Virus record (IMG/VR): IMGVR_UViG_2690316028_000010
DNA from: a virus
Taxonomy: Duplodnaviria > Heunggongvirae > Uroviricota > Caudoviricetes
Strand: one strand, 5' to 3'
Length of the DNA: 10,491 nt
In this document: positions 1 to 10,491 of the stretch, one piece after another
Numbering within the stretch: position 1 is the stretch's first letter
Layout of the letters: each line of letters opens with the position of its first letter
Notes under the pieces: model-generated
The model's input: the letters and a program-made list of their open reading frames with translations, nothing else
The model's database searches: none
Told to the model about the DNA's origin: nothing
Position numbers and translations under genes: made by a program

Positions 1-780
1 TTATGGCCTTGTATTTCCTTTTCTTAACTTCTTTTCGCTCTTTTTTACAAGCTTAATTAACCACTCTGGCTCATCCGACAGTTCGGAGTAATAGCAGTAT
101 TCTGGTATTGCTTTCCAAAATGTTGTTATTGCATCAGCAAATTCAACAAACTGTTCTTCTGTTACATGCAGATCATCATGAGTAGGATTGATATGTCTGC
201 CGCATATACCAGTAGGATGAGGGTAATATTCTGGATGAGTTGATGATAGGAGGCGGTGAGAATTTCCATCACCATGTTTGTACACATTTACGACTAATGC
301 GCACGCTTTGAGCTTATCGCCATAATCAGTTTCATCTATCTTGAGACCGATCCACTCGAGCAGTTTCAACAGTTGATCAAAATTTAAATCCCAAACCATT
401 GGTGTAATGATCTCTTTATCACACCAATGAGACAATTCTCTGATCGTTTTTTCTCGTAACTTTTTATCGAACTGGTGATACATACCCGCAGTTACTGCCA
501 AAAGAACAGTTTCTTGCATTTCAATAAGTGACCAGACGTAGTTTACACCCTCCTCATATGCTTGCTCATAGGCTGCCATTGGGTCGTCAAAATCAGGATT
601 GAAATGCTCAGCGGTATACTCCAGAAACTGTTTCTCTCGCTCCTCCGCCTCTTGGGTCAGATCCCCAAACTGAGACAAAAGTCTCCGTCTTGCTTCCGAA
701 ACATAAAATTCGTGAGGTTCAAGAAAATAGGGCCGATCTACTTTAGCAAGCCAAAATGTCACGAAGTTATCTGATGACAT
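1..780 (-). CDS. hypothetical protein, 259 aa, AT-rich accessory gene; function unknown
   Basis: Complete ORF: ATG at 780-778 (plus 'cat'), stop TAA at 3-1. SD-like 'aagga' about 7 nt upstream on minus strand. Protein has mixed composition, not low-complexity. Local GC is clearly lower than the central block (by-eye count of the first 120 nt ~37%). No family recognised. Confidence 0.6.
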   Translation of the reverse strand: MSSDNFVTFWLAKVDRPYFLEPHEFYVSEARRRLLSQFGDLTQEAEEREKQFLEYTAEHFNPDFDDPMAAYEQAYEEGVNYVWSLIEMQETVLLAVTAGMYHQFDKKLREKTIRELSHWCDKEIITPMVWDLNFDQLLKLLEWIGLKIDETDYGDKLKACALVVNVYKHGDGNSHRLLSSTHPEYYPHPTGICGRHINPTHDDLHVTEEQFVEFADAITTFWKAIPEYCYYSELSDEPEWLIKLVKKSEKKLRKGNTRP

Positions 781-924
781 AACTTATCCTTGATAATTAT
801 TGTATGGATAGATTATCCAGAAATTTGCGAACTGAGTCGGTCATTTTTTTTTGTGTGCGCGTGATGTAATAAAGGTTCAGGAATATACTGTCAGTTTACT
901 GAAAAACTGGCAACAGAGGCGGTT
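781..924. promoter_or_regulatory. divergent intergenic region between the 259-aa gene (minus) and the 75-aa gene (plus); presumed to hold both promoters
   Basis: 144-bp AT-rich gap with a T9 run (843-851) between two outward-facing start codons. No confident -35/-10 pair could be assigned by eye. Confidence 0.3.
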
Positions 925-1152
925 ATGAGCGAGAGTTACGAGTTCTCAGCAGGTTGTTTTTTGAAGCTATCAATATCTTCAGGGTATTTCACTATCAAAA
1001 TTCAGGGAGATCTCCCCGCTCGTGCAGCTAGTGCCATCTTGGCAGATGATGTCGAGCAGGTTTTATCTCAACTAGACAAATGTTTTCAGCTGAGTAATAG
1101 GCAACGAGAAGGGATCGTTAAGTATCTTATGTCGAAGGGGATGCAGCCTTGA
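925..1152 (+). CDS. hypothetical small protein, 75 aa
   Basis: ATG at 925 preceded by SD 'agagg' (915-919). Stop TGA at 1150-1152 overlaps the next gene's ATG (TGATG), indicating translational coupling. Confidence 0.5.
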   Translation: MSESYEFSAGCFLKLSISSGYFTIKIQGDLPARAASAILADDVEQVLSQLDKCFQLSNRQREGIVKYLMSKGMQP

Positions 1153-1610
1153 TGACTTGGATCACCCAAACAGATAACTGGACAGGGATCGCGGCGTGGG
1201 CGGGTTTTGCTTTGTCCGTATTTCAATTACTAAAATCCAGAACATCGCTAAGGCTTTATCTCGGATGTGATCAGCACGAGGACAGGATATACGTTTCGAA
1301 CATAAGCGCACACGATGTAACGTTGAGTGCAGCCGGTGTGGTAACAGCCAGTGGACGCCTTAGAATGTTATCCGACGAATATTCGGACGAGAACATGATC
1401 ACACCGATGCTGCCAAAAAGATTGAAAGCACGAGACGAAATGGTCTTGAACGTGCCATTCATAAATAAGGCTCATCACAACAAAGTGCATCATCGTGGCG
1501 GGGTTTATATCAAAACATCTGACGGCAAGATGTTCAGTGATGTTTGTTGGATCAAACGCCAATGGTGGTGGTTACTGTCTGTAATACTACGAGACACAAA
1601 GCGATACTAA
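1152..1610 (+). CDS. hypothetical membrane-anchored protein, 152 aa from ATG 1152 (ORF track starts at TTG 1149)
   Basis: Start ATG 1152 overlaps upstream stop. One N-terminal hydrophobic stretch 'WTGIAAWAGFALSVFQLL' (~1182-1235) consistent with a single TM helix or signal anchor; remainder hydrophilic with a His-rich patch (HHNKVHH). Stop TAA 1608-1610. Confidence 0.5.
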   Translation: MTWITQTDNWTGIAAWAGFALSVFQLLKSRTSLRLYLGCDQHEDRIYVSNISAHDVTLSAAGVVTASGRLRMLSDEYSDENMITPMLPKRLKARDEMVLNVPFINKAHHNKVHHRGGVYIKTSDGKMFSDVCWIKRQWWWLLSVILRDTKRY

Positions 1611-1639
1611 GTTGATTGATAGTCCGAGGTGATGTTCTG

Positions 1640-1657
1640 CCCAGCGTAGTTGCTGGG
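1640..1657 (+). terminator. weak hairpin downstream of the 75/152-aa pair (6-bp stem cccagc/gctggg, 6-nt loop)
   Basis: Inverted repeat 1640-1645 / 1652-1657. No following U-tract, so at best a weak terminator or RNA structure. Confidence 0.2.
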
Positions 1658-1690
1658 TGATACACCTTCAATGATTCTTGTTAGTGTGTA

Positions 1691-1699
1691 GGGGGGGGG
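1691..1699 (+). repeat. homopolymeric G9 tract immediately upstream of the 72-aa ORF start
   Basis: Sequence 'gggggggggc' then ATG at 1701. Upstream in-frame stop TAG at 1689-1691 places the tract in the 5' UTR / ribosome-binding region, not inside coding sequence. Confidence 0.9.
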
Positions 1700-1700
1700 C

Positions 1701-1919
1701 ATGTTGGATTTTAAAGCTGAGTTTGTTGGCGGCAGCCATAGCGGCGAGGTTATATCACCGATGTCCGAGGTAGAACTTAATAAACTAGGGTATAGAGTCC
1801 ATTTACGTGGTGCCCCCTCTGGCGATGAAATGCCTGTACACGTTGTTGTACCTATTGAATGGTCAGCGGATGAAGCACACAGAGCCATAATGCAGCGCTG
1901 GGGTAAACGCAGACGGTAG
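1701..1919 (+). CDS. hypothetical small protein, 72 aa, basic C-terminus (WGKRRR)
   Basis: ATG 1701, stop TAG 1917-1919; G-rich SD-like sequence directly upstream. Composition more protein-like than the overlapping minus-strand ORF 1607-1930 (S/P/T-rich). No family recognised. Confidence 0.45.
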   Translation: MLDFKAEFVGGSHSGEVISPMSEVELNKLGYRVHLRGAPSGDEMPVHVVVPIEWSADEAHRAIMQRWGKRRR

Positions 1920-2301
1920 ATGTCGCGCATTTCTCTTAAACTGGCTGCTGTGTTTGGTGCTAATTATCCATGCAAAGTGGCCTAAGCTACGTGGAAGAAT
2001 GATCAGTTTCGCATTATTTGGTTCAAGGAGGGCTCCCCCACAGCCTCACTCTCTGAATGCAAAACAGCCCCACAATCCCACTGTTAAAAGTCCCAGCTTG
2101 AAAATTGCACGCTTATGGTTGCCCCTCCCTCAACTCTATAGCTCGCCCGCGCCCCCGTGTGCATGTGCGTGCCCGCGCGTCAGGGGTCGCTGAGAAACCC
2201 TAAGATTTTGCTCATCCGAGACAAGCATTACCTGCACCTGTAAAACGCGAAATTACCTCTCAAACACCACACATAAACCCACTTTGCATTGAGATCTGAC
2301 A
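1920..2301. other. ~380-bp GC-rich, apparently non-coding spacer with C-rich runs and an alternating purine-pyrimidine tract
   Basis: Only ORF here (1954-2193) is Pro/Ala/Arg-rich and low-complexity. Contains 'gcccgcgc' twice (2146-2153, 2171-2178) flanking 'gtgtgcatgtgcgtg' (2157-2171). Sits upstream of the capsid-like operon. Confidence 0.4.
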
Positions 2302-2649
2302 ATGACCTTACTGACACCTGAAAACGTGGCAGCGGCTAGGGCTGCCCGTAGCGCGAGGATTGAACACTGGAAAGCCAACGCCAGCCAGCTTAAGCAGGAC
2401 TTTGCTGACGAAGCGCACTGGCGGCGGCTCGCCTCACGCTTCGGCGTGCGTATGCCCTCGGCGTATGTTCCCGGCTCCGAGCTGCGATTGCTGCGCCGGG
2501 CGGCCAAACGCGCGGGCATCTCTGGTGCTGATATGCGCGATGCTTTTGGTGGGGGCGTTGCGCACCTGCACGAGCTTAATCCCCATTGGCCTGCCTTCGC
2601 GCTTATCGGCCTGATTCTTGAGATCGCGGCTGAAAAAGCTGCTGCCTGA
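2302..2649 (+). CDS. hypothetical protein, 115 aa, Ala/Arg-rich with hydrophobic C-terminus; first gene of the capsid-like operon
   Basis: ATG 2302, stop TGA 2647-2649. Codon third positions G/C-biased, consistent with real coding in this GC-rich block. Function not recognised; a small scaffold or packaging-associated protein are possibilities only. Confidence 0.5.
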   Translation: MTLLTPENVAAARAARSARIEHWKANASQLKQDFADEAHWRRLASRFGVRMPSAYVPGSELRLLRRAAKRAGISGADMRDAFGGGVAHLHELNPHWPAFALIGLILEIAAEKAAA

Positions 2650-2717
2650 TTCATCCCATTCTCTTTTCCCCTTTTCCATAAATCGCGCTGGCTAACGCTG
2701 GCGCGGGAGCTATTTCT

Positions 2718-3713
2718 ATGACTGACAATGTTTATACCCCTGACCAATTCCGCCCGCACTGGGGCGGTGTAGATGCTGACAACGACATTCACATTGAAGC
2801 GTATGACCGGGACGTTCAGACCCGCCTTGAGGCAAAGAGCGTGTTTCTCGCCGAGGGGCTGAGCACATACAAGCCGCTGAAAAACAGTAATCAGTATCGT
2901 GTAGACCGCCTGAGCGGAGATCTGGAGGTGAAGGGCAGAACCGCAGGGCAATCGCTGGAGCCTACCGCCGTTAAGTCGGACAAGCTGATTATCTCTGTGG
3001 ATACGCTGAGCTATATCCGCATCCCGATTGACTATCAAGACGACTGGACAGCGCCCACCTTTCGCGCAGAGCTGAGCCGCAACATGGGGACAGCCCATGC
3101 AAAGTTCTACGACGAAGCGCACACTATCCAGCTAATCAAAGCGACTGACTTTGTACCGCCGCCTACGTTGCAACCAACGTTTAACCCGCTGACGGATAAT
3201 GTTGTCTCGCTCGACCTGACAACGGGGAGCGAAGAGGATGCGGCTAACGAACTGGTTCACGCTATTAAAGCTGCTGTTAATCGATTCCTAACTGAAAAAG
3301 ATATTCCGGTGGCGGAGCTGTGCCTTCTCATCGACCCAGCTTGGTTCAGCATCCTGATGGAACATAAGAAGTTGATGAACGTCCGTTACAGCCGGGATAG
3401 TGGCAATGATTACGCATGGCGTCGCGTTGGCTATGTCGCTGGGGTGCGAGTTATTGAGCTGAACAGTTACCCGCAGGAAGCCATTACCGCGCATGAACTG
3501 GGCGCTGATTATGATGTGACCGCAGGGGAAGCGCTGACACGGGCGACGCTGTTCCGGCCTGCGTCTGTACTTGTGACAGTCGAAGCGCAGAGCGTTATCA
3601 ATCGCCAGTGGGATGATGAACGCGAAATGACAATGGTGATGGACTCATATCGCCTGTTCAATGTTGGGCTGCGCCGCCCTGACTGCGTTATAAATTTCCG
3701 ACAAGCTGCATAA
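2718..3713 (+). CDS. putative phage major capsid protein (HK97-fold / T7 gp10-like), 331 aa
   Basis: ATG 2718 with SD 'gggag' ~8 nt upstream; stop TAA 3711-3713. Several segments resemble T7-type capsid proteins from memory (e.g. 'IPVAELCLLIDPAWFSILM', C-terminal 'GLRRPDCVINFR'). Followed 17 nt later by an HNH gene, a common capsid-module neighbour. Similarity is by recall, not alignment. Confidence 0.5.
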   Translation: MTDNVYTPDQFRPHWGGVDADNDIHIEAYDRDVQTRLEAKSVFLAEGLSTYKPLKNSNQYRVDRLSGDLEVKGRTAGQSLEPTAVKSDKLIISVDTLSYIRIPIDYQDDWTAPTFRAELSRNMGTAHAKFYDEAHTIQLIKATDFVPPPTLQPTFNPLTDNVVSLDLTTGSEEDAANELVHAIKAAVNRFLTEKDIPVAELCLLIDPAWFSILMEHKKLMNVRYSRDSGNDYAWRRVGYVAGVRVIELNSYPQEAITAHELGADYDVTAGEALTRATLFRPASVLVTVEAQSVINRQWDDEREMTMVMDSYRLFNVGLRRPDCVINFRQAA

Positions 3714-3729
3714 CAAAAGGGGCCGAGCC

Positions 3730-4161
3730 ATGAATATTGATGCTTATGCCCCGGAGCTGTTGCGCTCTTTGTTTCGGTACGATGCGAAGACTGGCCGCCT
3801 GTTCCATGCAGTAGACCGGATCGGAGCCAACAAGCGGATTTACGCTAAAGCCGGGGAACTGGCCGACACGGTAACGGACAGCGCCGGATATAGGCGCGTA
3901 TCTGTCCGCATCAATGGCAAATCTCATGCGCTATACGCCCACCGTGTCGCCTTCATCATTGCTAATGACGGTATCCCTGCCGGGATGCAAATCGACCATA
4001 TCAACGCGGTACGCGATGACAACCGCCTTATCAATCTCCGCACGGTTACGCCACAAGAGAACCAGCACAATTACCGCAAAGCCAAGGGTTATAGCCACCA
4101 TGCCTGCTCTGGCAGATGGGAGGCTTACATTCGCGTTGGTGATCCACCGCGCGATAAATAA
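3730..4161 (+). CDS. HNH endonuclease (HNH_3-type, phage-associated), 143 aa
   Basis: ATG 3730 with SD 'aaagggg'; stop TAA 4159-4161. Clear HNH signature 'IDHINAVRDDNRLINLRTVTPQENQHN' and the N-terminal 'GYRRVSVRINGKSHALYAHRVAFI' pattern typical of this family. Confidence 0.85.
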   Translation: MNIDAYAPELLRSLFRYDAKTGRLFHAVDRIGANKRIYAKAGELADTVTDSAGYRRVSVRINGKSHALYAHRVAFIIANDGIPAGMQIDHINAVRDDNRLINLRTVTPQENQHNYRKAKGYSHHACSGRWEAYIRVGDPPRDK

Positions 4162-4200
4162 GCCGCAATCCGTGAGATAAATGGACACGGTGCGGCTTTT
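4161..4200. terminator. bidirectional intrinsic terminator candidate between convergent HNH and tape-measure genes
   Basis: Imperfect hairpin: 'agccgca' (4161-4167) pairs with 'tgcggct' (4191-4197), inner stem 'ccgtg'/'cacgg', followed by TTTT (4197-4200) on plus strand and an A/T-rich run on the other side. Lies in the 66-bp gap between the two converging stop codons. Confidence 0.5.
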
Positions 4201-4227
4201 CAGATACTGCAAAGGAATTACAGATTA

Positions 4228-6711
4228 TCAGTCGTAAGCAACCCGGCGCTTACGGGCAAGGATAGCTTCCAGTGCTCTTTCAATCTCAGGAATGGACAGC
4301 TTAAGCGCATTGGCCACATCCGGTGCTGGTGACTTGTTCTTGCCATCAATATAGATATTGTTAATGACGTTAATCCCGCCGCCTGCGCCTGCTGGTGAAT
4401 GAGAGTCCCGGCCTCTGGGTAAGGTAAGGTCGCCGCGCATATAGCGCTCTAATACGGGGGGTACTTTCGGCACATCCGGCACCATCATATCAGCCAGCCG
4501 CGAGGAGGCTTTCAGCGCCAGTGATGCAGACTGACCAATGCCAATCGCCGCCCCTTCTGCGATATTAGACCCGAAGCCCATAAATACACGGCTTGGCGAG
4601 TGAATCCCCAGCTTTTCCTTGAACCAGCCGCCGACACTGTCACCCATCTCAGTGACGGTATTCTTGAGAGACTCCCACTTGTTTTTGATACCGTTCACCA
4701 GTCCATCAATCAAGTGACCACCAAACTCAGTAAACTGGCCGGGAAGGTCGATGTTAAACCACTTCATGACCCCCGCAAACGCCTTGTAGAACAGCCCCAG
4801 CGGCGACCAGTTCAGGATTAGCTTACTGACACCAAGAACCCCGCCGTTAAAGGCTGTTTTCACTTCCTCCCACCGCTGCGAGAACCATCGGCTTATCGCG
4901 CCCCAGTTGCGGTAAATCAGGTACGCGCCCCCGGCGATGATGGTTATCGCAATGCCTATGGGGTTCATTAACAGCGCCCTGCCAAACCAGAGGAAAGCCT
5001 TTGCCACCACCATTACGCCTCTGAACAGTCCACCCGCCAGCGCTTTACCCAGCATTCCGGCTCCCTTCGCCACGGTACTGAATCCGGTAGCCAGCCAGCG
5101 CAGCTTTCCGCCGTCGCTCAGGGCGGTTTTGAGCAACAGCCAGTTAGTGCGCAGCAGTACGGCGTTTTTCCACAACCCGGCGAACGGTGATACCAGCAGA
5201 TTCAGGCCGAGTTTCAGCCCGACAGTGGCGATTTTCAGCCCCAGCAGTACGCCCACGGTTTTTGCCACACCCTGAACAATGCCGGGATGTTGCGCTATCC
5301 ATTGCCCGGTGGAATGAATCAGCGGAATCAGTTGCTGCGTCATTGACACGAACGAGGGAGACAGTTGACTGCCAAGGGTAATGGACAGTTCGCGGGTGCT
5401 GACCATCAGTGCTTTGGTCGCCTCCAGCGGCGATTTCAGTCGCTCCGTGTAGGAGGAGGCCAGCAGGTCTTTATCCGCCGCCTTAAGTGCGCCAGCCCTG
5501 ATTTCGCGGTATTTGTCCATGTTGGCGAGCATCGGACGGACAAACGCCATGACCTGCATATCGGCGAACATCTCACCCAGACCGAAATTCTTTGCCAGTT
5601 CCTGTAACGCAAGGTCGCGGGAGTTATCGTCCTTGATTTTCATTGCTTTCTTGAAGCCTGCCAGTGCTTCCGGGCTTTTGGCCTCCAGATACCTGCCCAT
5701 GACGCTTATCATGCCCTCAATGGGCGAGACGCCAGCAGATTTATAAGCCATGAGTGACCCCTGAAGGTCAATCCCGATATCGGCAAACTGTTTCTGCGTG
5801 TCGCGGGCAAAAATCTTGGTGAGGAAGTTACGGAAGTTGTTACCAGCCTCGTCAGATGACCCGGCACCAATTCGGGCAATCTGTAAACTCGCTCCGATTT
5901 CCGCCATCGCTTCTTTACCTTCGGCAATACCGCGCATCATCGGGGCAAGAGATGGCATCCATTTCACCTGGTCAGGTATTTCAAAAGACCCTTGGTCGCC
6001 TGCAAAGGCCATGATGTTCTGTACTTTGGCAAACTCTTTAGCGCTGCCATCCATCGAGTTTTTCCAGACGGCGGCAACCTTCGCCCATTCCGTCCCTGTG
6101 GTGCGTGTGGCAGTAGCGGCGCGGGCTATATTGGGCATGAAGCTGCCAATTTCGGACACACTGTCGATATTGTCACTGATAAGCGAGCCTACGGCGTCCT
6201 GTAAGTCGCTCTGGTACTGGTTGTACTTGAGCGACCATCCCCGGATTTGCTGCCCCAGACTGGCGCGGGTTTTATCGTCATATTTCGCCGTGATCGACAT
6301 ATCAATCATCTTGTCGTCGAACGTAGCCGACTGCTGAATCGCCGGGGAAACGAGGCTGTAAGCGGCTTTGGCCTGCGCCCACGTCTCAATTCCCTGTCCA
6401 TAAAGCGCCATCCGGTTAGCTCTCAGGGCATCGGTTGTGGCAGACGCTGCCGACAGGCGGGACTGCTGGCGGTTTAGTTGCTCCAGCGTTCTGCCTACCC
6501 GTTGCAGGTCATTGTTCAGGCGTGAGGCCACGCCTGAACCTACCTGACCGTAACGCTGCATGGCGCGTGACAGGCTGCTTTGTTGCTCGGTCAGGCGGCG
6601 TGACGTGTCGCCGAGAGAATCAAGCGCCCGCCGTGTGCCGCTGACGGCGGAACGGAAGCTGCTCCCGACAATACCGCCAATCATCACACCAACAGAAAAA
6701 TTATTGCTCAT
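4228..6711 (-). CDS. phage tail tape-measure protein, 827 aa
   Basis: ATG 6711-6709 with SD 'ggagtg'; stop at 4228. Helical N-terminal region, long central Gly/Ala/Leu-rich hydrophobic segment, and C-terminal 'GIHSPSRVF'-type motif that I recall from tape-measure proteins. Size is typical. Confidence 0.75.
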   Translation of the reverse strand: MSNNFSVGVMIGGIVGSSFRSAVSGTRRALDSLGDTSRRLTEQQSSLSRAMQRYGQVGSGVASRLNNDLQRVGRTLEQLNRQQSRLSAASATTDALRANRMALYGQGIETWAQAKAAYSLVSPAIQQSATFDDKMIDMSITAKYDDKTRASLGQQIRGWSLKYNQYQSDLQDAVGSLISDNIDSVSEIGSFMPNIARAATATRTTGTEWAKVAAVWKNSMDGSAKEFAKVQNIMAFAGDQGSFEIPDQVKWMPSLAPMMRGIAEGKEAMAEIGASLQIARIGAGSSDEAGNNFRNFLTKIFARDTQKQFADIGIDLQGSLMAYKSAGVSPIEGMISVMGRYLEAKSPEALAGFKKAMKIKDDNSRDLALQELAKNFGLGEMFADMQVMAFVRPMLANMDKYREIRAGALKAADKDLLASSYTERLKSPLEATKALMVSTRELSITLGSQLSPSFVSMTQQLIPLIHSTGQWIAQHPGIVQGVAKTVGVLLGLKIATVGLKLGLNLLVSPFAGLWKNAVLLRTNWLLLKTALSDGGKLRWLATGFSTVAKGAGMLGKALAGGLFRGVMVVAKAFLWFGRALLMNPIGIAITIIAGGAYLIYRNWGAISRWFSQRWEEVKTAFNGGVLGVSKLILNWSPLGLFYKAFAGVMKWFNIDLPGQFTEFGGHLIDGLVNGIKNKWESLKNTVTEMGDSVGGWFKEKLGIHSPSRVFMGFGSNIAEGAAIGIGQSASLALKASSRLADMMVPDVPKVPPVLERYMRGDLTLPRGRDSHSPAGAGGGINVINNIYIDGKNKSPAPDVANALKLSIPEIERALEAILARKRRVAYD

Positions 6712-6742
6712 GGTTCACTCCGGTTGAGTGGTTCGGTGGGCG

Positions 6743-7336
6743 TCATTCAGTCAGGGACAGGCCGCTGATTCCGGTAATCCCGGCAATTTCTTCGCTGACG
6801 GCTGCCAGTTCACTTTCAAGCCCGGTGCGTTCGCTGACCAGTGCCGCCACGGTCTTACGGCGCTCTGCCAGTGAGGGAAGTTTGTCATTACCCCACGTCA
6901 CGCTCTTATCCTTCTTAAGCGCTTCGGTCAGTCGGGTGGCGACCACATCCGGGAAGAAAAAGCAGAGCTTGCGCATTACCGCCATCCCGGTATCAGCCGG
7001 GGGGACGTTTCCTCCCAGCCCCACCAGACGGAACAGACCGGAAATATCGCCGTTCTCATTTTCCAGATTGCCCCAGCGTTCGGCGTTCCCTTCACCGCCG
7101 GAACCGTTGCAAAGAGCACGCTTGAATGACTGATATTCTTCCTGCCCGAATCGCTCAATATATTCAGGAATAAAGGAACAGTAATCATTAAGTGATAACG
7201 GCATATCCTGTAATGCGGTTATTTCGCCATTAATATCACCAATGCGACGAGAGAGCTTTTCTTTCTGCTCATTCAGGGAGGTAAGGTTATTTTTAACGGC
7301 GTTCAGTGCTTCAATGAGGGAAATAACAGGTTTCAT
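6743..7336 (-). CDS. hypothetical protein, 197 aa, coiled-coil-like N- and C-termini; possible scaffold-like or tail-assembly accessory protein
   Basis: ATG 7336-7334 lies 1 nt after the upstream gene's TAA (taaAATG) with SD 'ggag' inside the upstream gene's 3' end; stop TGA 6745-6743. Heptad-like ends; no slippery heptamer seen at the 3' end. Confidence 0.5.
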   Translation of the reverse strand: MKPVISLIEALNAVKNNLTSLNEQKEKLSRRIGDINGEITALQDMPLSLNDYCSFIPEYIERFGQEEYQSFKRALCNGSGGEGNAERWGNLENENGDISGLFRLVGLGGNVPPADTGMAVMRKLCFFFPDVVATRLTEALKKDKSVTWGNDKLPSLAERRKTVAALVSERTGLESELAAVSEEIAGITGISGLSLTE

Positions 7337-7337
7337 T

Positions 7338-7952
7338 TTAATAACTCCAGATAAAAGGTGTAGTGAGGGTGAGCGCTTCGGAATAGGAGACGTTGCAGGC
7401 TTCGCTTACATCCTTTATTAAAAGGTGCTGCGCTGCCCTCTGGCTGTCGGCTATGCCGTCGAGCTCTGAGAAATAAACGTGTGATTCATTGTGACCAAAA
7501 CAAACCGGGTAAGCGCTTTCCATAAACTCCACCTGCTCAAGCCCCTTTACGGCTGGCGGCTGTGCGCCGAGAAAACCAATATGGCGAAGATACCAGGCAC
7601 CAGTTCCGGCCGGGTTACGCGCTTCTCCCGGCCTGTAGAAAGCGGCAGACACTTTTTTATATAGACCTGACTGAACCATATCCAGCAACCTGTTATCAGG
7701 CTTAACCAGCGCGAAAAGTCTGCCGTTTTTACTTATCAGTCCGGTGGTTTCACCATAGGCGGGACTGTTACTGGCCGGATGCCCCAGGCACAGCGGCGCA
7801 CCATAACCCGCGCGATGATAGCCGTTATAGGCTGCTGCCATGTTGTCGATATCCTCGTCGGAAAAGCTGATTTCCTGCCCCGCCATCGCGGTATGTGTTC
7901 CCGCCCGGAATATCTCAATAGTTTTCCAGTTACCAATATTGATATCTGTCAT
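7338..7952 (-). CDS. putative GPO-family prohead protease / capsid scaffolding protein, N-terminal protease-like domain, 204 aa
   Basis: ATG 7952-7950; stop TAA 7340-7338. Recalled resemblance to P2 gpO N-terminus: 'FRAGTHTAMAGQEISFSDEDIDNMAAAY' vs gpO 'FRIGVEGDTCDGRVISAQDIQEMAETF', and 'LCLGH' vs gpO 'INLEH'. Shorter than P2 gpO (~284 aa). Confidence 0.55.
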   Translation of the reverse strand: MTDINIGNWKTIEIFRAGTHTAMAGQEISFSDEDIDNMAAAYNGYHRAGYGAPLCLGHPASNSPAYGETTGLISKNGRLFALVKPDNRLLDMVQSGLYKKVSAAFYRPGEARNPAGTGAWYLRHIGFLGAQPPAVKGLEQVEFMESAYPVCFGHNESHVYFSELDGIADSQRAAQHLLIKDVSEACNVSYSEALTLTTPFIWSY

Positions 7953-7953
7953 T

Positions 7954-8481
7954 TTATATTTGTCCCTGTTTCATATCGCGGCACTCTTTGTTTTTCTTAC
8001 GCTCGGCGGCAATAATCTGATAAATCCACTGAATAGAATTGCCATATTTCCTGGCTAATTCCCGATGAGTCATCCCTTGTTTGTAATCGGAAAATATCCT
8101 GGCATTTCTGTCGAAAGAGTTTCTGGCTGCGCCATTAGGTATATAGAAATTGTTACCTTTAAAGACCCTTCTAAGGTGTTCTGTAATTTCCGGGGAAATG
8201 ATTTCGGCCTGAGCCGAAAAGCAATGTATTGTAAGCAAAGCCTGCGCTATCACACCTGTAAGCTCATGCAGAAAAGATGTTGCTTTAGGGGCGTCTTCAC
8301 ATTCTATTGGCATGTAATTCTGGCAACCACCAAGATTATCAGATATATGCAAAACAATTTTATTTGCTGCACTACTTGCCTGAAGTTGTGAATAGCCCGC
8401 ATCAGTCAGAAAATCTTCAATCGCATCCCCCATTTCCCCCAGAGTGTCAGATGTTGCGTACAATCCCTCTCTTGTAATCAT
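7954..8481 (-). CDS. Mor/C-family transcriptional activator (Mu middle/late activator family), ~175 aa from ATG 8481
   Basis: C-terminal region matches the Mor pattern: 'NFYIPNGAARNSF' (cf. Mor 'QVYIPRG'), 'RIFSDYKQGMTHRELARKYGNSIQWIYQIIAAERKK' (HTH). ATG 8481-8479 has SD 'gagg' ~7 nt upstream; the ORF-track start at 8487 is a GTG too close to the SD. Stop TAA 7956-7954, 1 nt before the next gene's start. Confidence 0.75.
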   Translation of the reverse strand: MITREGLYATSDTLGEMGDAIEDFLTDAGYSQLQASSAANKIVLHISDNLGGCQNYMPIECEDAPKATSFLHELTGVIAQALLTIHCFSAQAEIISPEITEHLRRVFKGNNFYIPNGAARNSFDRNARIFSDYKQGMTHRELARKYGNSIQWIYQIIAAERKKNKECRDMKQGQI

Positions 8482-8509
8482 AATCACACCTCGGTAATGA
8501 TAAAGATGT

Positions 8510-8614
8510 GCGCTAAAAAGGCTTTATAAAGCTTTATGAGGCGTCTTTCTGGTGACAAATCAGCACATACACCATTAACGCTTTAAAATGGCTTACAGGC
8601 TTTTTTAGCGCGGG
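8510..8614. promoter_or_regulatory. regulatory region upstream of the Mor-like gene: 12-bp palindrome, tandem 'gctttat' and flanking 10-bp inverted repeats
   Basis: 'ataaagctttat' perfect palindrome at 8526-8537; 'gctttat' at 8521-8527 and 8531-8537. 'gcgctaaaaa' (8510-8519) is the inverse of 'tttttagcgc' (8602-8611). Promoter hexamers not confidently assigned. Confidence 0.35.
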
Positions 8615-8681
8615 TTACTAATGTGGATTAAGAATATGGTTTTGGGGCGGGGATGTTTTTTAATGTACTTTAGATATGAAG

Positions 8682-8703
8682 AAGCCCCTCAGAGGAGGGG
8701 CTT
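8682..8703. terminator. GC-rich hairpin (9-bp stem, 4-nt loop) immediately downstream of the 96-aa gene; candidate intrinsic terminator
   Basis: 'aagcccctc' (8682-8690) pairs perfectly with 'gaggggctt' (8695-8703), loop 'agag'. Sits 17 nt past the TAA at 8722-8720; the flanking run on the minus-strand transcript is only moderately U-rich. Confidence 0.45.
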
Positions 8704-8719
8704 GCGGGATTACGCCAGA

Positions 8720-9010
8720 TTATTGAGGTCGTCTGTCTTTCCTCAATCCATCAAGTAGCGCCATGGCATCAGTAACCAGTATGCCAGCAGCATCCGTAAC
8801 CATCGAAACATCAGAGGATGCACATGATTTATCCATACCTAATGTTGACGCAAAATCAAGTAGCTTACGAACTGCGTCAAGTCGATAGGTGGCAGAGTCG
8901 TAAATTAACTCCTGATTAGCATCAGTCTTTAAAAACATAATATCATCAGAGGCACCTTGCGAAAATGACGGCATCGCACGGAAAGTATTTTGAGTTTCAG
9001 CCTGTTTCAT
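8720..9010 (-). CDS. hypothetical protein, 96 aa
   Basis: ATG 9010-9008 overlaps the upstream gene's TGA (ATGA, coupling); SD 'ggagg' ~8 nt upstream; stop TAA 8722-8720. Confidence 0.5.
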   Translation of the reverse strand: MKQAETQNTFRAMPSFSQGASDDIMFLKTDANQELIYDSATYRLDAVRKLLDFASTLGMDKSCASSDVSMVTDAAGILVTDAMALLDGLRKDRRPQ

Positions 9011-9744
9011 TGTGCAGTCCTCCGGCTAATAGCGAATTTATTATAAACTTCATAACTGGCAGCATTCAGTCCGGGGTTGTATTTATCAGCCAGAGCACAG
9101 GCAATCATATGTTCAATAAATTTTGTTATTGCGTTAAGTTCAGTTTCGTTTGAATAACGCAATGCCACTTTGAGTAACTCGCGGCAATATTGTTTTTTAT
9201 TCCCTTCGATTTGGCCTGATTTTTTTATTCCTGCCTTTTTATCTGATTCATCCTCAACAGGCAAAGATGGGATATCCTCTTTATTGGTTAGCGTTCTTTC
9301 GCAAATAATATCTTCACCAGATTGAATTACGCGCTGCAACTCTCTGGCGCTCATACGAAGAATATCATCAAGCGTGTGGTCGTTATATGCCCCACCACTG
9401 GCAAGGAGATCCAGTGTCACTTCATCCAGCCGGGCAAGCAGGTTTAACTTCGTTTTGCCGATACTTGTTTTGGCAATTGCGGCTCGGGGGGTATTGGTTA
9501 CGCCAAATATCAGAGCAACCCGCATAGCATTATGGGCTTCACGTTTATTAATTCCCCCCACTGAAAGCGCCTTTGCAAATTCCTCATTTGTTTTTGTTGC
9601 TTCCTTAAGTGCCAGCATCTCTTTACCACGATGCACTAAAGTTTCAGTCGGGGTTGGCAAAAGGAGTACAGCATCTAAAATTTTTTCCCGAAGTACATCA
9701 ACTTGGCTTGCGATGCATGAACGGTTAGACTTGTTGATACCCAT
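9007..9744 (-). CDS. hypothetical protein, ~245 aa from ATG 9744 (ORF track begins at TTG 9765); candidate early/regulatory protein
   Basis: ATG 9744-9742 preceded by SD 'gagga' ~9 nt upstream; stop TGA 9009-9007. Acidic/Lys-rich linker mid-protein; no P-loop or other catalytic motif recognised. Divergent from the RHH gene. Confidence 0.5.
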   Translation of the reverse strand: MGINKSNRSCIASQVDVLREKILDAVLLLPTPTETLVHRGKEMLALKEATKTNEEFAKALSVGGINKREAHNAMRVALIFGVTNTPRAAIAKTSIGKTKLNLLARLDEVTLDLLASGGAYNDHTLDDILRMSARELQRVIQSGEDIICERTLTNKEDIPSLPVEDESDKKAGIKKSGQIEGNKKQYCRELLKVALRYSNETELNAITKFIEHMIACALADKYNPGLNAASYEVYNKFAISRRTAQ

Positions 9745-9774
9745 GATTGTTATCCTCAATAACAATGGTGGTCA

Positions 9775-9809
9775 GGCAGGATGTGATACTGAACCTATCA
9801 TGTCCTGCC
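9775..9809. promoter_or_regulatory. imperfect dyad symmetry (13-bp arms, 11/13 matching, 9-bp spacer) upstream of the 245-aa gene
   Basis: 'ggcaggatgtgat' (9775-9787) vs 'atcatgtcctgcc' (9797-9809). Could be an operator or a 5'-UTR hairpin of the minus-strand transcript. Confidence 0.3.
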
Positions 9810-9840
9810 GCTTGCGGTTTTACATCTACTTAATGTAATG

Positions 9841-9877
9841 TACGTACCATTGATTTCAATCTAAACAATGGTACGTA
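9841..9877. promoter_or_regulatory. perfect 12-bp inverted repeat with 13-bp spacer (candidate operator) overlapping the RHH gene start codon
   Basis: 'tacgtaccattg' (9841-9852) and its exact reverse complement 'caatggtacgta' (9866-9877). The right arm covers the ATG at 9868-9870. Located in the divergent promoter region. Confidence 0.55.
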
Positions 9878-10071
9878 TCATGTCAAGAGTAAAAGATAAC
9901 ACGCCTAAAAATTCCGCAGGGCGTTCCCCGACCTTCCAAATACGTATTACACCTGAACTTAGGGAACAGCTTGATAAAGAAGCTCTTAAAGATGGTGTAA
10001 GTTTGGCCAATTGGCTCAAAGGCATTGCACGAGATGAACTACGCAGGAGAGGTATTTCTCCAAAAGGGTAG
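9868..10071 (+). CDS. ribbon-helix-helix (Arc/MetJ-like) DNA-binding protein, 67 aa; putative repressor
   Basis: 'FQIRITPELREQLDKEALKDGVSLANWLKGIARDEL' fits the RHH beta-strand plus two helices (cf. Arc 'FNLRWPREVLDLVRKVAEENGRSVNSEIYQRVMESF'). ATG 9868 (alternative ATG 9880), both with weak SD; stop TAG 10069-10071. Confidence 0.6.
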   Translation: MVRIMSRVKDNTPKNSAGRSPTFQIRITPELREQLDKEALKDGVSLANWLKGIARDELRRRGISPKG

Positions 10072-10086
10072 GGCTAATCAGGTACA

Positions 10087-10476
10087 AAAAGCGAAAACGT
10101 TTTCGCTTTTATGGCTAAGAGAGCGGATGCACTCATTAAAGCGGACAGCGCTGTCCGCCTCCAATCAGCAAAAAAACAAGATGGTTCCTCCAAAACGCTC
10201 AACGTTGAGCGTTACGTTATTCCGACAAAAGCGCAGGCGCTTGCGCTTTTGAAAGGGATCAACACGGCTTTCAAACCGGACAACGTTGACCGCTTTAAGG
10301 AATCACTGTCGGCTGAGCAAAAACGGCAAGCGCTTGCCGTTTTAGATTCGCGGGGCGGTAAACGTTTACCGTTCTGTGTCAATTATGTTCAAAAGCGAAA
10401 GCGCTTTCGCATTTTCTCACCTAAAGCGGCAAACCTCCTCTGTCTTAGCTGGAAAAACGACATCGCTGTCGTTTTT
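10087..10476. repeat. array of eight hairpin-capable palindromes of one family (A-tract, CG-rich core, T-tract)
   Basis: P1 10087-10110 aaaagcgaaaac|gttttcgctttt (perfect, 24 bp); P2 10141-10158 gcggacagc|gctgtccgc (perfect); P3 10194-10213 aacgctcaac|gttgagcgtt (perfect); P4 10227-10250 (1 mismatch); P5 10320-10343 aaaacggcaagc|gcttgccgtttt (perfect); P6 10356-10371 cggtaaac|gtttaccg (perfect); P7 10391-10414 (1 mismatch); P8 10453-10476 aaaaacgaca-tcgc-tgtcgttttt. Symmetry kept while sequence differs between copies. Confidence 0.85.
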
Positions 10477-10491
10477 AATCCGAGGTTCTAA
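10111..10491 (+). CDS. ORF of 126 aa overlapping the palindrome array; coding status doubtful
   Basis: ATG 10111 directly after palindrome P1, stop TAA 10489-10491 at window end. Repeated peptide motifs (KAQALALL, KRQALAVL, KRKRFRIF) are direct consequences of the DNA palindromes, so the frame may be open by chance. Confidence 0.3.
   Translation: MAKRADALIKADSAVRLQSAKKQDGSSKTLNVERYVIPTKAQALALLKGINTAFKPDNVDRFKESLSAEQKRQALAVLDSRGGKRLPFCVNYVQKRKRFRIFSPKAANLLCLSWKNDIAVVFNPRF

Follow-up and report, generated by a model that had tools for sequence, protein, structure and literature searches.

Mini-Mu elements, the agents of the "mini-muduction" reportedly described by Faelen and Toussaint and by Groisman and Casadaban, are engineered deletion derivatives of phage Mu. 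For transposition and replication they rely on the transposase and ATPase of a helper acting in trans, and the headful machinery of the helper packages them together with adjacent host DNA. The phage satellites P4, PICI/SaPI, cfPICI, PLE, and PICMI are small, miss most virion genes, and depend on a helper. To our knowledge, none of these satellites pairs a tape measure with an array of operator-like sites of its helper.

Here, we found that a 10,491-nucleotide stretch of DNA (the window), whose source contig (GCA_001484375.1 LLYK01000102.1) ends at the window end inside a palindrome, consists of two nested mobile elements, not one. We consider it likely that these are an integrase-type island and, nested in it, a non-autonomous element that derives from and depends on BcepMu-like (Bcepmuvirus, Mu-type) temperate phages. 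The best reading of the inner element is a helper-dependent, mini-Mu-like hitcher or satellite; its dependence on a helper transposase is well supported by sequence comparison, and it would presumably also be packaged and remodel the virion.

Like mini-Mu, the inner element has two phage ends and no transposase, and transposition and packaging in trans are proposed for it. Unlike mini-Mu, it is natural and conserved across genera, belongs to the BcepMu lineage (Tn552-like transposase, 6-bp duplication) instead of the MuA lineage (5-bp), and carries a regulatory switch, rearranged and diverged paralogues, and an array of cis-sites. It shares with the satellites its small size, the loss of most virion genes, an activator with potential cross-talk to the late promoters of the helper (compare P4 Delta and P2 Ogr), a small-terminase-related protein (compare TerS, Ppi, and Rpp of PICIs), morphogenesis paralogues, and helper cis-sites (compare cos or pac in certain SaPIs and PICMIs). 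However, those satellites all use a recombinase of their own to integrate at att sites, and after excision most of them replicate from an origin that they carry themselves, whereas the inner element has no integrase or detected replication-gene homologue and moves by transposition; it gave no matches to Sid, Psu, AlpA, or Pri-Rep. Its ends match those of an autonomous partner, with a target duplication of the partner's length at many sites, as in MITEs and other non-autonomous transposons, but its 7.8 kb and about nine conserved protein genes put it far above the size of a MITE, and the autonomous partner is a phage instead of an IS or transposon. No prior description was found in the literature searched, whose coverage is incomplete, and the inner element looks like an undescribed satellite-like parasite of BcepMu-like phages.

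The tRNA-Gly island and its interruption

An earlier note had read the whole window as one satellite-like or mosaic element with a repressor-operator switch, an activator, a head protease, a capsid-like protein, an HNH nuclease, and a tape measure, and all of these genes are indeed in the window. The absences that it listed were also borne out, as none of the window ORFs scanned with Pfam and PHROG matched a terminase, portal, sheath, tube, baseplate, fibre, lysis protein, or integrase; no tRNA gene was found within the window. The left flank is AT-rich, as described, with a GC content of 39-47% compared with 52-59% in the middle of the window.

This flank belongs to the outer element (1-4139), a tyrosine-integrase island at tRNA-Gly in a variant with a 5.9-kb deletion, and deletion aside it is 100% identical to an island of E. 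coli LR536431. Positions 1-2231 match LR536431 970503-972733, just downstream of tRNA-Gly; in blastn against the LR536431 stretch, window 1-2231 corresponds to 15001-17231 and window 2229-4141 to 23121-25033 (stretch coordinates), both at 100%. The deletion junction (2229-2231) has 3 bp of microhomology, and the 5,889 bp absent from the window encode a resolvase, a DEAD-box helicase, small ORFs, and a scaffold-like protein. The part retained encodes a 259-aa phrog_19541 protein (1-780, minus strand), small ORFs (925-1152, 1149-1610, and 1701-1919, plus strand), and a 115-aa phrog_21723 protein (2302-2649, plus strand; E=1e-52) just upstream of the capsid gene, a position beside that gene that is conserved in many E. 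coli.

The capsid gene itself (2718-3713, plus strand; 331 aa, phrog_267) has PDB sequence matches to 23sf gp17 (E=5e-78) and 8eld (E=8e-75), and its product shares 57.7% identity with the capsid protein of Escherichia phage Lidtsur (genus Bonnellvirus). Judged by these matches, it is a genuine major capsid protein of the Autographivirales podophage type. Next to it lies an HNH endonuclease gene (PF13392; 3730-4139, plus strand) that is cut by an insertion: the ORF spans 3730-4161, but its 3' end is replaced from 4140, and the stop at 4161 lies in the inserted element. The two elements are nested, because LR536431 shows an intact 175-aa HNH gene with an empty target site (...CGCGTTGG|TGGTGTTC) and the same HNH::element junction is found in a contig carrying the undeleted island.

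A single mosaic that keeps capsid, protease, HNH nuclease, and tape measure would explain why all these genes lie within 10.5 kb while terminase, portal, and tail-structure genes are absent. Nevertheless, the capsid/HNH part and the tape-measure/Mor part occur apart in many genomes, position 4140 is a transposon terminus that breaks an HNH ORF uninterrupted in LR536431, and the capsid is of podophage (Autographivirales) type as opposed to the BcepMu myophage type of the other genes. This very improbable reading is refuted by the empty site and the separate occurrence of the parts; the capsid, the HNH nuclease, and the AT-rich "cargo" belong to the separate, integrase-bearing island. The argument of the note that capsid- and tail-size determinants had been selectively retained mixes genes of two elements, because the capsid gene sits in the island and the tape measure in the insert. 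Its view that this is not a standard prophage segment holds, as the tape-measure/Mor unit of complete genomes forms a discrete insertion of about 7.6-7.9 kb with host genes directly on either side, and satellite-like is apt for the inner element (small, helper-dependent, with diverged copies of helper morphogenesis and regulatory genes) but not for the window as one unit.

Termini and insertion sites of the inner element

The inner element starts at 4140 and runs past the window end, which thus holds most of its approximately 7.8 kb. Homology among all copies begins at the tape-measure-side terminus (4140-4184), which reads TGATCCACCGCGCGATAAAT (4140-4159) and is followed by a second subterminal repeat, CCGTGAGATAAATGG, at 4170-4184; these repeats are presumed to be transposase-binding sites. 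The terminus matches the fibre-side end (TGATGCGCCGCGCGATAAAT..GTGCGATAAATGG) of a BcepMu-like prophage in JJ1887, which is 37,045 bp long with a 6-bp target duplication, GAAGAA. Both termini of the element and their subterminal repeats, two per end, align with both ends of the JJ1887 prophage and with PhiKM. Terminal sequences and a 6-bp duplication are common to the element and BcepMu-like phages (BcepMu, phiE255, E. coli PhiKM, and the ST131 aroA-ycaL prophage).

A perfect 6-bp target duplication was present in all ten insertions with both junctions visible (AGTGAA, TACATC, GCCGAA, ACTCAT, GTAATT, GCTAAG, GGATGC, AAATGC, ACAGCC, and GGTGCA, the last inferred across two contigs). These insertions, in E. 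coli, Salmonella, Yersinia, and other assemblies, hit genes, intergenic DNA, and an ICE, and the number of distinct sites exceeds 12 once one-sided junctions, including that of the window, are added. Empty target sites were found in JJ1887 and LR536431, and a 7,799-bp metagenome contig starts and stops exactly at the two termini.

No transposase, transposition ATPase, or integrase was detected in the inner element. The annotated genes of the complete AW1.7 copy, with the longer form of the ORF in the window standing in for its 79-aa palindrome-array ORF, included no rve/DDE or integrase match in a profile scan in which the phage transposase does match rve. Phage ends kept in an element that has no transposase, ATPase, or integrase point to movement in trans by the helper: a Tn552-like DDE transposase and an ExeA-type ATPase of the helper very probably move the element and presumably also replicate it. 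The search for an integrase and att sites that the note had advised has no object in the inner element, which has neither and moves by transposition; it is the outer island that has an integrase. We regard it as barely conceivable that the inner element is autonomous and that its DUF3102-like, 96-aa, or 197-aa protein, three products without assigned function, represents a novel type of transposase. Both the ends and the duplication length of the element are shared with a phage that has a classical rve/DDE transposase, the DUF3102 core is modelled as a DNA-binding domain of the ParB/KorB type and not as a catalytic fold, and a helical bundle or coiled coil is the predicted structure of the 197-aa protein.

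Diverged helper genes and a regulatory switch

Next to the terminus lies the tail tape measure gene (4228-6711, minus strand; PF10145, E=5e-20; TIGR01760), whose product is 71% identical over 699 aa to that of the JJ1887 prophage and shows 47% mosaic identity to that of KP12. At 827 aa it has an ordinary length for BcepMu-like phages (821 aa in KP12, 846 aa in BcepMu), which gives the tail-size argument no support, and its dN/dS is 0.04-0.12. The adjoining 197-aa protein with long terminal helices (6743-7336, minus strand; dN/dS 0.13-0.25) is specific to the element family, with 34 homologue clusters whose named sources are all Enterobacterales. It had no family match in profile searches and no similarity to the phage protease/scaffold; its AF2 model is helical (pLDDT 74.7) and had no informative fold match, and a scaffold-like or adaptor role is speculation.

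The 204-aa prohead protease homologue (7338-7952, minus strand) matches only positions 31-173 of the 415 in phrog_976, so that it consists of the protease domain only. Over the first 134 aa of the 371-aa protease/scaffold of JJ1887 the identity is 46%. The homologue has an invariant GHP (H58), S102, and H124 in common with the phage proteases and is equivalent to the N-terminal part of Mu I and BcepMu gp32, while the C-terminal scaffold part of about 225 aa (the equivalent of Mu Z or gp33) is missing. The activator is of the Mor family (7954-8487, minus strand; PF08765, E=2e-25), here the long allele of 175-177 aa; it falls into two allele classes, is hypervariable among copies, and is 33% identical to the Mor of the helper prophage.

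The operon of Mor, protease-like, 197-aa, and tape measure genes is preceded by an intergenic control region (8488-8719, minus strand) with a terminator-like hairpin (8685-8697), a motif TCTAAAGTACATTAAAA (8658-8674), and a palindrome GCTTTATAAAGC (8521-8532); the motif and the palindrome also occur upstream of the helper protease gene. TCTAAAG-N3-ATTAAAA and CTTTATAAAG are common to the element and the region upstream of the helper's head genes. In the prophage locus, the motif TCTAAAGTACATTAAAA has seven matches compared with 1.75 expected, four of them in gaps that immediately precede late genes or operons (protease, holin, tail, and baseplate) and three not.

Beyond the control region, a 96-aa protein (8720-9010, minus strand) is conserved in all copies with a dN/dS of about 0.1, and a DUF3102-like protein of 245-252 aa (9007-9765, minus strand) is 34% identical to the phage DUF3102 protein. 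Its core looks like a ParB/KorB-type helix-turn-helix fold, not a catalytic one, in a medium-confidence model with a pLDDT of 63.9 overall and moderate scores. The predicted core, the palindromic sites, and the presence of one site inside the gene of the presumed binding protein, as is often so for parS and parB, recall ParB-parS and KorB-OB. On the other hand, the protein has no ParB Pfam match, no N-terminal CTPase domain was detected, and the presumed sites belong to a transposable phage and its hitcher rather than to a partition system.

The repressor-operator switch of the note is present in its parts. A divergent promoter/operator region (9766-9867) carries inverted repeats at 9775-9809 and 9841-9877 that are operator-like and overlap sigma-70-like hexamers. 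It separates the leftward operon from the divergent gene of an RHH (Arc/YlcI-like) DNA-binding protein of 63-67 aa (9868-10071, plus strand; weak PF05534, phrog_228, NF041551), which has 67 aa in the window, is identical in AW1.7, and is labelled "HicB antitoxin" by PGAP. This protein is a candidate for the repressor. Further on, beyond the window, a 114-aa protein corresponds to the DNA-binding N-terminus of the helper small terminase (gp27/DUF3486), with 45% identity between element and phage.

The element thus shares with BcepMu-like phages a homologous tape measure, protease domain, Mor, DUF3102 protein, and terminase N-terminus, as well as late-promoter-like motifs and a palindrome family, but it has no transposase, ATPase, Gam, lysis genes, large terminase, portal, capsid, sheath, tube, baseplate, or fibres. 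Its gene order also differs: Mor and DUF3102 face the fibre-side end, and the terminase-like gene faces the Mor-side end, and therefore the element is not derivable from the phage by deletion alone. The note had held a decayed prophage to be an equally open alternative, and a BcepMu-like prophage reduced by deletions between its ends, neither functional nor selected, could account for the shared ends and gene families, for the clearly degenerate ST131 ZH063 lineage (tape measure deleted, IS5 inserted), and for the absence of a resident helper from most carriers. This reading is nonetheless improbable, given the gene order, an identity of 33-71% to phage proteins as compared with 82-98% for most proteins between copies from different genera, and the 197-aa protein, RHH switch, and palindrome array that the phage does not have. 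The same architecture is found at more than 12 independent sites across genera with intact duplications, and the intact ORFs with dN/dS of 0.04-0.36 indicate diverged paralogues of helper genes under purifying selection, not remnants. In the Yersinia copy, the 197-aa protein and the protease domain are only 64-83% identical to the others. Mor and the 96-aa gene exist as distinct alleles in the element family.

The palindrome array and a possible life cycle

The structured repeat array mentioned in the note is real. From 10087 to the window end at 10491 lie the first nine units, of 20-32 bp (approximately 10087-10110, 10139-10160, 10194-10213, 10226-10251, 10273-10296, 10318-10345, 10356-10371, 10391-10414, and 10453-10476), with centres AGC|GCT or AAC|GTT and outer arms that are A-rich/T-rich. 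Window positions 10080-10491 contain four perfect palindromes of at least 18 bp, whereas shuffled sequences predict 0.003 and the remaining 10 kb has none; seven units are found when one mismatch is allowed and nine by eye. The array continues past the window, and complete copies have at least 11 palindromes by scan and about 14 by eye, whereas the phage has one. A candidate ORF overlaps the array from 10111 onward (dN/dS 0.3-0.6, from few substitutions), and no Rfam family matched the array.

In JJ1887/PhiKM, KP12, and BcepMu, the DUF3102 gene carries the single phage palindrome at a conserved position, and at least five array words are identical to this palindrome in different BcepMu-like phages. 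Of the phage contigs with the word CAAAACGGCAAGCGCTTGCCGTTTTG, 18 of 18 (one of which begins within the word) have it at this position of the DUF3102 homologue, with a transposase gene adjacent in all 15 whose retrieved stretch extends far enough; four further words are exact matches to phage sites. The array goes with the gp27-like arm and is missing from an arm variant carrying a second DUF3102 paralogue. We infer from these correspondences that the palindromes are parS/operator-like sites for DUF3102 proteins; alternatively, the perfect symmetry at variable arm positions might stem from hairpin or cruciform formation.

In the life cycle that we propose, the central RHH/operator switch would drive two outward-transcribed arms, one with the DUF3102 paralogue, the 96-aa protein, the terminator and late-promoter-like motifs, Mor, the scaffold-less protease domain, the helical protein, and the full-length tape measure, and the other with the RHH gene, the array, and the 114-aa terminase protein. 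Upon infection by a helper, or induction of one, early helper proteins would act on the element ends and on the array, whose variant copies of the phage palindrome, apparently from several phage lineages, may let the element bind, sense, or titrate the DUF3102 protein of many different helpers. The Mor proteins of helper and element would then switch on the late operon of the element, replicative transposition would amplify it, and the headful machinery of the helper would package it, along with neighbouring host DNA if the capsid is not remodelled. Helper assembly may be biased or disturbed by the paralogues of the protease domain, terminase N-terminus, and tape measure. If a headful capsid of about 37 kb takes up the 7.8-kb element, most of its content would be host DNA, and after injection the element would still need an external transposase.

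The element family was found in E. coli, Citrobacter, Enterobacter, Salmonella, Yersinia, Cronobacter, Yokenella, Pectobacterium, and Dickeya. Among about five element-bearing lineages in complete E. coli genomes, extra helper-type tape-measure homology is present only in AW1.7, and therefore most carriers have no resident helper. This fits a satellite awaiting an infecting helper and fits a stranded element equally well. It would also suit a helper-dependent transposon that is not a packaged satellite but spreads in cells or by ordinary transfer, its cargo serving mainly to sabotage BcepMu-like phages through a decoy protease, tape measure, and terminase N-domain and a sponge of DUF3102 sites. 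The truncated protease and terminase do resemble dominant-negative forms, the array of helper cis-sites could titrate a helper protein, and two reports describe assembly-interference defences in prophages and PICIs (PMC10884400, PMC11364771). We consider this reading rather unlikely, as no PADLOC family matched and the many genera, near-identical ends, and many sites imply efficient horizontal transfer, for which phage packaging is the simplest explanation; it is also not exclusive of a satellite lifestyle, since known satellites do both. A helper-type transposase is present in 639 of 5,426 complete E. coli genomes.

Two nested elements in the window

All of the genes that the earlier note had named are present in the window, as seen from ORF listing and family scans, and its list of absences also stands, since integrase, terminase, portal, sheath, tube, baseplate, fibre and lysis functions had no match among the ORFs scanned. 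A search of the window for tRNA genes found none. On the left, a gene for a 259-aa phrog_19541 protein (1-780, minus strand) and three small ORFs are followed by plus-strand genes for a 115-aa phrog_21723 protein (2302-2649), a 331-aa major capsid protein (2718-3713), and an HNH nuclease (3730-4161). The minus-strand genes that come after these encode an 827-aa tape measure protein (TMP; 4228-6711), a 197-aa orphan protein (6743-7336), a 204-aa protein whose phrog_976 match is confined to its N-terminal protease part (7338-7952), a Mor activator (7954-8487), a 96-aa protein (8720-9010), and a 252-aa DUF3102-like protein of phrog_1748 (9007-9765). A 67-aa RHH/Arc-like gene is divergent from them (9868-10071, plus strand), and a plus-strand ORF runs across a palindrome-rich stretch from 10111 to the window end at 10491. 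The GC content is 52–59% in the middle of the window versus 39–47% at its left and right.

The view of the window as a single mosaic element was not borne out. Two elements are present, and their parts occur separately in E. coli genomes; none of 5,426 complete E. coli genomes searched by megablast covers the whole window. An island downstream of tRNA-Gly in LR536431 (L002 15001-28175; window counterpart 1-4139) matches positions 1-2231 and 2229-4141 at 100% identity each, and has between these two parts 5,889 bp that the window lacks, with a 3-bp microhomology at the deletion. The full island in LR536431 encodes an integrase, a major capsid protein, a scaffold-like protein, an HNH nuclease, endonuclease VII, a DEAD-box helicase, and a resolvase. 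The resolvase, the helicase, and the scaffold-like protein, together with small ORFs, make up the stretch deleted in the window copy, while endonuclease VII and then the integrase, of the tyrosine type, lie beyond the intact 175-aa HNH gene. Homology to the island breaks off at 4139/4140, within the HNH ORF, where the uninterrupted site in LR536431 reads ...CGCGTTGG/TGGTGTTC; from 4140 on, the window matches a unit that disrupts ynbC of strain AW1.7.

An exact search of genome_contigs for the HNH/element junction gave no match, and contigs with this junction were recovered via the chimeric HNH ORF. One ENA contig has the same junction together with the undeleted island, which indicates that the insertion is older than the 5,889-bp deletion. 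The source contig (GCA_001484375.1, LLYK01000102.1) stops 19 bases past the window, inside a palindrome (window end 10491 is position 16762 of 16781), and its terminal sequence is AACCGCTCAGCGCTGAGCGG. Several other assemblies with the same HNH junction also break inside or just ahead of the palindrome array (e.g., at the ends of contigs L011 and L013). The array appears to be an obstacle for short-read assembly, which would be why the window stops at 10491. The right junction of the window's copy is expected to read ...TCTAATCA/CGTTGG and then TGGTGTTCGCC.

The capsid of the island is a genuine major capsid protein (PDB matches down to E=5e-78) and shares 58% identity with its counterpart in Bonnellvirus (Autographivirales) coliphages, Lidtsur among them. 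The LR536431 island has no annotated portal, protease, or terminase, and a scan of six of its proteins found none either. The cfPICI set comprises an integrase plus capsid, protease, portal, connector, HNH, and TerS; the full outer island has the integrase, capsid, and HNH. It may be a satellite with a capsid gene, a defence island, or a decoy of lytic podophages.

Termini of the inner element and its candidate BcepMu-like helper

Complete copies of the inner element are about 7.6–7.9 kb long, and they invariably begin with TGATCCACCGCGCGATAAA... and finish with ...ATTTATCTCA(T/C)GTCTAATCA. The element was found in ynbC (AW1.7), glvBC (LR536431), the dacD-sbmC intergenic region (MS 115-1 and CX strains), ybhJ (KCJ3K291), an ICE (Yersinia intermedia), a 2-hydroxyacid dehydrogenase gene, two sites in Salmonella, and several IMG/VR contigs. 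A degenerate copy at serW-infA, with the tape measure deleted and IS5 inserted, is carried by a subset of ST131 genomes (ZH063, L003 12001-18374). A perfect 6-bp target duplication is present at all 10 insertions with both junctions visible, namely AGTGAA, TACATC, GCCGAA, ACTCAT, GTAATT, GCTAAG, GGATGC, AAATGC, ACAGCC, and GGTGCA, the last of which was pieced together across two contigs from one isolate. A 7,799-bp metagenome contig, IMGVR_UViG_3300029165_000015 (L023 1-7799), is the element exactly, from terminus to terminus, the IMG/VR records of the element being computational predictions; an isolate contig (L022) likewise ends exactly at the tape-measure-side terminus. Contigs stopping at the termini imply heterogeneous flanks or several element copies in those samples. 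The Yersinia intermedia copy (L015 5504-13298) has conjugation genes on both sides, in a region resembling an ICE or a plasmid, so that the element is nested in a mobile element there, as in the window.

The tape measure and the protease-like protein lead to Bcepmuvirus, which includes BcepMu, phiE255, Escherichia phage PhiKM, and Klebsiella phage KP12. E. coli JJ1887 carries a complete PhiKM-like prophage of 37,045 bp between aroA and ycaL, with the 6-bp duplication GAAGAA; its serW-infA site (L026) is empty, the helper-type prophage being at aroA-ycaL instead. The fibre-side end of the prophage is TGATGCGCCGCGCGATAAATGCACTCTATCTTGTGCGATAAATGG and the Mor-side end is TGATTAGACTTGAGATAAATGACAGGGAATAAGTGAGATATTTATGGGA. 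The element ends align with both, including the spacing of the two subterminal repeats per end. At the fibre-side end, 17 of the 20 terminal bases are identical between element and phage and the second repeat is equally spaced, while the Mor-side end follows the pattern TGATTAGAC(A/T)TGAGATAAAT..GTGAGATA(A/T)TTATGGGA. The length of the target duplication, 6 bp, is also the same in the element and in the JJ1887 prophage.

The phage encodes an rve-type DDE transposase (PF00665; annotated as Tn552/IS1604-like in BcepMu) and an AAA ATPase (PF13401), and the inner-element proteins scanned gave no match for rve/DDE, AAA, or integrase. We infer that the inner element would be mobilised in trans by the transposase of a BcepMu-like phage, as nothing else that could supply this activity is in sight. 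The many insertion sites and the metagenome contig ending at both termini are consistent with such mobilisation. A helper-type transposase occurs in 639 of 5,426 complete E. coli genomes (about 12%, ST131 included). Judging from the sequences, the window probably holds nested elements, the inner one being dependent on the helper transposase.

Co-residence of element and helper was expected, but it proved rare. As a proxy, 11 complete-genome records (~5 lineages) have the element-type tape measure and 636 have the helper type; among the element carriers, extra helper-type tape-measure matches were found in AW1.7 only, which is the sole case of co-residence in element-bearing complete genomes. 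The proxy counts argue against simple dependence on a resident prophage. With so few co-resident helpers, the element would depend on infecting helpers, or it may act mainly as an interference device. P4 and PICIs often rely on infecting helpers.

Gene content of the inner element and its likeness to satellites

The full Mu-like phage set (DDE transposase with ATPase, head, tail, and lysis) is absent between the ends of complete copies, whose phage homologues are confined to the TMP, the protease domain, Mor, DUF3102, and the terminase N-terminus. The TMP has 71% identity to its JJ1887 counterpart across 699 aa, and its C-terminus diverges; its identity to the KP12 protein is mosaic, at 47%. 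The protease domain is 46% identical to the phage protein, with GHP, Ser102, and His124 invariant, and the protease-like protein is without the ~225-aa scaffold half that is annotated in BcepMu as the Mu Z equivalent. The DUF3102 protein and Mor are 34% and 33% identical to their phage counterparts, respectively. Outside the window, a 114-aa “Gp27 family” protein aligns at 45% identity with residues 1–55 of the DUF3486 small terminase, which correspond to its DNA-binding N-terminus. In the element, transcription of Mor and DUF3102 heads for the fibre-side end, and that of the terminase-like gene for the Mor-side end; the phage differs in this gene order relative to the ends, and thus the element is not derivable from it by deletions alone. 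On these sequence comparisons, the inner element is an evolved entity and not debris.

Between copies, dN/dS is 0.04–0.12 for the TMP, 0.10–0.20 for the protease domain, 0.13–0.25 for the 197-aa protein, and about 0.1–0.36 for the 96-aa and DUF3102-like proteins. The 197-aa and DUF3102-like proteins have unnamed homologues in E. coli, Citrobacter, Enterobacter, Salmonella, Yersinia, Pseudocitrobacter, Cronobacter, Yokenella, Pectobacterium, and Dickeya; the Yersinia and Salmonella loci examined have the same architecture, and the Dickeya copy is more divergent. Mor falls into two allele classes, one of 116–118 aa and another of 175–177 aa with an N-terminal extension. Long-class Mor proteins (7954-8487 in the window) are 56–63% identical between copies whose neighbouring genes are 93–98% identical, and this pattern hints at a specificity determinant shaped by diversifying selection or by allele exchange.

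The strong conservation of the tape measure indicates that it matters, and its length is ordinary for the phage group. The idea that a shorter tape measure gives shorter tails came from the 983-aa TMP of JJ1887, and it was dropped since the TMPs of KP12 (821 aa) and BcepMu (846 aa) match that of the element in length. The JJ1887 protein, which represents the ST131 helper type (L008 9546-12497), has an internal duplication of ~85–150 aa as compared to the KP12, BcepMu, and element TMPs, and from this duplication a JJ1887-type phage should have a longer tail than its relatives. We also discarded the 197-aa protein as a split-off scaffold half of the protease, as BLASTP against the phage protease/scaffold was null and the predicted fold matches only generic coiled coils; a scaffold role for this protein is pure speculation.

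The RHH gene and the 102-bp divergent region, in which two inverted repeats overlap sigma-70-like hexamers, would fit the repressor-operator switch described in the earlier note. The gap between the 96-aa gene and Mor contains a terminator-like hairpin, then the motif TCTAAAGTACATTAAAA, and further on the palindrome GCTTTATAAAGC. An exact copy of the motif lies upstream of the helper's protease gene, and copies with at most three mismatches occupy the gaps that precede its holin, tail, and baseplate operons; there are 7 matches in the helper versus 1.75 expected, 3 of the 7 being located elsewhere. The palindrome likewise lies upstream of the helper's protease gene. Because both motifs recur there, we propose that Mor, the protease-like protein, the 197-aa protein, and the tape measure would be encoded by a late operon answering Mor-family activators, including that of the helper.

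Like phage satellites in general, the inner element is without most virion genes and has homologues of helper morphogenesis, packaging, and regulation genes. The suggestion that the window is satellite-like is therefore upheld in part: regulatory, packaging, and morphogenesis paralogues are present, but the integrase, att site, and core genes of known families are missing from the inner element. P4-like elements, PICI, cfPICI, and PLE are defined by these three features. AlpA, Pri-Rep, Sid, Psu, Delta, and family-specific core genes had no Pfam, PHROG, or NCBIfam match in the inner element, which inserts at many sites with duplications and not at a site-specific att. To our knowledge, the established satellite families were all found and defined through integrases and replication modules. 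PADLOC defence models gave no match for 10 proteins. The inner element would work like laboratory mini-Mu, but is natural, conserved, and of BcepMu lineage. The literature searched, which is of incomplete coverage, yielded no account of a satellite of Mu-like or BcepMu-like phages, nor of a non-autonomous element derived from them in nature.

We rate the inner element as a putative helper-dependent hitcher or satellite that uses transposition. It would replicate and integrate wholly via the Mu-type transposition machinery of the helper and travel in helper virions, and a by-product would be mini-Mu-style transduction of adjacent host DNA, including the islands that hold the element. If true, the satellite or “hitcher” idea would be widened to transposable phages, via a borrowed helper transposase, and current satellite and prophage finders would miss such an element. 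In E. coli, Salmonella, Yersinia, Enterobacter, and Citrobacter, natural mini-Mu-like elements could favour the high-frequency transduction of chromosomal DNA next to them. For annotation, such an element would account for stray “tape measure”, “Mor”, “HicB antitoxin”, and “Gp27” genes amid disrupted host genes.

The palindrome array and sites in phage DUF3102 genes

Complete copies with the gp27-like arm have 11 palindromes by scan and ~14 by eye, of 20–32 bp each, and the first nine are in the window. The units have AGC/GCT or AAC/GTT centres and A-rich/T-rich outer arms, and the arms vary among units and among copies with the symmetry kept. A second variant of the right arm, found in KCJ3K291, Salmonella, and one Yersinia copy, has no array; in place of the RHH gene, the array, and the gp27-like gene, it has two small ORFs and a second, full-length DUF3102-like protein of 316–318 aa (phrog_4623; alternative arms at L006 12194-13633, L016 6159-7598, and L018 6252-7413).

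The BcepMu-like phages examined have exactly one such palindrome each, at a conserved position ~350–390 nt into their own DUF3102 gene. It reads CCAAAACGCTCAGC/GCTGAGCGTTTTGG in JJ1887 and PhiKM (L008 30262-30289; L007 28403-28430), AACCAAAAGCGCAAGC/GCTTGCGCTTTTGGGT in KP12 (L027 27917-27948), and TTCAAAAGCGGCGTT/AACGCCGCTTTTGAA in gp10 of BcepMu (L028 7035-7064). This palindrome of 28–32 bp is perfect, lies just upstream of the transposase gene, and encodes PK[RA]xAL[AS][VL]LG; its sequence changes between phages yet stays palindromic. It has the looks of a cis-acting site not described before. In IMG/VR, 18 phage contigs (L030-L047), mostly of 33–40 kb, contain the array word CAAAACGGCAAGC/GCTTGCCGTTTTG, which is placed within a DUF3102 homologue at the conserved position in all 18, with the transposase gene adjacent in each of the 15 for which the stretch examined extends that far. 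A degenerate scan matched at least four further array words exactly to intragenic sites of other phages, and one of these sites shares the same single asymmetry.

The array could also be regarded as a series of RNA hairpins or terminators. This is less likely, because in nearly all units the central 4–6 bases form a palindrome too, a feature that a free loop does not require, and because identical array words sit inside a phage coding region. No credible Rfam match was obtained for the array or the element at gathering or E-value thresholds. In our reading, based on genomic association, the palindromes would be parS- or operator-like sites of DUF3102 proteins, and the element may have gathered a library of sites used by different helpers; alternatively, the palindromes could have a hairpin or cruciform role. 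Such a multi-specificity array of putative ParB/KorB-like operator sites from several phage lineages could serve in the recruitment of a helper early protein, in the sensing of helper early expression, or in titration. The model that combines a transposable satellite with a helper-site library, and thereby posits Enterobacterales phage parasites without integrase, replication gene, or transposase, is put forward tentatively, as a possibility that we would not call probable. Our literature search found nothing on DUF3102 function; the array offers a concrete hypothesis for its role and exposes an unstudied cis-element in BcepMu-like phages.

The ORF at 10111-10491 (plus strand) crosses nine palindromes and encodes 126 aa in the window and, with an intervening stop, 79 aa in AW1.7 and MS 115-1. 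Its translation echoes the DUF3102 motif (KAQALALLKG and KRQALAVLD), and dN/dS for this putative ORF is 0.3–0.6, based on 6–8 substitutions. Outside the window, between the palindrome array and the gp27-like gene, AW1.7 has a pair of ~40-bp inverted repeats (L001 26623-26667 and 26869-26920) around ~200 bp with a terminator-like hairpin, and this arrangement may represent invertible DNA, a MITE, or a large stem.

Follow-up and report, generated by a model that had tools for sequence, protein, structure and literature searches.

Does a run of nine G's just ahead of a small open reading frame (ORF) change in length by slippage, and would such changes alter how much of the encoded protein is made? 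This question was raised by positions 1691 to 1919 of the stretch of viral DNA studied here, the whole of which (10,491 nucleotides) we call the window. We found that the run has changed length several times among natural copies of the locus. The reading that we favor, to which we give a probability of roughly 0.55, is that the run is a slippage-prone simple-sequence repeat (SSR) that acts as the Shine-Dalgarno (SD) sequence of a real 72-aa gene and would tune its translation.

The G-run and the small gene behind it

The G9 homopolymer occupies positions 1691 to 1699 on the plus strand and is followed by C1700 and by an ATG at 1701 to 1703. The local sequence reads ...GTTAGTGTGTA GGGGGGGGG C ATG TTG GAT... 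and, over a longer stretch, 5'-...TTCTTGTTAGTGTGTA-GGGGGGGGG-C-ATG TTG GAT TTT AAA...-3'. The initial annotation had described the run as directly abutting the start codon; the nine G's are indeed present, but C1700 intervenes. Its view that the run forms the ribosome-binding region of the 72-aa ORF agrees with our reading, the run being the sole SD-like sequence before the ATG. According to the ORF list, the ORF itself extends from 1701 to 1919 (plus strand) and encodes 72 residues. An in-frame TTG at 1704 to 1706, on the same strand, is a possible alternative start when the tract is short, as suggested by a gene caller and by the model described below.

The ORF belongs to a conserved 986-bp module (1149 to 2134), which is 94 to 98% identical across loci with unrelated upstream cargo. 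All its parts lie on the plus strand: an ORF of 153 aa with an N-terminal hydrophobic segment (1149 to 1610), a conserved 80-nt intergenic leader (1611 to 1690) that together with the tract measures 90 nt, the 72-aa ORF and a conserved non-coding tail (1920 to 2134). A 107-aa ORF on the minus strand (1607 to 1930), antisense to a gene with homologues, was treated as spurious.

We then asked how unusual such a run is. It is the sole G/C run of 7 nt or more in the whole window, and the T9 run at 844 to 852 is the sole other run of 9 nt. In dinucleotide shuffles, 0.28 matches to G8 or longer were expected per window, and the two overlapping matches observed were equalled or exceeded in 10 of 200 shuffles. 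An analytic estimate based on a first-order Markov model gave 0.047 G/C runs of at least 9 nt for the window and 0.003 for positions 1 to 2231. Taken alone, the G9 run is only marginally unusual, with a p of about 0.05 per window. The co-occurrence of two runs of at least 9 nt in the 2.2-kb block at 1 to 2231, where 0.05 such runs are expected, has a P of about 0.001 by the Markov estimate.

The exact 72-aa protein is indexed in 1025 blocks of a public collection, the cluster table lists 640 contigs that encode it, and its 90% cluster contains, besides E. coli, annotated proteins of Kosakonia oryzae, K. radicincitans and K. arachidis. An exhaustive HMMER search returned eight distant representatives of 71 to 80 aa with 34 to 46% identity, and a profile search added homologues from Hydrogenophaga and Cellvibrionaceae; overall, the remote homologues are 34 to 55% identical to the 72-aa protein. 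Six residues (F8, G11, G30, Y31, E43 and P51) do not vary across the family alignment, and AlphaFold, given an alignment of 17 sequences, predicted a confident beta-beta-alpha-beta-beta-alpha fold (pLDDT, 90.4). Judged by its homologues and by this predicted fold, the 72-aa ORF is a real gene, and its product is a bona fide member of a small uncharacterized protein family of 71 to 80 aa. Comparison within the enterobacterial clade revealed 8 non-synonymous and 3 synonymous differences in the ORF, without a sign of purifying selection. Its coding status is therefore carried by the distant homologues and the fold, not by dN/dS, and by the same token the level at which it is expressed may not matter much.

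Database searches gave few leads as to function. The 72-, 75- and 153-aa proteins of the block had no match in Pfam, PHROGs, PADLOC or NCBIfam, and the sole match of the neighboring 259-aa protein was phrog_19541, the function of which is unannotated. The 72-aa fold had no significant structural neighbor in PDB or BFVD and no profile neighbor. We found no conserved partner gene among the remote homologues and no description of the locus or of the protein family in the literature. Pattern and profile scans of viral contigs gave no match, the phage collection yielded a single match, to a tape-measure at 73%, and K. arachidis was the sole match in a collection holding one genome per species. The remote homologues have ordinary SDs (GGAG, AGGTG and GGGGGTG) located 6 to 7 nt from the ATG, so the G-run is an SD derivative specific to the enterobacterial clade.

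Length variation among natural copies

We compared 29 copies of the locus, 28 of them beyond the window, from E. coli, Kosakonia and metagenomes. The run measured G5 in 2 copies, G6 in 10, G7 in 1, G8 in 8, G9 in 7 and G10 in 1, while its flanks, TTCTTGTTAGTGTGTA and CATGTTGGATTTTAAAGC, were almost invariant. In an alignment of 580 columns, the tract was the sole indel site, with the exception of contig L017, which carries two other 1-bp deletions; this contig is also the only aligned copy in which the 153-aa frame is not intact. On a neighbor-joining tree built from 837 flanking columns, at least six independent changes in tract length had to be placed, and the 837 columns themselves underwent 74 changes in total, i.e., 0.09 per column. 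Moreover, E. coli copies with zero substitutions over 2231 bp differed from each other at the G-run (G8 or G9) and at the T-run only. Among all runs of 4 nt or more in positions 1 to 2231, the two 9-mers were the only ones to differ between zero-substitution copies, and the three 6-mers were identical. The T6 runs at 41, 447 and 957 are stable.

The initial annotation had called tracts of nine G's hypermutable by slipped-strand mispairing, and the range of lengths between near-invariant flanks, together with the number of changes on the tree, bears this out. It had also proposed to check whether the length is invariant in related genomes; it varies, even between copies that have accumulated no substitution over 2.2 kb. 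We conclude that the G-run is truly slippage-prone in nature.

The distribution of the alleles gives some indication of their history. G6 is the commonest allele and occurs in three separate clades, and it is probably ancestral; G8-G9 arose in two separate clades of the tree. Modal alleles are stable within haplotypes, and 7 of the 11 copies of the E. coli haplotype carry G9, which argues against very fast switching. One G5 and the sole G10 of this haplotype were found on contigs with a coverage of about 1.8x or less, and one of these low-coverage copies also carries a change of the ATG to AAG. One haplotype (L005 and L040, in which position 640 is homologous to 1701) pairs G6 with a GTG start instead of ATG.

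Indel rates in E. coli climb exponentially with run length, and G:C runs of 8 bp are already outliers in K-12 (PMC8510543). SSR contingency loci are nominated on the basis of length, of placement in expression signals and of variation among close relatives (PMC5084427). At the present locus, the uninterrupted run of nine G's lies above the length of about 7 to 8 at which G/C runs are held to be hypermutable, repeat number is polymorphic among close relatives with conserved flanks, and the repeat is placed in the ribosome-binding site, ending 1 nt before the ATG. On these sequence features, including variation within a clone-like group, the locus qualifies for nomination as an SSR contingency locus.

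Predicted effect on translation and competing readings

To estimate initiation, we used a crude model in which the 16S 3' end pairs without gaps, spacing carries a Salis-type penalty, and further terms account for the start codon and for local folding. The best predicted anti-SD partner, UAGGGGGG (1689 to 1696, plus strand), lies at the 5' end of the run and forms an uninterrupted stretch of 8 pairs with the 16S 3' end, including three G-U pairs. Because this partner is pinned at the 5' end, each added G amounts to one extra nucleotide of spacing in the model. Relative initiation at ATG 1701 was predicted to be below 0.05 for G5 to G7, 0.2 for G8, 1.1 for G9, 3.4 for G10 and 6 to 8 for G11 and G12, and the modelled rate at TTG 1704 was low (about 0.1 to 0.4) and nearly flat across tract lengths. 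The model hence predicts graded tuning, several-fold per step, rather than an ON/OFF effect. The claim of the initial annotation that length changes would alter the SD-to-ATG spacing is thus reproduced by a simple thermodynamic model, the consequence for expression being, for its part, a modelled one.

An independent gene caller picked the TTG, giving a 71-aa product (MDFK...), in the G6 contigs L019 to L021, and this choice is consistent with the model. The same locus is accordingly called as a 71-aa gene (TTG) or as a 72-aa gene depending on tract length, and the site flags a disagreement between assemblies and gene callers (ATG versus TTG, 72 versus 71 aa).

Folding may counteract the gain in spacing. 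In a predicted fold of a 220-nt transcript, the G-run and the AUG pair with GUGCCCCCUCU in the ORF (about 1809 to 1819; z = -3.4), and the anti-SD-like CCCCCUCU within the ORF is the predicted long-range partner. The cost of opening this structure increased from 16 to 22 kcal/mol as the run lengthened, so that the SD and the AUG are predicted to be more tightly sequestered in longer runs, offsetting part of the spacing gain. Since the spacing and structure terms are opposed, the sign and the size of the net effect are uncertain. A hairpin is also predicted in the leader (1627 to 1667; core CCCAGCG-UAGU-UGCUGGG). Neither this hairpin nor the pairing of the G-run with CCCCCUCU has covariation support, as sequence identity stands at 98% and none of the few changes is compensatory, and a scan of the whole window against Rfam at gathering thresholds returned no family. 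An ON/OFF switch by frameshift was considered and rejected: the run lies upstream of the ATG, and the 72-aa frame is intact at every tract length. A change in length does no more than open or close a short frame upstream, which gives an N-terminal extension of 8 to 9 residues with G7 or G10.

According to the reading that we favor, the best 16S pairing would stay pinned to the 5' end of the run, the 3' end of which lies 1 nt from the ATG, and the gain or loss of a G by replication slippage would place the SD one nucleotide farther from or nearer to the ATG. With G5 to G7, the spacing would be too short and initiation at the ATG weak, and the TTG at +3 may then serve as the start; from G8 to G11, the spacing would approach its optimum. 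The outcome would be a heritable, reversible and graded variation in translation, that is, a rheostat with several-fold changes per step. This makes the locus a plausible but unproven new SSR expression modulator. What speaks against this reading is that G6 is both the commonest and probably the ancestral allele, the gene persisting with what would be a "bad" spacing.

The prevalence and probable ancestry of G6 also fit another reading, which we consider possible if on the unlikely side, namely, that a G-rich SD (AGGGGG) seeded a hypermutable microsatellite in dispensable cargo and that its changes in length have no meaningful effect on either expression or fitness. The 8 non-synonymous versus 3 synonymous differences, devoid of a purifying-selection signal in the clade, point the same way, as do the opposite pulls of the spacing and structure terms and the decay of the cargo block in the window, which has suffered a 5.9-kb deletion and an insertion into its HNH gene. 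However, the modelled spacing shifts, from about 0-1 to 4-5 nt, fall within the range over which initiation in E. coli is very sensitive. Furthermore, expansion to G8-9 took place in two separate clades, and a second variable tract is found in the promoter region of the same block, the pair seeming to exceed coincidence (P of about 0.001).

It is improbable that the length of the run acts instead on transcription, by way of a start site inside the G-run that would give a near-leaderless mRNA, possibly with reiterative addition of G's, so that start-site choice or slippage would be affected. By eye, a weak extended -10-like sequence, TGtTAGTGT (TGnTAnnnT), can be discerned at 1679 to 1687, with a -35-like GTGATA (GTGACA in other haplotypes) 19 bp upstream. 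A C directly follows the run, as at pyrG of Bacillus subtilis, where G's are added reiteratively at GGGC. In addition, the module starts at the start codon of the 153-aa ORF and so has no conserved promoter of its own upstream. Nevertheless, a consensus scan of positions 780 to 2750 found no sigma-70-type promoter, a spacer of 19 bp is unfavorable, the K. arachidis copies have lost the TG of the motif (TTATTAGTGT), and SD-led initiation is ordinary in the remote homologues. The scan of 780 to 2750 also returned three terminator-like sites, none of which is near the tract.

Least credible of all is that homopolymer errors of sequencing or assembly produced the run or its length differences: the G10 allele (L022) and the two G5 alleles (L023 and L017) do come from contigs of 1.6 to 2x coverage, and these outlier contigs show other oddities (ATG to AAG; extra 1-bp deletions), but haplotypes with several members, which come from different genera and projects, are fixed for G6, for G8 or for G9. 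G9 with the same flanks is present in the complete genome of E. coli VREC0864, which is 100% identical to the window over positions 1 to 2231, and in five further independent assemblies, and in all G9 is reproduced in 7 independent assemblies; the artefact alternative entertained by the initial annotation thus fails as regards the existence of the run. Two G8 copies, L007 and L026, lie on contigs of 204 kb and 119 kb, and in both the T-run is the sole other indel over 2.2 kb, in which 38 runs of 4 to 6 nt show none. We exclude an artefact as the origin of the run itself and of its G6, G8 and G9 classes, whereas the G10 and G5 alleles on the low-coverage contigs may contain errors.

Homopolymers in expression signals are found in Treponema pallidum (tpr poly-G) and in Bordetella (fim poly-C). 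In Neisseria meningitidis, porA has a poly-G between -35 and -10, as cited within PMC11898584. Like these promoter-tract loci, the present locus has a G/C homopolymer above the mutability threshold in an upstream control region; as in SSR contingency loci (PMC5084427), its length differs among close relatives and graded expression is expected. Tracts of the porA type alter promoter geometry and transcription, whereas the present tract constitutes the SD itself, ends 1 nt before the ATG and is not flanked by a promoter consensus. The setting differs as well: the host is a mismatch-repair-proficient enterobacterium, in which such loci are rare, and the gene is cargo of a mobile island.

The nearest mechanistic precedent that we found is espR of M. 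tuberculosis, in which one additional G in a poly-G of the 5' untranslated region (5'UTR) raises translation efficiency, an experimentally tested effect that was attributed to a change in how accessible the ribosome-binding site is (PMC11898584). In both cases an indel in a G-run of the 5'UTR leaves the reading frame unaltered. In espR, however, the run occupies the 5' end of a long UTR and exerts its effect via RNA folding, whereas here the run is the SD and is predicted to act through spacing first. The locus is also reminiscent of the start-proximal VNSSRs of N. meningitidis (PMC5084427), in that tract length may select between ATG 1701 and TTG 1704 and may set the efficiency of the start that is used. 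The Neisseria repeat is located inside the frame, between ATGs, and causes a frameshift; ours is upstream of both starts and changes no frame. Finally, a G-run tied to stochastic expression of mobile or defense-type cargo recalls phase-variable anti-phage systems such as the Pgl/BREX system of Streptomyces, with its G-tract in pglX, and phase-variable restriction-modification mod genes. The tracts of these systems are intragenic ON/OFF frameshift switches, unlike the present run, which is upstream of the 72-aa frame.

Assuming that our model is right, the locus would be one more of the already known SSR-variable expression signals, set apart by the uncommon fact that the repeat is the SD. Expression variation driven by SSRs is textbook knowledge in Neisseria, Haemophilus, Campylobacter and Helicobacter and has seldom been documented in E. 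coli. An SD that is itself a mutable repeat would, if true, be a compact natural "RBS-spacing rheostat." Together with the adjacent second variable tract, its presence in mobile cargo could show how mobile elements create heterogeneity of expression, perhaps of anti-phage genes.

The second variable tract and the surrounding island

The second length-polymorphic homopolymer is the T-run at 844 to 852 (plus strand), which lies in a 144-bp divergent intergenic region between the gene for the 259-aa protein, which starts at 780 on the minus strand, and the 75-aa ORF, which starts at 925. Among E. coli copies otherwise identical over 2.2 kb, it measures T9, as in the window, T11 or T12. All four combinations of T11 or T12 with G8 or G9 exist, from which it follows that at least one of the two tracts changed recurrently. 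Seen from the minus strand, the A-run lies just upstream of a -35/-10-like pair (CCGACT ... GATAAT, identified by eye), in the position of an UP element.

The relation that we draw between the T-run and the G-run comes solely from their co-location and shared behavior. We regard it as doubtful that both homopolymers jointly exert contingency control over a four-gene cargo block, producing stochastic and heritable expression states with the ribosome-binding site as a mutable element. The block in question encodes the 259-aa, 75-aa, 153-aa (membrane) and 72-aa proteins and sits on a satellite-like island shared between E. coli and Kosakonia. Were such joint control real, it would possibly gate a costly phage-exclusion or defense function and would represent a rare case of SSR phase or rheostat variation in a mismatch-repair-proficient enterobacterium. 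In relatives, the neighborhoods of the module contain Shedu (SduA_C), type I restriction-modification and ThsB-TIR genes. As the module itself has no match in PADLOC, Pfam, PHROGs or NCBIfam, a defense role is pure conjecture.

In VREC0864 (NZ_LR536431.1), the block is located directly downstream of a tRNA-Gly gene, next to actS, and forms the cargo end of an integrative island of roughly 14 kb (L001, 8598 to 21332; counterpart in the window, 2718 to 3713). GCA_030199775.1 is another carrier of the locus. Beyond the cargo, the island carries genes for a serine recombinase and a DEAD/DEAH helicase, small ORFs, a gene for a solitary major-head-like protein (phrog_267), HNH and endonuclease-VII-like genes, and a tyrosine integrase gene. 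Other E. coli strains, E2348/69 among them, harbor sister islands at tRNA-Leu. The annotation of the island includes neither a portal nor a terminase, and the island looks like a phage satellite of a type that we could assign to no named family.

In intact islands, the module always lies a few hundred base pairs upstream of the serine recombinase (resolvase) gene. This gene is deleted in the window, where a 5.9-kb segment comprising the serine recombinase gene, the DEAD/DEAH helicase gene and about 8 small genes is missing at a 3-bp overlap (2229 to 2231). About a hundred complete E. coli genomes share, at about 96% conservation, a non-coding element of roughly 135 bp that lies at 2092 to 2224 in the window. 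In the loci inspected, the element closely precedes the serine recombinase gene of the island, and the deletion in the window begins right after it; the element could be a recombinase site or a promoter.

Farther downstream, at about 4140, the end of a different element cuts the HNH gene short. Positions 4140 to 10491 correspond to the end of a Mu-like or transposable-phage-like remnant, with genes for a tape-measure protein (4228 to 6711, minus strand), a head-maturation-protease-like protein, Mor and a HicB-like protein. This remnant is 93% identical to an insertion of roughly 7.7 kb that interrupts ynbC in E. coli AW1.7, indicating that the same element occupies different chromosomal sites.

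Follow-up and report, generated by a model that had tools for sequence, protein, structure and literature searches.

What is the stretch of roughly 380 bp that precedes the capsid gene in this DNA? The window (the whole stretch analyzed, 10,491 nt) carries at positions 1920 to 2301 an interval that the first-pass annotation had described as a GC-rich non-coding spacer, unusual for compact phage DNA and carrying a Z-DNA-prone motif. The functions offered for it were a promoter for a capsid/HNH operon, a packaging (cos/pac-like) site, and a small RNA. We found that the interval indeed has no credible open reading frame (ORF). The ORFs tested, a 79-aa ORF with a TTG start (1954 to 2193) and an antisense 107-aa ORF, had no Pfam or PHROG match at an E value of ≤1, and the RefSeq annotation has no coding sequence on the identical DNA of Escherichia coli LR536431. 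The start of the 79-aa ORF is not conserved, because the sequence upstream of 2091 varies between the islands described below.

The composition of the spacer departs in part from the earlier description. The repeat GCCCGCGC is present at 2145 to 2152 and 2171 to 2178, on either side of GTGTGCATGTGCGTG (2157 to 2171), with the earlier coordinates off by one base. The alternating purine-pyrimidine tract is real, extends over 17 nt (2156 to 2172), and is the longest in the window, but it is weakly unusual; runs of ≥17 nt occurred in 7.5% of mononucleotide shuffles. The spacer as a whole is not GC rich (GC content of 0.50, versus 0.496 for the window), and richness in GC is limited to 2120 to 2190 (0.72).

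The premise of compact phage DNA proved to be wrong, since the DNA is a chromosomal island beside a tRNA gene. Positions 1 to 2231 of the window match 6402 to 8632 of the island of E. coli LR536431 (L001) at 100% identity, and positions 2232 to 4139 match L001 14525 to 16432, again at 100% identity. Relative to LR536431, the window lacks 5,892 bp (L001 8633 to 14524) with genes for a serine recombinase, a DEAD-box helicase, and a scaffold-like protein, along with several small ORFs. The region is likewise split at about 2230 when searched against complete E. coli genomes. The 37-mer across the junction was absent from the viral (IMG/VR) and metagenome collections, and the junction was not found in any of the complete E. 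coli genomes either. The 380-bp gap is therefore composite, with 1920 to 2231 and 2232 to 2301 sitting 5,892 bp apart in the intact island. The features of the island part of the window outside the conserved region are as follows.

1920-2090, no strand: non-coding tail of the island's variable cargo module; identical to LR536431, with the last ~55 bp common to an Enterobacter bugandensis island (L016)
2229-2231, no strand: deletion junction with TAC microhomology; TAC is present at both L001 breakpoints; a real deletion or an assembly artifact
2232-2301, + strand: leader of 70 bp native to the 115-aa ORF; where the island is intact, it forms the 3′ part of the 159 bp that separate this ORF from the scaffold-like gene; no promoter- or terminator-like site
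2302-2649, + strand: 115-aa island ORF with no assigned function; phrog_21723, E value of 1e-52; absent from Bonnellvirus
2718-3713, + strand: homologue of the island major capsid protein; phrog_267, major head protein
3730-4139, + strand: HNH_3 endonuclease gene (Pfam PF13392); 175 aa in its L001 homologue; cut short at 4140, where a Mu-like element has inserted

From these alignments, we conclude that the spacer consists of two stretches of non-coding DNA from an E. coli chromosomal island, joined across a 5.9-kb deletion, whether biological or an artifact of assembly. The remainder of the window (4140 to 10491) is a Mu-like element that begins with TG at 4140 and truncates the island HNH gene. 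It carries a tape-measure gene (4228 to 6711), a Mor-family gene (7954 to 8487), a HicB-like gene, and others; in E. coli AW1.7, a 93%-identical copy of ~7.8 kb splits ynbC. Because the deletion and the Mu-like insertion rearranged the window, the "upstream region" of the capsid operon is an accident of decay. In this copy of the island, the genes for the recombinase, the helicase, and the terminase-like and scaffold-like proteins are missing, and the insertion interrupts the HNH gene. The copy has probably lost its autonomy and is expected to be defective, since the genes for replication and the terminase-like and scaffold-like genes are missing although the candidate signal described below has been kept.

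One part of the spacer is conserved far beyond the window. A 44-bp block and a segment downstream of it recur in other islands.

2091-2134, + strand: 44-bp block TCCCAGCTTGAAAATTGCACGCTTATGGTTGCCCCTCCCTCAAC, the proposed packaging/terminus recognition signal; homologous to the phage sequence that spans the left boundary of the Bonnellvirus terminal repeat
2135-2224, + strand: conserved "type 1" segment downstream of the block, seen in E. coli matches and Enterobacter islands

We found the block in 52 islands, whose hosts span at least six enterobacterial genera (the named hosts are Escherichia, Enterobacter, Trabulsiella, Kluyvera, and Kosakonia, in addition to 40 metagenome loci). A degenerate block pattern retrieved seven further species genomes (Trabulsiella, four Enterobacter, Kluyvera, and Kosakonia) and 41 metagenome loci, comprising 40 islands and 1 Bonnellvirus. 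Since retrieval demanded the pattern, conservation inside the block is partly ascertained in this set; the E. coli BLAST search and the phage-profile search described below are free of this ascertainment. In the E. coli search, 15 of 20 among the matches listed cover just ~2076/2091 to 2224 (~135 bp), at 94 to 96% identity and with unrelated flanks. Matches occurred in complete E. coli genomes at a frequency of 107 of 5,426 for type 1 and 52 of 5,426 for type 2. Megablast counts of E. coli genomes were 59 for the capsid gene and about 150 for the block; we made no use of this comparison for co-occurrence, because megablast misses diverged capsid alleles.

The two sides of the block differ in character, with variable cargo on one and a fixed gene order on the other. 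Upstream, there are at least 14 unrelated flanks across the 52 islands (at least 13 besides that of the window). Downstream, there are about three sequence types, and type 1, to which the window belongs, is the sole carrier of the flagged GC-rich motif. Short remnants of the island were also seen in metagenomes, where loci L059, L065, and L066 combine the block with genes for a divergent recombinase, a DUF4062 protein, an HTH protein, and a truncated integrase, and chromosomal genes come directly after. These remnants keep the block, and decay like that of the window is therefore common.

This distribution bears on the functions first suggested for the spacer. A Z-DNA-prone motif found in one of three island variants, and missing from type 2 and type 3 islands, is not a conserved core. 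A sigma-70 promoter region for the capsid/HNH operon could be sought in 2232 to 2301, the native leader of the 115-aa ORF. However, we found no sigma-70-like site (−35/−10 upstream of 2302) in 1850 to 2350, where 0.5 was expected from a consensus scan that is blind to weak and non-sigma-70 promoters, and no terminator-like site in the same interval; the adjacency of the capsid gene itself arose by deletion. The same scan of intact islands gave one weak promoter in L002 and none in L001. A structured small RNA is unsupported as well. There was no Rfam match at an E value of ≤1 in 1600 to 2700 and no tRNA in the examined region, and folding of the core DNA gave z-scores near zero on the two strands (0.08 and 0.22). 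With the 17-nt alternating run as the remaining point in its favor, an explanation of the spacer as a promoter, small RNA, or Z-DNA element is very doubtful indeed.

We compared the spacer with 50,697 phage records (2.3 Gb) by BLAST. The match runs from window position 2092 to ~2169, with a best E value of 9e-9, and the sole phages matching 1920 to 2301 belong to Bonnellvirus (Autographiviridae) or to a few unannotated or unclassified enterobacterial phage records of ~42 kb. In the annotated phages, the match falls in non-coding DNA, with the last late gene (endolysin) on one side and the first early gene (SAMase) on the other. The block is identical at 38 to 39 of 44 positions (86 to 89%) to altidsur, Kc261, and megetsur, and at 31 to 32 of 44 positions to Lidtsur and J8-65. 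A profile of the phage junction (nhmmer) matched 2091 to 2173 with an E value of about 2e-15.

The location of the match in J8-65 is informative. This genome is deposited as linear, with identical 259-bp terminal repeats at 1 to 259 and 40723 to 40981, and the block aligns to 40685 to 40727, across the start of the annotated repeat. The left end of J8-65 reads TCGACCCGAAGG..., and the right-hand copy of the repeat is preceded by ...GGGCCTCCC or, in a longer view, by ...GCTTGAAAATTGACTATTTGTGCGTGGGCCTCCC. The window reads ...GCTTGAAAATTGCACGCTTATGGTTGCCCCTCCC|TCAACTC..., and the homologous boundary therefore lies at 2129|2130, with the physical end of the phage placed as in the GenBank annotation of one depositor (J8-65). 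No mapping of Bonnellvirus ends was found in the literature examined. The alignment adds two features to the window.

2129/2130, + strand: predicted terminase cut between ...CCCTCCC and TCAAC...; start of the J8-65 repeat, transferred by alignment
2130-2173, + strand: homologue of the opening ~45 bp of the terminal repeat in the phage (nhmmer with the phage profile, 2091 to 2173); holds the flagged motif (2145 to 2178) and the 17-nt run; type 1 islands only

In the alignment, the flagged GC-rich motif falls on the first ~45 bp of the phage repeat, where GTGCGCG-type tracts also abound. In type 2 and type 3 islands, homology to the phage ends at the predicted cut, with ~45 bp shared. The phage end is poor in A (7 to 10%), and the islands, with 16 to 21% A, show a weak echo of this. 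Types 2 and 3 have a hairpin 38 nt to the right of the predicted cut, with compensatory changes between them (CCCAGCC-GAAG-GCTGGG versus CCTCGCC-GAAG-GCGAGG; L002 1297 to 1313 and the equivalent position of L015); type 1 islands, including the window, are without a clear equivalent. One island has a J8-65-type block and all others have an altidsur-type block, a difference that, judged from the sequences, looks like tracking of different helper clades.

On the evidence of these alignments, we conclude that the conserved core (2091 to ~2173) is a copy of Bonnellvirus concatemer-junction DNA, comprising ~40 bp outside the repeat and the first ~45 bp inside it. The block is, on balance, probably a packaging/terminus signal copied from a helper phage and carried on a satellite-like island, of which the window holds a decayed copy. 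The packaging option of the first-pass annotation thus gains support from homology to a phage genome terminus, although the signal is centered on a 44-bp block (2091 to 2134) that had not been flagged. The cos version of that option does not hold. The candidate helpers have direct terminal repeats (259 bp in J8-65) rather than cohesive ends, so the site would be of the pac or terminal-repeat-boundary type. A link between the HNH gene and cos cleavage is likewise unsupported, as the gene is of the HNH_3 type, which is typical of homing endonucleases. With the phage-junction profile, only the left boundary of the repeat was found in the islands, and candidates for the right-hand boundary had E values above 0.7; an apparent similarity of GTCTCTTT to the right-hand boundary, seen by eye, was dropped. 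Since the right-hand boundary was not detected, regeneration of the terminal repeat is left unexplained by a packaging function.

The main rival is a phage-specific transcription signal, because the block heads a long co-oriented operon. The block would then be a borrowed regulatory element (a special promoter for the phage RNA polymerase, or a sensor site) that switches on the island operon upon helper infection. T7-like phages shut off host transcription, and a satellite would profit from a promoter specific to the phage. In all islands, the block lies 290 to 540 bp upstream of, and co-oriented with, the recombinase-helicase-capsid string (the spacing in one divergent locus is given below). 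However, J8-65 must hold several phage promoters, and the block is single copy in its genome, with one match at ≤3 mismatches and no recurrence of any block 18-mer at ≤4 mismatches. It therefore does not belong to a class of promoters repeated along the genome. In addition, the homology is centered exactly on the annotated genome end. We consider a transcription signal rather unlikely. A search for a phage promoter consensus among repeats in J8-65 gave no clear motif. We noted separately that ATGAAAGTAACTGT recurs between genes of J8-65 (L012) at 5662, 19628, and 19868, and inverted at about 535 to 548, and that its reverse complement is conserved near the left end of all five aligned bonnellviruses; it may be a phage regulatory motif.

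Another alternative is an origin of replication, or a priming site, that the island has in common with its helper. The island carries its own helicase, and T7 has secondary origins near its genome ends. Against this, 2091 to 2224 contains neither iterons nor an AT-rich unwinding region, and an origin would leave the coincidence with the repeat boundary unexplained. An origin is therefore very unlikely.

The gene that follows the block raises a different alternative, a res- or hix-like site for the serine recombinase encoded just downstream. Resolvase sites are commonly upstream of their gene, and a small serine recombinase gene lies 290 to 540 bp after the block in every island for which this stretch is intact and was recovered, bar one divergent locus (L054, ~2.2 kb). 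Examples are L001 9038 to 9658, L002 1633 to 2208, L015 5891 to 6412, and L066 1427 to 2056. These recombinases fall into at least three to four lineages with 25 to 47% amino acid identity, each with its own upstream region of ~180 bp. That the same block precedes such different recombinases argues against its being the recombinase's own site, since an invariant block does not covary with recombinase lineage. Furthermore, the block has no dyad symmetry, and Bonnellviruses carry it even though J8-65 has no annotated recombinase. We regard a recombination site as highly improbable.

Finally, the block could be without function, as a scrap of an ancestral T7-like genome or as an anchor for homologous recombination bordering the cargo hotspot. 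It does lie exactly at the border between variable cargo and conserved backbone, and the islands are highly mosaic, with decayed copies common. However, the block is nearly invariant over six genera while its flanks, including even the adjoining recombinase gene, are swapped, and it is kept even in decayed copies. Its identity to phage also reaches 89%, well above that of the capsid coding sequence (56 to 58% amino acid identity). A functionless vestige is thus unlikely, and a packaging/terminus signal remains our preferred reading.

The gene content of the islands is consistent with a phage satellite. In intact islands, the order is tRNA, variable cargo, non-coding core, small serine recombinase, helicase, small ORFs, a 231-aa scaffold-like gene, the 115-aa ORF, capsid, HNH, a few ORFs, a second cargo site, and a tyrosine integrase; the capsid gene is part of this order where the contig reaches far enough and the island is intact. 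The island of strain S1 is 15,404 bp between 30-bp att repeats of the 3′ end of tRNA-Leu and has a tyrosine integrase. The integrase and att features were read in relatives, as the window stops short of the integrase. These relatives combine an integrase and att repeats with a size that is small against that of the helper. They also hold a partial set of virion genes with helper-related morphogenesis genes, namely, those for the capsid, the scaffold-like protein, and an ORF resembling the N terminus of a small terminase (TerS). No portal, large terminase (TerL), tail, RNA polymerase, or DNA polymerase gene was recognized in the islands. The TerS-like ORF (69 aa; L002 5788 to 5997) resembles the small terminase of J8-65 at its N terminus, with 45% identity in 40 aligned aa (pairwise E value of 8e-6). 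The C terminus of the 231-aa protein (L002 7219 to 7914) matches that of the J8-65 scaffold with an E value of 0.014, and the protein also matches phrog_1018. Both ORFs are present in the intact island and deleted from the window.

The best phage matches of the island capsid are Bonnellvirus capsids, at 56 to 58% amino acid identity over 98% of its length, followed by those of more distant Autographiviridae. The island capsids form a separate group, 95 to 96% identical to the query, versus ≤58% for phage capsids. Because the capsid and the non-coding block both point to Bonnellvirus, two independent routes link the island to one phage genus.

The cargo beside the block (window 1 to 1919; L002 1 to 1074; L067 9086 to 10428) is highly variable and comprises at least 14 unrelated modules. 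The cargo of strain A16 includes an XcyI restriction-modification pair, and the other cargo site of S1 has a TIR-domain gene. The four cargo ORFs of the window had no PADLOC match, and one alone, a 259-aa ORF, matched a PHROG, which is of unknown function. An island with a type 2 block and a capsid gene is present in enteropathogenic E. coli (EPEC) O127:H6 E2348/69 (NC_011601.1, about 4,849,900 to 4,858,350).

These observations suggest a route for mobilization. A Bonnellvirus would infect a cell that carries the island, and the island would excise and replicate. The phage terminase would then recognize the block like its own pac signal, cut at about 2129|2130, and package the island DNA; the capsids filled might be smaller ones, assembled from capsid and scaffold proteins that the island itself encodes. 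By analogy with known packaging systems, the block would most likely be the signal for recognition and cutting of island DNA by the Bonnellvirus terminase. At 15.4 kb, the island has about 0.37 times the length of the helper genome, a ratio that, as an estimate only, would suit a smaller shell. It is pure speculation that the serine recombinase circularizes repeat-bounded DNA after injection. We found no virome contig that ends at the block. Two IMG/VR contigs have an island-type capsid; one (L068, judged by its IMG identifier to be a predicted provirus of an isolate genome) stops before the block position, and the other (L069/L020, 27.7 kb) ends ~200 bp past the block.

We therefore propose, tentatively, that the ~15-kb tRNA-integrated islands of Escherichia, Enterobacter, Kluyvera, Kosakonia, and Trabulsiella could be an undescribed family of satellites that parasitize virulent T7-like phages of the genus Bonnellvirus. 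They might be packaged, by means of a mimic of the terminal-repeat boundary, into small capsids made of their own diverged capsid protein and a truncated scaffold, and the serine recombinase at the leading end might circularize the injected DNA. This wider proposal is quite possible but falls short of the likelihood that we give to the block as a packaging signal.

If the islands are mobilized, they would be a route by which cargo such as a restriction-modification system or a TIR-domain gene spreads between enterobacterial genera. T7-like phages kill fast and shut down the host, and an island would have to respond in time. The proposal is directly testable, since candidate helpers grow on E. 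coli K-12 and islands with the block and the capsid gene are present in studied strains, such as EPEC E2348/69. The spacer of the window is itself a relic, in which a candidate packaging signal outlived the genes for replication and assembly, and its interest lies in the island family. Our literature search, which had most subscription journals outside its reach, found no published satellite of T7-like, Autographiviridae, or Bonnellvirus phages.

Several known systems share parts of this arrangement. Cos-type SaPIs depend on temperate Staphylococcus siphoviruses of the cos type, which have cohesive ends and a terminase assisted by an HNH protein, whereas the candidate helper of the present islands is a virulent T7-like podovirus with terminal repeats. 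Members such as SaPIbov5 carry a copy of the helper packaging site and a capsid homologue, Ccm, that redirects capsid size (PMC8569155). The islands resemble them in the copied helper site, and the island capsid homologue recalls Ccm. In T7 and T3, DNA bearing the concatemer-junction signal (PacB/PacC) is packaged by the phage terminase (PMC9860248). The likeness is that the element acts in cis and sits at the edge of a direct terminal repeat in an Autographiviridae genome. However, the T7/T3 sequence is unrelated to the block, the Bonnellvirus signal is a putative one, and the block is on a chromosomal island, whereas the T7/T3 signal is on phage or on an engineered plasmid.

The P4-like satellites of P2 are tRNA-integrated islands of E. 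coli with a packaging site of the helper type and cargo hotspots that hold defense genes (PMC9122126). The present islands share tRNA integration, a helper-type packaging site, and cargo hotspots with them. P4 differs in that it uses cos and remodels P2 capsids with Sid, without a capsid gene of its own, and its gene content is unrelated. The PLE of Vibrio cholerae is a satellite of a virulent phage, has its own pac site, uses a small terminase-like factor on the helper motor, and forms small capsids (10.1101/2024.04.22.590561, PMC10945586). A virulent helper, an own pac site, and a small terminase-like factor are thus points of likeness, but the PLE helper is a myovirus, PLE capsids are made from the helper coat protein, and there is no sequence relationship. 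Capsid-forming PICIs (cf-PICIs) have the whole module for head formation and DNA packaging (terS, terL, portal, protease, and connectors) and take only tails from the helper (10.1101/2022.09.08.507074). Like them, the present islands encode their own capsid protein and have an HNH gene; unlike them, they show just the capsid, a scaffold-like protein, and the TerS-N-like ORF. Satellites that copy the packaging site of a cos or headful helper are known already; the present islands differ in the candidate helper, a virulent T7-like phage with direct terminal repeats.

Follow-up and report, generated by a model that had tools for sequence, protein, structure and literature searches.

By comparing the window, that is the whole 10,491-nt stretch of DNA analysed here, with intact relatives of its parts, we found that it is a composite of two mobile elements, one inserted into the other. 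The odd neighbourhood of its capsid gene and the operon to which this gene appears to belong are products of decay and insertion. Probably, the two elements lie wrecked, one inside the other, in an Escherichia coli chromosome beside tRNA-Gly: a satellite island of T7-like phages was hit by a mini-Mu insertion and later by a deletion. In our best reading, the window carries a broken member of what appears to be an undescribed family of satellites of T7-like phages, for which we infer dependence on a helper. This copy is very probably dead as a mobile element, though its capsid gene is intact.

Two nested elements in one window

First, bases 1–2231 are identical (100%) to that end of the intact E. 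coli LR536431 island which lies nearest to tRNA-Gly (positions 15001–17231 of locus L006, which holds that island), and bases 2229–4141 are identical (100%) to positions 23121–25033 of the same locus. About 5.9 kb of intact-island DNA is therefore absent from the window copy at 2229–2231, with the genes for a serine recombinase, an SF2 helicase, a small-terminase-like protein of 68 aa, an HTH protein and a scaffold-like protein of 228 aa. Second, the sequence departs from the intact island exactly at 4140, the first base of the terminus of a Mu-like element. Third, contig L097 has the insertion into the HNH gene without the 5.9-kb deletion, so the insertion is the older of the two events. The chimeric HNH protein created at this junction is identical on 19 contigs, L097 among them. 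To the left of the window, the source contig continues for 6.3 kb with tRNA-Gly, actS and xdhABC, that is with chromosomal genes and not with the contiguous head module of an ordinary prophage. As the initial annotation had noticed for the neighbourhood of the capsid gene, no portal or large terminase gene was found in the window, in these 6.3 kb or in 12 intact islands.

Table 1. Features of the window
Feature	Position	Strand	Remarks
Cargo end of the island	1–1919		four ORFs; low GC, 39–47%
259-aa ORF, island cargo	1–780	-	matches PHROG 19541 (family without assigned function)
Three small cargo ORFs	925–1152, 1149–1610, 1701–1919	+	
Conserved non-coding box	2096–2165	+	GCTTGAAAATTGCACGCTTATGGTTGCCCCTCCCTCAAC...CCCCCGTG; ~70 nt, single copy
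Deletion junction	2229–2231		3-bp microhomology (TAC)
115-aa ORF	2302–2649	+	from ORF listing; all-helical; variable slot directly upstream of capsid gene
331-aa ORF, major capsid protein	2718–3713	+	PHROGs, PDB sequences, fold
143-aa ORF, HNH_3; chimeric truncated HNH gene	3730–4161	+	Pfam domain search; 3730–4139 HNH-derived, 4140–4161 from inserted element
Transposase-less Mu-like element, left 6.35 kb of ~7.8 kb	4140–10491		inserted in HNH gene
Left terminus of the element	4140–4158		TGATCCACCGCGCGATAAA
Hairpin	4160–4198	-	within terminal 60 bp of the element
827-aa ORF, tape-measure protein	4228–6711	-	convergent to capsid and HNH ORFs
197-aa ORF	6743–7336	-	position expected for scaffold
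204-aa ORF	7338–7952	-	similar to N-terminal domain of Mu-type head proteases
Mor activator	7954–8487	-	E 1.7e-25
96-aa ORF	8720–9010	-	
252-aa DUF3102-like ORF	9007–9765	-	DUF3102 name from annotation
67-aa YlcI/YnfO-like ORF	9868–10071	+	YlcI_YnfO_N E 4.6e-6
Partial ORF	10111–10491	+	

On the island side, searches of the cargo-end ORFs against PADLOC and NCBIfam gave no match. The 115-aa protein resembles PHROG 21723 (function unassigned, E 1.3e-52) and has identical copies on 909 Enterobacteriaceae contigs; its predicted model (pLDDT 80) had no significant fold match, none being better than E 2. Other islands have a 137-aa HTH protein in this slot instead. No RNA family was found in the window with Rfam at gathering thresholds.

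The inserted element is represented exactly, end to end, by an IMG/VR contig of 7,799 bp. Its ends read 5'-TGAT...ATCA-3', with no inverted repeat of the left terminus beyond TGAT/ATCA, and four other insertions are flanked by 6-bp target duplications (AGTGAA, ATTGCA, GTAATT and CCAGAG). At its other insertion sites, in ynbC, ybhJ and two plasmids, the element stands without the capsid island. The source contig stops 19 bp past the window, so the right end of the element at the HNH site lies beyond it; a search of JGI metagenome contigs for the predicted right junction (TCTAATCA followed by CGTTGG and TGGTG...) gave no match. Since complete copies encode neither a DDE transposase (MuA/rve) nor a MuB-type ATPase, the element is non-autonomous. 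Its terminal ~50 bp are common to a 37.5-kb Mu-like phage contig that encodes an rve transposase, a MuB-like ATPase, GemA, Mor and Gp27.

The 827-aa protein matches PhageMin_Tail (E 5e-20) and PHROG 28 (E 2e-122) and is a tape-measure protein, as it had been called initially. Its copies share 92–99% amino-acid identity at dS 0.2–0.45 (median dN/dS 0.05); the 204-aa and 197-aa genes have median dN/dS values of 0.12 and 0.17, respectively. The 204-aa protein aligns with positions 31–173 of the 415 of PHROG 976, “head maturation protease” (E 1.2e-46). As its closest phage homologues are at most 47% identical, the element represents a distinct conserved lineage and not a recent deletion. Between element copies the structural genes are conserved, whereas identity is 32–100% for Mor and 55–87% for the 252-aa protein.

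These results bear directly on the initial annotation, which had described a three-gene plus-strand operon that meets the tape-measure gene head-to-head at a shared terminator, and had taken it to point to modular shuffling or to a reduced element. The genes are as called and the three ORFs are co-directional, but they form a fragment cut on both sides, by the deletion at 2229–2231 and by the insertion at 4139/4140, and they face the tape-measure gene tail-to-tail. The hairpin that would be shared lies wholly within the inserted element and is found next to the terminus in the other insertions of that element too. With folding energies of -26.7 kcal/mol (z -4.6) on the minus strand and -20.5 kcal/mol (z -2.5) on the plus strand, it is probably the terminator of the tape-measure operon; a scan for consensus terminators missed it because its loop is too long, and it was found by folding. 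Because the tape-measure gene belongs to a separately mobile element, both the “modular shuffling” and the “shared terminator” reduce to an insertion junction. A single reduced and shuffled element comprising the capsid, HNH and tape-measure genes would fit their adjacency, their convergence and the hairpin between them. However, the two halves are distributed independently, the break is precise and cuts the HNH gene short, and in other places the half with the tape-measure gene shows termini and target duplications of its own, so that we regard such a single element as refuted.

The capsid protein and the intact islands

By searching the 331-aa protein against PHROGs, PDB sequences and predicted folds, we established that it is a full-length HK97-fold major capsid protein of the Autographiviridae (phiKMV/Bonnellvirus) type. 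It matched PHROG 267, “major head protein” (E 2.8e-67), and by phmmer the PDB entries 23sf (gp17, E 4.8e-78, residues 1–324), 8eld (HRP29, 7.7e-75) and 8vb0 (PhiM1, 1.7e-60). The AlphaFold model had a pTM of 0.67, with low confidence in the N-arm and E-loop regions, and its top Foldseek matches in the PDB were the capsids of HRP29, PhiM1, P-SCSP1u, Kp7 and T7, then encapsulins, all with probability 1.0. These lines of evidence agree with the capsid call of the initial annotation, which had named a missing HK97-like fold as grounds against it. Searches of Pfam (best E 0.07), NCBIfam and PADLOC returned nothing for this protein.

At least 80% of the capsid protein was covered in 750 phage records, and it is 58% identical to that of Escherichia phage forsur, a Bonnellvirus. 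Phage-type relatives (at most 58% identity) lie in 40–45-kb genomes and island-type capsid proteins in small elements or contigs only; neither IMG/VR nor the species-representative genomes yielded a 40-kb element with a capsid of the island type. Among islands of five genera the capsid proteins are 92–97% identical, and the median dN/dS of 0.10, at dS of up to 0.6, indicates that the gene is under strong purifying selection.

The intact islands measure 14.6–15.2 kb and lie beside tRNA genes in Escherichia, Enterobacter, Kosakonia, Kluyvera and Trabulsiella. They encode a serine recombinase, an SF2 helicase, the 68-aa small-terminase-like and 228-aa scaffold-like proteins, the major capsid protein, HNH, endonuclease VII and a tyrosine integrase. 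The same core genes surround the capsid gene in the same order in 12 loci of the five genera and in a lineage whose capsid is 60% identical. The 12 intact relatives have no tail genes either. In the five copies where tRNA-Leu is part of the fetched stretch, 25–34-bp direct repeats of the tRNA 3' end enclose 14.6–15.2 kb of island DNA; in the tRNA-Gly copy no flanking repeat was detected and an IS1 adjoins the integrase. The tRNA-proximal cargo varies between islands, one copy having a restriction-modification system. Around 178 of 5,426 complete E. coli genomes (roughly 3%) match bases 1–4230 of the window, among the matches listed mostly over the capsid gene.

Two island proteins show weak similarity to packaging and assembly proteins (E 1e-3 to 1e-5, hhalign probability 61–66%). 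The 68-aa protein matches T7-type small terminases in Pfam (PF11123, E 3.3e-4, below the gathering score) and in PHROG 891 (E 3.8e-3), and the small terminase TerS of forsur by tblastn (E 5e-3) and hhalign (E 8e-5). At its C-terminus, the 228-aa protein is similar to the end of the 410-aa Bonnellvirus scaffold that binds the capsid (PHROG 1018, E 5e-5); its hhalign alignment with the forsur scaffold covers the final 100 residues of the latter (E 6e-5) and reaches both C-termini. Downstream of HNH, the intact islands encode proteins of 141 and 99 aa that matched no family; a weak tblastn match (E 0.07) merely hints at a similarity of the 99-aa protein to TerS. No regulator able to sense a helper was identified in the island, and a scan of forsur for a repeated phage-promoter motif, meant as a test for control of the island by a helper polymerase, gave no usefully recurring 11-mer.

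A phage-terminus box and a proposed satellite model

In the non-coding DNA of the island, we found a conserved box that is a nearly identical copy of the direct-terminal-repeat boundary of Bonnellvirus phages. The deposited genome end of phage J8-65 (TCGACCC...) falls inside the box, at CCTCCC^TCGAC, the coordinates of the J8-65 terminal repeat being those of the GenBank annotation. The box matches a single place in each of 20 phage records and holds an exact 22-mer common to one IMG/VR phage; in forsur and in one IMG/VR phage piece, scanned whole or in part, it occurs once each, directly after the endolysin gene. By blastn it was found in 13 of 14 related islands, including the lineage with the 60%-identical capsid, and it was not found in the IMG/VR island copy L100. 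The sequences flanking the box do not align. The hosts of the matching phages are Escherichia, Enterobacter and Kosakonia, which are island-bearing genera, and also Cronobacter and Pantoea. From this sequence match we propose that the box may mimic a packaging or cleavage site.

We infer from these findings, as the most likely scheme, that the island exploits lytic T7-like (Bonnellvirus-type) phages as a satellite, redirects capsid size and is packaged at the box. Upon infection by the helper, the island would excise and replicate, presumably with the help of its SF2 helicase. Its capsid protein and short scaffold would then form smaller heads on the helper portal; co-assembly with this portal is an assumption, since no phage capsid matches that of the island at more than 58% identity. 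The helper large terminase, directed by the small-terminase-like protein and the terminus mimic, would package the ~15-kb island instead of the ~42-kb phage, and the helper would supply portal, tail and lysis functions. The island is thus about one third the size of the phage, and this ratio also applies to SaPI1 and P4, with T=4 heads from T=7 helpers. In the window copy, transposition of the 7.8-kb element into the HNH gene produced the apparent convergent operon with its “shared” terminator; the genes for recombinase, helicase, small-terminase-like and scaffold-like proteins were lost afterwards with the 5.9 kb that were deleted.

As a discrete integrative element with repeats, far below phage size and with an incomplete set of virion genes, the island has the general anatomy of a phage satellite. 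The initial proposal of a reduced element whose other virion parts come from a helper is consistent with it (integrase, no portal, large terminase or tail, 12 relatives). That interpretation is supported for the capsid gene and agrees with a probable reliance on a helper, but it does not hold for the tape-measure gene as a member. We further suggest, tentatively and with doubt slightly outweighing belief, that the window combines an undescribed satellite of lytic Bonnellvirus phages, equipped with capsid, short scaffold, mini small terminase and terminus copy, with a second undescribed kind of hitchhiker, a transposase-less mini-Mu for whose transposition and packaging a helper Mu-like phage would be required, one satellite thus lying within another. 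No description of either element was found in the open-access literature on satellites of T7-like phages and of Mu-like phages.

The same parts might instead serve mainly in anti-phage defence, the island itself not being transferred: capsid, scaffold, TerS fragment and site copy would act as decoys or poisons and, with the nucleases, abort Bonnellvirus assembly and packaging. All phage-derived parts of the island are indeed truncated or divergent versions of helper parts, two nucleases (HNH and endonuclease VII) share one gene string, the variable cargo includes the restriction-modification system, and interference with tail assembly by copies of phage structural proteins offers a precedent (PMC11364771). 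Nevertheless, integrase, flanking repeats, helicase, a size near one third of the phage and a distribution over five genera are the anatomy of a transferable element, and among the window proteins tested only HNH matches a PADLOC model. Such a role is unlikely as the main one, although known satellites also interfere with their helpers and the two readings are not exclusive. Less probable still, and largely refuted, is that the capsid-HNH cluster is what remains of an ordinary, possibly temperate, T7-like prophage after loss of its terminase, portal and tail genes. Decay of the window copy by one deletion and one insertion, and relatives with an integrase and phage-like genes, would suit this, but the compact gene set recurs in 12 loci of five genera and in the 60%-capsid lineage, the capsid gene appears strongly constrained and the searches of IMG/VR and of species-representative genomes for a 40-kb element with such a capsid were negative.

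For the HNH protein, we consider the label of a terminase-associated nuclease doubtful. The HNH call itself was confirmed by the HNH_3 profile (PF13392, E 7.6e-14), and the protein also resembles a PADLOC homing-endonuclease model (E 1.2e-8); we therefore class it as an HNH_3 free-standing homing-type endonuclease, its activity being predicted. The uninterrupted protein has 175 aa and the window copy lacks the last 38 residues: codons 1–137 are HNH, and the final 6 codons and the TAA stop are supplied by the Mu-like element. The phage genes most closely related to it are free-standing HNH genes, the majority of them from ~44-kb Pectobacterium, Klebsiella and Xanthomonas phages, and the best matches have 4–5 matching places per genome. 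To our knowledge, T7-type phages package their DNA without an HNH. Island alleles of HNH are 63–65% identical, against ~90% or more for most flanking genes on both sides, and HNH is absent after the capsid gene of the divergent lineage (60% capsid identity). A terminase packaging co-factor, comparable to HK97 gp74 or to the HNH of cos-type SaPI helpers, could still be argued from its place within the morphogenesis gene string of 12 of 12 close relatives and from the phage HNH that cos-packaged SaPIs require (PMC5052747). Given its domain, its homing-type relatives and its divergence, we regard a packaging function rather than a selfish one as improbable.

Gene content also separates the island from known systems, and cf-PICIs, P4-like elements and ordinary prophages were rejected on these grounds. 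A classical PICI (int-alpA-pri/rep, no structural genes) was discarded as well: the island has an integrase, a capsid gene, an SF2 helicase and a serine recombinase, and Pfam and PHROG scans gave no AlpA or primase match. The cf-PICIs of Enterobacteriaceae, which the initial annotation had suggested for comparison, are integrative elements of similar size that have their own HK97-fold capsid and small terminase and need a helper for the rest. They differ from the island in having a complete siphovirus-type head module (portal, protease, connectors, often HNH and TerL), so that only tails are stolen, and in having alpA with pri-rep; the island has Autographiviridae-type parts, and no portal, protease or connector genes were found in the window or in 12 intact islands.

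Other satellites share single traits with the island. SaPIbov5-type cos SaPIs with Ccm likewise have a satellite-encoded capsid homologue, which alters head size, and are packaged through a copy of the helper cleavage site (PMC5052747, PMC8569155); these are Gram-positive elements with temperate siphovirus helpers, a cos site and a helper-encoded HNH, whereas the island presumably has a lytic podovirus with direct terminal repeats as its helper and encodes an HNH that looks homing-like. PLE of Vibrio cholerae and the PICMIs of Vibrionaceae are also chromosomal satellites, with virulent helper phages, and PLE remodels the helper capsid through the satellite-encoded scaffold TcaP (PMC10945586, PMC10803314). 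Unlike the island, they have no major capsid protein of their own, their helpers are not Autographiviridae and there is no sequence relationship. The inserted element resembles Mu-like and BcepMu-like phages and mini-Mu in its TG...CA termini, which the BcepMu group has (PMC2628397), its short target duplications, Mor, Gp27, protease-scaffold and tape-measure genes. It differs in its length of only 7.8 kb and in the lack of transposase, MuB, capsid, portal and tail-tube genes, and it raises the question whether transposable phages have satellites.

We know of no satellite of Autographiviridae, and none was found in the open-access literature. These T7-like lytic phages are common in phage therapy and biotechnology. 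If the island can hijack or block them, its presence would have consequences for the host range of phages and for failures of therapy, and it would also be relevant to the horizontal spread of its defence and other cargo. If true, the scheme would also offer a new, genetically simple system for capsid-size control in which the satellite provides capsid protein and scaffold. The closest phages, those of Bonnellvirus (J8-65, forsur and relatives), have a capsid 56–58% identical to that of the island, a similar scaffold C-terminus and small-terminase motif and a nearly identical repeat boundary. They differ from it in their 41–42.5-kb genomes, which encode an RNA polymerase, a portal, a tail and a large terminase, all missing from the island. 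E. coli K-12 was the isolation host of forsur and its close relatives, and through the conserved terminus box the hypothesis can be tested directly with J8-65, these “sur” phages and strain E2348/69.

The capsid gene and the islands that carry it

By its base composition, the window ranges from about 39-47% GC on the left to 52-59% between 2000 and 7000 and about 42% after 8000, shifts that already suggested a mosaic. The initial annotation had called the 331-aa protein capsid-like, and our searches bear this out. The protein matched PHROG 267 "major head protein" (E 2.8e-67) and, over its whole length, capsid proteins of solved virions (E 4.8e-78 to 2.5e-54), and no Pfam model matched it. By tblastn it matched 759 phage records, the top match being Escherichia phage forsur (Autographiviridae, Bonnellvirus) at 58% identity. 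An AlphaFold model built with 28 homologues as input (pTM 0.67) found as structural matches the HK97-fold capsids of HRP29, PhiM1 and T7, then other capsids and encapsulins, so that the HK97 fold on which the capsid call depended is indeed predicted.

Features of the window
Feature	Coordinates	Strand	Source
Low-GC left flank, four cargo ORFs (259, 75, 153, 72 aa)	1-1919		
Terminus box, non-coding	2096-2165		blastn
Microhomology at deletion, 3 bp	2229-2231		local alignment
ORF	2302-2649	+	ORF map
Capsid gene (331 aa)	2718-3713	+	ORF map
HNH gene, chimeric (143 aa)	3730-4161	+	ORF map
Insertion junction	4139/4140		local alignment
Hairpin	4160-4198		
Tape-measure gene (827 aa), facing string	4228-6711	-	ORF map
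ORF, facing string	6743-7336	-	ORF map
ORF, facing string	7338-7952	-	ORF map
Mor gene, facing string	7954-8487	-	ORF map
ORF, facing string	8720-9010	-	ORF map
DUF3102-like gene (252 aa), facing string	9007-9765	-	ORF map
Start of ORF-poor stretch	about 10072-10491		

We found that the gene belongs to a recurring island, whose gene order was read from E. coli copies at tRNA-Leu (leuX) or tRNA-Gly and from copies in Trabulsiella, Enterobacter, Kosakonia and Kluyvera. The order is: variable cargo; a serine recombinase; an SF2 helicase; 145-aa, 68-aa and 58-aa proteins; a 187-aa HTH protein; a 79-aa protein; a 228-aa protein; a variable slot holding a 115-aa protein (as in the window) or a 137-aa HTH protein; the capsid protein; the HNH protein; 141-aa and 99-aa proteins; endonuclease VII; variable genes and a tyrosine integrase. 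In the five copies with tRNA-Leu in the fetched stretch, 25-34-bp repeats of the tRNA-Leu 3' end enclose 14.6-15.2 kb. A second lineage, with a capsid protein only 60% identical, keeps the same order.

The initial annotation had also remarked on a capsid gene with neither terminase nor portal nearby. This proved to be a property of the family, as no portal, large terminase, protease or tail genes were found in any island. Since these are compact recurring islands without portal, large terminase or tail genes, we rejected an ordinary prophage, and the same absences together with that of a protease led us to reject a cf-PICI. For capsid genes from nine islands, dS reached 0.6 and the median dN/dS was 0.10. 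Island-type capsid proteins (>86% identity) form clusters separate from phage capsid proteins, the largest with 978 member sequences. IMG/VR contigs bearing island-type capsid genes measure 13-28 kb; of the IMG/VR capsid relatives at <=58% identity on apparently complete contigs, every one lies in a 40-45-kb genome.

The HNH call also stands, as the 143-aa protein has an HNH_3 domain. The most plausible reading of this gene is a selfish homing endonuclease riding in the island, since its alleles are just 63-65% identical while the neighbours on both sides are mostly at about 90% or more, since it is absent after the capsid gene in the divergent lineage (which has an HNH_3 gene at another place), and since among phages its nearest relatives are HNH genes of the free-standing kind, with up to five matching places per genome. 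The 141-aa and 99-aa proteins lie at 25168-26286 of our locus L006 (LR536431, the intact reference island), just past the insertion point and followed by endonuclease VII. They are 85-97% identical across genera, had no family match, and might be additional island factors for morphogenesis or packaging.

The low-GC cargo proteins of the window had no match in Pfam, NCBIfam or PADLOC. In another island copy (L004) this slot is occupied by a restriction-modification system, so the genes in the window may be uncharacterised defence genes.

Similarity to Bonnellvirus phages

Outside the capsid gene, the sole nucleotide similarity between island and phages is the terminus box. Of the 14 related islands searched by blastn, 13 had the box, and the surrounding flanks do not align; it was not found in the IMG/VR island copy L100. 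Each of 20 phage records (Escherichia, Enterobacter, Kosakonia, Cronobacter and Pantoea) has a single place that matches the box. The box includes a 22-mer identical in one IMG/VR Bonnellvirus-like genome, and direct scanning of phage sequences located the box once, directly after the endolysin gene. In the deposited record of the Bonnellvirus phage J8-65, terminal repeats are annotated at 259 bp. The genome starts with TCGACCCGAAGG, and the right-end copy is preceded by ...GCTTGAAAATTG...CCTCCC. As the J8-65 genome end falls inside the box, the box extends across the boundary at which the terminal repeat starts, and Bonnellvirus phages have an almost identical sequence across the start of their direct terminal repeat. 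Both sides of the boundary are retained in the island (CCTCCC/TCAAC ... CCCCCGTG, boundary at the slash). We infer that the box would mimic the end-forming site of a helper.

Two island proteins resemble phage proteins as well. The 68-aa protein matched the T7-type small terminase (PF11123, E 3.3e-4, below the gathering score; hhalign E 8e-5, with the motif MAAAELS..FLK.N), PHROG 891 (E 3.8e-3) and forsur TerS (tblastn E 5e-3). The 228-aa protein matched PHROG 1018 "head scaffolding protein" (E 5e-5), and its last 105 residues resemble the last 100 of the 410-aa forsur scaffold, with both C-termini reached (E 6e-5). The similarities of both proteins are weak but agree across methods.

The anatomy of the island fits a satellite of lytic Bonnellvirus-type phages, and we rate it as a probable phage satellite making its own capsid protein. 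The island combines genes to integrate and excise, a helicase that presumably serves replication, a capsid protein of its own, a scaffold-like protein of about half the normal length, a small-terminase-like protein and a single copy of the presumed helper's terminus site, and its size is about one third of that helper's genome. SaPI1 and P4 have the same one-third size ratio and form T=4 heads from T=7 helpers. It seems rather unlikely that the island serves defence only, with its structural parts as decoys alongside nucleases, a role that would in any case be compatible with that of a satellite. A satellite encoding a capsid homologue has a precedent in SaPIbov5 (PMC5052747, PMC8569155), and satellites of virulent phages have precedents in PLE and PICMI (PMC10945586, PMC10803314). 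In the open-access literature we found no account of an Autographiviridae satellite or a Mu-type satellite, and none of either this island or the inserted element.

Insertion and deletion in the window

By megablast, no complete E. coli genome contained the whole window, and distinct genome sets matched 1-2231, about 2229-4137, and 4140 onward. Local alignment assigned window 1-2231 and 2229-4141 to two segments of the LR536431 island, at 100% identity each. Because these segments are separated by 5.9 kb in that island, the window carries a deletion at the microhomology. The window then departs from LR536431 in the middle of the HNH gene and continues with TGATCCACCGCGCGATAAA, which also opens the tape-measure segment where it lies inside ynbC in AW1.7 and where a Citrobacter IncF plasmid carries it in the leading region. 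The HNH gene encodes 175 aa in LR536431; in the window it has 137 codons of its own, and the last six codons and the stop are read from inserted DNA. The hairpin lies within the inserted DNA, has its better fold on the minus strand (z -4.6), and its sequence trails the terminus at the other insertion sites too. Hence the three plus-strand ORFs of the operon described are present, but their convergence with the tape-measure gene on a "shared terminator" is an insertion junction. The chimeric 143-aa protein occurs in 19 public contigs.

NCBI contig LLYK01000102.1 (GCA_001484375.1) is 100% identical to the window and ends 19 bp beyond it. To the left of the island this contig has actS, xdhABC and ygeV, matching LR536431, and no phage genes; in LR536431, actS and the island are separated by a tRNA-Gly. 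The identical HNH insertion is present in an otherwise intact island on a metagenome contig (L097), which places the insertion before the deletion, and the sequence identity of the window copy to its intact relative indicates that both lesions are recent. The window copy retains its cargo and the box, along with the gene for the 115-aa protein and a capsid gene that is still intact. It is without the recombinase, helicase, small-terminase-like and scaffold-like genes, its HNH gene is truncated, and it is expected to be immobile. The window itself has an ordinary insertion-and-deletion history; the interesting part is the families that it exposes.

The inserted Mu-like element

Complete copies of the inserted element measure 6.9-7.8 kb, with ends 5'-TGAT...ATCA-3' (L001 15001-22809; L034 1-7799, a 7,799-bp IMG/VR contig that is the element exactly end to end). 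Four sites have 6-bp duplications: AGTGAA (ynbC), GTAATT (ybhJ), and ATTGCA and CCAGAG (plasmids). Reading the sequences directly, we observed a TTATCTCACGG motif near both ends in inverted orientation. The element encodes the tape-measure protein, as had been proposed for the facing minus-strand gene, a 197-aa protein in scaffold position, a 204-aa protein resembling the N-terminal half of Mu-type head proteases, Mor, variable regulators and a Gp27-like protein; no transposase was found. A 37.5-kb Mu-like viral contig has about 50 bp of terminus in common with it, near which lie Gp27, Mor, GemA, DUF3164, a MuB-like ATPase and an rve transposase. The element looks like a non-autonomous mini-Mu relying on a helper's transposase, and might be a satellite of transposable phages. 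As the nearest phage homologues of the 204-aa protein are <=47% identical, it represents an old lineage and not a fresh deletion.

A dN/dS of 0.05-0.17 points to strong purifying selection on the structural genes. Between copies, the tape-measure protein is 92-99% identical, whereas Mor ranges over 32-100% and the 252-aa protein over 55-87%, which is what one would expect if specificity for the helper or for immunity lay with the regulators.

Element hosts are chromosomal genes and plasmids of E. coli, Citrobacter and Enterobacter. Of 5,426 complete E. coli genomes, about 33 have a match at >=80% nucleotide identity, which in about 23 cases is a variant without the tape-measure gene. This variant keeps the left terminus (L020 8001-12400, E. 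coli ZH063, with about 20 similar genomes) and in ZH063 lies beside tRNA-Ser between clpA and infA, followed by IS5. Strain KCJ3K291 has a longer tape-measure gene (1,026 aa). More than 1 kb of the element is without a convincing ORF (L001 21213-22300, L034 5912-7315); Rfam gave no family match to the part in the window, where only its start is present. The ORF at window 10111 extends over at least 126 aa, versus 79 aa in AW1.7. One element copy is on the Enterobacter hormaechei plasmid pFJMB80002_2 (L019), which also encodes dnaE, an intein-containing RecA and a NUMOD4-HNH endonuclease, and may be a phage-plasmid.

Follow-up and report, generated by a model that had tools for sequence, protein, structure and literature searches.

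To our knowledge, all of the well-described phage satellites (P4-like elements, PICI, cfPICI, PLE, and PICMI) encode their own recombinase for integration and carry their own replication origin. SaPI CpmA/CpmB and PLE TcaP compete with or replace the scaffold of the helper, which leads to small capsids, and a tape measure protein (TMP)-like protein has been proposed for PLE11. Mini-Mu and mini-D3112 elements have Mu-type ends and lack some or all of the transposition genes; a helper gives A/B and the virion proteins, and packaging proceeds by headful, flanking host DNA included. These engineered elements are mentioned in PMC8705779, and the EPIPs of Mycolicibacterium are reported as TMP-encoding satellites that form particles with altered tails (PMC12822802). 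Our literature searches found no published description of Mu-type satellites.

A non-autonomous transposable element derived from Bcepmuvirus

We analysed a 10,491-nt stretch of viral DNA, hereafter the window, and show that the block between positions 4228 and 8481 represents the late operon and the left arm of a non-autonomous transposable element derived from Bcepmuvirus. These BcepMu-like transposable myophages, here called helpers, include Escherichia phage PhiKM and Klebsiella phage KP12 clone 2, and we also count the E. coli 'plasmid' CP132021 among them. The element measures ~7.8 kb, its right ~1.4 kb being missing from the window, which contains the following features.

3730..4161, plus strand: HNH endonuclease gene of a tRNA-Gly integrase island, the insertion target, outside the element
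4140..4225: left transposon terminus, 5'-TGATCCACCGCGCGATAAAT...; in all copies, homology breaks off sharply at 4140
~4140-4159, 4170-4182, and 4196-4222: left-end sub-sites, common to the helper Bcepmuvirus left end
4160..4198, minus strand: terminator-like hairpin after the TMP gene, with a 13-bp stem and AUUUAU tail
4228..6711, minus strand: TMP (827 aa), the gene that closes the operon and the left arm
6743..7336, minus strand: p197, orphan coiled-coil protein, signature gene of the element family
7338..7952, minus strand: p204, 204-aa capsid maturation protease, assemblin/gp21 fold, His58-Ser102-His124
7954..8487, minus strand: Mor-family late transcription activator (PF08765, E 1.7e-25; phrog_532), 177 aa from GTG, with an alternative ATG start at 8481
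8522..8531: palindromic box CTTTATAAAG, located ~45 bp in front of the Mor start
8685..8697, minus strand: terminator-like hairpin after p96, between early-left genes and Mor operon
8720..9010, minus strand: p96, conserved small protein of the early-left operon
9007..9765, minus strand: DUF3102-like protein, 252 aa (phrog_1748), or 245 aa from an ATG at 9744
9832..9886, minus strand: promoter-like sites of the central divergent control region (TTGACA-17-TAGATT, 10/12)
9868..10071, plus strand: ribbon-helix-helix (HicB/YlcI/Arc-like) protein, 67 aa (PF05534, E 2.6e-4; NF041551)
10087..10476: start of a palindrome array, with sites of 16-28 bp that are each palindromic by themselves; nine lie within the window

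The insertion cuts off the HNH gene, whose final 7 codons and stop are supplied by the element; intact HNH homologues have 175 aa, and the likeness of the window to them stops at 4137. The capsid and HNH genes of the window are part of this neighbouring tRNA-Gly island and not of the element. A sequence-only reading of the window had overlooked the transposon end at 4140, the absence of a transposase, and the insertion inside another island's HNH gene.

We identified 14 independent insertions with 5'-TGAT...AATCA-3' ends, each with a different perfect 6-bp target site duplication (TSD). Their hosts are E. coli (three), an Enterobacter phage-plasmid, Yersinia (two), Intestinirhabdus, Tenebrionibacter, Erwinia (two), and Pectobacterium, and further insertions occur in a MAG and in a metagenome contig from ENA. 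An IMG isolate genome contains a 15th, divided over two contigs with matching flanks. The insertions lie at unrelated sites in at least seven genera, with proteins down to 40% identical between copies; the architecture is kept down to 40-52% protein identity, and sizes are narrowly grouped (7.6-8.0 kb). In complete genomes, host genes (ynbC; dacD/sbmC; ybhC/ybhJ) abut both ends directly. Some copies are decayed, such as an ST131 copy with an IS5 and without the TMP, and truncated Erwinia copies. A 'TCC' triplet after the TSD, considered as a target specificity, was present in the first four copies and was gone with more copies.

Element-only contigs were also found in independent metagenome assemblies: L031 (7,799 bp) starts and stops precisely at the ends of the element, L035 adds 54-bp flanks to it, and the noisier L036 (7,860 bp) has the same gene order, its termini being impossible to locate. 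Such stand-alone contigs could be mere repeat-induced assembly breaks. Element-sized contigs with a truncated p197, regarded as candidate circular or permuted forms, turned out to be linear elements with assembly frameshifts.

Both ends carry three sub-sites and helper-type TG...CA termini, and the left end in the window was aligned with that of helper L013 at 2222. As in transposable phages, the TG...CA termini are combined with sub-terminal repeats and short TSDs at random insertion sites. Complete Bcepmuvirus phages share nearly the same ends and the 6-bp TSD and encode a DDE transposase, as seen in L013, which also has an AAA ATPase; helpers L006, L021, and L033 likewise have the DDE transposase and MuB-like ATPase of Mu-type phages. 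No copy examined encodes a transposase, MuB-type ATPase, or integrase, so that autonomous-type ends and TSD are combined with the lack of a cognate transposase, as in a mini-Mu-like non-autonomous element. The termini are virtually identical to those of the helper, which implies the same transposase.

Element and Bcepmuvirus also share a layout in which early and late genes diverge and point toward the two ends, and homologous genes for Mor, the protease N-domain and C-tail, the TMP, DUF3102, and Gp27. The DUF3102-like protein is a paralogue (30-39% identity) of the product of the helper gene just upstream of the transposase gene. Nevertheless, the element has only 7.8 kb, compared to ~35.5 kb for Bcepmuvirus, its proteins are merely 31-71% identical to those of these phages, and complete head, tail, and lysis modules are missing: capsid, portal, TerL, tube, sheath, baseplate, and lysis genes are absent from all 14 copies. 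As expected for a phage satellite, the virion and replication gene set is incomplete, with only a protease derivative, p197, and the TMP. Further differences are the protease without a Bcepmuvirus-type scaffold core, the extra gene p197, and, in type-A elements, a right arm with a palindrome array.

This array has ~8-13 palindromes, and each is similar to the single site of a different helper lineage; the array could serve for recognition of multiple helpers or as a decoy library. The CTTTATAAAG box occurs once in the window, once in every satellite copy, and once per helper genome, there upstream of the protease/scaffold gene, against a chance expectation of 0.01 per sequence. The 67-aa ribbon-helix-helix protein, the first gene product of the right arm, is likely a repressor, and the 126-aa ORF at 10111-10491 is probably spurious. 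In the 1.3-kb right-arm non-coding region, tblastx revealed no relics of helper genes and Rfam gave only a sub-threshold match to STnc100.

The late operon and its proteins

The four ORFs that the sequence-only reading had placed in the block are indeed present on the minus strand, with spacers of 1 nt or a 31-nt gap, and form one tight operon of Mor, the 204-aa protease, the 197-aa orphan, and the 827-aa TMP, followed by a hairpin. dN/dS ranges from 0.04 to 0.26 across the four late genes with dS up to 0.8, indicating strong purifying selection. The predicted Mor-type activator is borne out by its PF08765 domain, typical of Mor/C late activators, and two non-orthologous Mor types are exchanged among copies. 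The TMP is the final gene, as had been proposed, with a hairpin and U-rich tail on its 3' side, because the Mu-type transposon end adjoins it 88 bp downstream, at 4140. This hairpin (-29.3 kcal/mol, z -2.83) overlaps the terminal transposase-binding sites. The synteny described as unusual is confirmed by the complete genomes, where host genes adjoin the block and tube, chaperone, and baseplate genes are missing. The satellite-like element and the terminal TMP of the sequence-only interpretation stand, but its mosaic of a Mu activator, a P2 protease, and a TMP is not supported, since all three genes come from the single lineage Bcepmuvirus (34-71% identity). Its 'GPO-type' protease has no match to PF05929 (Phage_GPO) even at E<=1 and is of the Mu-gpI/BcepMu type.

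p204 consists of the protease domain and the C-terminal helix hairpin of protease-scaffold fusions, minus the ~160-aa scaffold core, and shows the assemblin/T4 gp21 fold and conserved His/Ser/His of capsid maturation serine proteases. Pfam, NCBIfam, and PADLOC searches gave no matches for p197, p204, and p96, and profile searches of p197, including phrog, were equally empty. The AF2 model of p197 (pLDDT 75) has long helices at the N- and C-termini, and fold comparison returned only generic coiled-coil matches. The p197 gene has a dN/dS of 0.09-0.26; homologues of the protein form 139 representative clusters and follow short proteases in four further lineages of Mu-type mini-elements. The set of Mor, scaffold-less protease, and p197-like protein was found again in other 7-9-kb Mu-type mini-elements, and elements related to the satellite occur in Salmonella, Pseudomonas, and metagenomes, which suggests a widespread strategy. 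The p197 gene is absent from the three helpers compared, and no similarity to known scaffolds or size determinants was detectable. The idea that p197 is the scaffold domain of the helper protease in detached form is not supported, as BLAST showed no similarity to helper protease-scaffolds, but a remote homology may exist. The sequence-only guess that the block redirects capsids is plausible, because the protease keeps its capsid-targeting tail, lacks the scaffold core, and has a conserved coiled-coil partner.

Profiles (PF10145, E 5e-20; TIGR01760; phrog_28/5690) and homologues uphold the 827-aa protein as a genuine TMP, long, helical, and with a hydrophobic segment. Over most of the protein, identity to TMPs inside canonical Bcepmuvirus tail modules is 47-71% (47% to KP12, 71% to PhiKM), and dN/dS is 0.04-0.14. 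Residues 1-100 and 501-750 are 64-80% identical to the helper TMP and the centre 22-34%. The satellite TMP has 827 aa vs 821 aa in the helper, one 1026-aa duplication variant being the exception, and we found no support for redirection of tail length. The TMP was lost independently in two copies (L004 and L024) and is therefore dispensable, at least for persistence.

Proposed satellite activity and alternative explanations

We estimate a probability of roughly 0.6 that the element is a natural 'mini-Mu' which arose from Bcepmuvirus phages and acts as a phage satellite, and we infer that it alters the capsids of the helper and brings a TMP of its own. When a Bcepmuvirus, whether co-resident or infecting, runs through its lytic cycle, the helper DDE transposase and AAA ATPase would act in trans on the satellite ends, leading to its replication or transposition, and a Mor-type activator, from either the helper or the satellite, would fire the box-bearing promoter. 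p204 would be directed to helper procapsids via its retained C-terminal capsid-binding hairpin and, together with p197, would replace or compete with the internal scaffold of the helper, probably giving small capsids that fit a ~8-kb genome. The satellite TMP would be built into helper tails, because its N- and C-proximal regions are helper-like and its length is the same, and this might help to escape entry exclusion or tail-assembly blocks that target the TMP, or ensure a supply of tails. The chances are about even that we are dealing with the first recognised class of satellites on Mu-type phages, moved by the helper transposase, with a module that remodels capsids and, in some members, a TMP.

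Strain AW1.7 contains satellite, inserted in ynbC, and helper together, the transposase of this helper being 99.7% identical to that of L013; strains CX21 and KCJ3K291 carry the satellite alone. This co-residence, the termini, TSD, and box shared with Bcepmuvirus, and the element-only contigs speak indirectly for mobilisation by a helper. A resident helper-type transposase is missing in four of the five intact E. coli lineages, and satellite-helper co-occurrence is not significant once clonality is considered. We counted against the satellite reading that a transposase-less element must somehow integrate after entering a helper-free cell, that most of these intact lineages lack a helper-type transposase, that p197 is unlike known size determinants, and that the TMP can be lost.

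The ends, TSDs, and selection would also fit with a non-autonomous transposon carrying anti-phage cargo, where protease, p197, and variant TMP are dominant-negative poisons of Bcepmuvirus head and tail assembly that protect the bacterial population, the element itself never being packaged. A capsid-targeting protease without scaffold core and a TMP with helper-like interfaces could poison assembly, most carriers lack a resident helper, and one p197 homologue sits in an unrelated AlpA/TIR island. Furthermore, assembly-blocking defences against tails or TMPs are known on prophages and satellites (PMC10884400, PMC11364771). We regard this explanation as unlikely, albeit the most serious competitor, since PADLOC gave no match, the Gp27 (TerS-like) gene, complete helper-type ends, and tight ~7.8-kb size suggest selection for mobility and packaging, and transposition driven by helpers must have occurred repeatedly for the spread over genera, plasmids, and ICEs. 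Interference can also go together with satellite transfer, as in PLE and P4.

Other explanations carry little weight. Several proteins have no assigned function and a DUF3102 paralogue is present in every copy, which would suit an autonomous element with an uncharacterised transposase (the DUF3102-like protein, p96, or p318), but this is very improbable, as helpers have DUF3102 besides their 589-aa DDE transposase and AAA ATPase, the satellite proteins are small (96-318 aa) without DDE/rve or recombinase profile matches, and the termini point to the helper enzyme. Slightly less credible still is a functionless Bcepmuvirus prophage in decay, reduced by deletions: Bcepmuvirus homologues exist for every recognisable gene, as do decayed copies, but one multi-deletion architecture with intact TSDs at 14 unrelated sites, the divergence between copies and from any helper, the purifying selection, and the absence of p197 from the helpers compared contradict this. 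Finally, the window, being just 10.5 kb and cut at the right, might have been an ordinary prophage segment with tube, chaperone, and baseplate genes just beyond it; the host genes flanking both ends in complete genomes and the truncated HNH gene of a different island on the left make this extremely improbable and indicate a compact satellite-like element instead.

If the satellite reading is true, a recombinase-less satellite using the helper transposase would represent a different mode of phage parasitism and would account for small 'phage remnant' loci in Enterobacterales, including those on plasmids, ICEs, and phage-plasmids. Since Mu-type packaging includes adjoining host DNA, these elements could act in nature as vehicles for transduction. 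The scaffold-less protease and p197 would constitute a new candidate mechanism of capsid remodelling, and the palindrome array mirroring the single sites of helpers hints at an unrecognised cis-acting site in Bcepmuvirus biology.

Comparison with known satellites and mini-Mu elements

PICI and cfPICI markers (integrase, AlpA, primase/rep, and site-specific att, or the full capsid module of cfPICI) were not found in the element, nor were the P4-like markers integrase, alpha primase-helicase, Sid/Psu/Delta, and cos, for which Pfam, PHROG, and NCBIfam gave no matches. The satellite resembles P4 in its small size, its putative dependence on a myophage helper, its late transactivator logic (P4 Delta/P2 Ogr vs Mor), and a candidate counterpart to the size determinant Sid. 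P4, however, encodes an integrase and an external scaffold, replicates by a primase-helicase replicon, is packaged through cos, and has neither TMP nor protease.

SaPI CpmA/CpmB, P4 Sid, and PLE TcaP are analogues for the remodelling proposed for p204 and p197. CpmB mimics the capsid-binding C-terminus of the scaffold, and p204, by analogy, keeps a helper-like C-terminal hairpin. The satellite candidate, a protease minus its scaffold core with an orphan coiled-coil protein, is likened to CpmA/CpmB and TcaP by role and not by homology.

EPIPs are actinobacterial, carry genes for capsid and connector proteins, and rely on a serine integrase, whereas the satellite moves by transposition, and its TMP is as long as that of the helper. 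Together, they prompt the question why a satellite would at times encode a TMP of its own. Finally, mini-Mu and mini-D3112 are laboratory constructs, whereas the satellite occurs naturally as a conserved lineage, in which selection acts on regulatory and morphogenetic genes of its own.

Insertion sites and ends of the element

From window position 4140 rightward, the sequence is shared with about ten complete E. coli genomes and with several plasmids, and in each case the match stops abruptly on the left, at 4140-4147. In the complete genomes it forms a ~7.8-kb insertion with host genes directly on both sides. It lies inside ynbC in AW1.7, between dacD and sbmC in CX21, and in ybhC-ybhJ in KCJ3K291; further copies lie in a phage-plasmid of Enterobacter, a conjugative element of Yersinia, and a gene for a dehydrogenase. 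All copies have 5'-TGATnnnnCGCGCGATAAA at the left end and ATTTATCTCAnGTCTAATCA-3' at the right end. Each of 14 independent insertions has a perfect 6-bp target-site duplication (TSD), all different, and the flanks of a 15th, split over two contigs of an IMG isolate genome, match. No transposase, MuB-like ATPase, or integrase is encoded in any copy examined. These features, together with the ancestry described below, show that the element is a non-autonomous transposable element derived from a Bcepmuvirus (BcepMu-like, Mu-type phage).

The window lacks the right ~1.4 kb of the element. The tape measure gene is terminal, as the sequence-only reading had it, because the left end of the element abuts it. 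That reading had also allowed for a simple prophage segment within a conventional tail module in the wider genome. No such module is there, and an ordinary prophage is excluded by the host genes flanking the block in complete genomes and by the 6-bp TSDs. Element-only metagenome contigs include one whose limits are precisely the two element ends (7,799 bp) and one with 54-bp flanks; they fit an element that occurs in many different surroundings, and are no proof of packaging. A noisier 7,860-bp metagenome contig has the same gene order, its termini being impossible to locate.

In the window, the Mu-type element is nested within another mobile element, a tRNA-Gly-linked integrase island (1-4139), whose HNH endonuclease gene, usually 175 aa, is cut at about residue 136, with the final seven codons supplied by the insertion. 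Elsewhere this island has genes for a DEAD helicase and the HNH endonuclease as well as a single major-capsid gene standing alone, and it may itself be satellite-like. Two segments that meet at ~2229-2231 in the window are separated by ~6 kb in LR536431, which leaves the island here without the helicase block.

The late operon and related mini-elements

Features of the window:
2718-3713: major-capsid gene, a property of the tRNA-Gly island, not of the element
4228-6711, minus: tape measure protein (TMP), 827 aa; PF10145, TIGR01760, phrog_28
6743-7336, minus: p197, a 197-aa orphan coiled-coil protein
7338-7952, minus: p204, a 204-aa capsid protease without scaffold core; matches the N-terminal third of the PHROG head-maturation-protease profile
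7954-8487, minus: Mor-type activator, clear member of PF08765
about 9830-9890: divergent promoter region, DUF3102-p96 leftward and RHH (ribbon-helix-helix gene) rightward
10087-10476, continuing past the window end: palindrome array
10111-10491, plus: 126-aa ORF, probably spurious

The four late ORFs are tightly packed, with a 13-bp-stem hairpin 3' of the TMP gene, and both their coordinates and the Mor and TMP profile matches agree with the four-gene block described from sequence. The term "GPO-type" applied there to the protease stands loosely, as capsid protease, since p204 matches no Pfam model, Phage_GPO and Mu-like_Pro included. Profile searches with p197 (Pfam, PHROG, NCBIfam, PADLOC) gave no match; its predicted fold is a long antiparallel helical hairpin with a helical insert, and an exhaustive search yielded a family of 139 representative clusters.

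By homology, on which its identity had been made to depend, the 827-aa protein is a bona fide tape measure. It aligns over nearly its full length with Bcepmuvirus tail-module TMPs (47% identity for KP12, 71% for PhiKM, 32% for BcepMu), whose genes have those of the gpE/E' chaperones on one side and gpU/X/D on the other. The TMPs of this putative satellite and of the helper are alike in length (827 versus 821 aa) and 64-80% identical at residues 1-100 and 501-750, with just 22-34% in the centre. In the KCJ3K291 copy (L003, 9081-12161), a ~600-bp internal tandem duplication brings the TMP to 1026 aa; if the protein has a structural role, a longer tail would be expected.

In further Mu-type mini-elements of 7-9 kb, a p197 homologue lies directly 3' of a short protease, so the combination of Mor, a scaffold-less protease, and a p197-like protein is a recurring signature. 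Those of Salmonella enterica (L016, L017) and of metagenomes (L014, L015) also encode repressor, Ner, MuA, MuB, GemA, Mor, and Gam, have no TMP or any structural gene beyond those for the short protease and the p197-like protein, and resemble a version of the present element that can transpose on its own. Two further types without transposase, one metagenomic (L018/L019, 19 contigs of 5-10 kb) and one from Pseudomonas leptonychotis (L020), encode Mor, a short protease, and a ~200-aa partner 3' of it, clearly p197-like in L020 and marginally so in L018. The former adds a TMP_2-type 969-aa tape measure and a gpS-like gene, the latter a tail chaperone and an 847-aa TMP, both TMPs being of a family different from that of the satellite. 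Among the five lineages sampled, a TMP joins the signature only where the element's own transposase is missing. A p197 homologue (55% identity; L012, 2065-2637) also occurs away from Mu-type genes; the island there is unrelated and encodes AlpA and a protein with a TIR domain.

Bcepmuvirus ancestry, helpers, and palindromic sites

Each recognizable protein of the satellite can be matched to one from Bcepmuvirus, with 31-71% identity: TMP, the protease N-domain, Mor, DUF3102 (helper copy upstream of the transposase), and Gp27 (right end). Every part therefore comes from one phage lineage, and the Mu/P2 mosaic proposed earlier is not borne out. Of the suggested satellite-like or highly rearranged element, the former description suits a compact, transposase-less, host-flanked element with 14 insertions.

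A complete Bcepmuvirus genome occupies 2222-37731 of NZ_CP132021.1 (L013), an E. coli 40.5-kb circular "plasmid" record, where it is joined to ~5 kb of chromosomal DNA with a 6-bp TSD seen at both junctions; among its genes are those for a DDE transposase and an AAA ATPase. On the left it starts TGATGCGCCGCGCGATAAAT...CCGTGAGATAAATGG, and on the right it closes ...ATTTATCTCACGTCTAATCA. About 85 bp at each end align between this helper and the satellite, including three sub-sites in inverted orientation that recall L1-L3/R1-R3 of Mu. Helper-type transposases are present in 639 of 5,426 complete E. coli genomes. AW1.7 holds both satellite and helper, the transposase of the latter being 99.7% identical to that of L013; a resident helper is absent in four other intact-satellite lineages. 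A TMP-less, IS5-disrupted copy (L004 type) lies next to tRNA-Ser in 23 ST131-type genomes, all of which (23/23) match the chimeric probe a second time, presumably through a helper-type prophage.

The window has a single occurrence of the 10-bp palindrome CTTTATAAAG, ~45 bp upstream of the Mor start, and every satellite copy likewise has one, at the same place. Each ~35-kb helper genome also has a single occurrence, intergenic and upstream of the protease/scaffold-capsid genes (chance expectation, 0.01 per sequence). This common site suggests that the satellite operon may answer to the same late-activator class as the helper head genes.

The palindrome array (25950-26565 in the compared locus L001) consists of 8-13 individually palindromic 16-32-bp sites, with AACGTT or AGCGCT at the centre, arms that vary in sequence yet are symmetric within each site, and A4/T4 tracts on the outside; 12 palindromes per element are observed versus 0.64 in the shuffled control. 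In every Bcepmuvirus helper there is a single site of this kind, which lies at codon ~116 of DUF3102, the gene upstream of the transposase. Different array members match sites of different helpers, and the AW1.7 satellite alone has a copy, with one mismatch, of the site in the helper that resides with it. The array might serve as a library of decoys or recognition sites, as terminators, or as antisense hairpins. The 126-aa ORF, 79 aa in L001 and L002, has repeated K.QALA.L peptides that are translated palindromes. Downstream of the array, L001 has a perfect 34-bp inverted repeat pair (26629-26662 and 26881-26914, 218 bp apart), kept in all type-A copies. The L001 equivalent of the p96-Mor intergenic region (24534-24654, minus) matched the Rfam sRNA STnc100 below threshold (23.8 bits, gathering score 47; E 0.055), probably by chance.

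Maintenance, proposed function, and known satellites

Fourteen complete or near-complete copies, mostly 7.6-8.0 kb in size, have the order left end, TMP, p197, p204, Mor, p96 (a small conserved protein), DUF3102, then RHH, right arm, and right end, which is kept down to 40-52% protein identity (Pectobacterium). At dS up to 0.8, dN/dS is 0.04-0.14 for TMP, 0.08-0.20 for p204, 0.09-0.26 for p197, and 0.18-0.41 for DUF3102. These values, the common gene order, and the TSDs at 14 insertions exclude a simple remnant: the element is no debris but a lineage that has been maintained.

The copies differ by exchange of modules. Mor comes in two types, just ~28% identical to each other, and so does the right arm: type A, found in the window, to which the palindrome array is limited and which includes Gp27, and type B, with a second RHH gene and p318, a collinear orthologue of the helper DUF3102 protein. 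TMP was deleted independently in the IS5-disrupted ST131 copy and in a 4.4-kb Tenebrionibacter copy. Erwinia tracheiphila ICMP 5845 has two different copies in one genome (L025 and L026; p197 identity to the window 92% and 82%), with TMP truncated or interrupted in both.

We infer that helper transposase and ATPase would mobilize the satellite in trans and that the Mor-type activator would turn the operon on. p204 and p197 might enter helper procapsids or compete with the helper scaffold, probably steering assembly to small capsids, and the satellite TMP would be built into helper tails. The main rival explanation is that the cargo serves chiefly for assembly interference protecting the host, and tail- and TMP-targeting blocks are known on prophages and satellites (PMC10884400, PMC11364771).

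Full-text literature searches brought up no account of natural mini-Mu elements like this one, or of transposable phages having satellites; the new point would be a putative phage satellite with transposase-dependent mobility. For the capsid side, its nearest functional analogues are P4 Sid, SaPI CpmA/B, and PLE TcaP. For a satellite-borne TMP, the nearest analogue is the EPIPs, recently reported Mycolicibacterium satellites with a tape measure aboard (PMC12822802), which form particles with altered tails.

Follow-up and report, generated by a model that had tools for sequence, protein, structure and literature searches.

A scaffold-less prohead protease and a helical partner protein as a putative helper-exploitation pair of Mu-like phage satellites

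The devices by which phage satellites are known to redirect capsid assembly, namely Sid, CpmAB, Ccm and TcaP, are mutually unrelated. The late operon of satellite P4 (sid-delta-psu) combines a transactivator gene with genes for capsid-size and decoration proteins; to our knowledge, P4 encodes no protease. Laboratory mini-Mu are Mu derivatives that have Mu-type ends and are without the transposase. On the helper side, P2 gpO joins an N-terminal protease to a C-terminal scaffold, and the proteins BcepMu gp32, KP12_269 and the 371-aa PhiKM protein belong to the protease family phrog_976. In SaPI1, CpmB bears a copy of the C-terminal motif by which the helper scaffold binds the capsid, and the two compete for one binding site (PMC6893505). 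With a Mu-like helper, the PICI PmCI172 of Pasteurella multocida (7.8 kb) forms small capsids by genes yet to be identified (PMC6092414, PMC6893505); its capsids measure about 38 nm as against about 55-60 nm, and the helper is a Mu-like myophage (PMC6092414).

Here we describe two adjacent genes, coding for proteins of 204 and 197 aa, in a window of 10,491 nucleotides (the whole stretch of DNA analysed, IMG/VR record IMGVR_UViG_2690316028_000010). The 204-aa protein shares with the three phrog_976 proteins the protease domain, the invariant His/Ser/His residues and a C-terminal motif of ~30 residues, but in contrast to the BcepMu-like fusions it is without the ~190-residue scaffold core, no major capsid gene comes next, and it is carried by a 7.9-kb element instead of a phage. 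Its long relatives have the layout of P2 gpO, to which there is a weak profile link. CpmA and CpmB of SaPI1 are likewise a satellite gene pair always found together, and the C-terminal motif of the helper persists in the 204-aa protein; however, no sequence or fold relation with CpmA/CpmB was found, the motif-bearing protein is here also a predicted protease, and window-type elements belong to Gram-negative hosts and presumed transposable-phage helpers. The protease of the PmCI172 helper phage belongs to the 204-aa protein family (42.6% identity), and Neisseria islands bearing the pair resemble PmCI172 in their integrase/AlpA backbone and in size; the window element differs from PmCI172, which uses a tyrosine recombinase to integrate, in its Mu-type ends and in having no recombinase. 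With regard to P4, a Mor gene followed by the pair is analogous to the late operon, one relative of the pair adds a cement/decoration gene, and another has a P4-like backbone with an integrase and an alpha-type primase, but no P4-like record in the phage collection matched the 197-aa protein. The window element is like mini-Mu in combining Mu-type ends with the lack of a transposase, so that its mobility would depend on the transposase of a helper; unlike mini-Mu it is natural, is present in several Enterobacterales genera, and carries a regulator, the putatively capsid-directed pair, a small-terminase-like fragment and a tape-measure gene.

A coupled gene pair in a minus-strand gene string

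Four window genes follow one another on the minus strand in the order Mor gene, 204-aa gene, 197-aa gene and tape-measure gene. These and the further genes of the locus are as follows.

7954-8487, minus strand: Mor-family transcription activator, first in the string (Pfam Mor, E 1.7e-25, residues 69-168)
7338-7952, minus strand: 204-aa scaffold-less prohead protease, a 'mini protease-scaffold' (ORF list)
6743-7336, minus strand: 197-aa helical partner protein (ORF list)
7334-7348, minus strand: coupling junction, with GGAG 7348-7345, TAA 7340-7338, A 7337 and ATG 7336-7334 (from the sequence)
4228-6711, minus strand: tape measure protein (TMP), 827 aa (PhageMin_Tail, E 5e-20)
8720-9010, minus strand: 96-aa ORF, upstream element gene
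9007-9765, minus strand: DUF3102-like gene, 252-aa ORF, 245 aa as called in related loci (phrog_1748, E 1.7e-20)

The order of the element genes is the same in all copies. The two genes of the pair lie 1 nt apart, as the initial annotation had stated, and both the coordinates and the junction were confirmed on the minus strand: it reads taaAATG (stop of the 204-aa gene, 1-nt spacer, start of the 197-aa gene), with the GGAG located 8 nt 5' of the ATG. A TAAAATG also joins the Mor gene to the 204-aa gene (7956-7950). Spacers of 1 nt are commonplace in phage operons, and the one between the pair genes varies among relatives from 1 to about 31 nt, with a 65-aa ORF separating the two genes in the relative L038; the coupling is thus real, and not remarkable in itself since the 1-nt spacer is both ordinary and not conserved. 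Computed dN/dS values put both the 204-aa gene (0.06-0.20) and the 197-aa gene (0.12-0.25) under purifying selection.

The TMP gene comes directly after the 197-aa gene, 31 nt away, and this position would suit a tail assembly chaperone (TAC) for the downstream TMP; the initial annotation had offered a tail chaperone as one of two options for this protein. We consider this role very improbable given that no TAC family in Pfam or PHROGs was matched and that linkage to a TMP gene is not obligatory. Elements of Neisseria, Salmonella and ST131 E. coli, and several from metagenomes, have the pair without any TMP, and the ST131-type variant of the window element has kept the Mor, 204-aa and 197-aa genes while the TMP is absent. 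In a Pseudomonas island with the pair, moreover, the TMP has its own Phage_TAC_7 gene elsewhere in the island. The TMP is accessory cargo of this element variant.

The protease-like protein and its helical partner

Three features were located in the 204-aa protein.

7548-7925, minus strand: assemblin-fold protease domain, residues ~10-135 (fold match; beta-rich, pLDDT above 90)
7779-7781 (His58), 7647-7649 (Ser102) and 7581-7583 (His124), minus strand: candidate catalytic residues (by invariance)
7362-7451, minus strand: C-terminal helix-turn-helix motif, residues 168-197, ADSQRAAQHLLIKDVSEACNVSYSEALTLT, common to the extreme C-termini of phage-type protease-scaffold proteins

The protein matched phrog_976 with an E value of 1.2e-46, at profile positions 31-173 of 415 only, and fold comparison was positive for the assemblin / prohead serine protease fold of herpesvirus proteases and T4 gp21; its description as protease-like was therefore borne out by profile and fold alike. 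No variation at His58, Ser102 or His124 was seen among 53-55 diverse family members; the three residues follow the order of the assemblin His-Ser-His triad, and by this invariance and order they are candidate residues through which the protein would be proteolytic. Identity with the BcepMu, KP12 and PhiKM proteins is 42-46%; for the first 135 residues of the PhiKM/KP12 proteins (365-371 aa) it is 46%, with an E value of 8e-35. The full-length relatives (290-371 aa) reach well past the 204-aa protein, in agreement with the earlier view that it represents the protease part of a protease-scaffold family, and alignment with these long forms showed that the central scaffold/coiled-coil core of ~190 residues is missing. 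It thus has the profile and the residues of the BcepMu gp32-like (phrog_976) proteins but not their full-length architecture of ~290-415 aa.

The description of the protein as only an N-terminal portion held for the scaffold core and not for the C-terminus, where residues 168-197 correspond to the motif at the C-terminal end of the full-length proteins. An HMM built from phage-type C-termini matched many short forms with E values of 1e-10 to 1e-4, and after one iteration the 204-aa protein scored 0.0023 in register, a weak match, the best E value among 1,560 shuffles being 0.011. The AF2 model has helices at residues 171-186 and 190-202 with pLDDT of about 90-95. Because the C-terminal motif of the fusions is still in place, the protein looks like the product of an internal deletion of a fused protease-scaffold and not of a split. 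The label 'GPO-like' stands as a remote relationship: comparison of the protease-family profile with P2 gpO by hhalign gave a weak link (probability 74%, E 2.9e-5, gpO residues 1-145), but Pfam Phage_GPO was not matched even at E<=10, BLASTP against P2 gpO gave an E value of 0.4, and the Phage_GPO architecture, with a scaffold core and a major capsid gene following, is absent. A sequence search of the PDB with the single proteins and the protease-family profile yielded no match, and no family was found for either protein of the pair in Pfam (E<=10), NCBIfam or PADLOC.

The 197-aa protein is a member of a stand-alone family of ~190 aa without known fold or annotation. It matched no Pfam family and, at E<=0.001, no PHROG family, and tblastn found no match in 50,697 phage records. 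The initial annotation had called it coiled-coil-rich, which is correct for the long terminal helices (residues 7-43 and 156-188) of the all-helical AF2 model, but these flank a conserved helical core; the model is of moderate confidence (pLDDT 75) and poor at residues 78-112. Foldseek comparison of the model with the PDB and BFVD returned unspecific coiled-coil matches only (best E about 0.2-0.3). The 34 close homologues obtained by a word-index search are all from Enterobacterales, range from 113 to 229 aa, and none is fused, while an HMM scan of 1.84 billion representatives gave 138 clusters of the family, in which the full-length matches are, with few exceptions, about 170-275 aa long. A protein of 4,900 aa with 21 matched stretches was considered as a fusion of this family and rejected, as it looks like a spurious coiled-coil match.

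These comparisons bear on the other option in the initial annotation, in which an ancestral protease-scaffold gene was split in two coupled genes and the 197-aa protein would be a diverged, working scaffold half. The order of the two genes agrees with this, since in full-length relatives the scaffold half follows the protease domain, as do the helical nature of the protein and its long terminal helices; missing sequence similarity is not decisive alone because scaffolds diverge quickly. However, neither sequence nor profile comparison revealed similarity: BLAST of the 197-aa protein gave an E value of 4.1 with the PhiKM protease-scaffold and nothing below 0.4 with other long-form proteases, and hhalign of its family with scaffold halves gave a probability of 2.6%. 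In addition, the C-terminal tip of the fused proteins is on the 204-aa protein and not on the 197-aa protein, no fused form turned up among the word-index matches or the HMM clusters, and the family was found neither in phage collections or PHROGs nor in the helper-type phages KP12 and PhiKM. The 197-aa protein showed no homology to known scaffolds and has no place between phage protease and major capsid genes, no capsid gene follows the pair and there is none in the element, whereas the long protease-scaffold gene of KP12/PhiKM (365-371 aa protein) lies directly upstream of the major capsid gene. We therefore regard a split as improbable. A genuine Mu-like phage contig with a short-form protease (L037) was examined as a phage-borne split gene and rejected, since its fragmented gene calls and a second-frame match make the short form consistent with frameshift errors.

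The transposon-like element and its relatives

The pair sits in an element of 7,862 bp with TG...CA ends, which occupies window positions 4140-10491 and continues about 1.5 kb past the window. One of its ends lies in the window.

4140-4190, no strand assigned: terminal sequence of the element, TGATCCACCGCGCGATAAATAAGCCGCAATCCGTGAGATAAATGG..., at which similarity to six independently inserted copies stops (4138-4140)

Copies of the element are flanked by 6-bp target duplications at six different sites and are 99.6-99.8% identical. The two ends agree with the cognate ends of a PhiKM-like prophage (37,045 bp, here too with 6-bp duplications) at 55/73 and 54/74 positions; the latter value is for the end at 4140, which matches the fibre-side end of the prophage, the non-cognate ends giving 39-41. 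By its ends, duplications and insertion sites the element is of the Mu/BcepMu type, but its own DDE transposase (MuA) and MuB are lacking: no transposase or integrase is among the genes called in it, and genes for capsid, portal and large terminase are likewise absent. For five of its nine genes there is a homologue in the PhiKM-like helper-type prophage. The TMP shows 71% identity with residues 1-699 of the 983-aa prophage TMP and 47% identity with the KP12 TMP over its full length, the DUF3102-like protein shows 36% identity with the DUF3102 protein of the helper prophage, and the element encodes the N-terminal 67 residues of the 181-aa DUF3486 small-terminase-like protein of the helper. Its size of 7.86 kb compared with 37 kb for the helper-type prophage, the absence of most virion genes and the presence of helper-related genes are those of a phage satellite, and we conclude that it probably parasitises Mu-like phages, with the PhiKM-like phage, whose capsid protein is WP_001286908.1 and whose protease-scaffold is WP_001273074.1, as the presumed helper. 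Several Enterobacterales genera carry the element, E. coli AW1.7 and MS 115-1 being examples of carrier strains, and it also occurs on plasmids. Contigs of about 7.8-7.9 kb, i.e., of element size, recur in metagenomes and IMG/VR, which is no more than a hint of helper-dependent induction, packaging and transfer.

The only capsid gene in the window, a major capsid gene at 2718-3713, was considered as part of the same module and rejected, because the element ends at 4140 and this gene lies with an HNH gene in another integrative island; the locus can thus not be read as a phage head module.

For the retrieval of related loci a narrower alignment was used, the diverse 65-sequence alignment being too divergent. 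A gene of the 197-aa family lies directly downstream of the short protease gene in 12/14 element types examined (one small ORF away in L038), the two without a detectable family member being L022 and L039, and most of the related elements examined have a Mor gene ahead of the pair. The pair is carried by several unrelated backbones: Enterobacterales transposon-like elements without a transposase, with or without a TMP; Pectobacterium and Pseudomonas elements; Neisseria islands with integrase, AlpA, Gam, Mor, primase and DUF927; and mini-Mu elements with MuA, MuB, GemA and Mor. MuA and MuB are carried by the related elements L021-L023. In one element a Phage_cement_2 head-decoration homologue comes directly after the 197-family gene. 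Those pair-bearing elements that could be delimited are about 7-12 kb, and among the elements examined none has a complete virion gene set. The pair is present in 33/5,426 complete E. coli genomes, and helper-type prophages in 643/5,426.

The lack of capsid, portal, large terminase and transposase genes might suggest that the pair is functionless debris of a decayed Mu-like prophage. We give this hardly any credence, given that the ORFs are intact and under selection, that near-identical copies occupy many sites and every one is flanked by a separate target duplication, that the element has spread to several genera and plasmids, and that the same pair recurs in unrelated backbones.

A putative module for helper exploitation

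We favour, as somewhat probable, the view that the pair is the core of a helper-exploitation module of Mu-like (BcepMu-type) transposable phage satellites. The 204-aa protein would be a cut-down helper protease-scaffold, which keeps the protease domain and the C-terminal tip and has lost the scaffold core; its helix-turn-helix tip is expected to dock on the inner face of the capsid protein. The 197-aa protein would be satellite-specific and produced in step with it, with expression from the Mor operon of the satellite, whose presumed promoter region is at 8488-8719 of the window, and together they would enter helper procapsids and alter their assembly. In this scheme the small protease may supply the maturation cleavage without the size-setting scaffold, and the 197-aa protein may stand in for the scaffold, serve as a size factor or sequester the helper scaffold; a scaffold-like or size-determining role is the leading functional guess for it, drawn by analogy only. 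The outcome would be small capsids that fit the 7.9-kb element at the expense of the helper. The helper would also transpose, and probably package, the element, as suggested by the absence of an own transposase and by the helper-like ends. Size-redirecting satellites are typically roughly one-third the size of their helpers, and a genome of 7.9 kb is below that, which counts against this view.

The same structural facts, i.e., the protease fold, the kept C-terminal motif and the missing scaffold core, would also fit interference alone, in which the scaffold-less protease uses the shared C-terminal motif to dock on the helper capsid protein and, being dominant-negative or prematurely active, ruins the assembly of helper heads, the 197-aa protein is a regulator, inhibitor or chaperone, and capsid size is unchanged. 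The DUF3486 fragment is a second truncated helper protein in the element and suggests that decoy proteins might be a general strategy. We rate this alternative as unlikely, although it keeps some weight. It would not obviously need strict pairing with a partner of ~190 aa across very different backbones, and no PADLOC defence family was matched. The head-decoration homologue that adjoins the pair in one relative points to particle building and not to blocking, and the delimited elements are small enough that small capsids would benefit them.

A narrower form of the helper-exploitation view is that the pair is the capsid-size redirection system of Mu-like-phage satellites, PmCI172-type PICIs included, and that the window element is a 'transposable satellite'; we put this forward tentatively, as possible. 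Such an element would be a transposase-less mini-Mu that borrows the helper transposase for replication and the helper virion for transfer. In the literature searched, which left most subscription journals outside, we found no description of this lifestyle for phage satellites and none of Mu/BcepMu-type phage satellites with this pair.

The pair is a concrete and directly testable candidate for the factor behind the small capsids of satellites with Mu-like helpers. If true, the design would be new, in that a helper protease-scaffold minus its scaffold core is coupled to a new helical protein. As a marker, the pair reveals diverse small elements in Enterobacterales, Neisseria, Pseudomonas and metagenomes, and at least one of these elements combines transposon ends like those of the helper with the lack of a transposase, an indication that satellites may parasitise transposable phages in transposition as well as in packaging.

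Gene string and architecture of the 204-aa protease

The 204-aa short head protease and its 197-aa partner are encoded within a string of genes arranged as follows:

7954..8487, minus strand, Mor-family gene upstream of the 204-aa gene (Pfam Mor, E 1.7e-25)
7338..7952, minus strand, 204-aa ORF (ORF call)
6743..7336, minus strand, 197-aa ORF (ORF call)
4228..6711, minus strand, gene for an 827-aa tape-measure protein (TMP), 31 nt after the 197-aa gene

The initial annotation had placed the 204-aa and 197-aa genes 1 nt apart, and this is correct: the junction (7340-7334) reads TAA-A-ATG, with GGAG 8 nt before the ATG. The spacer itself is ordinary; an identical TAAAATG junction joins the Mor gene to the 204-aa gene, and across relatives the spacer between the pair ranges from 1 to ~31 nt, with a 65-aa ORF intervening at locus L038. 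Comparison with variants at 89-98% nucleotide identity gave dN/dS values of 0.06-0.25 for both genes, indicating purifying selection; a reading of the element that carries them as a dead remnant is disfavoured. Upstream, a 232-nt gap (8488-8719) separates a 96-aa ORF from Mor and holds a terminator-like hairpin at 8697-8685 (minus), while a weak promoter-like site at 8746-8719 (minus) overlaps its upstream edge; the gap is a candidate helper-activated promoter site for the Mor/204/197/TMP string.

No Pfam family matched the 204-aa protein even at E<=10, Phage_GPO included, and PHROG 976 ('head maturation protease') matched at E 1e-46 over profile positions 31-173 of 415 only. The family profile aligned weakly to the protease region of P2 gpO (hhalign probability 74%), and the earlier label 'GPO-like' is therefore true as a remote link and not as a family assignment. 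Homologues in the phage collection were head proteases of Mu-like transposable phages, namely BcepMu gp32 and those of RcapMu, Pseudomonas and Burkholderia phages, Klebsiella phage KP12, Escherichia phage PhiKM and Pasteurella phage AFS-2018a. The protease gene of KP12 and PhiKM encodes 365-371 aa and has the major capsid gene directly downstream; over its residues 4-134, the PhiKM protein is 46% identical to the 204-aa protein (E 8e-35). In the AlphaFold2 (AF2) model (pLDDT 85, pTM 0.82), a beta-rich domain (10-130) leads through a linker predicted to be disordered (135-167) to a confidently modelled helix-turn-helix at the C-terminus (171-202). His58, Ser102 and His124 never vary across 53-55 diverse family members, and they follow the residue order seen in the assemblin triad.

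The 263 homologues comprised short (~180-250 aa) and long (290-356 aa) forms sharing residues ~10-150. Alignment of the two showed that long forms consist of protease domain, linker, coiled-coil/scaffold region and a terminal motif (D-P-x-R-L-x-L-H...G-I-S-Y-x-x-A), whereas in short forms the protease domain is followed by the terminal motif in one or two copies. An HMM from phage-type C-termini matched many short forms (E 1e-10 to 1e-4) and, after one iteration with the window protein's group left out, matched residues 168-197 of the 204-aa protein at E 0.0023 (best of 1,560 shuffles, 0.011), a match of moderate strength that coincides with the confidently predicted helix-turn-helix. With the terminal motif kept and the scaffold region absent, the 204-aa protein thus resembles a protease-scaffold from which a scaffold core of ~190 residues is missing. 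The proposed split of a protease-scaffold into two coupled genes is accordingly not a clean one, since the 204-aa protein itself bears the terminal motif of the fused forms. By analogy with P22, 80alpha/CpmB (PMC6893505) and P2 gpO, its C-terminal tip would be expected to dock onto the capsid. At L037 a short form occurs in the contig of a genuine Mu-like phage; the best explanation for it is frameshift errors in the sequence assembly of that contig.

The 197-aa partner

A word-index search returned just 34 relatives of the 197-aa protein (113-229 aa, Enterobacterales throughout), and an HMM run against 1.84 billion representative sequences returned 138 clusters, in which full-length matches were nearly all ~170-275 aa; at these lengths the homologues offer no fused single gene. 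A 4,900-aa HMM match, made up of 21 short matched stretches, looks like a spurious coiled-coil match. The protein also did not resemble a detached scaffold half, as BLAST against the scaffold halves of long proteases found no similarity and profile-profile probability was 2.6%. The other possibility raised initially, a tail chaperone, is disfavoured. No Pfam or PHROG family consistently matched 65 diverse members, PADLOC, NCBIfam and a PDB sequence search gave no match, and tblastn against the phage collection gave no record. The AF2 model, of moderate strength (pLDDT 75), is built of helices alone, long ones at the termini (7-43 and 156-188) being predicted around a conserved core bearing the motifs MPLSLxDYC, LCFFFP and WGN...P..AERR. 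Foldseek of this model against PDB and BFVD returned unspecific coiled-coil matches only.

The 7,862-bp element and its presumed helper

The pair does not lie in a phage head module. Window 4140-10491 shares 99.7% identity with part of a 7,862-bp element, whose end within the window is at 4140. Copies lie at many unrelated chromosomal sites, including the narJ/narI gap, the interior of recQ, a lambdoid prophage and ynbC of E. coli AW1.7, and divergent related copies (88-93% identity over window ~4140-10320) are found on Enterobacter and Citrobacter plasmids. The element starts TGATTAGACATGAGATAAATA... and ends ...GCGCGGTGGATCA, is flanked at six sites by 6-bp direct repeats that differ at each, and has no transposase or integrase among its called genes. 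Stand-alone contigs of 7,799, 7,860 and 7,904 bp recur in IMG/VR and metagenomes (L031; proteins P0149 and P0151), close to element length, as expected if the flanks in one sample differ, either because the element sits at multiple sites or because copies are packaged.

Window 10087-10476 holds an array of palindromes, each 24 nt long and of the form AAAAGCGnnAGCGCTnnCGCTTTT, which continues beyond the window (L002:6577-7251). Six of the sites lie within the window (12 strand matches vs 0.15 expected), and the element as a whole has at least 12, ~50-160 bp apart. The array overlaps a 126-aa ORF and may bind a protein, in the manner of an operator, enhancer, pac or partition-like array. Window 1-4139 belongs to a different mobile element flanking this one:

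2718-3713, plus strand, major-capsid homologue (phrog_267), outside the 7,862-bp element
3730-4161, plus strand, HNH gene, 3' end interrupted at 4140 by the Mu-type element

Both genes are part of a small integrative island with helicase and tyrosine integrase. The HNH protein is intact in E. coli NCTC11023 (175 aa); here one satellite-like element is nested in another.

The PhiKM-like prophage of E. coli 4/1-1 (37,045 bp) has TG...CA ends and a 6-bp duplication, GAAGAA. Its ends match the cognate element ends at 55/73 and 54/74 positions, against 39-41 for non-cognate pairings. Five of the nine element genes have homologues in it: a small-terminase-like fragment, a DUF3102-like protein, Mor, the short protease and TMP. 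The element TMP shows 71% identity with the prophage TMP over residues 1-699 of the latter, and is ~156 residues shorter (827 vs 983 aa); in length it is close to the KP12 TMP (821 aa). The satellite Mor (window 7954-8487, minus; 175-177 aa) has its Mor domain only at residues 69-168 and, the helper Mor being 129 aa, thus carries a ~65-residue extra N-terminal stretch. A Mu gp27-like gene outside the window (114 aa; L002:5476-5820, minus) lies ~140 bp inside the element's other end. Its product matches the helper's DUF3486 small-terminase-like protein (181 aa) over the first 67 residues only. This is the second helper protein of which the element carries a truncated copy, and it possibly serves to redirect or block packaging. 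PhiKM-like prophages were present in 643 of 5,426 complete E. coli genomes and the gene pair in 33, three complete genomes carrying two copies.

The pair on other backbones and its proposed role

HMMs of both families were used to survey elements with a 197-family gene directly downstream of a short protease gene (at L038, with one small ORF between):

Pectobacterium: Mor, 203 aa, 201 aa, TMP
Pseudomonas leptonychotis: Mor, 246 aa, 191 aa
Neisseria weaveri and related metagenomic islands: integrase, AlpA, Mu Gam, Mor, 244 aa, 196-213 aa, primase, DUF927
Mini-Mu elements (a metagenome; Salmonella): own MuA, MuB, GemA and Mor, with the pair
P4-like backbone: integrase, Ash-family protein, alpha-type primase, with the pair
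Integrase/Gam/Mor element: with the pair
Separate Mor/TMP element: with the pair
ST131-type E. coli variant of the element: TMP-less, with the pair
Element with a Phage_cement_2 head-decoration homologue: cement gene after the 197-family gene

The pair is thus a conserved module on unrelated backbones. Elements that could be delimited were ~7-12 kb, and none of those examined held a complete virion gene set. The HMM detected no 197-family partner in the short-protease elements L022 and L039, and 197-family genes are absent from the helper-type phages KP12 and PhiKM.

For the pair and its element we infer functions in mobilisation, packaging, proteolysis and capsid size. The pair would most likely be a helper-exploitation module in satellites of Mu-like phages, expressed via a Mor-headed operon: the retained C-terminal motif would bring the short protease to helper procapsids, where it would supply maturation cleavage without a size-setting scaffold core, and the 197-aa protein would either serve as another scaffold or size determinant or neutralise the helper scaffold. 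Either role of the latter would give small capsids and helper interference. The main rival is an interference-only role, with the pair serving as a decoy or premature protease. The capsid-size reading has parallels in P4, where a transactivator accompanies Sid and Psu as Mor accompanies the pair here, and in CpmA/CpmB of SaPI1, whose CpmB copies the C-terminal motif of the helper scaffold (PMC6893505). The literature covered, in which most subscription journals are absent, describes neither satellites of Mu/BcepMu-type phages with this pair nor natural Mu-type satellites without transposase. The 7.8-kb PICI PmCI172, which has a Mu-like helper, forms heads of ~38 nm, where those of the phage measure ~55-60 nm, in work whose authors were unable to pinpoint the genes behind the small heads (PMC6092414); the protease of its helper belongs to the same family as the 204-aa protein. 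PmCI172 is a direct precedent for small capsids from a Mu-like helper. We infer that the pair is a satellite capsid-hijack module, carried here on a transposon-like satellite.

Follow-up and report, generated by a model that had tools for sequence, protein, structure and literature searches.

The window analysed in this work is a stretch of 10,491 nucleotides from a Caudoviricetes virus record (IMGVR_UViG_2690316028_000010), in which we have studied two adjoining genes, here called p245 and p96 after the length of their products, together with their surroundings (Table 1). The two genes are joined at ...ACT GCA CAA TGA AAC..., where the TGA stop of p245 overlaps the ATG of p96 (ATGA, 9007-9010). 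A Shine-Dalgarno-like GAGGA lies 8 nt 5' of the p245 start and a similar GGAGGA 7 nt 5' of the p96 start (9010), and the same two coding sequences are present in the RefSeq annotation of E. coli AW1.7 and MS 115-1. Over six copies from five genera the pairwise dN/dS was 0.18-0.42 for p245 and 0.07-0.41 for p96, and both genes are therefore coding and constrained by purifying selection. An in-frame TTG at 9765 offers an alternative start of p245, giving a protein of 252 aa.

An earlier note on this DNA, made from the letters alone, had described an ATGA-linked pair of 245-aa and 96-aa genes, and the coordinates, ribosome-binding sites, RefSeq annotation and dN/dS bear it out. Its placing of the pair after a divergent operator region and upstream of a Mor-like activator was also correct, with a ribbon-helix-helix (RHH) gene on the opposite side and a Pfam Mor match for the activator. 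The early-control function which it deduced from this position is the best reading of the first transcription unit leaving the control region. We checked its further point, the presence of the genes in syntenic homologous elements: all of the intact copies that we looked at keep the pair (E. coli, Citrobacter, Enterobacter, Salmonella, Yersinia, Pectobacterium, Erwinia), always in the order RHH gene, 245, 96, Mor.

The RHH gene matches Pfam HicB (E 2.6e-4) and the PHROG of an Arc-like repressor (E 3.7e-5), is annotated accordingly in RefSeq, and from these likenesses is presumed to encode the repressor of the element. The inverted-repeat operator that overlaps its start varies with the element type and does not track the specificity residues of p245 described below. 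Pairing in the stem of the leader hairpin is preserved by fully compensatory changes across four element types, and the palindrome upstream of mor is also found in Pectobacterium (L007 11485-11500). The weak terminator-like hairpin is a sign that p245 and p96 may form a bicistronic unit apart from the Mor operon.

Table 1. Positions of the features in the window and of the parts of the two proteins
Feature	Position	Strand	Remarks
Element terminus TGATCCACCGCGCGATAAATAAGCCGCAATCCGTGAGATAAATGG	4140..4190		carries repeats GCGATAAA and GTGAGATAAAT
Helper-related morphogenesis genes	4228..7952	minus	PHROG 976 (E 1e-46) among the evidence
Tape measure protein	4228-6711	minus	827 aa; 71% identical to PhiKM
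p197	6743-7336	minus	coiled-coil N-terminus
p204	7338-7952	minus	match to helper head protease/scaffold, N-terminal part only
Mor-family transcription activator gene	7954..8487	minus	downstream of p96; Pfam Mor E 1.7e-25
Palindrome TTATAAAGCTTTATGA	8524-8539		within the 232-bp spacer preceding mor
Terminator-like hairpin	8685..8697	minus	23 nt 3' of the p96 stop; weak, short T-run
p96 gene	8720..9010	minus	96 aa
p96 beta-hairpin	residues 10-28		
p96 two long antiparallel helices	residues 33-59, 65-91		
p245 gene	9007..9744	minus	245 aa; ATG at 9744
p245 N-terminal domain	residues ~30-143		ParB/KorB-type HTH, DUF3102-like
p245 linker	residues 144-181		acidic, disordered
p245 C-module	residues 182-245		C-terminal, helical, satellite-specific
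Divergent control region	9745..9886		
Leader hairpin GGCAGGA...TCCTGCC	9776-9810		5' of the p245 RBS
Inverted-repeat operator TACGTACCATTG-N13-CAATGGTACGTA	about 9841-9877		overlaps the RHH gene start
Two promoter-like sites	9886..9858 and 9859..9832	minus	count not above shuffled expectation
Ribbon-helix-helix (HicB/Arc-like) gene	9868..10071	plus	divergent from p245
Palindrome array	10087..10491		first 9 units, 16-28 bp each, all different

p245 and the DUF3102 family

The earlier note recognised no motif in either protein. This agrees with our sequence searches of Pfam, NCBIfam, PADLOC and PDB, which gave no significant match for p245 or p96, but profile and fold methods give another picture: by these p245 belongs to DUF3102 and has a ParB/KorB-type HTH. 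The KilA-N/Bro, replication initiator and small terminase candidates of that note had no domain support for either protein in Pfam and PHROGs, and no KilA-N, Bro-N or ANT domain was found in p245 or p96 themselves with the same two collections. As for its alternative of an antirepressor or a replication role, p245 stands nearer to replication or early control than to an antirepressor, and for p96 the antirepressor is a positional analogy only. A toxin-antitoxin pair was considered as well and rejected, the order and sizes of the genes being atypical and family matches being absent.

In PHROGs the sole match of p245 is phrog_1748, a family of unknown function, and megablast of the region against isolated phages gave no match. 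The p245 of the window alone does not match Pfam DUF3102 (PF11300) at E <= 1; nine of 18 close members of its family do so, with a best E of 4.3e-6. When p245 was compared with gp10 of the BcepMu-type phages by profile-profile alignment (hhalign), the probability was 99.8% and the E 7e-29, with about 33% identity over some 125 residues. Residues 29-153 of p245 align with residues 63-192 of gp10 and nothing beyond, and the BLAST likeness of the two proteins is likewise limited to the N-domain. The gp10 of Escherichia phage PhiKM lies above the Pfam gathering score for DUF3102 (27.0 vs 24.4 bits). The matches of the family members and the gp10 profile match together make p245 a divergent DUF3102 member, through its N-terminal domain only.

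The fold of this domain matches the ParB/KorB-type HTH DNA-binding domain, and the domain is homologous to that of BcepMu gp10, phiE255 gp41 and PhiKM XRL29426, with which it has the motifs GKTKL and R-M-S/T-x-R-E-L in common. Both p245 and the gp10 of Bcepmuvirus are encoded in an early operon downstream of the immunity region; p245, however, is followed by p96 and mor, and gp10 by the genes of the DDE transposase and an ExeA-like ATPase. p245 is also the shorter protein and lacks the N-terminal extension, the coiled coil and the C-terminal domain of gp10, and its C-module is unrelated. The model of the C-terminal domain has low confidence (pLDDT 48-71). In contrast to ParB/Spo0J/KorB, p245 has no N-terminal ParB/Srx CTP-binding domain (no Pfam ParB-type match, and a stretch of about 30 residues, mostly of low confidence in the model, before the DNA-binding domain) and no detectable sequence similarity to these proteins, no ParA/IncC ATPase gene occurs among the ORFs or annotations of the element, and the context is chromosomal and transposable instead of a partition locus.

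The N-terminal ~85 residues of p245, which include the HTH, are swapped as one block that also takes in the control region and the RHH gene. The C-module is kept in distant satellites, and elsewhere it stands alone or is fused to a weak Bro-N domain, which in these other organisms is sub-threshold (P0197, E 9e-4; P0182, E 0.028).

Recognition code of gp10 and the palindrome array

The gp10 gene lies directly upstream of the transposase gene in BcepMu, phiE255 and PhiKM and, judged by gene order, in Mae-JY22; TnpA is found just downstream of gp10 in 76 of 77 viral contigs. Within the gp10 gene itself we detected a palindrome, CAAA(A/T)-N6-ARCGYT-N6-(A/T)TTTG, which occurs once per gene at nt ~346 in 53 of the 79 viral gp10 genes and is also present in the genes of BcepMu, phiE255, PhiKM and Mae-JY22. 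From 45 non-redundant gp10-palindrome pairs we drew a recognition code. At residue 101 of gp10, R goes with CG (14/14) and Q with GC (21/21), and at residue 102, R goes with C (26/26) and any other residue with A (19/19); the covariation of residue 101 with base -7 was the highest among all residue-base pairs tested. Since the residues of the recognition helix predict the bases of the palindrome arms almost perfectly, the gp10 domain appears to read DNA, and we infer from this covariation that the gp10 relatives would bind a palindromic site. The DUF3102/gp10 family is widespread (898 representative clusters), and in the literature searched we found neither a function of gp10 or DUF3102 nor a prior description of the BcepMu gp10 palindromes.

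Different versions of this palindrome make up the array beside the RHH gene. Its units are centred on AACGTT or AGCGCT, mostly in alternation, and six of the nine units in the window have an exact 16-nt core identical with the single palindrome inside helper gp10 genes. The array runs beyond the end of the window. In E. coli AW1.7 it numbers 13 units; overall, 9-13 versions of the palindrome occur. It is missing from element variants which encode a full-length gp10-like protein of 310-318 aa.

The specificity residues of p245, with which its recognition helix begins (K67-N72), differ from one satellite type to another and also among closely related copies, with H71 in the window and Y71 in E. 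coli, and they fit no class of the helper gp10 code. The gp10-type intragenic palindrome was absent from all nine p245-type genes examined. A search for the DNA site of p245 gave no candidate that follows these residues: the operator inverted repeat shows no covariation with them, and the units of the array fit gp10 classes and not p245.

A transposable element without a transposase

The whole region is a transposable element that lacks a transposase of its own. It measures 7.3-8.2 kb, has the ends TG...CA, and was bordered by perfect 6-bp target-site duplications in 13 of 14 insertions, at unrelated sites; the intact architecture, with ends and duplications, occurs at at least 13 independent sites in at least eight genera. 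The repeats of the terminus resemble those of the other end of the element and of the helper phage end, and one end of the element agrees with the end of the PhiKM/EC958 prophage in 19 of 22 nt, with the repeats at the same positions. The 5'-TG...CA-3' ends, the repeated transposase-site-like motifs and the short duplications are all as in Mu/BcepMu-type elements. A tblastn search of eight elements with TnpA and TnpB of PhiKM and BcepMu gave nothing below E 0.7; having no DDE transposase of their own, these elements are non-autonomous. In E. coli AW1.7 there are two extra end-like matches, and an Rfam search over the whole element in this strain gave nothing significant. The transposase-less, transposable nature of the region was missed in the earlier note, and it changes the meaning of the "element induction" of which that note spoke.

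Several genes of the element are related to those of PhiKM. Besides the tape measure protein these are p204, which is 46% identical to the product of the PhiKM CDS at 5114-6229, and the Gp27 N-domain and Mor genes, the match of Gp27 being to the N-domain only. In a degenerate variant from ST131 the tape measure gene is missing, an IS5 is present and the p245 homologue has no DNA-binding domain.

p96 and its homologues

p96 is small and acidic (pI 4.7), and its fold is a generic, non-diagnostic helical hairpin. Its homologues are also found without p245, which rules out that p96 is an obligate partner of p245. One homologue, P0074, which is 63% identical to the p96 variant of MS 115-1, is encoded in a P4-like satellite (L106/L107) between a Phage_ASH/cI-like gene and an alpha-like primase gene, and the same satellite carries homologues of p204 and p197. 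In P4 itself this slot holds epsilon, orf151 and orf106. The epsilon protein of P4 (95 aa), which derepresses the helper, is similar in size to p96, and both are early satellite genes. Homology of p96 to P4 epsilon, orf151, orf106, the 105-aa protein of PhiKM or GemA was not supported; the p96 family profile against P4 epsilon (hmmsearch) gave an E of 0.8 and no sequence similarity.

Discussion

We tentatively interpret p245-p96, with a confidence somewhat short of even, as the early operon, under repressor control, of a transposable element that is non-autonomous and may be a satellite of BcepMu-type (Bcepmuvirus) phages. Its candidacy as a satellite is based on sequence likeness, namely on the helper-like ends, the helper-derived gene fragments and the cargo in common with the P4-like satellite. 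Two further parts of this reading are put forward with the same reserve: p245 may be a sequence-specific double-strand-DNA-binding protein whose HTH descended from helper gp10, and p96 may belong, with p204 and p197, to a helper-directed cargo set that P4-like satellites have as well. Most likely, the two genes form an early helper-takeover module, the mechanism of which we infer; this applies to the site on DNA that p245 would bind, to an effect of the pair on the helper and to what p96 does. After derepression of the element p245 would go to a specific DNA site, and its C-module at that site would alter early transcription or the control of transposition of the helper. p96 would act apart from p245, on a helper or host protein, and possibly derepresses the helper in the way of P4 epsilon. 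Several observations stand against this reading. Neither the helper code nor the operator repeat assigns a DNA target to p245, p96 is unlike P4 epsilon in sequence and has a non-diagnostic fold, and the model of the C-terminal domain is of low confidence. Among more distant relatives, the p245-like gene is followed by one that is no homologue of p96, and p245 is retained also where an element variant has a full-length gp10-like protein of its own, so that p245 is not simply a gp10 substitute.

Could p245 and p96 instead serve only the element itself? In that case, which we consider possible but rather unlikely, p245 would be the lytic-switch regulator of the element, of the Cro/Ner or KorB-like kind, with p96 as its modulator and the helper left untouched; its candidate sites would be the divergent control region, the p245 leader and the region upstream of mor. 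KorB-type DNA-binding domains are classical operon repressors, and the p245 fold matches one. p245 is the first gene past the divergent operator and faces the RHH gene, its HTH block is exchanged jointly with both, and the palindrome upstream of mor is conserved. However, the operator TTGTCAT-N20-ATGACAA is identical in three loci in which the residues of p245 differ (G-K, R-K and I-D), the DNA-binding domain comes from a transposase-linked helper protein and not from the Cro or Ner family, and the occurrence of p96 without p245 and in another satellite chassis argues against a dedicated cofactor. It is unlikely that p245, with or without p96, acts mainly by blocking helper or rival phages, for example by occupying gp10-type sites or poisoning gp10, and so serves the host cell as an anti-phage function. 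Satellites such as P4, SaPI and PLE commonly interfere with their helpers, the p245 domain is paralogous to a helper early protein and comes without the gp10 C-terminal region, and its specificity residues change fast, as in an arms race; on the other hand, the PADLOC defence models were unmatched and the specificity residues are those of no helper class.

The partial copies of helper genes (the N-terminal part in p204, the N-domain of Gp27) and degenerate copies such as the ST131 variant might suggest a decaying prophage fragment, in which both ORFs would be leftovers without a present function. This is very improbable in view of the dN/dS, which is well below 1 for both genes across genera, the intact architecture with its ends and duplications at so many independent sites, and the presence of a related module in distant taxa. 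The ParB-like DNA-binding fold and the adjoining palindromes could also point to partition, with p245 as the centromere binder of an extrachromosomal form and the array as its centromere. We regard this as extremely improbable: the N-terminal CTPase domain of ParB and a ParA gene are both absent, all the copies seen are chromosomal and have target duplications, the units of the array match helper gp10 specificities instead of one p245 specificity, and p245 is kept in variants without the array.

If p245-p96 is the early operon of a satellite, how does the element compare with those already described? Like the P4-like satellites, PICI/SaPI, cfPICI and PLE, it is small, has helper-related morphogenesis and activator genes and a repressor-controlled early operon, and neither it nor the known phage satellites carry a full set of virion genes. 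Unlike them, it lacks an integrase, a primase and a replication initiator and inserts at many chromosomal sites by transposition that duplicates 6 bp. To our knowledge, all well-studied satellite families come with an integrase, and usually with replication functions, of their own. The borrowing of a helper transposase is known so far mainly from laboratory mini-Mu constructs, which likewise have phage-type transposon ends without a transposase; in contrast to these, the element is natural and conserved, has regulators of its own and bears helper cis-sites in an array. In the literature searched there was no prior description of transposable-phage satellites of such a kind.

A wider proposal, which we consider doubtful but with a real chance of being correct, is that these elements are a new class of satellites without integrase, replicase or transposase, both copied and moved by the DDE transposase of a BcepMu-type helper. 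p245 would then be a derivative of gp10 with diversified specificity, and p96 an epsilon-like factor for derepression or takeover of the helper, which transposable and P4-like satellites exchange with each other. Perhaps the array gathers palindromes that are cognate to many different helper gp10 variants, so that it captures whichever gp10 is present, and other versions of the element would encode their own full-length gp10-like protein in its place. If this is true, a satellite would use the transposase of its helper in place of its own integrase and replication functions, and an array with many helper-specific versions of a cis-site would be an unusual answer to the diversity of helpers. 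DUF3102/gp10 would gain its first testable role, the sequence-specific binding of a palindrome within its own gene, upstream of the transposase gene, and DUF3102 proteins would bind DNA site-specifically by a recognition code that is simple and readable. Were the proposal true, elements exploiting or blocking PhiKM-type prophages could affect how prophages are induced and genes transferred in clinical strains. We found a prophage of this type in 642 of 5426 E. coli genomes (~12% of complete genomes), including ST131.

The gene pair and its regulation

The genes for p245 and p96, two proteins of 245 and 96 amino acids, had been described in the earlier note as coupled by an ATGA overlap, and this proved correct: in the junction ACT GCA CAA TGA AAC the stop codon of p245 overlaps the ATG of p96, and good ribosome-binding sites precede both starts (GAGGA for p245, GGAGGA for p96). 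Both genes are annotated by RefSeq in E. coli AW1.7 and MS 115-1, and their dN/dS values (Nei-Gojobori; six copies from five genera) are 0.18-0.42 for p245 and 0.07-0.41 for p96; they are therefore real genes under constraint. A protein of Citrobacter freundii is identical (100%) to the p245 of the window.

Coordinates of the features (window positions unless a locus is named)
Feature	Position	Strand	Remark
p245 ORF	9007..9744	minus	245 aa
p96 ORF	8720..9010	minus	96 aa
Leader hairpin	9776-9810	minus	in the leader of p245; 7-bp stem
Promoter-like sites, two	between RHH gene and p245	minus	count not above chance
12-nt inverted repeat	overlaps start of RHH gene		putative operator
Palindrome array	10087-10491; continues at L001 22189-22804		9 units; first unit 16 nt past RHH gene
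Element in window	4140 to window end		right-hand 6.3 kb, one end of the element; flank 4128-4139
phrog_19541 protein	1-780	minus	left phage-like region
gp10 palindromes	L012 28403-28430; L013 7035-7064; L014 4143-4168; L015 5124-5151; L017-L095

The stem of the leader hairpin is wholly replaced among four element types (GGCAGGA/TCCTGCC, GGCTCTG/CAGAGCC, GGCCATA/TATGGCC and AAGCCCG/CGGGCTT), always with retention of complementarity, and a conserved TGACCA follows it; the hairpin may be an RNA regulatory structure or an attenuator. The inverted repeat at the divergent ribbon-helix-helix (RHH) gene, the presumed repressor of the element, is common to loci with differing p245 specificity residues, so that an RHH operator is the more likely assignment. 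A terminator-like hairpin follows p96, and the spacer upstream of mor (8518-8539) holds the palindrome TTATAAAGCTTTATGA, conserved in the Pectobacterium element as TTGTAAAGCTTTATAA (L007 11485-11500), which may serve the Mor operon as an activator or regulator site. The pair therefore probably forms a transcript of its own.

A transposase-less element related to Bcepmuvirus phages

Along the direction of p245 transcription the island encodes p245, p96, an activator of the Mor family, p204 (204 aa), p197 (197 aa) and a tape measure protein, the last three at 4228-7952. On the opposite side comes the RHH gene; beyond it most copies have about 1.4 kb devoid of conserved ORFs and a gene for a 114-aa Gp27 (small terminase) N-domain. 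Alignment of copies from different genomes placed the start of the element at TGATCCACCGCGCGATAAA (window position 4140) and its end at ...ATCTCATGTCTAATCA; the termini are 5'-TG...CA-3', and GAGATAAAT-like motifs are repeated at both ends with matching distances. Perfect 6-bp direct duplications flank 13 of 14 independent insertions at unrelated sites (inside ynbC, between dacD and sbmC and beside fecE, for example), and insertion therefore occurs by transposition. The exception is the Yersinia copy (L109 7545 and 14757), whose flanks may result from a rearrangement or from two copies having recombined. The element measures 7.3-8.2 kb, and the hosts of the analysed insertions include E. coli, Enterobacter, Salmonella, Pectobacterium, Erwinia, Intestinirhabdus and Tenebrionibacter. 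No homologue of the BcepMu/PhiKM transposase or transposition ATPase was found in the element, nor any integrase among its annotations in E. coli AW1.7 and MS 115-1.

Several parts of the element recall Escherichia phage PhiKM (genus Bcepmuvirus). The tape measure protein is 71% identical to that of PhiKM (827 aa, compared with 983 aa in the helper-type prophage of EC958, L016 5311-8262), p204 is 46% identical to the N-terminal part of a PhiKM head protein, PhiKM TerS is matched over its first 67 residues by the Gp27-like protein, and the Gp27-side terminus agrees at 19 of 22 nt with that of the PhiKM/EC958 prophage and has its next repeat at an equal distance. PhiKM-type prophages are present in 642 of 5426 complete E. 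coli genomes. It is well supported that p245 and p96 sit in a transposase-less transposable element related to these phages. Our reading of the sequences is that the element is non-autonomous and would rely on Bcepmuvirus transposition functions; it is probably a phage satellite with a putative mode of mobilisation. No description of transposase-less satellites of this type was found in the literature searched.

In the window the insertion lies at the 3' end of an HNH endonuclease ORF (3730-4161) of another prophage, and this ORF runs 22 nt into the element. Positions 1-4139 form a separate phage-like region with several small ORFs besides a major head protein (2718-3713, phrog_267) and the HNH endonuclease; another prophage seems to have been the target of the element's transposition.

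p245 and the helper protein gp10

A deep sequence search yielded 60 p245 clusters, nearly all from Enterobacterales and each time in the same island; a few of them carry the source name DUF3102. Pfam DUF3102 matched 9 of 18 family members, with no match for the window p245 by itself. In structure comparisons p245 scored 8.6 with ParB (6s6h), 8.5 with Spo0J (1vz0), 7.0 with KorB (1r71, 8qa8), 5.4 with SopB, 4.9 with P1 ParB and 4.8 with VirB, and DUF3102 proteins, along with a Spo0J-like protein, headed its matches in a viral structure library. A PhiKM protein of 306 aa is a homologue of the N-domain (E 7e-12) and by position and sequence also matches BcepMu gp10 and phiE255 gp41; profile-profile comparison with gp10 gave 99.8% probability (E 7e-29) over an alignment limited to p245 residues 29-153. 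The gp10 gene lies directly upstream of the DDE transposase (in PhiKM with one small gene between), which is followed by an ExeA-like ATPase; this position upstream of the transposase recurs in 76 of 77 IMG/VR contigs, and Microcystis phage Mae-JY22 has a matching gene order with unannotated downstream genes. An exhaustive profile search gave 898 representative clusters, mostly gp10-like proteins of about 300 aa that match the N-domain only.

The C-terminal part of p245, the C-module (YCRELxRVxxRY...PGLNAAxYxV), is absent from gp10. It recurs in p245-like proteins of distant taxa, stands alone in proteins of 87-114 aa and is also found fused to a Bro-N domain (Bro-N below threshold). On a metagenome contig (L096) one of the p245-like genes of distant taxa belongs to a related module of p318, a 219-aa protein, Mor and p204-like and p197-like proteins. 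We regard it as well supported that p245 is a DUF3102-type DNA-binding protein of ParB/KorB fold, derived from the transposase-adjacent gene of the helper and joined to a satellite-specific effector module. The inference that the earlier note drew from gene position, an antirepressor, replication or early-control function, is borne out in part.

An apparent recognition code

Exactly one long perfect palindrome was found in 53 of 79 viral gp10 genes and in those of BcepMu, phiE255, PhiKM and Mae-JY22, the last of which has its own palindrome in three copies. Its position is fixed at about nt 346, immediately before the GKTKL motif, and its form is CAAA(A/T)-N6-A(A/G)CG(C/T)T-N6-(A/T)TTTG, 22-32 bp long, with arms that vary among phages while complementarity is kept. 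In 45 non-redundant gene/palindrome pairs the arm bases are predicted almost perfectly by residues at the start of the predicted recognition helix (PhiKM numbering). Residue 101 goes with CG at -8/-7 when it is R (14/14), with GC when Q (21/21) and with (G/A)T when V, A or H (9/9); residue 102 goes with C at -4 when it is R (26/26) and with A otherwise (19/19), and T at residue 99 goes with C at -5 (30/31). Among gp10 residues 45-289 and all variable bases the top pair was 101 with -7 (1.51 of 1.51 bits), which outranks residues encoded by the palindrome itself. Such covariation statistics are inflated by shared ancestry, yet the pairings reappear in gp10 proteins only about 50% identical. From this code we conclude that the gp10-type domain would read double-stranded DNA and that gp10 would bind the palindrome within its own gene, in the way that ParB often binds a parS inside parB. 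This is an apparent protein-DNA recognition code for DUF3102, a family of unknown function.

The p245 counterparts of these specificity residues are K67-R68-E69-A70-H71-N72. The positions equal to 101/102 are L-H, I-D, R-K, G-K or R-N according to satellite type, and H71 of the window copy is Y71 in 87%-identical E. coli copies. No p245 set fits any helper class, and p245-type genes have no palindrome at the position matching that of gp10.

The palindrome array

Every unit of the array (13 units in AW1.7) is a different helper-type palindrome, with centres AACGTT or AGCGCT that mostly alternate. An exact 16-nt core is common to six of the nine window units and the palindrome of some helper gp10 gene, and one AW1.7 unit has a core identical to the only such palindrome of PhiKM. 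Flanking chromosomal DNA had none. Arrays are also present in Enterobacter, Intestinirhabdus and 'Advenella MAG' copies, and the array seems to gather helper-specific cis-sites. The array-less Pectobacterium, Yersinia and Tenebrionibacter copies and one E. coli copy encode, in the arm that carries the array elsewhere, a protein of 310-318 aa whose alignment to gp10 spans most or all of its sequence (E 1.7e-7 to 2e-13); Salmonella copies have neither. From the pattern of either gp10 sites or a gp10-like protein of the element's own, we suggest that gp10 function must be brought to the element. All these variants save the Tenebrionibacter copy (L104) retain p245, which is therefore not a gp10 replacement.

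A 126-aa ORF over the array (10111-10491, plus strand) is shortened to 79 aa by a stop codon in E. coli copies. Its sequence is largely set by the palindromes, which are read in the frame that they have in helper gp10 (KAQALALL, KRQALAVL), and it is probably not a gene.

p96 and the role of the pair

The Tenebrionibacter element has a p96 homologue followed by Mor, p204 and p197, and no p245 gene. A P4-like satellite encodes, in order, integrase, AlpA, a Phage_ASH/cI-like protein, a p96-like protein 63% identical to the MS 115-1 variant (E 3e-32), a P4-alpha-type primase, and p204-like (36%, E 3e-38) and p197-like (35%, E 1e-34) proteins (L106 5832-7189). We conclude from these arrangements that p96, p204 and p197 form a helper-directed cargo set exchanged among satellites whose backbones are unrelated, and that the action of p96 does not depend on p245. 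The slot of the p96-like gene, between cI and alpha, is taken in P4 by epsilon (the helper derepression protein, 95 aa), orf151 and orf106, and the slot equivalent to the p204/p197 homologues by sid-delta-psu. p96 showed no sequence similarity to epsilon. By analogy p96 might be epsilon-like and act in helper derepression or takeover; that it is an orphan helical-hairpin protein accompanying helper-directed cargo is well supported. p204 is the counterpart of the N-terminal half of a protease/scaffold-like head protein of the helper; together with p197 it may redirect capsid assembly.

We infer that the p245-p96 pair acts on the helper; which DNA p245 would bind and what p96 would touch are likewise matters of inference. 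Pure self-regulation, in which the pair would serve only the element's own control, is the main alternative, and interference or defence is a further rival to action on the helper. We do not favour a vestigial remnant for two genes under constraint. Partition would accord with the fold of p245 and is likewise disfavoured since p245, in contrast to ParB systems, lacks an N-terminal CTPase domain and no ParA gene is present in the element.

Variation among copies

L001 has, in the part without ORFs that separates the array from the Gp27 gene (22860-23140), an inverted repeat of about 35 nt, GTGGATGCGTGACGCGCTCAGGTTGAGGC ... GCCTCAACCTGAGCGCGTCACGCATCCAC, with arms about 200 nt apart and no Rfam match. 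E. coli ZH063 and other ST131-type genomes carry beside tRNA-Ser a degenerate copy with IS5 and without the tape measure gene (L011 18196-22600). Its p245 homologue of 159 aa has lost the DNA-binding domain and retained the C-module, and an inserted beta-rich segment in it is also present in the 304-aa Pectobacterium version. About 23 E. coli genomes match solely through the Mor region of this variant.

Follow-up and report, generated by a model that had tools for sequence, protein, structure and literature searches.

The DNA examined here is a 10,491-nucleotide stretch of a Caudoviricetes virus (IMG/VR record IMGVR_UViG_2690316028_000010), referred to as the window. A small rightward gene, the predicted repressor gene, stands back to back with the first gene of a leftward string that includes a Mor activator, a head-protease-like gene and a tape measure gene (Table 1). 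We take the repressor gene to start at the ATG at 9880, rather than at 9868, because all relatives begin with M-S at this position and because an identical E. coli protein is annotated as 63 aa in RefSeq. This start gives an intergenic region of 135 bp (9745-9879), and not the 123 bp of the original prediction. The Shine-Dalgarno sequence of the repressor gene is weak in the window, and the 245-aa gene on the other side has the Shine-Dalgarno sequence GAGGA at 9757-9753. Searches of Pfam and NCBIfam gave no function for the 245-aa or 126-aa products. Mor is preceded by a gap of 232 bp, in which a weak terminator-like site lies at 8697-8685, and a transcript from the leftward promoter could reach Mor only by reading through it. 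The palindrome just past the repressor gene is the first unit of a palindrome array and is possibly the terminator of the repressor transcript.

Table 1. Genes and predicted regulatory features of the window.
Feature	Coordinates	Strand	Details
Leftward gene string beyond the first gene	4228-9010	-	five listed genes
Tape measure	4228-6711	-	phrog_28
Coiled-coil protein	6743-7336	-	197 aa
Head-protease-like gene	7338-7952	-	phrog_976 protease, 1e-46
Mor activator	7954-8487	-	Pfam Mor, 1.7e-25
ORF	8720-9010	-	96 aa
First leftward gene	9007-9744	-	245 aa; phrog_1748; homologues named DUF3102; ATG 9744-9742
Antisense promoter (predicted)	9703-9731	+	TTGGCT 9703-9708, 17-nt spacer, TAGACT 9726-9731
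cis-Antisense RNA (predicted)	9738-9821	+	~85 nt; SL1, SL2 and U-tract 9818-9821
Repressor promoter P_R (predicted, inferred)	9812-9841	+	TTGCGG 9812-9817, 18-nt spacer, TAATGT 9836-9841
Operator site O1 (predicted)	9840-9852		left arm; core GTACGTAC 9840-9847
Leftward promoter P_L (predicted)	9858-9886	-	-35 TTGACA 9886-9881, 17-nt spacer, -10 TAGATT 9863-9858
Operator site O2 (predicted)	9866-9878		right arm; core GTACGTAT 9871-9878
Repressor gene	9880-10071	+	63 aa; predicted ribbon-helix-helix (RHH)
Palindrome AAAAGCGAAAAC followed by GTTTTCGCTTTT	10087-10110		perfect, 24 bp; 15 nt past the repressor stop codon

The original prediction proposed an RHH protein as the repressor, and structure prediction agreed. 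An AF2 single-chain model (pLDDT 79) contained an extended segment near residues 17-23 (PTFQIRI), corresponding to the predicted strand, followed by helices at residues 25-37 and 42-56, with residues 1-16 modelled as a basic tail of low confidence. DSSP assigned no strand to this monomer model, as expected for an RHH monomer. The top Foldseek matches in the PDB were almost all RHH proteins, led by Arc (1myl_A, TM 0.86, rmsd 1.7 Å) and followed by 1par, NikA, CopG and AmrZ. At the sequence level, the protein matched PHROG 228 ('Arc-like repressor', E=3e-5) and aligned with Arc in hhalign without gaps (E=2.9e-4, probability 41%), such that P17, T18, Q20 and R22 corresponded to Arc P8, Q9, N11 and R13. 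Scores against domain families were borderline for Pfam HicB PF05534 (21.4 bits, cut-off 21) and below the cut-off for Pfam RHH_5 (13.6 versus 26 bits) and NCBIfam YlcI/YnfO (26.8 versus 30). Sequence matches in the PDB had E values of 0.46 or worse, and a profile search of the PDB for homology to P22 Arc and Mnt gave E=1.4 for each, so the resemblance is at the level of fold and motif only. These models support assignment of the 63-aa product as an Arc-like RHH repressor, the dimer of which would form the DNA-reading ribbon. A ParG/omega-type partition protein or global regulator, which would come with a ParA/ParF ATPase partner and a centromere of short arrayed repeats, was rejected, as the element contains no ATPase gene and the match to PHROG 795 was weak (E=3e-3).

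The perfect 12-bp inverted repeat that had been reported in the divergent region is present, with arms TACGTACCATTG (9841-9852) and CAATGGTACGTA (9866-9877) separated by a 13-nt gap, and the arms can be stretched to 15 nt at 93% complementarity (9841-9855 and 9863-9877). None of 5000 dinucleotide-preserving shuffles of 9745-9879 contained a perfect repeat of at least 12 bp with a loop of 40 nt or less; the longest repeat in the shuffles was 11 bp, which occurred four times. The palindrome said to lie inside the repeat was also recovered, in that GTACGTAC is self-palindromic. When the whole window was searched for GTACGTAC with up to one mismatch, only two sites were found, and these were the two arms; AATACGTATT at 9939-9948, inside the repressor gene, did not match at this threshold. 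The repeat had been placed over the ATG of the RHH gene, which is true only for ATG 9868; relative to the conserved ATG at 9880, the perfect arm of O2 stops 2 nt short. The 9-mer AACAATGGT, found at 9761-9769 and 9864-9872, was considered as a third operator half-site and discarded as uninformative; it is absent from relatives, and by a rough estimate a 9-bp exact repeat in 431 bp has a chance of about 1 in 3.

We compared the locus with 52 genome loci and 73 IMG/VR loci. The conserved cassette occurs in P4-like, PICI-like and transposon-like elements of the Enterobacterales and Pasteurellaceae. Across about 100 non-redundant related loci the arms were either conserved or co-varied symmetrically. 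Of 38 standard-class loci, 37 had cores spaced 31-35 bp apart, and likewise 37 had an O2 core ending within 0-1 nt of the ATG. This comparison supports a functional unit that would consist of two inverted 8-10-bp sites, 31-35 bp apart, rather than one hairpin-like palindrome. In several classes the individual site is not self-palindromic.

The sequence of the arms followed the sequence of the strand. GTACGTAC accompanied the strand SPTFQIRI in 29 of 29 IMG/VR loci and in about 40 non-redundant genome loci, of which a few have a degraded site or have lost one; this pairing held even at only 48-50% overall protein identity. Eight strand variants were found, each with its own arm sequence and with both arms altered symmetrically: APMFNVRI with GTATAGAC (L033, L055 and L079), SPIFS(V/I)RL with GTATGGAC (L034 and four loci), SPPFHMRI with GTGTACAC (L037/38 and four loci), APAFQ(I/V)R(I/M) with GTGTGTAC (L046, L056 and seven loci), SPQFKMRI with GTGGCCTC (L124 and L128) and SPQYQMRL with GTAATTAC/GTATATAC (L057) were among them. 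The variable strand residues were those at positions 18, 20 and 21, and hhalign aligned positions 18, 20 and 22 with Arc Q9, N11 and R13, the residues through which Arc contacts bases in the 1PAR complex. Gene and operator are separated by about 30 bp and co-inherited, so that protein and DNA variants are expected to be associated to some extent even without function; the argument from co-variation rests on the symmetric change in both arms and on its concentration at the aligned DNA-reading positions. Judged in this way, the comparison supports the proposal that the arms change in step with the residues that align with the base-contacting positions of Arc.

The divergent region had also been described as carrying a second dyad (9775-9788 and 9796-9809; 14 nt, 86% complementary). 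Both dyads of the original prediction are real, but the second is a predicted RNA hairpin and not an operator: its sequence, which bears no relation to that of the arms, drifts freely with compensation, and as RNA the plus strand is systematically the more stable. A third dyad, absent from that prediction, spans the start of the leftward gene (9741-9753 and 9759-9771). The second and third dyads are predicted to form a conserved, unannotated two-hairpin plus-strand RNA, antisense to the leftward gene at its ribosome site. In this RNA, the loop of SL1 (9741-9771) presents the anti-Shine-Dalgarno sequence CCUCA and its stem includes the anti-start-codon, and SL2 corresponds to 9775-9809. The fold of this RNA in the window had a free energy of -34.2 kcal/mol (z=-4.8), and none of 200 shuffles was as stable. 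The minimum free energy structure consisted of exactly two hairpins in 87 of 87 distinct relatives (median z -5.0), and in every one of these the plus strand was more stable than the minus strand. SL1 carries conserved G-U pairs, as counted on a subset, and a U-tract follows SL2 in most lineages, not in Pectobacterium. Since the MAFFT alignment takes no account of structure, RNAalifold on the whole leader yielded SL2 only in part, and the sequences were therefore folded one by one. At the gathering score of Rfam 15, the sole match among six relatives was a tRNA; in E-value mode the window region matched symR and R1162 antisense best, with 21 bits and E 0.3-0.5, far below gathering. The predicted antisense promoter sits inside the leftward gene, within codons 5-14. 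In alignment A2 the hexamer kept its T, A and last T invariant or nearly so, and the encoded residues varied. Of 65 distinct contexts, 50 had TAnnnT exactly 10 nt ahead of the start-codon complement, and one had it 9 nt ahead.

Predicted promoters for both genes lie among the operator sites. P_L was the top sigma-70 match on the minus strand across 6.4 kb (10/12). Its -35 hexamer is the complement of repressor codons 1-3, its spacer holds O2 and its -10 sits in the loop between the arms. The P_L start is predicted at about 9851, such that O1 spans approximately +4 to +12. TTGACA-17/18-TAnnnT recurred in 34 of the 46 non-redundant genome loci, and O2 always lay within the spacer. The last two bases of the P_R -10 are the first two of O1, and in most relatives TG-n-TAnnGT, a conserved extended -10, directly adjoins O1. 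P_R and the antisense promoter fell below a strict consensus scan. The predicted rightward start is at about 9848, so that both starts are between the arms.

We propose with a probability of roughly 0.8, on the strength of sequence comparison, that an Arc-like RHH repressor acts at O1 and O2 to silence P_L and its own gene, with an antisense RNA as an additional layer. Repressor dimers would reach into the major groove of O1 and O2 with a two-stranded beta ribbon; the two sites are inverted with respect to one another and lie about three helical turns apart. Since O2 fills the spacer beside the -35 and O1 covers the start site, RNA polymerase would be kept off P_L when the sites are occupied. 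This would silence the operon that begins at the 245-aa gene and would extend in the direction of Mor, the genes for protease-like and scaffold-like proteins and the tape measure. Overlap of O1 with the -10 and +1 of P_R would give negative autoregulation. Because P_L and P_R are face to face with predicted starts a few bases apart, they would be mutually exclusive for polymerase. A point against the model is the 31-35-bp spacing from centre to centre, which far exceeds that of Arc (about 11 bp) or MetJ (8 bp): cooperative binding would require DNA bending or looping; otherwise the dimers would bind independently. As a second layer, the ~85-nt plus-strand antisense RNA would block translation of the first leftward gene. 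Repression would be lifted by a signal, presumably a helper-phage product. What the computations show are the repeat and its significance, the fold, the conservation, the co-variation of protein and operator, the promoter motifs and the RNA structure; binding, repression, autoregulation, the transcript ends and the derepressing signal are what we infer from these features. The earlier proposal of an autoregulated Arc/Mnt/CopG-type repressor of the opposing operon is thus supported by fold, conservation, co-variation and promoter geometry, with the amendment that its operator would comprise two sites and abut the ATG.

Real operators might instead be read by another factor, such as a helper-phage repressor, a host protein or the 245-aa product, with the RHH protein having its targets elsewhere, for example in the palindrome array. 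The large array does adjoin the repressor gene, and in one locus (L033) the first ~55-80 codons of the 245-aa gene were exchanged together with the repressor module. However, P4-like and PICI-like carriers have identical operator sites despite an unrelated first leftward gene, and they lack the palindrome array. The repressor is the only complete protein encoded by the conserved cassette, the cargo being different and unrelated among elements; the RHH protein alone is always present, and only its strand residues track the arms. We therefore consider a different reader very unlikely.

A second possibility is that the repeat is no protein operator but a hairpin in RNA or single-stranded DNA, which would act as an attenuator, mRNA stabilizer or RNase site or occlude translation at the repressor start, in which case the co-variation of the arms would reflect base pairing. 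The arms do change together in variant lineages as a stem would, the right arm adjoins the start codon, and the two other dyads nearby are predicted RNA hairpins. Yet those hairpins behave differently: within one strand class the arm sequence is almost invariant across genera, whereas the SL1 and SL2 stems of the same cassette drift freely. Arms of the dominant class are each palindromic (GTACGTAC), which a dimer needs and a stem does not, and the arm sequence follows the aligned DNA-reading residues. In L124 and L128 the two sites read as direct copies and are not inverted. Moreover, with both predicted starts between the arms, each main transcript would contain one arm at most. A hairpin function is thus very unlikely.

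It is more improbable still that the protein is a HicAB-type antitoxin and the repeat the autoregulatory operator of that toxin-antitoxin pair, as might be suggested by the PGAP name ('toxin-antitoxin system HicB family antitoxin'), a PF05534 score just over cut-off and the autoregulation known for RHH antitoxins, given that the 63 aa are the RHH domain alone with no HicB_lk_antitox-type match in Pfam, that Pfam revealed no HicA or other toxin family in neighbouring or overlapping ORFs, that relatives often have a solitary rightward gene (e.g. Pmp8), and that the upstream neighbour is divergent and part of a long phage-type operon. Many HicB antitoxins have a C-terminal RHH DNA-binding domain, but the N-terminal HicB domain, a partial RNase H-like fold that neutralizes HicA, and an adjacent co-transcribed gene for the HicA toxin are missing here, and we rejected the HicB identity for these reasons; the RefSeq name is a domain-level carry-over.

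The proposed RHH switch has counterparts in several known systems. In the immI region of P22, Arc and Mnt act on divergent or opposed promoters, and sar antisense RNA is a second layer on the opposing gene. Our locus similarly has opposed promoters and a predicted antisense RNA on the opposing gene, and its repressor is in the same size class as these small RHH repressors and has the strand motif P-x-F-x-(L/I)-R. Arc was the best structural match and shares three aligned DNA-reading positions, although there is no significant sequence similarity. Arc binds as a tetramer to one 21-bp operator with half-sites about 11 bp apart, whereas the two sites here are 31-35 bp apart and bracket a -10. Furthermore, P22 has two repressors and is a complete phage; here there is one repressor, in satellites or islands. 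Copy-number control of plasmid pMV158 by CopG and antisense RNAII provides another case in which an RHH repressor and a short antisense RNA limit one target operon. CopG was among the fold matches, and the target is linked to replication in P4-like and PICI-like carriers as well. However, CopG represses the operon holding its own gene, whereas repressor and target are opposed here, the operator layout is unlike, and there is no relationship at the sequence level. One RHH dimer of MetJ binds each 8-bp palindromic met box (AGACGTCT), and the boxes are repeated. The 8-bp palindrome GTACGTAC and its repetition are comparable, but met boxes are adjacent (8 bp), with dimer-dimer contacts and a co-repressor, and the sites here are three turns apart. 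Coliphages 186 and P2 have face-to-face lysis-lysogeny promoters with overlapping transcripts and polymerase footprints, and a repressor site on the lytic promoter. Opposed overlapping promoters are common to these phages and our locus. Their repressors are helix-turn-helix proteins and their starts are 35-62 bp apart; by contrast, about 3 bp separate the predicted starts here, and one promoter has its -35 inside the repressor coding start.

Among the carriers, the window's copy of the cassette belongs to the transposon-like kind of satellite, an element found in about 190 complete E. coli genomes; its ends carry TGATCC... and GTGAGATAA(A/T)T repeats. E. coli AW1.7 and CX21 are among the carrier strains, as is an ST131 strain with the L055-type element. 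In P4-like and PICI-like carriers the operon leads to a primase or replication gene. The nearest genome locus to that of the window, L003, is labelled as an Advenella MAG and was 92% identical, which does not make it the origin of the window, and a DNA search with 9000-10491 against 50,697 phage records returned no match. Our literature search found nothing relevant on the operator sequence, on an RHH repressor in P4-like or PICI satellites, or on satellites of transposable phages.

The cassette appears to be an on/off switch of several kinds of phage-parasitic elements. Tentatively, and with considerable doubt, it might be an undescribed portable satellite immunity module with at least eight co-evolved specificities, which in this case would govern a new type of satellite that parasitizes a BcepMu/B3-like transposable phage. 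If so, the new satellite would be a non-autonomous transposable element of about 7.7 kb with TG...CA ends and 6-bp target duplications and without a transposase, and its cargo would be Mor, a protease-like gene, a scaffold-like gene and a tape measure. The analysis provides a testable regulatory model for a family that is mislabelled as HicB antitoxin in RefSeq. The matched strand/operator pairs, of which there are at least eight, are a natural series for changes in the specificity of a beta-sheet DNA reader, and they offer material for orthogonal small repressors. With operators, promoters and an antisense RNA predicted, a first step has been taken towards the helper signal that induces these elements.

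The best-supported model, which rests on sequence comparison, is that an Arc-like repressor would bind O1 and O2, the arms of the inverted repeat upstream of its gene. Bound repressor would shut both P_L, the predicted leftward promoter, and the repressor's own promoter, P_R, and an antisense RNA would provide a second lock on the first leftward gene, which encodes 245 aa.

The 63-aa repressor scored 21.4 bits against the Pfam family HicB (PF05534, a ribbon-helix-helix (RHH)-type domain; cut-off 21) and matched 'Arc-like repressor' in PHROGs (E=3e-5). RHH_5 was under threshold, NCBIfam YlcI/YnfO fell slightly under its cut-off, and a profile search of PDB sequences found MazE7, Mnt and Arc at E ~1 only. 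An AlphaFold2 model from 12 homologues (pLDDT 79) contained an extended segment followed by helices 25-37 and 42-56. Its top PDB structural matches were almost all RHH proteins (Arc 1myl_A, 1par, NikA, CopG, AmrZ and AtaR), and the predicted structure superimposed on Arc 1myl_A with a TM-score of 0.86 and an rmsd of 1.7 Å over 44 columns, as expected from the RHH product proposed in the original prediction. When the repressor family was compared with Arc by hhalign, the alignment was ungapped (E=2.9e-4) and paired P17-T18-F19-Q20-I21-R22 with Arc P8-Q9-F10-N11-L12-R13. In the crystal structure of the Arc-operator complex, Q9, N11 and R13 contact bases. RefSeq names the protein 'HicB family antitoxin'. 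This identity was rejected, as the 63-aa protein contains no HicB N-terminal domain and no neighbouring or overlapping ORF matched a toxin family; the name is thus a domain-level carry-over. By its modelled fold and operator logic the protein appears to belong to the RHH superfamily, and by sequence or defining features it is outside the Arc/Mnt, CopG and HicB families. The predicted sites and promoters support, with corrections, the proposal of an autoregulated repressor of an opposing operon.

Direct reading of the region showed that TACGTACCATTG and CAATGGTACGTA are perfectly complementary and 13 nt apart. The 135-bp intergenic region was shuffled 5000 times with its dinucleotide composition preserved; with loops limited to 40 nt, no shuffle contained a perfect inverted repeat of at least 12 bp, the longest being 11 bp, found four times. 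The perfect 12-bp repeat was thereby confirmed. Moreover, GTACGTAC with up to one mismatch occurred only twice in the 10.5-kb window, both times as an arm. The repeat had also been placed over the repressor ATG. Two in-frame ATGs, 9868 and 9880, could start the rightward ORF; the homologues all begin with M-S at the 9880 position, and the identical E. coli protein is annotated as 63 aa in RefSeq. Thus, the repeat does lie beside the start codon but merely abuts the conserved ATG rather than covering it.

Coordinates of features in the window and in related loci (L numbers) of other genomes
Feature	Position	Strand	Remarks
Major head protein, flanking prophage	2718-3713		phrog_267
HNH endonuclease ORF, flanking prophage	3730-4161		extends 22 nt into element
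Element, left end in window	4140		
Element copies	L001 10270-17882; L002 12001-19809; L033 4223-11994		
Sigma-70-like site	9654-9681	+	TTGGCA-16-TAAAAT, 10/12
Antisense promoter, predicted	TAGACT 9726-9731	+	TTGGCT 17 nt upstream; from fixed-distance TAnnnT
Antisense RNA, predicted	9738-9821	+	~85 nt
Third dyad	9741-9753 / 9759-9771		repeat finder; over start of leftward gene
Leftward gene start	ATG 9744-9742	-	Shine-Dalgarno GAGGA 9757-9753
Second dyad	9775-9788 / 9796-9809		repeat finder; 86%
P_R, predicted	TAATGT 9836-9841	+	TTGCGG 18 nt upstream; from sequence comparison
Perfect inverted repeat	9841-9852 / 9866-9877		
Lengthened arms	9841-9855 / 9863-9877		repeat finder; 15 nt, 93%
P_L, predicted	TTGACA 9886-9881; TAGATT 9863-9858	-	17 nt between; 10/12
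Palindrome array	10087-10476		continues past window end
Palindrome array in relatives	L002 17950-18565; L003 7553-8114; L033 10200-10750; L055 23369-24008		
126-aa ORF	10111-10491	+	
34-bp inverted repeats	L002 18629-18662 and 18881-18914		past window end

Nearly every homologue is preceded by two inverted copies of an 8-10-bp core. The standard-class core is (G)GTACGTAC(C); here the copies are 31-35 bp apart start to start (most commonly 34), and 0-1 nt separates the end of the right copy from the ATG. The DNA between them is not conserved; the arms in the window look like one long palindrome because of an inward extension, CCATTG, in this lineage. In two loci, from Pantoea sp. and Rosenbergiella (L007 and L011), a single GTACGTAC site is fused to the ATG and the O1-O2 segment including the leftward -10 is absent, the outcome that recombination between the two repeats would give. 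One site is degraded in L042, L045, L049 and L050.

Repressor beta-strand sequences and the arm cores that accompany them
Strand	Arm core	Loci
SPTFQIRI	GTACGTAC	~40 non-redundant genome loci, with loss or degradation of one site in a few; 29/29 IMG/VR loci, including where the proteins share only 48-50% identity overall
APMFNVRI	GTATAGAC	L033, L055, L079
SPIFS(V/I)RL	GTATGGAC	L034, L087, L089, L098, L102
SPPFHMRI	GTGTACAC	L037/38, L109-L113
APAFQ(I/V)R(I/M)	GTGTGTAC	L046, L056, L088, L104-L108, L114, L122
SPQFKMRI	GTGGCCTC	L124, L128
SPQYQMRL	GTAATTAC / GTATATAC	L057

In every variant class the change in the core is mirrored in both arms. As several variant cores are not self-palindromic, it is the two-fold symmetry of the entire O1-O2 unit that is kept. 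The strand residues that vary are 18, 20 and 21, of which 18 and 20 align with DNA-reading side chains of Arc; R22 is invariant. Some association between protein and arm is expected from linkage alone, since the gene and its sites are ~30 bp apart. Nevertheless, the symmetry of the arm changes, together with the clustering of the residue changes at reading positions in a protein that otherwise drifts, argues for recognition of the arms by the repressor.

P_L was the best minus-strand match in the whole 6.4-kb element part in a strict consensus scan. The repressor gene opens with ATG-TCA-A, which read on the opposite strand supplies the -35 hexamer of P_L, and ATGTCAA is near-universal in the repressor family. 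O2 occupies the P_L spacer, the -10 lies within the repeat loop, and O1 covers about +4 to +12. TTGACA-17/18-TAnnnT was present in 34 of 46 non-redundant genome loci, with near-consensus hexamers in most others. On the other side, an extended -10 (TG-n-TAnnGT) abuts O1 in most relatives, its final two bases being the first two of the core. The predicted starts, ~9848 rightward and ~9851 leftward, both fall between the arms, so that the promoters would be face to face and mutually exclusive, and neither main transcript should carry both arms.

In all carriers the cassette extends leftwards through a T-rich stretch (in most lineages, not Pectobacterium), a GC-rich hairpin corresponding to the second dyad, GGTYAG, and another hairpin, with the complement of the leftward Shine-Dalgarno sequence as its loop and that of the start codon within its stem, and ends in the first few codons of the leftward gene. 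When the two hairpins were folded separately, plus-strand RNA was more stable than minus-strand RNA for both in 44/44 sequences. With IMG/VR loci added, all 87 distinct sequences formed exactly two hairpins (median z -5.0 versus shuffles) at a median pairwise similarity of only ~0.55, and all 87 favoured the plus strand, by a mean of 10 kcal/mol. The window RNA (9737-9824) folded at -34.2 kcal/mol (z=-4.8). For 18 diverse sequences aligned with MAFFT, the first hairpin in plus-strand order (third dyad) was 86% paired, versus 27-50% in slid controls, with conserved G-U pairs at two positions that would be C-A mismatches on the opposite strand. Among 65 distinct contexts, 51 had TAnnnT ahead of the start-codon complement, at a distance of 10 nt (9 nt in one). 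The T, A and final T of this hexamer show little or no variation, whereas the amino acids encoded opposite vary. From the folding results and the conserved TAnnnT, we read this segment as a predicted cis-antisense RNA that would mask the ribosome site of the 245-aa gene. The second dyad, originally taken as part of the switch DNA, is instead assigned, like the third, to a predicted RNA hairpin. A scan of six relatives against Rfam 15 at gathering score returned only a tRNA; in E-value mode the best matches in the window region were symR and R1162 antisense (21 bits), far under their gathering scores. The antisense strand of the 245-aa gene also carries a strong sigma-70-like site, ~50 nt upstream of the conserved promoter. 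This site is presumably lineage-specific, as other carriers lack the 245-aa coding sequence, and it could give a longer antisense transcript.

The protein database held only 11 homologue clusters. A pattern scan of one genome per species identified 52 loci in Enterobacterales, often several copies per genome (Pantoea, Pectobacterium, Brenneria, Serratia, Erwinia, Xenorhabdus, Morganella, Buttiauxella and others), and IMG/VR supplied 73 more, mostly on contigs of 8-18 kb. GenBank phage records contributed the Pasteurella element Pmp8 and one Klebsiella record; an E. coli ST131-type variant was located via its cargo. Citrobacter freundii has a recorded protein 100% identical to the 245-aa product, which makes Citrobacter the probable origin of the window. 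Elsewhere the cassette accompanies other cargo: P4-like elements with a P4-type integrase, DUF927/Toprim primase and Psu, islands bearing defence cargo, and a PICI-like Pasteurella element whose leftward operon leads to a primase. In L033, the cargo of the window (92-97% identity) is combined with a different repressor, arms and 245-aa N-terminus. Relative to L002 (17368-18394), ~1 kb is exchanged (L033 ~9590-10580) between elements otherwise 91-98% identical, comprising the repressor, both arms, the antisense region, the start of the 245-aa gene (about 55-80 codons) and the first palindromes. This mosaic pattern is that of phage immunity modules and heteroimmune phages. The Mor and 96-aa genes (window 7954-9010) are only 32-66% identical between elements with 100% identical repressors, a further mosaic joint.

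Homology to E. coli begins at window 4140, and 4140-10491 represents most of a 7.6-7.8-kb element. The element occupies unrelated chromosomal sites (the dacD-sbmC interval in CX21, within ynbC in AW1.7, and elsewhere in Intestinirhabdus). Its ends are precise (5'-TGATCC...CTAATCA-3'), three independent insertions have 6-bp target duplications (ACTCAT, AGTGAA and CCACGG), and GTGAGATAA(A/T)T repeats are found close to the left end (one) and the right end (two). No transposase or integrase was found in the element. Its cargo includes Mor, protease-like, coiled-coil (scaffold-like) and tape measure genes, with a Mu gp27-family gene past the window end. TG...CA ends and a Mor-protease-scaffold order are those of BcepMu/KS10-type transposable phages (PMC2628397), and the element has the appearance of a non-autonomous satellite that depends on a BcepMu/B3-like transposable phage. 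The ST131-type variant lacks the tape measure gene and adjoins a tRNA-Ser gene; 193 complete E. coli genomes matched, mostly by cargo matches like that of this variant. Window 1-4139 belongs to a different prophage, and the element is apparently inserted in the 3' end of its HNH endonuclease gene, given the extension of that ORF into the element.

Perfect palindromes 20-32 bp long and lacking a loop, 7-11 in number, lie downstream of the repressor gene and follow the pattern AAA(A)-N5-8-(A/C)(A/G)C|G(C/T)(T/G)-N5-8-TTT(T). Their arms vary between copies and between orthologous copies, yet remain palindromic; window 1-9700 contains only one palindrome of comparable quality. The array, found only in the Mor/tape-measure element type, precedes the gp27-family (small-terminase-like) gene; it may serve as a packaging site or an origin, or may form hairpins in RNA or single-stranded DNA. 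The overlapping 126-aa ORF is probably not a gene: it had no family match, is not kept as an ORF in L003 or L033 and is called as just 79 aa in E. coli by RefSeq. The right part of the element also contains 34-bp perfectly complementary inverted repeats ~220 bp apart, present in L001, L002, L003 and L033.

In its logic of repressor plus antisense RNA the cassette resembles P22 immI (Arc/Mnt and sar) and pMV158 CopG with RNAII, and in its promoter layout the face-to-face switches of phages 186 and P2. Unusual features are sites 31-35 bp apart that bracket a -10 and a target promoter whose -35 is encoded by the first codons of the repressor gene. More novel, as leads rather than conclusions, are a portable cassette of multiple specificities, an unannotated antisense RNA and a transposon-like satellite.

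Follow-up and report, generated by a model that had tools for sequence, protein, structure and literature searches.

The parS site of Spo0J/ParB lies inside the spo0J gene. The origin iterons of phage lambda lie in the O gene, and copies carried on another replicon can titrate the phage protein. In phages of lactic acid bacteria, interference of cloned phage origins with infection is called the Per phenotype. RHH proteins, including ParR, ParG, omega and MetJ, bind arrays of repeats.

DUF3102 is a widespread uncharacterised phage gene family. A full-text literature search found no functional work on it, and no description of the phage palindromes reported here; a multi-site docking array of the kind proposed below appears to be undescribed. 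The locus studied is at the right-hand end of a stretch of 10,491 nucleotides (here called the window) from a Caudoviricetes virus, IMG/VR record IMGVR_UViG_2690316028_000010. We put at about one half the probability that it is a parS- or operator-like cluster of sites, in double-stranded DNA, for dimeric DUF3102-family proteins.

The array and its gene context

The array occupies positions 10086–10491, has no assigned strand, and is cut by the end of the window. Between 10086 and 10477 there are nine CG-centred palindromes with arms of at least 8 nt and at most one mismatch, the arms ranging from 8 to 14 nt. They are found at 10087–10110, 10139–10160, 10194–10213, 10226–10251, 10277–10292 (10273–10296 at two mismatches), 10318–10345, 10356–10371, 10391–10414 and 10453–10476. 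Four are perfect over 16–24 bp (10087–10110, 10194–10213, 10320–10343 and 10356–10371), and 10141–10158 is a perfect palindrome of 18 bp. The centre hexamer is AACGTT, AGCGCT or a one-base variant in all nine, and most are bordered by AAA(A) on the left and (T)TTT on the right. By the same criteria there are three palindromes in the other 10,086 bp of the window, and a mean of 0.27 (maximum 2) in 1000 dinucleotide-preserving shuffles of the 390-bp region. A preliminary description of this DNA counted eight palindromes and considered their density far beyond chance; the density is borne out, with nine palindromes rather than eight.

As units of 26 bp, the nine palindromes are unit 1, AAAAGCGAAAACGTTTTCGCTTTT (10086–10111); unit 2, with the core GCGGACAGCGCTGTCCGC (10137–10162); unit 3, AACGCTCAACGTTGAGCGTT (10191–10216); unit 4, CAAAAGCGCAGGCGCTTGCGCTTTTG (10226–10251); unit 5, AAACCGGACAACGTTGACCGCTTT (10272–10297), with an internal A·A mismatch that is kept in relatives; unit 6, AAAACGGCAAGCGCTTGCCGTTTT (10319–10344); unit 7, CGGTAAACGTTTACCG (10351–10376); unit 8, AAAAGCGAAAGCGCTTTCGCATTT (10390–10415); and unit 9, AAAAACGACATCGCTGTCGTTTTT (10452–10477). 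A BLAST search with the array against phages, near and distant, gave no match.

The window genes are phage-like, and encode a major head protein, an HNH endonuclease, a tape measure protein, a Mor-type activator, a DUF3102-like protein and a small RHH protein. The head protein gene (2718–3713) is followed directly by the HNH endonuclease gene (3730–4161), a pairing typical of HK97-like cos packaging modules, found here apart from any terminase gene. The DUF3102-family gene, whose product is the candidate binder, is on the minus strand at 9007–9765 (likely start ATG at 9744), divergent and 320 bp upstream of the array. The product of 9007–9744 matches the domain of a 302-aa family member (P0001) by BLASTP with E 2e-10; the gene is found by tblastn from the family member at locus L139 (E 6.6e-8), belongs to PHROG 1748, and has a homolog in L002 that is annotated as DUF3102.

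Homologous arrays, of 11–17 units over 500–850 bp, are present in four related loci: L001, L164, L169 and L225. The preliminary description raised the questions of whether the array occurs in other genomes and whether it continues past the window end. It does occur elsewhere and, given the lengths of these relatives, the array of the window is probably truncated. L001 is a Citrobacter plasmid with 88% identity over window positions 4140–10320. L169 represents a small island, found in 32 complete E. coli genomes (ST131 strains among them), which is located between clpA and infA next to a tRNA-Ser gene. The arrays are unannotated in those public records that carry annotation (the plasmid record and the E. 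coli RefSeq chromosomes). In the E. coli ZH063 chromosome the island spans 6 kb (948–954 kb). Besides the RHH gene and an array of 17 units, it contains Mor, a DUF3102-like remnant, a truncated homolog of a 318-aa gene, IS5 and two hypothetical genes. Its appearance is that of a degraded satellite or the remnant of a Mu-related element, and its units are partly decayed.

The close relative L002, which represents SSU5-like phage-plasmids of Enterobacter hormaechei, has the gene order of the window without the array, and a 318-aa gene begins 30 bp after its RHH gene. In L169 the RHH gene and the homolog of this 318-aa gene are on either side of the array. The array is thus an insert that this intergenic spacer, part of a rightward operon, may or may not contain. 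The 318-aa gene, at the downstream side of the array in relatives, aligns with the C-terminal half of the 302-aa DUF3102-family protein (E 6e-10), and the gene downstream of the array in relatives is homologous to the N-terminus and the C-terminal half of the DUF3102 protein of Mu-like phages.

The arrays also differ in their units. A 24-bp indel, at window 10313–10320 compared to L169 9255–9280 and L164 6736–6761, is exactly one unit (AAAACGACAACGTTGTCGTTTTTA), and L164 7030–7055 joins the left half of one L001 unit to the right half of the following one; units are thus gained, lost and fused at their centres. In the region corresponding to that past the window end (L001 6650–6960 and L164 7190–7500), inverted repeats of about 35 bp, ctgttagtggatgcgtgacgcgctc and gagcgcgtcacgcatccactaaca, flank a segment of about 240 bp with a strong terminator-like hairpin. 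It is conserved between the two loci and sits between the array and a gp27-like small-terminase gene; a MITE, a small RNA gene and an invertible segment are all conceivable.

The RHH gene (9868–10071, plus strand; YlcI/YnfO/HicB-like and Arc-like) abuts the array, which is directly downstream, and the preliminary description suggested that its product may bind the array, which would then be a centromere or operator. The habits of other RHH proteins would fit this, as would two arrays in locus L230 that lie directly upstream of small RHH genes. However, the RHH gene has an inverted repeat over its own start, at 9841–9877, with 15-nt arms that are 93% complementary and a 7-nt gap. Promoter-like hexamers are present there on the minus strand, and the repeat is probably the operator of the RHH protein, in a divergent control region. 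L001 (5717–5757), L164 and L169 have other repeats at this point, matching different RHH proteins, whereas they share the array units. Moreover, the array is present at none of 38 IMG/VR loci that encode relatives of the RHH protein, it is absent from L002 where the RHH gene is present, and many arrays have no RHH gene nearby. The RHH protein is probably not the array binder, and we regard this form of the centromere proposal as very unlikely.

An ORF of 126 codons from an ATG (10111–10491, plus strand) overlaps the array and would be the basis of a coding function. The preliminary description doubted such a function, and looked to homologues with a conserved protein as the evidence that would count against a palindrome function. 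The ORF is not conserved. Orthologous arrays have indels of 1, 2, 13 and 24 nt, with 4–14 stops in every frame in L169 and L164, and the frame is broken in all relatives. The units of the window fall in different frames within the ORF, the translation has no match in Pfam or PHROG, and the region is unannotated in the plasmid record and the E. coli RefSeq chromosomes. The ORF is judged to be fortuitous, and a 126-aa protein can scarcely be entertained as the function of the region.

A single palindrome within DUF3102 genes

Isolated units of the same design are found inside long ORFs, at one fixed codon position of DUF3102-family proteins (Pfam PF11300), which the segment ..A.R.M..A..F immediately precedes and G(K/S)TK(L/M) follows. 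In distant hosts 12–13 of the 13 pairs are formed (L230, L139, L163–166, L232, L227, L319–322, B3 ORF13 and BcepMu gp10). Phage 7T_025, whose Pfam match to DUF3102 has E 5.9e-9, has 10 of 13. The encoded peptides vary (for example PNSSTLSNL, SNFAPVQNL, AKRRPVAAL and PKAQALALL) while the DNA stays palindromic to this degree. ORF13 of Pseudomonas phage B3 contains CAAAACGGACAACGTTGTCCGTTTTG and gp10 of Burkholderia phage BcepMu (L325, 2733–2758) contains CAAAAGCGGCGTTAACGCCGCTTTTG; both are paired at 13/13, and both genes are directly upstream of the Mu-type transposase gene. The centre of the BcepMu palindrome is TT|AA (GTTAAC) and not CG, so that a central CG is not universal in the family.

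Covariation was analysed in 80 orthologous DUF3102 genes from 33–42 kb Mu-like prophages of Enterobacterales, in which the gene lies between ner-like/HTH genes and the Mu-type transposase gene. The palindrome has 27 forms in these genes and is paired at 13/13 in 54 of them, at 12/13 in 15 and at 11/13 in 8, while none of 65,000 other positions in the same genes reaches 11/13. Across the alignment 96.9% of cells are paired, compared to 32–51% in slid controls. Both-sided changes are found at 8 of the 13 pairs, with 100 doubly changed cells compared to 28 in shuffles (0 of 500 reach this value). Compensatory changes keep the in-gene palindrome paired while altering the protein. The earlier argument, that the copies differ and yet are selected for self-complementarity, and that compensatory substitutions should reveal this, is upheld by formal covariation for the in-gene palindromes.

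The rest of the gene shows a three-base periodicity of diversity, which is lost inside the unit. Within the unit, synonymous variation is suppressed at conserved bases, and arm bases vary at non-synonymous positions. Even the near-identical genes of L273 and L284 differ by a both-sided change at ±2 (AACGTT in one, AGCGCT in the other). A both-sided change is also seen within arrays, where the orthologue of window unit 8 in L169 and L164 has the centre AACGTT.

The non-coding units and the in-gene palindromes are closely connected. Window units 1, 4 and 6 are identical at 24/24 positions to forms sampled in the 80 genes of Mu-like prophages, unit 6 being the commonest form (15 of 80 genes), and unit 8 is one base off an in-gene form. 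Unit 4 is the palindrome that encodes PKAQALALLG, and solitary copies of its sequence in unrelated viral contigs are inside DUF3102 genes (L162, L163, L165 and L166). The units of L001, L164, L169 and L225 provide further exact or near matches, and array units have the same base preferences as in-gene forms. Gene and site are also linked by location. Satellite arrays are embedded in short fragments of DUF3102 genes in L185, L186, L227 and L232, and where the DUF3102 gene itself has no unit, units or arrays are found close by (the window lineage, L235, L206, L229 and L207), as is the case for the gene at 9007–9765.

The covariation reaches position ±2, and the palindrome centre has no loop. Symmetry as far as the central base pairs, together with the absence of a loop, favours two-fold recognition of duplex DNA over a hairpin of RNA or DNA. 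The units might nevertheless act as RNA hairpins in an early-operon transcript. In this role they could direct processing, affect stability, attenuate transcription, signal antitermination, or soak up an RNA-binding protein as CsrB does, and the in-gene copy would work in the mRNA immediately ahead of the transposase gene. Most arrays are transcribed, being flanked by genes of the same direction, the RNA fold of the array region has z = −6.0, the stems covary, and the A-run and U-run flanks resemble those of bidirectional terminators. The commonest non-Watson–Crick combination on the sense strand is G·U (12 cells), but a synonymous CAA/CAG change in a single lineage accounts for these cases. 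Covarying pairs at ±2 would be inside any possible loop, and the centre itself is palindromic. The Rfam 15 covariance models, run against the window and 10 array loci, found nothing at the arrays. A terminator scan (G+C-rich stem, loop of 3–8 nt, then at least five T in eight) gave three matches in 792 bp where 1.1 were expected, and only unit 8, with two overlapping calls, qualifies. The terminator cluster that had been listed as a candidate role was rejected, as one unit of nine passes the scan. Finally, the partner protein has a predicted DNA-binding fold. We consider an RNA function to be a possible but distinctly weaker explanation than duplex recognition.

Arrays of the same design across bacterial phyla

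Arrays of the same design are found in unrelated mobile elements across bacterial phyla. They were identified by a scan for a two-unit pattern in IMG/VR and in one genome per species. Among the hosts are Streptococcus (in records named 'satellite phage Javan'), Lachnospiraceae, Ruminococcaceae, Pelotomaculum, Flavonifractor, Thiobacillus, Magnetococcales and Spirochaetales. A looser pattern for a single unit, AAAGCG-N5-CG-N5-CGCTTT, gave mostly isolated hairpins among the IMG/VR matches listed, of which L139 was informative.

The common design is a unit of 26 bp, CAAA(W)-N4-(C/A)A-N-CG-N'-T(G/T)-N4'-(W)TTTG. A pool of 113 distinct units gives the consensus C-A-A-A-(T/A)-N4-(C/A)-A-N-C|G-N'-T-(G/T)-N4'-(A/T)-T-T-T-G, in which the variable positions are symmetric in 86–97% of units compared to 26–40% expected for independent halves, a figure somewhat inflated by the choice of units with at least 10 of 13 pairs. 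The units are confined to mobile elements and are all different. Each array has 3–17 versions in an intergenic position, in phage-plasmids, the E. coli ST131 island and Streptococcus satellites among others, and lies at a module border, with examples in front of fic, in front of RHH genes, behind replication genes, and in the gap that separates int from a cI-like gene.

Two of these elements have further features. In the Ruminococcaceae element L230 there are two arrays (5119–5288 and 5890–6093), which have a regular period of about 36 bp, conserved Shine–Dalgarno-like linkers (GGGGAAAGG and GGAGAAAACAATT) and a third type of centre, ACCGGT. Each runs right up to the start codon of a small RHH-like gene, and a 668-aa DUF3102 protein with a perfect in-gene unit is encoded 5 kb downstream of the arrays. 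In a Streptococcus intermedius island (L171 and L233), a Fic/Doc-family gene is preceded, at a distance of 25 bp, by an array of four units; the island also carries Abi-like and TIR-like genes and an integrase, a context resembling a defence island.

This distribution bears on two other explanations. The units could be extruded DNA hairpins or cruciforms, or single-strand hairpins, that are read by structure as a replication origin, a priming site or a recombination signal. The arms do vary in sequence while the structure is conserved, one Streptococcus satellite array lies just after replication genes, and the gain or loss of whole units, together with the hybrid unit, suggests breakage and joining at unit centres. 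Against this, array positions are varied (next to int, fic, RHH or morphogenesis genes), the conserved centre and flank bases point to read-out of sequence, and loopless arms of 12–13 bp are short for extrusion. Recognition by structure is therefore unlikely.

Alternatively, the palindromes could be selfish or neutral, with template switching keeping the arms identical and the arrays being functionless scars of recombination with DUF3102 genes. Arm positions vary at roughly the rate of synonymous sites, relatives as close as L273 and L284 differ by double changes, fragments of DUF3102 genes are found within arrays, and the decay of the E. coli units would also be expected. However, arrays of one design recur in unrelated elements across phyla, their units have base preferences in common with the in-gene forms, and arrays of 9–17 units persist in 32 E. 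coli genomes. An absence of function is hence rather improbable.

A proposed site cluster for DUF3102 proteins and its relation to known systems

An AlphaFold2 model of the 302-aa DUF3102-family protein has a mean pLDDT of 70.7, with values of about 75–87 across residues 60–170. It is all-helical, with a long C-terminal coiled coil, and the palindrome encodes a short helix (residues 115–122) that follows helix 96–109. The DUF3102 domain model is closest to the DNA-binding domains of Spo0J/ParB and KorB, and the protein is predicted to have a ParB/KorB-like DNA-binding fold, with an HTH domain followed by the coiled coil. Foldseek and a sequence profile, both run against the PDB, gave only coiled-coil noise, and PADLOC gave only weak coiled-coil matches. 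DUF3102 is the sole Pfam domain in these proteins, which have no match to the ParB N-terminal CTP-binding domain; the N-terminus of the model is helical or disordered. No ORF for a ParA/SopA ATPase was found in the window or in 12–19 kb of L001, L002 and L169.

The preferred reading, a cluster of duplex sites for DUF3102 dimers, draws on the anatomy of the array, the covariation, the linkage of gene and site, the identity of units with in-gene forms and the predicted resemblance of folds. From these we infer that DUF3102 proteins bind the palindrome, and what such binding would achieve. The suggestion in the preliminary description of dimeric protein sites, or a centromere-like role, comes close to this, with a DUF3102-family protein as the indicated partner. 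The array unit would be the same 26-bp cis element that many phages keep once, inside the DUF3102 gene, and that other mobile elements have multiplied into arrays. In the window the units would head a rightward early operon, starting with the RHH (Cro/Ner-like) gene. Protein on 9–17 adjacent sites could form a large nucleoprotein complex, which might gate or silence transcription into the downstream genes, or act as a landing pad.

Two versions of this can be envisaged. The array may be a cis platform for the element's own DUF3102-like proteins, gating the early operon, or it may be a decoy or hijack pad, titrating or recruiting the DUF3102 proteins of Mu-like phages that share its host range. 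The second is made possible by the match of the units to forms from Mu-like prophages of the same host order, and accords with the lineage's Mor and gp27-like genes and with the satellite-like nature of the E. coli island. That the lineage has its own DUF3102 gene, without an in-gene site, fits both versions alike.

Within the unit, the conserved centre (±1 to 4) and flanks (±9 to 13) would be about one helical turn apart, and the variable bases at ±5 to 8 would face the protein via the minor groove. If these arm bases are not read, their symmetry could result from arm-to-arm correction by template switching, an established mutational mechanism in quasi-palindromes. Symmetry might also be needed for extrusion, or the bases might after all be read, by the helix encoded in the palindrome. 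In the last case site and reader would change specificity in a single mutational step, generating orthogonal protein–site pairs. A more speculative proposal, of fairly low probability, links this self-encoded reading helix to the view that arrays are natural libraries of the in-gene palindrome forms of many phages, collected by resident elements to titrate DUF3102 proteins (a defence by origin or operator decoy) or to hijack them.

The proposal offers a first testable function for DUF3102, an orphan family in which one member alone has more than 1,600 homologs and whose gene is next to that of the transposase in B3 and BcepMu, two model phages of the Mu-like type. It describes a non-coding element laid over coding sequence, in which dyad symmetry is kept while DNA and peptide both change, and which is arrayed in enterobacterial phage-plasmids, an E. 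coli ST131 island and Streptococcus satellites. If arrays titrate or recruit phage proteins, this would be DNA-only interference or hijacking between mobile elements. In practical terms, and provided that binding occurs as proposed, sites of diverse sequence and equal function would form a ready set of non-recombining binding sites.

Several known systems can be compared with the array. Operators of the LacI family, cre, CRP, Noc and LexA do not fit in spacing or at position ±4. PARCEL palindromic coding repeats are tandem repeats of 75 nt that encode a 25-residue amphipathic motif (DUF285) (PMC2996958); the array has neither a period nor a conserved ORF. REP/BIME elements are also clustered imperfect palindromes, but have one sequence of about 35 bp per genome, are chromosomal, and are associated with RAYT transposases, whereas the array units are all different and lie in mobile elements. 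Integron attC sites likewise combine a conserved structure with a variable sequence, but are 57–141 bp long, have extrahelical bases and flank cassettes, unlike the array units. Neither REP nor attC is tied to a coding position in a gene family, as the DUF3102 in-gene unit is.

The lambda O iterons, and the Per phenotype of phages of lactic acid bacteria, share with DUF3102 a cis site within the gene of an early DNA-binding protein. Iterons, however, are direct repeats with one specificity per phage, and there is no evidence of a replication-initiator role for DUF3102. We know of no natural array that combines many sequence forms in the case of Per. The KorB-OB system of IncP plasmids (and KfrA) has OB sites of one sequence, whereas the array units differ in their arms, and here KorA, IncC and ParA are absent from the context and sequence similarity is not detectable. 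The ParB/Spo0J-parS and Noc-NBS systems use a site of 16 bp, compared to an array unit of 26 bp whose arms differ from copy to copy. Neither a ParA gene nor the N-terminal CTPase domain of ParB was found; the protein has a long coiled coil instead, and the elements with arrays include integrated prophages, which have no need for partition. What ParB-parS centromeres share with the array is the presence of dyad-symmetric sites, often several, near or inside the gene of the candidate binder.

Follow-up and report, generated by a model that had tools for sequence, protein, structure and literature searches.

The question raised by this locus is what is served by a crowd of short palindromes, each with its own sequence, packed into a few hundred base pairs of phage DNA. 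The window, by which is meant the whole stretch of 10,491 nt that was analysed (IMG/VR record IMGVR_UViG_2690316028_000010, Caudoviricetes), has such an array at 10087-10476. A palindrome is called here when its arms are at least 8 bp long, with at most one mismatch and no gap between them; the arms found are 8-14 bp long. Under this definition the array contains nine palindromes, one more than the eight counted in a sequence-only reading of the window, whose figure of five perfect cores of 16-24 bp holds for five of the nine. The same reading took this density to be beyond chance, and it is: 2000 dinucleotide-preserving shuffles of positions 10072-10491 yield a mean of 0.25 palindromes and a maximum of 3, and the remaining 10 kb of the window contain only two or three palindromes of this kind.

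The palindromes share a plan in which an A-run and a T-run lie outermost, followed inwards by a variable block and a core CA[AG]CG[CT]TG; the array consensus is CAAAA-(4-6 variable)-CA[AG]CG[CT]TG-(variable)-TTTTG, with an invariant central CG. Whether the array extends past the window end, a check suggested by the earlier reading, can be answered from the copy in Escherichia coli AW1.7, which is nearly identical to window 10072-10491 (about 10 substitutions in 420 nt). There, five more palindromes follow the position at which the window ends, giving 14 in about 620 bp (L021:10948-11566), and all 14 differ in sequence. Other variants of the element that carries the array have 4, about 9-12 or about 15 palindromes. 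The spacings between palindrome centres, which range from 28 to 79 bp, show no period when checked for helical phasing, and a blastn search of the array region against the phage collection gave no match. CRISPR, REP/BIME and integron attC arrays were considered and rejected: there are no identical repeats and no conserved asymmetric tetranucleotide, and the units are far shorter and fully symmetric.

The proposal that the copies differ while their self-complementarity is selected can be evaluated from related genomes, in which the substitutions follow a strongly compensatory pattern. Pairing holds for 91% of the symmetric cells in a set of 36 distinct palindromes, compared with 68.7% in shuffles, and the covariation score is 0.525, compared with 0.149 for shuffled palindromes and at most 0.085 when the partners are slid. 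The pair that flanks the centre toggles between G-C and A-T (GC in 22 palindromes, AU in 13 and another pair in one). The palindromes are also more conserved than the spacers that separate them, with identities of 89% and 72% respectively to the array of E. coli ST131, and of 59% and 38% to that of a related IMG/VR record, G002. Pairing, covariation and conservation above the spacers support the conclusion that palindromy is under selection.

Selection of this kind had been attributed either to hairpins or cruciforms or to sites for a dimeric protein. The dyad symmetry is kept at the very centre of the palindromes, where a hairpin loop does not need it, so dimeric sites fit better, and the hairpin half of the proposal loses ground because the central pairs are symmetric too. 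Symmetry through the centre favours recognition by a two-fold symmetric protein on duplex DNA. The strong compensatory pattern and the A/T-rich outer flanks would also be produced if structure alone mattered, that is, if the palindromes acted as DNA cruciforms or single-strand hairpins (for instance in replicative transposition or as a supercoil sink) without any sequence-specific protein; selection for pairing, or correction of one arm from the other by template switching, would then maintain their symmetry. This explanation is considered unlikely: it does not account for the symmetry of the central 2-4 bp, which would form the loop, and it is further weakened by the comparison with helper phages presented below.

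The array is part of a larger element. Two sequences match window 4138-9543 at 91-94% identity: a contig of Intestinirhabdus alba (G001) and G002, which is 7799 nt long, begins exactly at window position 4140 and has the exact extent of the element. Complete copies start with TGATCC and end with TAATCA, and three of them, at unrelated sites, are flanked by the 6-bp target duplications AGTGAA, AAGACA and CCACGG. The left end carries a repeat of the GTGAGATAAAT type, two more copies of which are present at the right end, outside the window. From position 4140 on, the window is the left 6.3 kb of an element of about 7.8 kb with TG..CA ends and 6-bp target duplications. Among 5426 complete E. coli genomes, 48 carry the element or parts of it and 32 carry the array. 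One AW1.7 copy lies in a ynbC-like gene and the other in a lambdoid prophage, within its major capsid gene; the copy in CX21 and MS 115-1 lies between dacD and sbmC, and the I. alba copy splits gene A of a P2-like prophage in two. Insertion into prophage genes recurs. In the window itself, an HNH endonuclease ORF at 3730-4161 has its last 22 nt or so, including the stop codon, inside the element, so that a gene of another phage seems to have taken the insertion, either internally or at its end; the window to the left of the element (2718-4161) includes the major head protein of that other phage (phrog_267, 331 aa against a profile of 410 positions). The features are collected in Table 1.

Table 1. 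Features of the element and of its palindrome array, in window coordinates.
Feature	Position	Strand	Remarks
Left end of element	4140..4230	.	Starts TGATCCACCGCG; homology to G001 and G002 begins here
Tape-measure-like protein, 827 aa	4228..6711	-	PF10145, E 5e-20; 71.6% identical to PhiKM tape measure
197-aa protein	6743..7336	-	Without significant family in profile searches
204-aa protein, like N-terminal part of Mu gpI-type head protease/scaffold	7338..7952	-	phrog_976, E 1e-46; 46% identity to PhiKM
Mor-family transcription activator	7954..8487	-	PF08765, E 1.7e-25
96-aa protein	8720..9010	-	No family assigned; conserved in all element copies
p252, the element's own gp10/DUF3102-like protein	9007..9765	-	Residues 47-148 36% identical to PhiKM gp10; phrog_1748
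Inverted repeat TACGTACCATTG-N-CAATGGTACGTA	9841..9877	.	Divergent promoter region; probable RHH operator
RHH regulator (Arc/HicB-like), 63 aa	9880..10071	+	PF05534, phrog_228; annotated as a 192-nt CDS in AW1.7
126-aa ORF	10111..10491	+	Overlaps array; judged a by-product
P1	10087..10110		Perfect 24-mer; 24/24 identical to gp10 palindrome of helper loci L072, L073, L079 and L081
P2	10138..10161		18-bp perfect core, CGGACAGC class; nearest helper L101/L108, distance 4 over 24, same core
P3	10192..10215		20-bp perfect, CGCTCAAC class; distance 2 from palindrome of L035-L042
P4	10227..10250		GCGCAGGC class; 24/24 identical to L088, L090 and L095
P5	10273..10296		Imperfect, CGGACAAC class
P6	10320..10343		Perfect 24-mer, CGGCAAGC class; 24/24 identical to ten helper loci, e.g. 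L064 and L085
P7	10352..10375		16-bp perfect core CGGTAAACGTTTACCG; nearest helper class at distance 9
P8	10391..10414		GCGAAAGC class; distance 3 from L072 class
P9	10453..10476		ACGACA class; distance 2 from L082

The ORF that overlaps the array had been thought not to be its main function, and this view is upheld by the relatives. If the ORF encoded a real repeat protein in which the palindromes were incidental, the ATG directly after P1 and the 79-aa version annotated by NCBI in E. coli would be explained, but the frame shows nonsense, frameshift or absence in every relative examined, and palindromes past the breaks are intact: codon 80 is changed from TCG to TAG in AW1.7 and CX21 (with P7-P9 intact downstream of it in AW1.7), a 1-nt indel disrupts the frame in I. 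alba, and over the G002 array the ORFs do not exceed 50-63 aa. The frame has no family in Pfam, PHROGs or NCBIfam, and the spacers diverge faster than the palindromes. It looks repetitive because palindromes read in frame yield peptides such as KAQALALL and KRQALAVL; such peptides (e.g. KAQALALL) also occur in gp10, the phage protein discussed below. A real repeat protein is extremely improbable, and the array is non-coding, the ORF being judged a by-product.

The element has no visible means of moving by itself: searches of Pfam, PHROGs and NCBIfam found no transposase and no DDE/rve or MuB-like domain among its proteins. Its Mor, TerS-like, tape-measure, protease-like and p252 proteins all match phages of the BcepMu type (PhiKM, KP12, BcepMu). 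The AW1.7 chromosome also holds a 34-kb BcepMu-like prophage at 4413388-4447690, whose transposase is 98% identical to the IMG/VR one; the right end of the element is 79% identical to the prophage end at 4413388, and the left end is 77% identical to the end at 4447690. The 6-bp duplications fit the Tn552-type transposase of the BcepMu-like phage group. The lack of a transposase, combined with ends of the helper type, indicates a non-autonomous, satellite-like element that needs a BcepMu-like transposase, and by the likeness of its ends to those of the prophage the element is a satellite-like mini transposable phage that would depend on a helper for its movement. The match between the extent of the viral record G002 and that of the element, and the presence of two copies in AW1.7, are indirect signs that a helper may mobilize or package it. 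Helper and element are both present in I. alba and in IMG genome 2713896776, and helper transposase genes occur in 639 of the 5426 complete E. coli genomes. A fact that counts against the helper explanation given below is that in E. coli CX21 the element is present on a chromosome without a helper transposase.

The genes borrowed from the helper side deserve separate mention. The tape-measure gene is full length and 72% identical to that of the helper; a search of its product against PDB sequences gave no match. Past the array (L021:12325-12669) lies a gene for a truncated TerS-like protein of the gp27 family, which retains the N-terminal DNA-binding part of TerS alone; its identity is 75% to a helper TerS and 93-100% across elements. 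The tape measure, the protease/scaffold-like fragment and the N-terminal domain of TerS are candidate factors by which the element could interfere with helper assembly or redirect it. A contig scan with the gp27-like protein found only I. alba and two distant matches. The locus with the 75% identical match (L016) was rejected as an element, being a full helper phage on the same contig as another locus, L086, and it is for this reason that it has no array.

The link between the array and the helpers is a palindrome within one helper gene. In BcepMu-like phages gp10, which encodes a DUF3102 protein, lies between the Ner-like regulator and the transposase, and PhiKM, KP12 and BcepMu each have one perfect palindrome of 28-32 bp inside it. 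When 80 IMG/VR helper loci were collected by gp10 alignment, 78 of them proved to have one perfect palindrome of 24-32 bp at an offset of about 358-364 nt in gp10; the two loci without a palindrome at the usual offset are L098, in which the gp10 frame has stop codons, and L100. The helper palindromes comprise 21 distinct 24-mers, which fall into about 11 half-site classes, and gp10 genes with no more than 53-74% identity to that of PhiKM can still share a class.

The array palindromes correspond to these helper palindromes. Four of the 14 members of the AW1.7 array (P1, P4, P6 and P14) match a helper palindrome exactly over all 24 positions, and P9 and P11 are one base off. The mean distance from a helper 24-mer to the nearest member of the AW1.7 array is 2.05, compared with 3.83 +/- 0.21 after column shuffling, and eight helper 24-mers lie within one mismatch of that array, compared with a null mean of 1.4 and maximum of 4. 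The class of the helper resident in AW1.7 is present in the AW1.7 array at distance 1. The orthologue of P9 in AW1.7 is a perfect palindrome at distance 1 from that of locus L070. Against the explanation proposed below stand P7, the sole palindrome without a helper counterpart, and several members that are imperfect or have 3-4 mismatches to every helper class sampled. These comparisons show the array to consist of non-coding homologues of the helpers' single gp10 palindrome, carried by a transposable element that is predicted to be helper-dependent.

This correspondence bears on the explanation by cruciforms or hairpins alone. The palindrome architecture is common to the Burkholderia phage BcepMu and to enterobacterial phages despite their different sequences, as would be expected if only shape mattered, but a shape-only element should drift freely in sequence, and what is found instead is a set of discrete classes that recur in divergent gp10 genes and in the unlinked array. 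Nor would such an element be expected to have a palindrome class that tracks a helix in a protein, which is what the gp10 sequences exhibit.

Of the helper early genes only gp10 evolves fast: it has a median identity of 74%, compared with 91-93% for the Ner-like regulator, TnpA and TnpB. Its association with palindrome class is near-complete at residues 86-136 and at background level elsewhere. Near-identical phages of different class differ in a gp10 cassette of about 400 nt, and the minimum of identity within the cassette, at nt +248 to +308, corresponds to the predicted recognition helix, upstream of the palindrome, and not to the palindrome itself. The motif of the helix and the half-site are related nearly one to one (RTARL with CGGCAAGC, RTAQV with GCGCA[AG]GC, RTSVR with TGTGCCA and RIAQK with GCGAAA), and the central AACGTT/AGCGCT varies without a change in the helix; within the array, the centre of P8 is AGCGCT in the window and AACGTT in its ST131 orthologue. 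Because no more than about 45-90 nt separate the helix from the palindrome in gp10, much of the association could arise from physical linkage alone. The classes reappear exactly in the unlinked array of the satellite, which argues that the sequences matter in trans.

The structure of gp10 was also modelled. The AF2 model (pLDDT 78) has a helical domain followed by long helices, and in the VIA-align comparison the nearest structures to the domain are Spo0J (1vz0, Z 7.2, rmsd 3.3 A over 106 residues), ParB-parS (6s6h, Z 5.7) and KorB-operator (1r71, Z 5.5), although Z values of 5.5-7.2 are middling for an all-helical protein and can reflect common helix arrangements. A Foldseek search with the model gave no match at E of 0.001 or below, the ParB/KorB-type matches having E above 0.1. 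The homodimer model has an ipSAE of 0.58, compared with 0.00 for the best control, with contacts that agree in at least 82% of runs and a pLDDT of at least 72; the mark used is reached by 20 of 30 known homodimers and by one of 23 single chains. The modelling supports the formation of a gp10 homodimer. In the literature searched, nothing relevant was found on the function of DUF3102, on a palindrome or enhancer in gp10, or on satellites of BcepMu-type phages.

The explanation proposed is that the array is a non-coding, cis-acting panel of predicted binding sites for variants of the helper gp10. In this explanation gp10 is an early-operon protein, encoded just upstream of the transposase and predicted to form a symmetric dimer with a ParB/KorB-like helix-turn-helix; its helix and the palindrome in its own gene would have diversified jointly into about 11 classes. 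The transposase-less element would have stacked from 4 to about 15 of the classes side by side, and the gp10 of any helper variant would find a matching site on it. That the array palindromes are cognate sites, each of one gp10 specificity class, is considered probable, if well short of assured. It is inferred more weakly that gp10 binding would license the element, either (a) through a cis-acting enhancer of transposition or replication, (b) through a sensor that ties expression of the element to the helper early genes or (c) as a decoy, in this order of preference. A helper-dependent element without a transposase has a natural reason to keep the cis site of its helper as an enhancer. Since only one or two members of the array match any helper, the arrangement provides breadth and not high-valency titration, and such a design makes a pure decoy somewhat less likely. 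Conflict, or the avoidance of incompatibility, would fit the unusually fast evolution of gp10 by classes. A more speculative reading, entertained as a serious but minority prospect, is an arms race in which private gp10/palindrome classes limit cross-exploitation and the satellite answers with a "master-key" array of one site from nearly every class, through which any gp10 would license transposition or induction.

If gp10 of the helper is not the binder, the most obvious substitutes are the proteins encoded beside the array. It had been suggested that the adjacent RHH protein binds the array, and this suggestion is not sustained. RHH differs strongly among the window, I. alba and G002, and just upstream of its gene lies, at the same place, a different inverted repeat for each variant. 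The arrays, by contrast, have palindromes in common across elements with different RHH variants. RHH therefore has its own operator, which makes array binding unlikely. The wider explanation, in which the element's own p252 or RHH binds the array as an operator or centromere-like region and the helper gp10 is uninvolved, draws on the facts that p252 belongs to the gp10 family, has no internal palindrome and is encoded next to the array, and that P7 has no helper counterpart. It is nevertheless quite unlikely, because the recognition-helix region of p252 differs between variants that share palindromes, because one protein cannot fit about 11 half-site classes if the helix-site code holds, and because the RHH variants have co-varying inverted repeats at their promoters while the arrays overlap. 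The probable start of p252, which has 245-252 aa across elements, is the methionine of MGINK. Comparison of element variants (homologues from L008, L127 and L007) finds its C-terminal two-thirds conserved, whereas the N-terminus and the predicted recognition helix vary, and from this variation it may have specificity classes of its own. p252 might be the true binder of the array or an additional one, and P7 is a candidate for its target.

Two other explanations give the array a role unrelated to gp10. In the first, the palindromes are packaging sites recognized by the truncated TerS-like protein, which would redirect the helper terminase; this is suggested by the position of the array upstream of the gp27-like gene and by the retention, in a protein 75% identical to a helper TerS, of the DNA-binding part. 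It is very unlikely, given that the helper palindrome lies in gp10, about 6 kb from terS in both BcepMu and PhiKM, and co-varies with gp10, and that arrays unlike in number and class occur in elements whose gp27-like proteins are 93-100% identical.

The second places the function at the level of RNA, with the array as a cluster of bidirectional intrinsic terminators or as a structured or sponge RNA. The succession of A-run, GC stem and T-run resembles a terminator, a terminator scan of L021:10500-12820 gives 8 sites where 2.9 are expected, and contigs from RNA libraries cover the region. These contigs come from an isolate transcriptome (Logan contigs X5 and X6), covering window 9005-10491 at a word depth of about 36-112, and from a wastewater metatranscriptome, covering parts of the region; as contigs they give no strand, ends or level and so speak neither for nor against transcription or termination. 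Only two of the 14 palindromes are among the scan hits, however: P14 and P8, the latter hit twice at overlapping positions. Because the A-run is the pairing partner of the T-run, no U-tail is left, and central palindromy is needless for an RNA hairpin. The helper site lies within a coding gene, and a covariance-model search of Rfam 15 gave no match, the best score being 25 bits against a cut-off of 55 bits. A function of this kind has very little probability. Of the roles listed in the sequence-only reading, the terminator cluster is accordingly not supported, since only P8 and P14 pass the scan, and the structured RNA finds no known family to belong to.

One of the known systems closest to the proposed panel of gp10 sites is the family of ParB centromere arrays (sopC of F, parS clusters) and the KorB OB sites of RK2, which also comprise multiple short palindromes bound by a dimeric helix-turn-helix protein, and in which the site is often in or beside the gene of its own binder. 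The difference is that those arrays repeat one sequence for one protein, whereas here every copy represents another specificity class. In addition, the replicon here is a transposable element that needs no partition, and the fold match is only middling. Neither a ParA-type ATPase nor the N-terminal CTPase domain of ParB was found in the element or beside gp10. A centromere-like role, as first suggested, is therefore a fair analogy in so far as the likely binder may have a ParB/KorB-like fold, and fails in so far as the element has no partition system. Plasmid iterons and incompatibility determinants offer a similar partial likeness, because there too a protein and its site co-diversify into classes and the sites form arrays, but iterons are direct repeats of one sequence recognized by one Rep at an origin, whereas the present sites are dyad-symmetric and all different, and the element lacks a Rep gene, DnaA boxes and an AT-rich region for unwinding.

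The preferred enhancer role of the array has a parallel in the internal activation sequence of Mu and in laboratory mini-Mu, which is likewise non-autonomous, has phage ends and an internal cis site, and uses a helper transposase. The transpositional enhancers of Mu and D108 are phage-specific. The Mu enhancer is an operator region bound by a domain of MuA, whereas the candidate binder here is a separate DUF3102 protein; the helper has one perfect palindrome as its site and a transposase of the Tn552/BcepMu type, which makes 6-bp duplications, and the enhancer role is putative. The element resembles phage satellites (P4, PICI/SaPI, PLE) in being small, in lacking its own replication or transposition and virion genes, in having a co-resident helper and in carrying modules that derive from the helper or mimic it, namely the TerS-like protein, the scaffold/protease-like protein and the late activator. 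It differs from the known satellites, which have integrases and episomal replication, by its transposon ends and target duplications, and the literature searched describes no satellite with an array of allelic helper sites or with a tape-measure gene. As far as can be told, the components (dimeric helix-turn-helix sites, arrays, non-autonomous elements) are familiar, and an array that collects helper alleles in a transposable satellite is new.

If the arms-race reading is true, no satellite of a transposable phage would have been described before this one, nor any comparable multi-allelic array of sites. DUF3102, a widespread family in phages and plasmids, gains a testable candidate role as a dimeric, class-specific binder of palindromes, and the phages of the BcepMu type, which are common prophages of E. 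coli, are found to have a conserved and apparently undescribed cis site. A 7.8-kb element without a transposase moves among genomes and repeatedly sits in the genes of other prophages. To gather the allelic variants of one helper site in an array is an unusual design. If the array is a licence for mobilization, it would reveal a way in which a parasite of phages can remain compatible with a broad range of helpers, and it would explain why one helper gene evolves several times faster than its neighbours.

Several further observations concern the regions around the array and its variants. About 60 bp after the last palindrome in AW1.7, at L021:11620-11915, an inverted repeat of about 33 nt (TGTTAGTGGATGCGTGACGCGCTCAGGTTGAGG and its complement) flanks about 225 bp in which there are a promoter-like site and a hairpin with a T-run after it, and this arrangement is kept in all element variants; it may be a module that inverts or regulates, or else a gene for a small RNA. 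The second AW1.7 copy and the copy in IMG genome 2713896776 (L013/L127:6860-7300) have only four palindromes, one of which is a fusion of two neighbouring array members. In this variant a gene of about 115 aa replaces the first members of the array and is preceded by three palindromes of the TGATAAATATTTATCA type. In E. coli ST131 (L023/L024) a decayed remnant of the element, with no tape-measure gene and no right end, lies between clpA/serW and infA; it is cut by IS5, many ST131 genomes share it as a fixed insertion at this one chromosomal site, and its array has extra members and several degraded palindromes.
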